Assembly: GCA_046726415.1 (NCBI GenBank)
Contig: JBKPAK010000160.1
Coordinates: 1 to 11,318, forward strand
DNA length: 11,318 bases
Direction: 5' to 3'
Origin: Candidatus Methylomirabilota bacterium
GTDB taxonomy: Bacteria > Methylomirabilota > Methylomirabilia > Rokubacteriales > CSP1-6
Both the position numbers and the translations under genes were made by a program. This document shows, piece after piece, positions 1 to 11,318 of the stretch. Under the pieces are notes generated by a model that searched no databases, had not been told where the DNA came from, and was given only the letters and a program-made list of their open reading frames with translations. Positions within the stretch are counted from its first letter, which is position 1. Each line of letters opens with the position of its first letter.

Positions 1-237
1 GCCCGGCACCTCGCGCGCAACGCCTACCTCTACGTGCGCCAGTCGACGGTGCGGCAGGTCCTCGAGAACACCGAGAGCACCCAACGCCAGTACGCGCTCC
101 GTCAGCGCGCCATCGCGCTCGGCTGGCCGAGCGACGGCGTCATCGTGATCGATTCAGATTTGGGCCAGTCGGGTGCCTCCGCCGTCGATCGCGAAGGCTT
201 CCAGACGCTCGTGGCGGAGGTCGGAATGGGCCGCGCC
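1..237 (+). pseudogene. Large serine recombinase ('recombinase family protein'), N-terminal catalytic-domain fragment, truncated at ~237; start lies upstream of the window
   Basis: Frame 1 reads ARHLARNAYLYVRQSTVRQVLENTESTQRQYALRQRAIALGW...IDSDLGQSGASAVDREGFQTLVAEVGMGRA. It has the resolvase-type Y-x-R-x-S motif (Ser at 43-45) and D.G.SG....R.GF. The expected following GIVL..EVSRLAR segment is absent and the frame turns into low-complexity sequence. Confidence 0.88.
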
Positions 238-391
238 GCAGACCCCCAACCGCTCGGCGGCGCGCGGCGCCTGAGGGCACCCGGACGCGGCGGTCGCCGG
301 GGTCTGCTCGCTGGCGTGTTGGGGCGGGCCCATGCCTCTCGACCAACGCTCCGTTCTGGGAGAAACTCCGGTGACACGCTGGTTGTCCGCG

Positions 392-580
392 CTGTGCCGG
401 GGGGGAGGAAGGGGGCGGGGGTGGTGCCGAGAATGGACGTTCCGTCAACCGGTCTGTGCCGGGGGGGGAGGAAGGGGGGCGGGGGTGGTGCCGAGAACGG
501 ACGTTCCGTCAACCGGCTGTGCCGGGGGGGAGGAAAGGGGGGCGGGGGGTGGTGCCGAGAACGGACGTTCCGTCAACCGG
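392..580 (+). repeat. Three tandem G-rich direct repeats (392-453, 454-516, 517-580; 62/63/64 bp)
   Basis: Unit is CTGTGCC-G(7/8/7)-AGGAA(A)-G(5/6/6)-C-G(5/5/6)-TGGTGCCGAGAAYGGACGTTCCGTCAACCGG. Units differ mainly in homopolymer length and have no unique spacers. Confidence 0.97.
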
Positions 581-595
581 CCCTTTGTCGTGTCT
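551..595 (+). repeat. Dispersed direct repeat, copy 1 (45 bp); putative orphan left end of the element at 6334-8181
   Basis: GGTGCCGAGAACGGACGTTCCGTCAACCGGCCCTTTGTCGTGTCT aligns without gaps to 6334-6378 at 38/45 identity (counted by hand). Confidence 0.9.
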
Positions 596-611
596 GCGCT
601 CTCTACGCTCG

Positions 612-1316
612 CAGGACCTCGCCTGGGTCGACCATCGCGTCGGGTCGGAGCCGGTGACCTACCTCGGTCAGCAGATCCAGGACCCGAACGGGCTGCTCCT
701 GACCGAGTTCTGGAACCGCTCGATCCGGCACGTGTACAGCCTCGACGGCAAGGCTCCGGGCCCCGGACCCACCGGGACGCCCGACATCGTCGCACCCGAC
801 GGGACGCTCTCGCGCCTCCCACCCGACACGAAGTACGTGCTCACCGACAACGGGGTCGCCCTCCAGCAACCTGTCGTCGACCGCTGGGGCCAGCTGACGC
901 TCTACCGGAAGGACGGGCCGTGGAGATCGCTCGACGGAGCGCAGCAGCTCTACCCGGACGGTTGGGTTCCCGGCTGGTCGAGCTACACGTACTTCCGGCC
1001 CGGCCAGAAGGGCACGCTCGTGGTCACGCTCTCGCGAACGGCCTTCAACGGCTCCGCCCCTCCCGGCCGCGCGCGAATCGTCGCGGGCGAGGTGCGGATC
1101 GACCCGGCCCTCGGCGGCGCCGCCATGGGCCGCATCACGACGCGGCGCAGCGCGGTCGTCCGGAATGGGACGAGTCAGGAGATCAGGCTGCCGGTCGAGC
1201 GCACACCCGTGCGCGTCGAGCTCACGATCACCCCCACGTTCCACGCCAGCGTCTCCGATCGTCGCGATCTCGGCGCTCAGGTTCGCTTCCAGTTCGTTCC
1301 GGCAGACGGGGATTGA
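612..1316 (+). pseudogene. 5'-truncated C-terminal (probably extracytoplasmic) part of a glycan-related membrane protein, possibly a GT-C/GT39-like glycosyltransferase
   Basis: Strongly GC3-biased, protein-like frame from QDLAWVDHRVGSEPVTYLGQQIQDPNGLLLTEFWNRS to DRRDLGAQVRFQFVPADGD*. Its stop overlaps the next start (TTGA). The upstream part of ORF 456..1316 is only the translated tandem repeat, and there is no credible start. The function call is tentative. Confidence 0.6.
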
Positions 1317-2488
1317 CACCCGCACCGAGCTACGCGACGCGGATCGCGCGCACGGTCGGCGAGCTCGAGGAGCTGCGGGCGGTCTGGGAGACGATCCCGT
1401 GGGAGCGGGACGAGGCCGAGTACGAGTACCTGCTCACGCGCGTACGGACGCGGCCGAACGTGCTCGGGCCGTTCGCGATCGTCGTCGAGGACGGGGAACG
1501 CGTGCTCGCCGCGCTTGCGGGACGGCTCGAGCAGAGGCGGCTCGAGACTGCGGTCGGCTACCGGGTGCTCTACGCGCCCGAGGTGAAGCTCGTGCAGGCG
1601 GTCGACGGCGGTGTCGTCGTCCCCGACCCCGAGGGCCTCGAACCTCTGCTCGACGCCGTGCGGGGCGTCCTCGCCGGAGGCGAGGTGGACGCGCTCGCCC
1701 TACCGCCGCTCGAGCTCGGCTCGCCGCTCGCGGTCTCCTTCGAGTCGCTGAGCACCCGCCTGGCGCGACAGCGGTTCGTCGCGCCGTGGACGCGCCGCCG
1801 GCTCGTGCTTCCGACGTCGTTCAACGAGTTCGTCGCCACGAGGAGCCCGAACACGCGCTGGCGCATCAGGCGCGAGGCACGAAGGCTCGCCGAGGAGTTC
1901 GGCCCCGATCTGACGGTCGAGATCGTCCGCGACCCCTCCGGCTTCGAGCAGCTCGTCCGCGACGCCGACCGCGTCGCGCGCTCGACGTACCAGCGGGCCC
2001 TCGGCGCCGGCTTCTCGGACACGCCCGAGCAGCGGGCACTCGCCCGGGTTGGCCTCGAGCACAGCTGGCTGCGCGGATACCTGCTGTACCTGCGCGGCGA
2101 GCCGATCGCCTACTGGCTCTGCTCGCTCCACGGCGAGACGATGCTGATCAGGACCGGAGGCTACGACGGTGCGTACGCCGAGCACCGCGTCGGCATCCAC
2201 CTGCTCATGAGCGTAATCGAGGACGCCATCGCCGACCCGTCGCTCCGGATCCTCGACTTCGGCCCGGGCGACGCGGCGTACAAGCAACAGTTCAGCAACG
2301 ACAACGACTCGAGGCAGGAGTGGAATCTCCTCGTTTTCGCGCCGACCTTCCGGGCGATCCGCATCAACGCGGTCCGCGGCGTCATCCTCGGCTCCGCGCG
2401 CCTCGTCCGGCGGATGCTCGACGCGGCGAAGCTGACGGACCGGGTACGGGCGCGCTGGCGCGACCGCCTCACTAGGATCGTTCGGTGA
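1313..2488 (+). CDS. GNAT-family acetyltransferase, CelD/BcsL (Acetyltransf_6) type, ~391 aa
   Basis: TTG start at 1313 overlaps the upstream TGA. Motifs: LPTSFNEFVATRSPNTRWRIRREARRL, LYLRGEPIAY, GYDGAYAEHRVGIHLL, LDFGPGDAAYKQQF. Confidence 0.9.
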   Translation: MTPAPSYATRIARTVGELEELRAVWETIPWERDEAEYEYLLTRVRTRPNVLGPFAIVVEDGERVLAALAGRLEQRRLETAVGYRVLYAPEVKLVQAVDGGVVVPDPEGLEPLLDAVRGVLAGGEVDALALPPLELGSPLAVSFESLSTRLARQRFVAPWTRRRLVLPTSFNEFVATRSPNTRWRIRREARRLAEEFGPDLTVEIVRDPSGFEQLVRDADRVARSTYQRALGAGFSDTPEQRALARVGLEHSWLRGYLLYLRGEPIAYWLCSLHGETMLIRTGGYDGAYAEHRVGIHLLMSVIEDAIADPSLRILDFGPGDAAYKQQFSNDNDSRQEWNLLVFAPTFRAIRINAVRGVILGSARLVRRMLDAAKLTDRVRARWRDRLTRIVR

Positions 2489-3072
2489 GGGTCAGGGCGA
2501 TGATCAGGCGGGCGCCGAGGACGATCGGCAACGCGCTGCGCGACCTTCGCTACGGCGGGCTCCTCGGGGGGACGATGGAGACGAAGCACGCGCACCTCGG
2601 CGCCCACGACGTCGGCAACGCCGACTACAGCGACCTCACCGTCCTCTTCGAGCAGGTCGAGATCGGGCTCGACGACGTGATCGTGGACATCGGCTGCGGC
2701 AAGGGCCGCGCGCTCAACTGGTTCCTCTCGCACCATCCGCGCAACACGATCGTCGGCATCGAGCTCGATCCCGACGTATGCGCGAGGACCGCCCACCGGC
2801 TCCGCCGCCACGCGAACGTTACCGTCCTCTGCGGCGACGCGATCGAGCTGCTTCCGCCCGAGGGCACGGTCTTCTACCTCTTCAACCCGTTCGGCGAGGA
2901 GGTGATGGCGAGGTTCATCGCCGCCTTCCTCGCGGTGGACGTCGGCAAGCCGCGGACGATCGTCTACTACAACTGCAAGTTCGTCCACCTCTTCGAGGCC
3001 GAGCCGCGCTTCGACGTGCGGATGCTGGAGCGGCCGAAGAGCTTCCGCTCCGCGCTCATTCGCGTGCAGTAG
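2485..3072 (+). CDS. Class I SAM-dependent methyltransferase, 195 aa
   Basis: GTGA-coupled to the upstream gene. Motif I VIVDIGCGKGRAL, then IVGIELD, GDA and FYLFNPF. Confidence 0.9.
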   Translation: MRVRAMIRRAPRTIGNALRDLRYGGLLGGTMETKHAHLGAHDVGNADYSDLTVLFEQVEIGLDDVIVDIGCGKGRALNWFLSHHPRNTIVGIELDPDVCARTAHRLRRHANVTVLCGDAIELLPPEGTVFYLFNPFGEEVMARFIAAFLAVDVGKPRTIVYYNCKFVHLFEAEPRFDVRMLERPKSFRSALIRVQ

Positions 3073-4357
3073 CCGCGGCGGGCTCCGGGCCGAACCCCCG
3101 CCGCCGCAGCCCGAGCAGGAGCACGATCCACGTGAGGGCGGAGGCGACCGACGAGAGGAGCACCGCTACCCCCGCTCCCGTGACCCCCCAGCGGTCGCCG
3201 AGGACGACGATCAGCGGCAGCAGGACGGCCGCCTCGACGCCGTGCGCGACTATCCGCAGGCCCGGCCGGCCGATCGTGACGGGGAAGGTCTTCGTCCAGC
3301 CGAGCACGAGGTGGATCGCCGCCGAGACGAGCACGAGCTGCGCCGCCGTGGTCGCCGGCTCGTAGTCCTCGCCGAGGATCACGCGGACGAGCCACGGCAT
3401 CAGGAGGAGCGCGGGCGGCAGGGTGAGCACGAGCAGCAGCGTGGAGCCGGCGACGTAGCGCCGGAGCCCGGCGAACACGACCTGCGGGCGGCCACGCTCC
3501 CAGTCGCGCGTGTGGTCGGTGAGCAGGATCATCCGCACTGGCGCGAAGAGGACGGACATGCCCATTTGCGGCGCCTGGGCGGCGCGGAAGAGGCCCACGT
3601 CAGTCGCCGTGCGCACGATGCCGAGGACGAGCGGGGCGATCCACGTCCGCAGCGAGATGAGAGCCGTGTAGGCGGAGCTCTGGAACACGAACCCGAGAAT
3701 CGGCCGCCGGTCCTCGCCGAGCGCGACGGGCGTCGCGGCCGGGAAGCGCCGCACCGCGGCGATCGCGAAGCCCACCACGACCGCGCTCGTCACGGCCTGC
3801 GCGGCCACGAGCCCGGCGATGGTCGCGGTCACGCCGTACTGGGCGCCGATCGCGACACCGGCGAGCCGCAGGCCCATCGAGAGCGTCAGCAGCGCGCCGC
3901 GCAGATCATAGCGCCCGCGCAGGATCACGGTCGCCGCGCCGATCGAGTCGAGGGCCTGCAGCGCGGGCAGGATCGCGGCGATCAGCATCGCCCCCTCGAG
4001 GCCCTCTGCGTCGTTGAAGATCGAGCCGATGAACGGTGCGAGGGCGACGACGATCACGCCGGCCCCGAGCGCGGCCAGCAGCTCGTAGCGGAAGGTTGCG
4101 CGGACGAGCCGGTGGAACCGTCCCCAGTCCTCGCGTGCGGCGTAGCGGAAGCCGTACTTGACGAGCGCCTCGTCGCTCGTCAGCCAGAGGAGCGTCGAGA
4201 GGAAGCCCACGACGCCGAGCACGATCGCGTAACGGCCGGCCTCGGTCGGGCCGAGGACGCGAAACACGACGAGCGTCGCGAGGATGCCGAGGGCGGCGGA
4301 GGCGTAGACTCCCGCCGCCGCGACGCGCCGGCGGTGCGGCGGGCGCTCCTCGGTCAC
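3056..4357 (-). CDS. Oligosaccharide flippase / polysaccharide biosynthesis protein (Wzx/MOP superfamily), ~433 aa
   Basis: Probable GTG start at 4357 (VTEERPPH...). Many hydrophobic helices, with RVLGPTEAGRY, DVGLFRAAQ, LGEDYEPA and WGVTGAGVA motifs, in glycosyltransferase context. Confidence 0.88.
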   Translation of the reverse strand: MTEERPPHRRRVAAAGVYASAALGILATLVVFRVLGPTEAGRYAIVLGVVGFLSTLLWLTSDEALVKYGFRYAAREDWGRFHRLVRATFRYELLAALGAGVIVVALAPFIGSIFNDAEGLEGAMLIAAILPALQALDSIGAATVILRGRYDLRGALLTLSMGLRLAGVAIGAQYGVTATIAGLVAAQAVTSAVVVGFAIAAVRRFPAATPVALGEDRRPILGFVFQSSAYTALISLRTWIAPLVLGIVRTATDVGLFRAAQAPQMGMSVLFAPVRMILLTDHTRDWERGRPQVVFAGLRRYVAGSTLLLVLTLPPALLLMPWLVRVILGEDYEPATTAAQLVLVSAAIHLVLGWTKTFPVTIGRPGLRIVAHGVEAAVLLPLIVVLGDRWGVTGAGVAVLLSSVASALTWIVLLLGLRRRGFGPEPAAATARE

Positions 4358-4361
4358 GGGG

Positions 4362-4980
4362 TCAGGCGTGCGCGGCGCAGAGGACCCTCCCGTAGCGCCG
4401 CGCGAGGAGCGACGCCAGCGGCCCCGTCCGCTCGAGCGCGGAGACGAGCGGAACGACCGGTCCCGGCACCGGCCGCCTCTGGGCAGGAAGAACGGTCGCA
4501 GCCGGATGTCCGTGAAGCCCGCAGCCTCGAGCTCGGCCAGGATCGGGGGCAGGTCGTAGGCGCTTGGCCTGACGTCGAAGACGAGCTTCCTCCGGACGTA
4601 GGTCGCGACCAGCCGGAAGAACGCCGCGCGGTCGGGCGCGTAGTAGAACGCGCGCAGGCAGATCGCCGCATCCACGGGCTCCTCCGGCACGTACTCCTCG
4701 AGCCGCGCGAGCGTGAACGGCACGCCCGGGTGGCGCCGTCGCGCGGCCTCGACCATCGGCACGCTCGCGTCGATCCCGGCGTACCGCAGCCCTCGGGCGA
4801 GGAGCGGCGGCGCGAGCACGCGCTCGCCGCAGGCGAGGTCGAGGATGCTCTGCCCCGCCTCGAGCGGCTCGCCCAGGCGACGATCAGCTCCGCGGCACGC
4901 TCGGCGTACTGCTCGGGATGGGTGTACTCGTGCTCGGAGTAGCGGTCGGCAATCCGGTCGTACTTCTCGGTGGAGCTCAC
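4362..4980 (-). CDS. Class I SAM-dependent methyltransferase interrupted by two single-base frameshifts (~4878 and ~4482)
   Basis: MSSTEKYDRIADRYSEHEY... shifts frame to LGEPLEAGQSILDLACG...YAGIDASVPMVEAARR...CLRAFYY...PFFLP. It shifts again in a C3 run to QRRPVPGPVV...RVLCAAHA*, with TGA at 4362-4364. Confidence 0.82.
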
Positions 4981-5032
4981 GTCGATCTCGTTCGAGGCTG
5001 TCGTTCAGCTCACCGCGCGTCCCAGAGCGGGC

Positions 5033-5777
5033 TCATCGGGCGAGCAGTCTCTCAGGATGCTTGCGGACGAACCGCGCGATTCCTGCCCAGTGCCAGAGCG
5101 TGCGGCGCGTCAGCCAGCTCGTGTCGGTCACGGCCTGGTGCTCGTGGCGGACGACCGCGGCGGGCACGTACCAGCGCTCCCAGCCCGCCTTCATCGCGCG
5201 GTACTGGAGGTCGATGTCCTCGTCGTAGAGCCGGAACCCCTCGTCGAAGCCGCCAAGCTAGCTCGTCGAGCATCGTGCGCCGGAGGAGCAGGAAGCCGCC
5301 AAGCATCCAGTCGCACTGGACAGGCCCGTCGGGCTGCGGCTCGTCGAGGTGGTAGTGGCGGCGCTGCGGGATCGCGCGGCGGAGGGGCGTGCGGCGGACG
5401 GCGGTGCCGGCGACGGTCGGGAAGCGGCGCCAGGAGGGCTGCGGCGTCCCGTCGGGGTAGACCATGCGCGGACCTGCGACGCCGCAGCGCTCCTGGTCGA
5501 GCATGAGCTCGCGGAGGGCGGCGACCGCGCCGGGCTCCCGCACAGCGTCCGGGTTGACGGCGAGGAGTCCTTCGCCGCTCGCGCGCGAGAAGCCGCGGTT
5601 CAGGTTCGCCGCGAACCCGAGCGGGCGTTCGTTCACGATCGCCTCAACGCCGGCCGGAACCGACCCCGGCACGTTCGCGACGACGACGAGCTCGTCGACC
5701 TGCTCGCGCAGCATCGGCAGCAGGAGCTCGAGCTCGCGGGCGTGGCCGTGCGAGACGACGACCGCCGAGACCTTCAT
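5033..5777 (-). CDS. GT2 glycosyltransferase (WbbL/rhamnosyltransferase-like), frameshifted by a 4-bp duplication at 5256-5263
   Basis: MKVSAVVVSH...NERPLGFAANLNRG...VNPDA...VAGPRMVYPDG...DWMLGGFLLLRR. Removing one AGCT restores LGGFDEGFRLYDEDIDLQYR...RKHPERLLAR*. Confidence 0.9.
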
Positions 5778-5929
5778 CTGGCCAGCACCTGTCGGTAGAC
5801 GTCGGCCGTGCGGCGGGTCGTCTCCTCCCACGAGAAGCGCTTCGCGCGCTCGAGCCCGGCGGCGACGAGGCGGTCACGATCCGCGAGCGCGTGCTCGAGC
5901 ACGGCGGCGAAGTCGCCGTCCTCGGCGTA
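5774..5929 (-). pseudogene. C-terminal ~50 aa of a GT4 glycosyltransferase, 5'-truncated at ~5930 (not in the ORF track)
   Basis: YAEDGDFAAVLEHALADRDRLVAAGLERAKRFSWEETTRRTADVYRQVLAR*, a typical GT4 tail, ATGA-coupled to the GT2 start. The in-frame sequence further upstream is not GT4-like. Confidence 0.85.
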
Positions 5930-5931
5930 CT

Positions 5932-6138
5932 CCTGAGGAAGTGCACCAGTTGGCGCACCGGGGCAAGAAGGACGGCCGGGTGAGTTTCTGGCTTCAGCCC
6001 AGGGACTACGGCGTGGAGAAATTTAGGGAGGCCTCGGCGCGTGTCGGAAGCGGCCTCGCGCAGGTGGCAAAACATTGGGAGCGAAGGGATATGGTGGTCC
6101 GACACAGTGACGGCGTGGCTGGAAGACTGAGCGGATGA
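5932..6138 (+). pseudogene. Probable C-terminal remnant of a small hypothetical protein
   Basis: PEEVHQLAHRGKKDGRVSFWLQPRDYGVEKFREA looks protein-like, has no start, and begins at the compositional shift at ~5930. From memory it resembles tails of small PD-(D/E)XK-like hypotheticals, which is unverified. Confidence 0.4.
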
Positions 6139-6333
6139 TGCGGTGGTATGCGGCCATCGCCAATCAGACACTACGAGCGGCAGCTGAGGCGGTGAGCGGC
6201 TCGGAGCTATTGCTTTGTTGTGAACGAGTTTCTTCCTCATGAGGCCGCGCTGGTGGGTTGTCACTATCCTGTACCGGGGGGGCGGAACGCGAGAACCGGC
6301 CGCTGCCGTGTTCCGATTGGGCGGGAGGGCGGG

Positions 6334-8181
6334 GGTGCCGAGAACGCCTGTTCCGTCAACTGGGCCTTTGTCCCGTCTAGCGCGGCCTGGCGGCCGCAAC
6401 CAAGCCGAGGCGACCCGGCTGCGCCGGCTCGCTTTCGGAACCGACCAAGCATCTCATCTGGCTGACGACCGGGACCATGATCGAACGCCGCTGGGCGTCC
6501 CGGGACCGAGACGGCTGACCCCGAGCGTGGCGATCAGGGGCCGATGGGACCGACGCGTTCCGCCGAGTTCGCCCCGGGGAAGAATCGGATTTCTCTCGGG
6601 ATCGAGGCTTCGAGCCAGCGTCCTCAGCGCAAGGACCTTGCCTTCCCGCCCGCGTTCGTGGGCGATCCACGGATGGATCAGTTCATCGCCAGACACGTCA
6701 ACAAGCTGCAGGGCACGCTGTCATGCTTCGACCGGTGTTGTTCCGAGGGTACCTGCCGTGCTTCAGTGGCTACGCGATGGCGAGCTTTCTGGAGAGCCGG
6801 GGGATCTACCGGCGCGACGTGAAGCGGTTCGTGCTGACTCAGGCCTATCGGCTCAAGGACCACGCCCGCCAGCTGGCCGAGCGGGATGGGATCCGGGAGG
6901 GCTGGTCTGCGTCTTCGCCACGGTCGAACCCTGCCGCACCTTTTCCCTGCGCTGGCGCGAGGGGTCGGCGTTCATCCAGTCCGCCCGCCGCAAGTGCCTC
7001 ATCCTCTACTACTACTTCATGGATCGGGACCTCGGGCTGATTCACGTACGCCTGCAGACGTGGTTTCCGCTGCAGATGCAGGTGTACGTGAACGGGCACG
7101 AGTGGTTGGCGCGGACACTCACGCGCCACGCCGTCCGGTACACCAAGCAGGACAATGCGTTTCTGTGGCTCGAGGATTTCGCGCGCGCACAGCGCTTCGC
7201 GGATCGCTTCGTGAGCCTGGGGTGGGTGGCTCTCCGGGATCGATATGCGCGGCGCGTGACCCCCTTGCTCCCGGGGGTCCTGGCTCCGAGGCAGTACTAC
7301 TGGGTCACCGCGCAGTCCGAGTACGCCACCGACTTGGTTTTCAAGCGCCGCCAGCACTTGGCGGAGCTCTTTCCTCGGCTGGCGGCGCCCAGCCCCCTGA
7401 CCTTCACGGCGCAGGATGTCAGGAGCATCCTCGGCCGGAAGTTCCACGGCAAGTTCGAGGGCGAGGTGGGCACCGACCAGGCGGGGCCCCTCCCCGGCCG
7501 CATCCCCGGGCGACGGGTGAAGCATCGGATGAAACACAACTGGCTCAAGATGTATGACCTCAGGGTCGAGACGGTGATCAATCAGCCTGAGGAATTCCGC
7601 GTCCGCCGCCGCGGGCGTCGCCGCGGCCGGCGACGGACCGAGTGGGTGCCTTTGCGGAAGAGTGGGGCCTCCCGCTTCCGGTATCGCGACGTCTCGGCAC
7701 AGAGCACCGCGATATCAACGCCTTGGCGCAGGTCGACGATCCCACCCCGAGCCTGCGGGACCTCGACGCCATCACGACTCGGAAGCGTCCGGCCACCGGC
7801 CGGACGGTCACGGCTTTTCACCCCGTGGCCCGGCCAGAACCCCAACTCTTCGTCGCCCTCATGAGCGGCGAGCATGCCGTGCACGGGTTCGCGAACCGCG
7901 ATCTCCGGGCCAAGCTCGCGGGTAGTGCCGTTCGCCTCAGCGAGGATCCGAAGCGGCAGAGTGCGCAGGTCAGTCGGCTCCTTCATCGGCTCCACGCCTA
8001 CGGGTTGGTGGCGAAGATCCCGCGATCGCGGCGCTGGCGGGTGACTGGATTTGGGCATCGCGTCATGGGCGCCTCGGTCCGACTACGGAACCAAGACTTC
8101 CCCGCTTCCTATGCGCGCGCAGCGTGACGCCGTCGAAGAACTTCATCGCAAAAAGCAGAGAACTAACGCCGGAAGAATCTA
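6334..8181 (+). mobile_element. Putative IS-like element, decayed, unclassified; no terminal inverted repeat or target-site duplication seen; boundaries approximate
   Basis: The left-end 45-mer is repeated at 551-595. It has a ~340-bp non-coding leader, a single ORF (6673-8127), and a short A-rich tail (CGCAAAAAGCAGAGAACTAACGCCGGAAGAATCTA) followed directly by an unrelated gene remnant. Confidence 0.6.
6673..8127 (+). pseudogene. Putative transposase/Rep-like protein with C-terminal winged-helix (MarR-like) domain; frameshifts at ~6735, ~6901 and ~7708
   Basis: Joining frames gives MDQFIARHVNKLQGTLSCFDR|VLFRGYLP..SGYAMASFL...ERDGIREG|LVCVFATVEPC...RKCLILYYYFMDRDLGLIHVRLQTWFPLQMQVYVNGHEWLAR...DNAF...QSEYATDLVF...RVKHRMKHNWLKMYDLRVETVINQP...LRKS...|NALAQVDDP...GFANRDLR...QVSRLLHRLHAYGLVAKIPRSRRWRVTGFG...*. 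I recognise it as a family usually labelled hypothetical or MarR-type; the transposase role is inferred. Confidence 0.75.
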
Positions 8182-8523
8182 CGCGCCCGTGTACCCACGC
8201 GCGCGCGAGCCGCGCGCCCTCCGCGGGTCTCCCGTTCGCGAGCGCACGCTCGGCCCGGAGGTGATCCAGCAGCGCCTCTCCCTGGGCCTGCAGCCACCCC
8301 TGAAGCGTGTGCGCGGAAATCGCGCGGAGGCGCGGGCCAGGCCGAGGTGCAGCAAGTTCTGTCCGTAGATGCGGTTGGCCTGCTGCATGATCGTGTGGAG
8401 TCCGCGCGCCCGCATGGGCCGATCCTCGCGGGCGAGCAGGCTCGGCACGAGCGGGTGCACGATCAGGACGACCTCGGCACCGGCCTCGGCGGCGAGGTCG
8501 GCATGCCCGCTGAAGCCCACTGC
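8182..8523 (-). pseudogene. C-terminal remnant of a probable patatin-like phospholipase, with an apparent internal deletion/frameshift at ~8301
   Basis: AVGFSGHADLAAEAGAEVVLIVHPLVP...GLHTIMQQANRIYGQNLLHLGL...FPRTRF resembles the segment following the patatin DGG motif. A second frame continues QGWLQAQGEALLDHLR. The N-terminal GxSxG part is absent. Confidence 0.55.
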
Positions 8524-8743
8524 CACTGTTTGGCTCCACGCAGCGGCCGCCGCGGGCGGCGCCGGGCCGAGGTGAGGAACGGTGGTGCCAGATCGATGCC
8601 GAGGGGACGACGCTGGTATTACGGCCCGGTGAAGACCTGGCTCTTGCGCCGATTAGAGCGGACATTGGGTCAACGGACGGACTGGGCGAGGAACGGCGAA
8701 GTGGACAGGCCCGGTCACCGGCGGGCTCCGGGGGCGGCCGGGA

Positions 8744-9542
8744 GGCGAGATCGGCGAGCCCCAAGACAGAGCGGGACGCGCGACGGGGGCTGGTGACCGA
8801 GGAGCTTCACGTTCGGTGGGACGGCGCCGGCCAGGGGCCGGACATCTCGGTCGGTGCCGCCCACGAACAGCAACTCGACGTCCGGAAACGAGGATGCGAT
8901 CGAGACCGTCTCCTCCGCCCCTCGACCCTGATACAGGTGCCCCGAGTGAACGACGTGCTGCCGCTCGACGGGAAGGCCCAGCCGTCGCCGCGCCTCCTGG
9001 GGAGAAAGCGACTCGCGGTATTGCGCCGGGCCATGCCCGTTGTGCGCGACCAGGCAGCGCTGCCGTAGGAGGGGCACTTCCTCCGCGACGATGTCGAGGA
9101 GCCGCTGCGAACAGAACGCCCACGCGCGCACGGCCGACAACTGGCTGAGGCTCTGGGCGGCCCGGCGAAGGCGGACTGACTCGGGCGGGAAATGCGCATG
9201 CGACTTGACGACGACCCTGGCCCCGAGCATCGCCGCCCGCGCTGCGATCGTCGCATCCGAGGCCATCATCAGGTCGGGCCGAAATAGCATCGACACGAGC
9301 GGGGCCACGCGTCCATAAACGCGCCGCGACTGACCGAGTGGAATGTGACGACGCGGGAAGACTCCCGAAAGCGCGAAGTCGCCCCACACCTTCGTCAGGT
9401 CCCTCGCGCGCCCCTCGTGCCAGGGAGCCACCACGACCACGTCATGCCGGCACTCGGCGAGCGCCGAGACCATCTCGAGGGTGAATACGGCGTGAGCTGA
9501 GCCGGAAGGAAGAAGCGTCTCGGAGATCCAGACGATCTTCAC
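8744..9542 (-). pseudogene. GT4 glycosyltransferase, 3'-truncated
   Basis: GTG start at 9542 is coupled to the upstream stop. MKIVWISETLLPSGSAHAVFTLEMVSALA...VAHNG...EARRRLGLP...HSGHLYQGRG...LFVGG...NVKLLGHQPPSRVP..(LADLA). The expected P.K..EY.A.G region never follows. Confidence 0.82.
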
Positions 9543-10411
9543 TGCAGCGCCCGCCGGACGTACCTCAATGCTCGGCGCCCTTGCTTGAACGCCCACCGCG
9601 GAACCCGCCCGCCCGGCAGGAAGACGCCGATCTGCTCCAGATGGCGTGGCCACCGCTCGAGGGACCAGCGCAGCGTTCCGTCACGCTCGAGCGTATGCGT
9701 CGCGTCCTCGACGGTGAAGAAGACGTCCCCGAGAAGGCTCTTGTTCCTCTGCGCCTCGGGGGTGGCCCAGAACGCCACCTTGCCGCCCCGGTAACCGTGG
9801 TTCTGGTGCACCGCCGTCACGATCGTGGCATCGACCAGGGCGGCCATTCGCTGTCGCGTCCGGTACATGAGCCAGTTGTCCCATGCCGTGCGACCGATCG
9901 CGAACGGGGGGATATCCCCGAGCAGTCCCACCGGGAAGACGAAGTAGTCGGTGCCATTCATTGAGTAAAGGACTCCCTGAGCCTGCACGTCGGCGCGGAG
10001 CTTGGTCTCCCAGTCAGGCGAGGCGAAGTCGATGAGCTCGGTCTGGTCGAAGTCCGTGCGCCGGCCGACCATCATGAACTTGGCCTTCTGCCGAGCCACC
10101 TGCTCGACAGCCCACACGAAATCGCCGAACAGGATGATGTCGGCGTTCACGTAGCAAAGGATCCGGTGACGGGCCAAGCGCTCTGCTGCACCGAAGAGCG
10201 CGTTCACCAGGGGTACCCCCACGTCGTTGCATGCCACCTCGGGCTCGTGGCGAATCCCGAGCTCGGCCGCGAGCTCGGCCGTTCCCGCGTCCCGCCCGAG
10301 CAGGATGACCTCGACCCTGGGGCCCAGCTTCGTCCAGCTGGTGATCGCGTTCCGCTGGATGACGCCGATGTGTCCGTCGAATGCCTTCGGTGTGGTGAAG
10401 AGTGTCAGCAT
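9539..10411 (-). CDS. GT-A-fold (GT2-like) glycosyltransferase, 290 aa, intact
   Basis: MLTLFTTPKAFDGHIGVIQRNAITSW...LCYVNADIIL (nucleotide-sugar-binding NAD/DxD-like)...VGRR...GTDYFVF...FAIGRTAWDNWL...AVHQNH. Confidence 0.85.
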   Translation of the reverse strand: MLTLFTTPKAFDGHIGVIQRNAITSWTKLGPRVEVILLGRDAGTAELAAELGIRHEPEVACNDVGVPLVNALFGAAERLARHRILCYVNADIILFGDFVWAVEQVARQKAKFMMVGRRTDFDQTELIDFASPDWETKLRADVQAQGVLYSMNGTDYFVFPVGLLGDIPPFAIGRTAWDNWLMYRTRQRMAALVDATIVTAVHQNHGYRGGKVAFWATPEAQRNKSLLGDVFFTVEDATHTLERDGTLRWSLERWPRHLEQIGVFLPGGRVPRWAFKQGRRALRYVRRALQ

Positions 10412-10491
10412 GGAAAGCAGCGGCGCTAGCTACCTATGCCACGCGACCGTCGGGGCTGTCAAGCCGACGTGGTGCTGCGGCGGCGGCTTCA

Positions 10492-10500
10492 TGGTACACT
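10492..10500 (+). promoter_or_regulatory. Candidate extended -10 promoter element for the FkbM gene
   Basis: TG-G-TACACT in the divergent intergenic region, 22 bp upstream of the ATG at 10523. Confidence 0.45.
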
Positions 10501-10522
10501 CGCTGCCGCTTTGCGCCAGGGC

Positions 10523-11318
10523 ATGGACGGAGATCGATCGCTCAAGGCGCGGGTGCTGCGATTCGCGAAGCGGCCGTGGGCGGAGAAGGAGCTTTTCCTC
10601 CGGCGTCGCTTCAAGCGGGCGTGGAACCGCGTCCTCGCGGGGACACCGATCCCCGTTCGGCTTCCCTACGGGGCCTGGTGACTGGCGACGAACGACGCCG
10701 CCAGCGAGGCGATCTTCGCCGGGCACTTCGAGCCGGCCGAGATGCACCTCGTGGAGCGGTATCTGCGTCCCGGAATGACAGTGCTGGATATCGGGCCCAC
10801 CAAGGGTTTTACACGTTGCTCGCCGCCAAGCAGGTCGGCTCGACAGGTCGGGTCATCGCCTTCGAGCCGTCGCCTCGGAGCTGGAGCGGCTGAGGACACA
10901 CCTCCGCCTGAATCACGCCACCAACGCGGAGGTCGTCGAGCTGGCGCTCGGCGCCGAGGAGGGGCAGGCCCAGTTCTTCGTCGTGGAGGGTTTGGAGAGC
11001 GGCTTCGACAGCCTCAGGCCGCCGGACGTAGCCGACCCGCGACGTCAGATCGTCGTGCAGAGGCGCACCCTTGACCAGGTGTGCCTGGAGAGAAGCATCG
11101 AGGTCGTCGACTTCGTCAAGCTCGATGTCGAAGGGGGTGAGCTCGACGTGTTCCGCGGGGGAGAGACGTTCTTTCAGCGAGCGCCGCGTCCCATCGTGCT
11201 CTGCAAGATCGCCGACCGACGGACCGAGCCCTGGGGCTATCCGGCGCATCGGATCATCGAGGAGTTCGAGCGCCTCGGCTTCCGCTGGTATTCCCCGCGG
11301 ACCGACGGCTCGCTGGAA
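10523..11318 (+). pseudogene. FkbM-family methyltransferase with an in-frame TGA (10679-10681) and frameshifts at ~10794 and ~10878; runs off the window
   Basis: MDGDRSLKARV...PYGAW*LATNDAASEAIFAGHFEPAE...LRPGMTVLDIG|AHQGFYTLLAAKQVGSTGRVIAFEPSPR|ELERLRTHLRLN...LALG...TLD...VDFVKLDVEGGELDVFRG. Confidence 0.9.

Follow-up and report, generated by a model that had tools for sequence, protein, structure and literature searches.

Positions 6380–8181 of the window, by which we mean the whole 11,318-nucleotide stretch of Candidatus Methylomirabilota DNA analysed here, hold a pseudogenised copy of a single-ORF insertion sequence, lying directly 3′ of the TCTA at 6376–6379. The presence of the element in the window is far more than chance. 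The copy probably belongs to an undescribed insertion-sequence family, whose sole protein would be a Rep_trans/TBP-like tyrosine nickase with a C-terminal winged-helix DNA-binding domain. Somewhat less firmly, the data favour a new class of transposase, namely a tyrosine nickase of the TBP fold (Rep_trans type, non-HUH) that would cut CT′A at both ends and drive the single-strand or rolling-circle movement of these insertion sequences, which measure 1.6–2.1 kb and carry one ORF each. By chemistry, transposases fall into DDE, DEDD, HUH, serine, tyrosine-recombinase and Cas1 classes, a list that a Rep_trans-fold class, if true, would extend. A search of the full-text literature, with subscription journals and ISfinder outside its scope, found no description of a transposase or insertion sequence of Rep_trans or TBP fold.

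The element and its immediate flanks are composed as follows.

6266..6379, + strand: flanking repeat unit of ∼120 nt, outside the element, ending ...GTCCCGTCTA and supplying the YCTA 5′ of the element
6376..6379, + strand: left-junction TCTA (YCTA in the family), with the left-end pattern match at 6376; proposed top-strand nick motif CT′A
6380..6404, + strand: left end, a GC hairpin (stem 6382–6387/6392–6397, loop TGGC) followed by AACCAAG
6405..6672, + strand: leader; 6493–6672 stays open in the frame of the ORF
6673..6750, + strand: ORF piece 1, frame +1, MDQF...LSCFDR, including the invariant F-D-R Asp
6735..6890, + strand: ORF piece 2, frame +3, ending at a ∼25-residue deletion relative to intact homologues
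6899..7702, + strand: ORF piece 3, frame +2, most of the predicted TBP-like catalytic domain, with the Tyr codon at 7553–7555
7708..8127, + strand: ORF piece 4, frame +1, with the stop; linker and predicted C-terminal winged-helix domain (∼7760–8124)
8128..8181, + strand: right end, comprising a degenerate hairpin stretch and an A-rich spacer, ending ...GGAAGAATCTA
8182..8186, + strand: right flank CGCGC, matching the YGCTC tail that follows CTA in element-free units of the flanking repeat

The right end at 8181 agrees exactly with the first-pass annotation; its left bound of 6334 did not hold and becomes 6376/6380, because copies of the element begin aligning at ∼6376–6380, where the conserved left end of the family begins. 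The coding content was confirmed as first described: a single frame of ∼484 codons (6673–8124, stop 8125–8127) is broken into frames +1/+3/+2/+1, with a long leader (∼290 nt) before it and an A-rich right tail of 54 nt behind it, and the Tyr codon lies within LKMYD–LRVE. Three frameshifts and two in-frame deletions have damaged the copy. Compared with intact homologues, the ∼25 residues are missing after DHAR, and a further five (K-A-G-x-x) are missing between YD and LRVE, right after Asp 7556–7558, so that the second Lys of K-x-Y-x-K is gone. Activity of the window copy is excluded; it is a dead relic. The open part of the leader, when translated, is 56% identical to an N-terminal extension annotated in homologue P0001, and may be either coding sequence or simply conserved DNA. 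An Rfam scan of the whole window (E up to 1) gave no match, so no known RNA corresponds to the leader or to the flanking repeat.

The flanking repeat had been taken for the element's own left end, an assignment that we rejected. The repetition is real, as 6294–6363 recurs in three tandem units at window positions 383–580, but the repeat does not belong to the element, because it occurs without the element and identical copies elsewhere have unrelated left flanks. Fourteen units were counted in the genome, three of them in tandem at window 383–590 and most without the element, and those lacking it run on as ...CCTAYGCTC. Like a right end, the repeat has a hairpin, then ∼27 nt and then CTA.

The family elements are mobile, with sharp ends, hairpins at both ends and no terminal inverted repeats. 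One complete chromosome has 11 loci with a common 1711-bp unit, four of them 100% identical, and their flanks are unrelated right up to the unit's first and last base. Seven further genomes hold copies 98–100% identical, again with sharp ends. Latescibacterota are among the sources of 100%-identical copies. The homologues are hence multicopy with sharp common ends, and the single-copy genes in conserved synteny that the first-pass annotation had named as evidence against mobility were not what we found. Related loci were collected with the closer homologue alignment (A2). The family is plentiful in a dozen or more bacterial phyla, comprises 7008 cluster representatives at 50% identity and is encoded in 296 of 348 candidate stretches from species-representative genomes of many phyla.

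The left-end pattern was present in 53 of the 80 loci searched, and the tetranucleotide before it was CCTA (46), TCTA (5), GCTA (1) or ACTA (1), giving YCTA at 51/53 sites. The left hairpin persists across phyla, its stem varying by compensatory pairs (GCGGCC/GGCCGC, GCGGGC/GCCCGC, TCCGGC/GCCGGA and GTGGCC/GGCCAC). Right ends read ...TCTA and were taken from copy-to-copy boundaries and by eye, because automatic detection was noisy and a strict pattern caught only 17 of the 53 loci; their family consensus is a hairpin, ∼20–25 nt and then ...AAGA(A/C)TCTA. The right-end hairpin was not predicted in the window copy (z 0.66). A relaxed left-end pattern run over the whole high-GC genome gave 91 matches, mostly chance, and was discarded. 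As first noted, the window copy is without a terminal inverted repeat, its termini being unpaired among the 25 longest inverted pairs listed.

The accompanying statement that target duplication is absent has to be qualified: CTA is found at each of the two junctions (6377–6379 and 8179–8181), and another genome's empty site has a single CTA. Formally this amounts to a 3-bp duplication, as would be left by a conventional cut-and-paste element whose transposase is too diverged to recognise. Such an element is most improbable here, as terminal inverted repeats are absent, the two ends are asymmetric with differing subterminal hairpins, and the confident protein model (below) lacks an RNase H-like, HUH or recombinase fold. 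Furthermore, with CCTA or TCTA at 51/53 left junctions, any ‘duplication’ would always be of one sequence.

The empty site was seen in contigs of 746 and 2220 nt, which join position 2924 of locus L042 to position 4631 with no mismatch, skipping 1706 nt (3 ambiguous letters) to leave flank-CCTAA-flank. These contigs come from two of four public metagenome runs, of different studies, and the filled site was found in the other two. The syntenic site of a related species is also without the element; synteny identifies the element as an insertion, but at a flank identity of 71–78% the junction is not resolved to the base. No circle or tandem junctions were present in the contigs of the four runs, although contigs cannot show rare forms, and the sole joint in them that ‘goes back’ is unrelated to the element's ends. 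Orientation relative to the GC skew of ∼5 kb flanks, a weak proxy, was positive at 16 and negative at 26 of 42 loci, which is not significant.

These data bear on the alternative that the family is an integrative miniature rolling-circle replicon with the same enzyme, for which a plasmid-like circle comes first and re-entry at YCTA by strand transfer is secondary; the protein would then be a true replication initiator acting at the reconstituted right-left junction. Joining the ends would put CT′A directly before the left-end GC hairpin, in an origin-like arrangement, and the enzymes most similar to this one initiate replication or act as relaxases. Many homologues also lie on ∼2-kb contigs, though collapsed repeats would look the same. 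However, each of the 80 loci examined is either inserted in a chromosome or found on a short contig, none of them a demonstrated circle, and the element has no recognisable single-strand origin or helicase. The depth over the element in the four runs, ∼10–20 times that of the flanks (contig depth being a poor measure), needs no episome because eleven chromosomal copies account for it. We consider a replicon unlikely.

Returning to the insertion sequence that we favour, its intact relatives encode a protein of ∼510 aa, named in public records as hypothetical or as an ArsR/MarR regulator. Scans against Pfam, NCBIfam, PHROGs and PADLOC gave nothing above threshold and only weak winged-helix matches, and a sequence-profile search of the PDB returned only MarR-like tails (E 0.034). 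PF02486 (Rep_trans) matched neither the four window pieces nor four intact homologues at E up to 1, nor anything in the whole genome, and Pfam scans at E up to 1 gave no match to DUF7845 (PF25227, Rep-Arvir). Profile-profile alignment with RepC by hhalign was not significant (probability 0.15), though the F-D motifs did pair; the RepC alignment was shallow (81–93% identity) because its homologues were the closest 120 listed. Homology to Rep_trans is thus not detectable at the sequence level. The local motifs S-F-D, D/E-x-A-x-D and R-x-E are nevertheless also found in RepC. Within the family D20, E242, Y320, R328 and E330 are invariant, with K318 and K322 nearly so, and the Tyr, whose lack of conservation had been named as a ground for doubt, does not vary in either of two alignments, of 91 and of 99 sequences (30–60% identity).

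AlphaFold2 models (pLDDT 94.2 and 96.1) predict a TBP-like double domain followed by a C-terminal winged helix. The predicted catalytic domain is a TBP-like crescent of two 5-strand modules, as in Rep_trans. In Foldseek searches of the PDB the full model gave 4cij chains A–D as top matches, with middling scores (TM 0.19–0.32, rmsd above 10 Å), and the catalytic domain alone gave no match reaching E 1e-3. The whole catalytic domain was matched only by TBPs and Rep_trans initiators (4CIJ, 4CWC); TBP, which is not an enzyme, scored above the Rep structures, and viral structural matches included inovirus Rep proteins. Neither the confident model nor its structural matches showed an RNase H-like, HUH or recombinase fold, so the predicted fold is not that of a classified DDE or HUH transposase, as had been envisaged as a counter-result.

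In the model the invariant residues are predicted to lie on strand one, on the strand that opens the second half and on two neighbouring strands further on. PMC4797284 places the RepD active site (D46, D142, R189-x-Y191-x-K193 and E214) on strands 1, 6, 10 and 11. The invariant D, E, K-x-Y-x-K and R-x-E follow the same order, the equivalences being drawn from strand order and motifs. These features weigh on the proposal that the ORF product, a TBP-like saddle with a winged helix, does no more than bind DNA as a regulator or recognise the ends, with a host enzyme or unlinked transposase making the cuts. Against this, the ORF is alone in a 1.7-kb mobile unit found in many phyla, its invariant Tyr, three carboxylates and flanking basic residues (at 30–60% identity) are predicted to map to the active-site strands of Rep_trans, and the junctions match the Rep_trans nick motif. 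A protein without a cutting role is therefore quite unlikely. The protein likewise does not fit its current database name, since MarR/ArsR regulators are of ∼100–150 aa with one winged helix-turn-helix.

According to PMC9371924, Rep_trans and MOBT enzymes nick a conserved CT′AA beside or inside a GC-rich hairpin. In the element the left junction reads CTA(A/G) and the right end TCTA(A), while the empty site is CCTAA, in agreement with the motif published there. The loop of pT181 ICRII reads ...ACTCTAA..., the same heptamer as the right terminus of L042 plus its first flank base. In the element the putative nick motif CT′A(A) is 2–6 nt before the left hairpin and ∼20–25 nt after the right one. 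Taken together, the copies, the conservation, the fold and the CT′A(A) junctions support the initial idea of a Rep_trans-like, non-HUH tyrosine transposase with a winged-helix tail.

We propose that the protein would recognise the subterminal hairpins, and that the invariant Tyr of K-x-Y-x-K would cut the top strand at CT′A, both at the left junction (YCT′A) and at the right end (TCT′A). A metal held by the three invariant carboxylates on separate strands may assist cutting, which would form 5′-phosphotyrosine links, as Rep_trans enzymes do. The catalytic role of the Tyr is inferred; the top strand is the presumed substrate, and the T–A step the presumed phosphodiester within C-C-T-A. The strand between the cuts could then be released as a single-stranded circle by peel-and-paste, as in IS200/IS605, or else leave through rolling-circle synthesis in the manner of IS91, either mode of transfer being conjectural. 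It would finally join a new YCTA(A) site with no target duplication.

The closest known systems are the Rep_trans rolling-circle initiators (pT181 RepC/RepD, RepSTK1; PF02486) and the MOBT relaxases (NicK, RelSt3, Orf20). They would have in common with the predicted protein a TBP-like crescent catalytic domain, a late-strand Tyr in basic-x-Y-x-K with R-x-E after it, three carboxylates that each come from a different strand, a DNA-binding domain of its own (helical or HTH) and a CT′A(A) nick motif associated with a GC-rich hairpin. However, the present proteins are larger (∼510 aa with long helical inserts against ∼270–400), and the Y-to-E spacing is 10 residues instead of 23. The setting differs as well: the gene lies in a two-ended 1.7-kb insertion present in multiple chromosomal copies, whereas Rep_trans and MOBT serve plasmids, phages or conjugative elements that have a single origin; and the putative nick motif is beside the hairpins here but in the hairpin loop of Rep_trans origins. 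A similar architecture is described in PMC13107129 for Rep-Arvir (RepSNJ2, DUF7845), proteins that initiate replication in archaeal viruses and plasmids and have a hairpin origin lying downstream. They pair a MarR-like winged helix with a catalytic domain of TBP fold, whose distant kinship to Rep_trans is apparent only by structure; the family described here, by contrast, is found in bacteria, resides in insertion sequences and has no DUF7845 match.

Among insertion sequences, IS200/IS605 (IS608, ISDra2; HUH Y1 TnpA) are alike in layout. In both, a small element with one essential ORF lacks terminal inverted repeats and target duplication, has unlike subterminal hairpins at its two ends, inserts directly 3′ of a fixed tetranucleotide and leaves precise empty sites. 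The present enzyme is ∼510 aa, TBP-like and without an HUH motif, in contrast to the ∼150 aa RRM-like HUH fold of IS200/IS605. Unlike in IS200/IS605, the left-junction and right-end tetranucleotides are the same (YCTA/TCTA), and single-strand intermediates, a trait of that family, are here only proposed. IS91/ISCR (HUH Y2) resemble the family in a single ORF of similar size, no inverted repeats or duplication, a tetranucleotide target at one end and an enzyme akin to the rolling-circle initiators of plasmids. IS91 transposases, however, carry two helix-borne tyrosines and fall within the HUH Rep superfamily, whereas the present protein is predicted to have the other, non-HUH initiator fold. 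Membership of IS200/IS605, IS91/ISCR and IS110/IS1111 (DEDD, RuvC-like) was rejected: no Pfam or NCBIfam match to Y1_Tnp or to the transposases of the other two was found, the fold is predicted to be TBP-like, no HUH fold appears among the structural matches, and the model comprises only the TBP-like domain and winged helix.

If the proposed class is correct, the family would be the Rep_trans counterpart to IS200/IS605, IS91 and Helitrons among HUH initiators, and both known rolling-circle initiator folds would have been independently recruited for transposition. Insertion sequences would be tied to conjugative relaxases and to the replication of plasmids and phages within the second initiator superfamily; to our knowledge, such a link has been known so far only for HUH. 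Thousands of unnamed or misnamed genes (the 7008 representatives, now hypothetical or regulators) would gain a name, many short, collapsed ∼2-kb metagenome contigs would be explained, and a compact, single-protein, sequence-specific (YCTA) DNA-moving system would be directly testable. For this window the practical message is modest, its copy being a relic. That copy is surrounded by a polysaccharide-synthesis gene cluster, and the same genome holds a second full-length copy (76% identity) and five fragments. Among the relatives of this genome the family is patchy, occurring in 5 of 31 genomes, including the window's own and the unpublished G013.

Members of the protein family encoded by the element are numerous: HMMER, run over all 1.84 billion cluster representatives, returned 7008 matches with E of at most 1e-3, of which 790 had E of at most 1e-30, and the typical length is 505–525 residues. 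Among species-representative genomes, 296 of 348 candidate stretches encoded a relative, and 80 loci were kept, from Armatimonadota, Acidobacteriota, Dormibacterota, Pseudomonadota, Myxococcota, Planctomycetota, Latescibacterota, Chloroflexota, Actinomycetota and others. The family is mobile. In one complete Latescibacterota chromosome a 1711-bp unit is common to 11 loci (four 100% identical, the others 94–97%), whose flanks are unrelated right up to its first and last base, and copies in seven more genomes are 98–100% identical with equally sharp ends. Within the window's order the family was present in 5 of 31 genomes (E 1e-10 or better), a count that takes in the window's own genome and the unpublished genome G013; it was not found in the two same-genus genomes (72% and 95% complete).

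One Latescibacterota copy has a 1.55-kb insertion within its right tail (L054:4574–6128), the L055 copy breaks off beyond its right hairpin, and an Isosphaeraceae genome holds two oppositely oriented copies within 3 kb (L080:1–1202 and 2895–4601). Two copies in a Latescibacterota genome are followed closely downstream by a second common 2-kb segment, 94% identical (L038:4945–6921 and L084:4678–6656), possibly another repeat or mobile element.

A left end consisting of (C/T)CTA, one to three letters, a GC hairpin and AAC(C)AA was detected in 53 of the 80 loci, and the window matches this pattern at 6376. The preceding letters are CCTA in 46 cases, TCTA in 5, GCTA in 1 and ACTA in 1, many being same-genome copies and not independent. 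Compensatory changes preserve the left hairpin stem (GCGGCC/GGCCGC, GCGGGC/GCCCGC, TCCGGC/GCCGGA, GTGGCC/GGCCAC). Right ends carry a hairpin unlike the left one, then about 20–25 nt ending ...AAGA(A/C)TCTA, and no inverted repeat pairing the element's termini was found.

Public contigs from four runs were aligned to one of the identical copies and its flanks. Contigs of 746 and 2220 nt, from two of the runs and from different studies, join 2924 to 4631 with no mismatch and leave out 1706 nt, three letters being assignable to either side; the remaining two runs carry the filled site. The empty site is therefore flank-CCTAA-flank, the filled one being flank-CCTA[GCGCGG...GACTCTA]A-flank. A single CTA was present before insertion, and any position within C-C-T-A could be the cut. 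We assign lower odds to the reading as a conventional element that makes a fixed 3-bp duplication. In a related species both flanking genes are adjacent without the element, at an identity (71–78%) too low for base resolution.

Passages of PMC9371924 describe MOBT relaxases and Rep_trans initiators as nicking a conserved CT'AA in a GC-rich hairpin loop, and the pT181 sequence reads ...GGCTACTCTAATAGCC.... The junctions of the element show YCTA(A/G) directly before the GC hairpin and ...ACTCTA(A) at the right, and a CT'A cut at both would be consistent with every observation. The motif of the element stands beside hairpins, whereas that of Rep_trans and MOBT enzymes lies in a loop.

No family model in Pfam, NCBIfam, PHROGs or PADLOC matched the element's protein, and public records name its relatives 'hypothetical protein' or 'ArsR family transcriptional regulator'. 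AlphaFold gave high-confidence models of a full-length member (pLDDT 94.2) and of an active copy's catalytic domain (96.1), with residues 1–388 predicted to form a two-module curved sheet. The best Foldseek matches of the full model in the PDB were the four chains of the Rep_trans initiator RepSTK1 (E 3.6e-4 to 6.7e-4, probability 0.99–1.00, TM only 0.19/0.32). The domain alone matched 4cij (RepSTK1) with probability 0.90–0.94 and 4cwe with 0.77, and gave no Foldseek match that reached E 1e-3. Viral structural matches include TBPs and inovirus Rep proteins; according to passages of PMC4797284 and PMC13107129, the topology of this sheet is common to TBP and Rep_trans.

Across 91 aligned sequences (29–42% identity to the first), D20, R21, Y138, Y140, G147, P158, N166, E242, Y320, R328 and E330 are invariant and K318, K322 and D246 nearly so; a 99-sequence alignment gave the same result. 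In the strand order of the model, the first strand carries D20, the second module opens with the strand that carries E242, and K318-x-Y320-x-K322 and R328-x-E330 sit on two adjacent later strands. In RepD, a pT181-type initiator, strand 1 carries D46, strand 6 D142, strand 10 R189-x-Y191-x-K193 and strand 11 E214, and the metal is held by the three carboxylates (passages of PMC4797284). From sequences and strand order rather than superposition, we infer that these residues of the family correspond to the Rep_trans active site. The family also resembles RepC, likewise of pT181 type, in its S-F-D motif, with x-E-x-A-x-D and L-R-x-E recalling L-D-L-A-F-D and W-R-V-E; the sole hhalign alignment with RepC, which pairs the two F-D motifs, was not significant (probability 0.15). 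That the protein is a mere DNA-binding factor, with cutting done in trans, appears less probable.

We consider it likely that a Rep_trans-type tyrosine nickase makes its cuts at the two ends in one and the same strand and moves that strand into YCTA sites, resembling IS200/IS605 or IS91 while belonging to neither. Strand transfer would proceed by a peel-and-paste or rolling-circle route. A rough test of orientation gave no significant result, and the public contigs of the four runs showed no circles. An integrative mini-replicon is again a less favoured explanation. Searches of openly accessible full-text literature turned up no account of this fold in a transposase or insertion sequence, and passages of the 2026 Rep-Arvir paper list plasmids, filamentous phages and conjugative transposons as the only settings of Rep_trans enzymes (PMC13107129).

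Reading of the region and alignment of P0001, an intact homologue, resolve one gene into four pieces in the window, with 63–69% identity to P0001.

Pieces of the element's gene in the window
6673–6750, frame +1, ORF piece 1
6735–6890, frame +3, ORF piece 2
6899–7702, frame +2, ORF piece 3
7708–8124 (stop 8125–8127), frame +1, ORF piece 4

Relative to intact relatives, this copy has three frameshifts and lacks about 25 residues after ...KDHAR and five right after Tyr-Asp 7553–7558, among them the conserved Lys of K-x-Y-x-K; it is a pseudogene. The 'leader' at 6493–6672 has no stop codon in the ORF frame, and its translation is 56% identical to the predicted N-terminal extension of P0001; it would be either an N-terminal extension in the window's subfamily or a conserved non-coding leader, the leader of other subfamilies being only about 90–135 nt. 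The window's genome, G000, holds a second full-length copy on contig C32 (76% identity, damaged as well) and fragments of the left or right end on C133, C306, C303, C139 and C27. A profile search of G000 added two more distant members that look intact.

More distant family members in G000
C348:13421–14893, (-), uninterrupted frame, profile positions 1–508
C27:426–1946, (+), uninterrupted frame, profile positions 3–513

The C27 member directly follows a fragment of a right end belonging to the window's subfamily, and the last 37 nt of this fragment are tandemly duplicated.

Aligned G000 copies end at ...GGAAGAATCTA, bearing out the right end at 8181 proposed in the first-pass annotation, and start at about 6376–6380 instead of the proposed 6334. 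The stretch 6266–6379, taken there for the element's repeated left end, proved to be a repeat in its own right, about 120 nt long, whose units occur without the element and then end ...GCGCCTAYGCTC. G000 has 14 units (e.g. on C303, C255, C18, C215 and C297), with three in tandem at window 383–590. In the window and C32 the element sits exactly after the CTA of this repeat, and in the alignment of G000 copies YGCTC-like letters open the right flank; on C133 and C306 the sequence to the left of the element resembles degenerate units. The repeat is G-rich, with 64-nt units when tandem, and consists of a core GAACGnnCGTTC hairpin, about 27 nt and CCTAYGCTC, an architecture resembling the element's right end; it had no match in Rfam. 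Within the window's subfamily, left ends from other phyla (loci L012, L021 and L061) likewise come after a short conserved sequence similar to the repeat's last part, and non-random letters follow TCTA (TCCGCC, CGCTCC, TGCTC and the like). These features may reflect a target preference for right-end mimics or a few extra element-borne bases.

Window 1–657 encodes the N-terminal ~75 residues of a serine recombinase, whose Resolvase-domain match (E 1.2e-4) falls just short of the Pfam cut-off; the gene looks truncated because its reading frame runs into the tandem repeat array. The element lies inside a polysaccharide-synthesis cluster (1340–5831 and 8715–11318) containing a GNAT-like acetyltransferase, methyltransferases, a Polysacc_synt flippase fused to a methyltransferase, GT2, GT4 and an FkbM methyltransferase. 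The short frames at 5774–5902(-) and 8179–8526(-) may be remnants of a glycosyltransferase split by the insertion.
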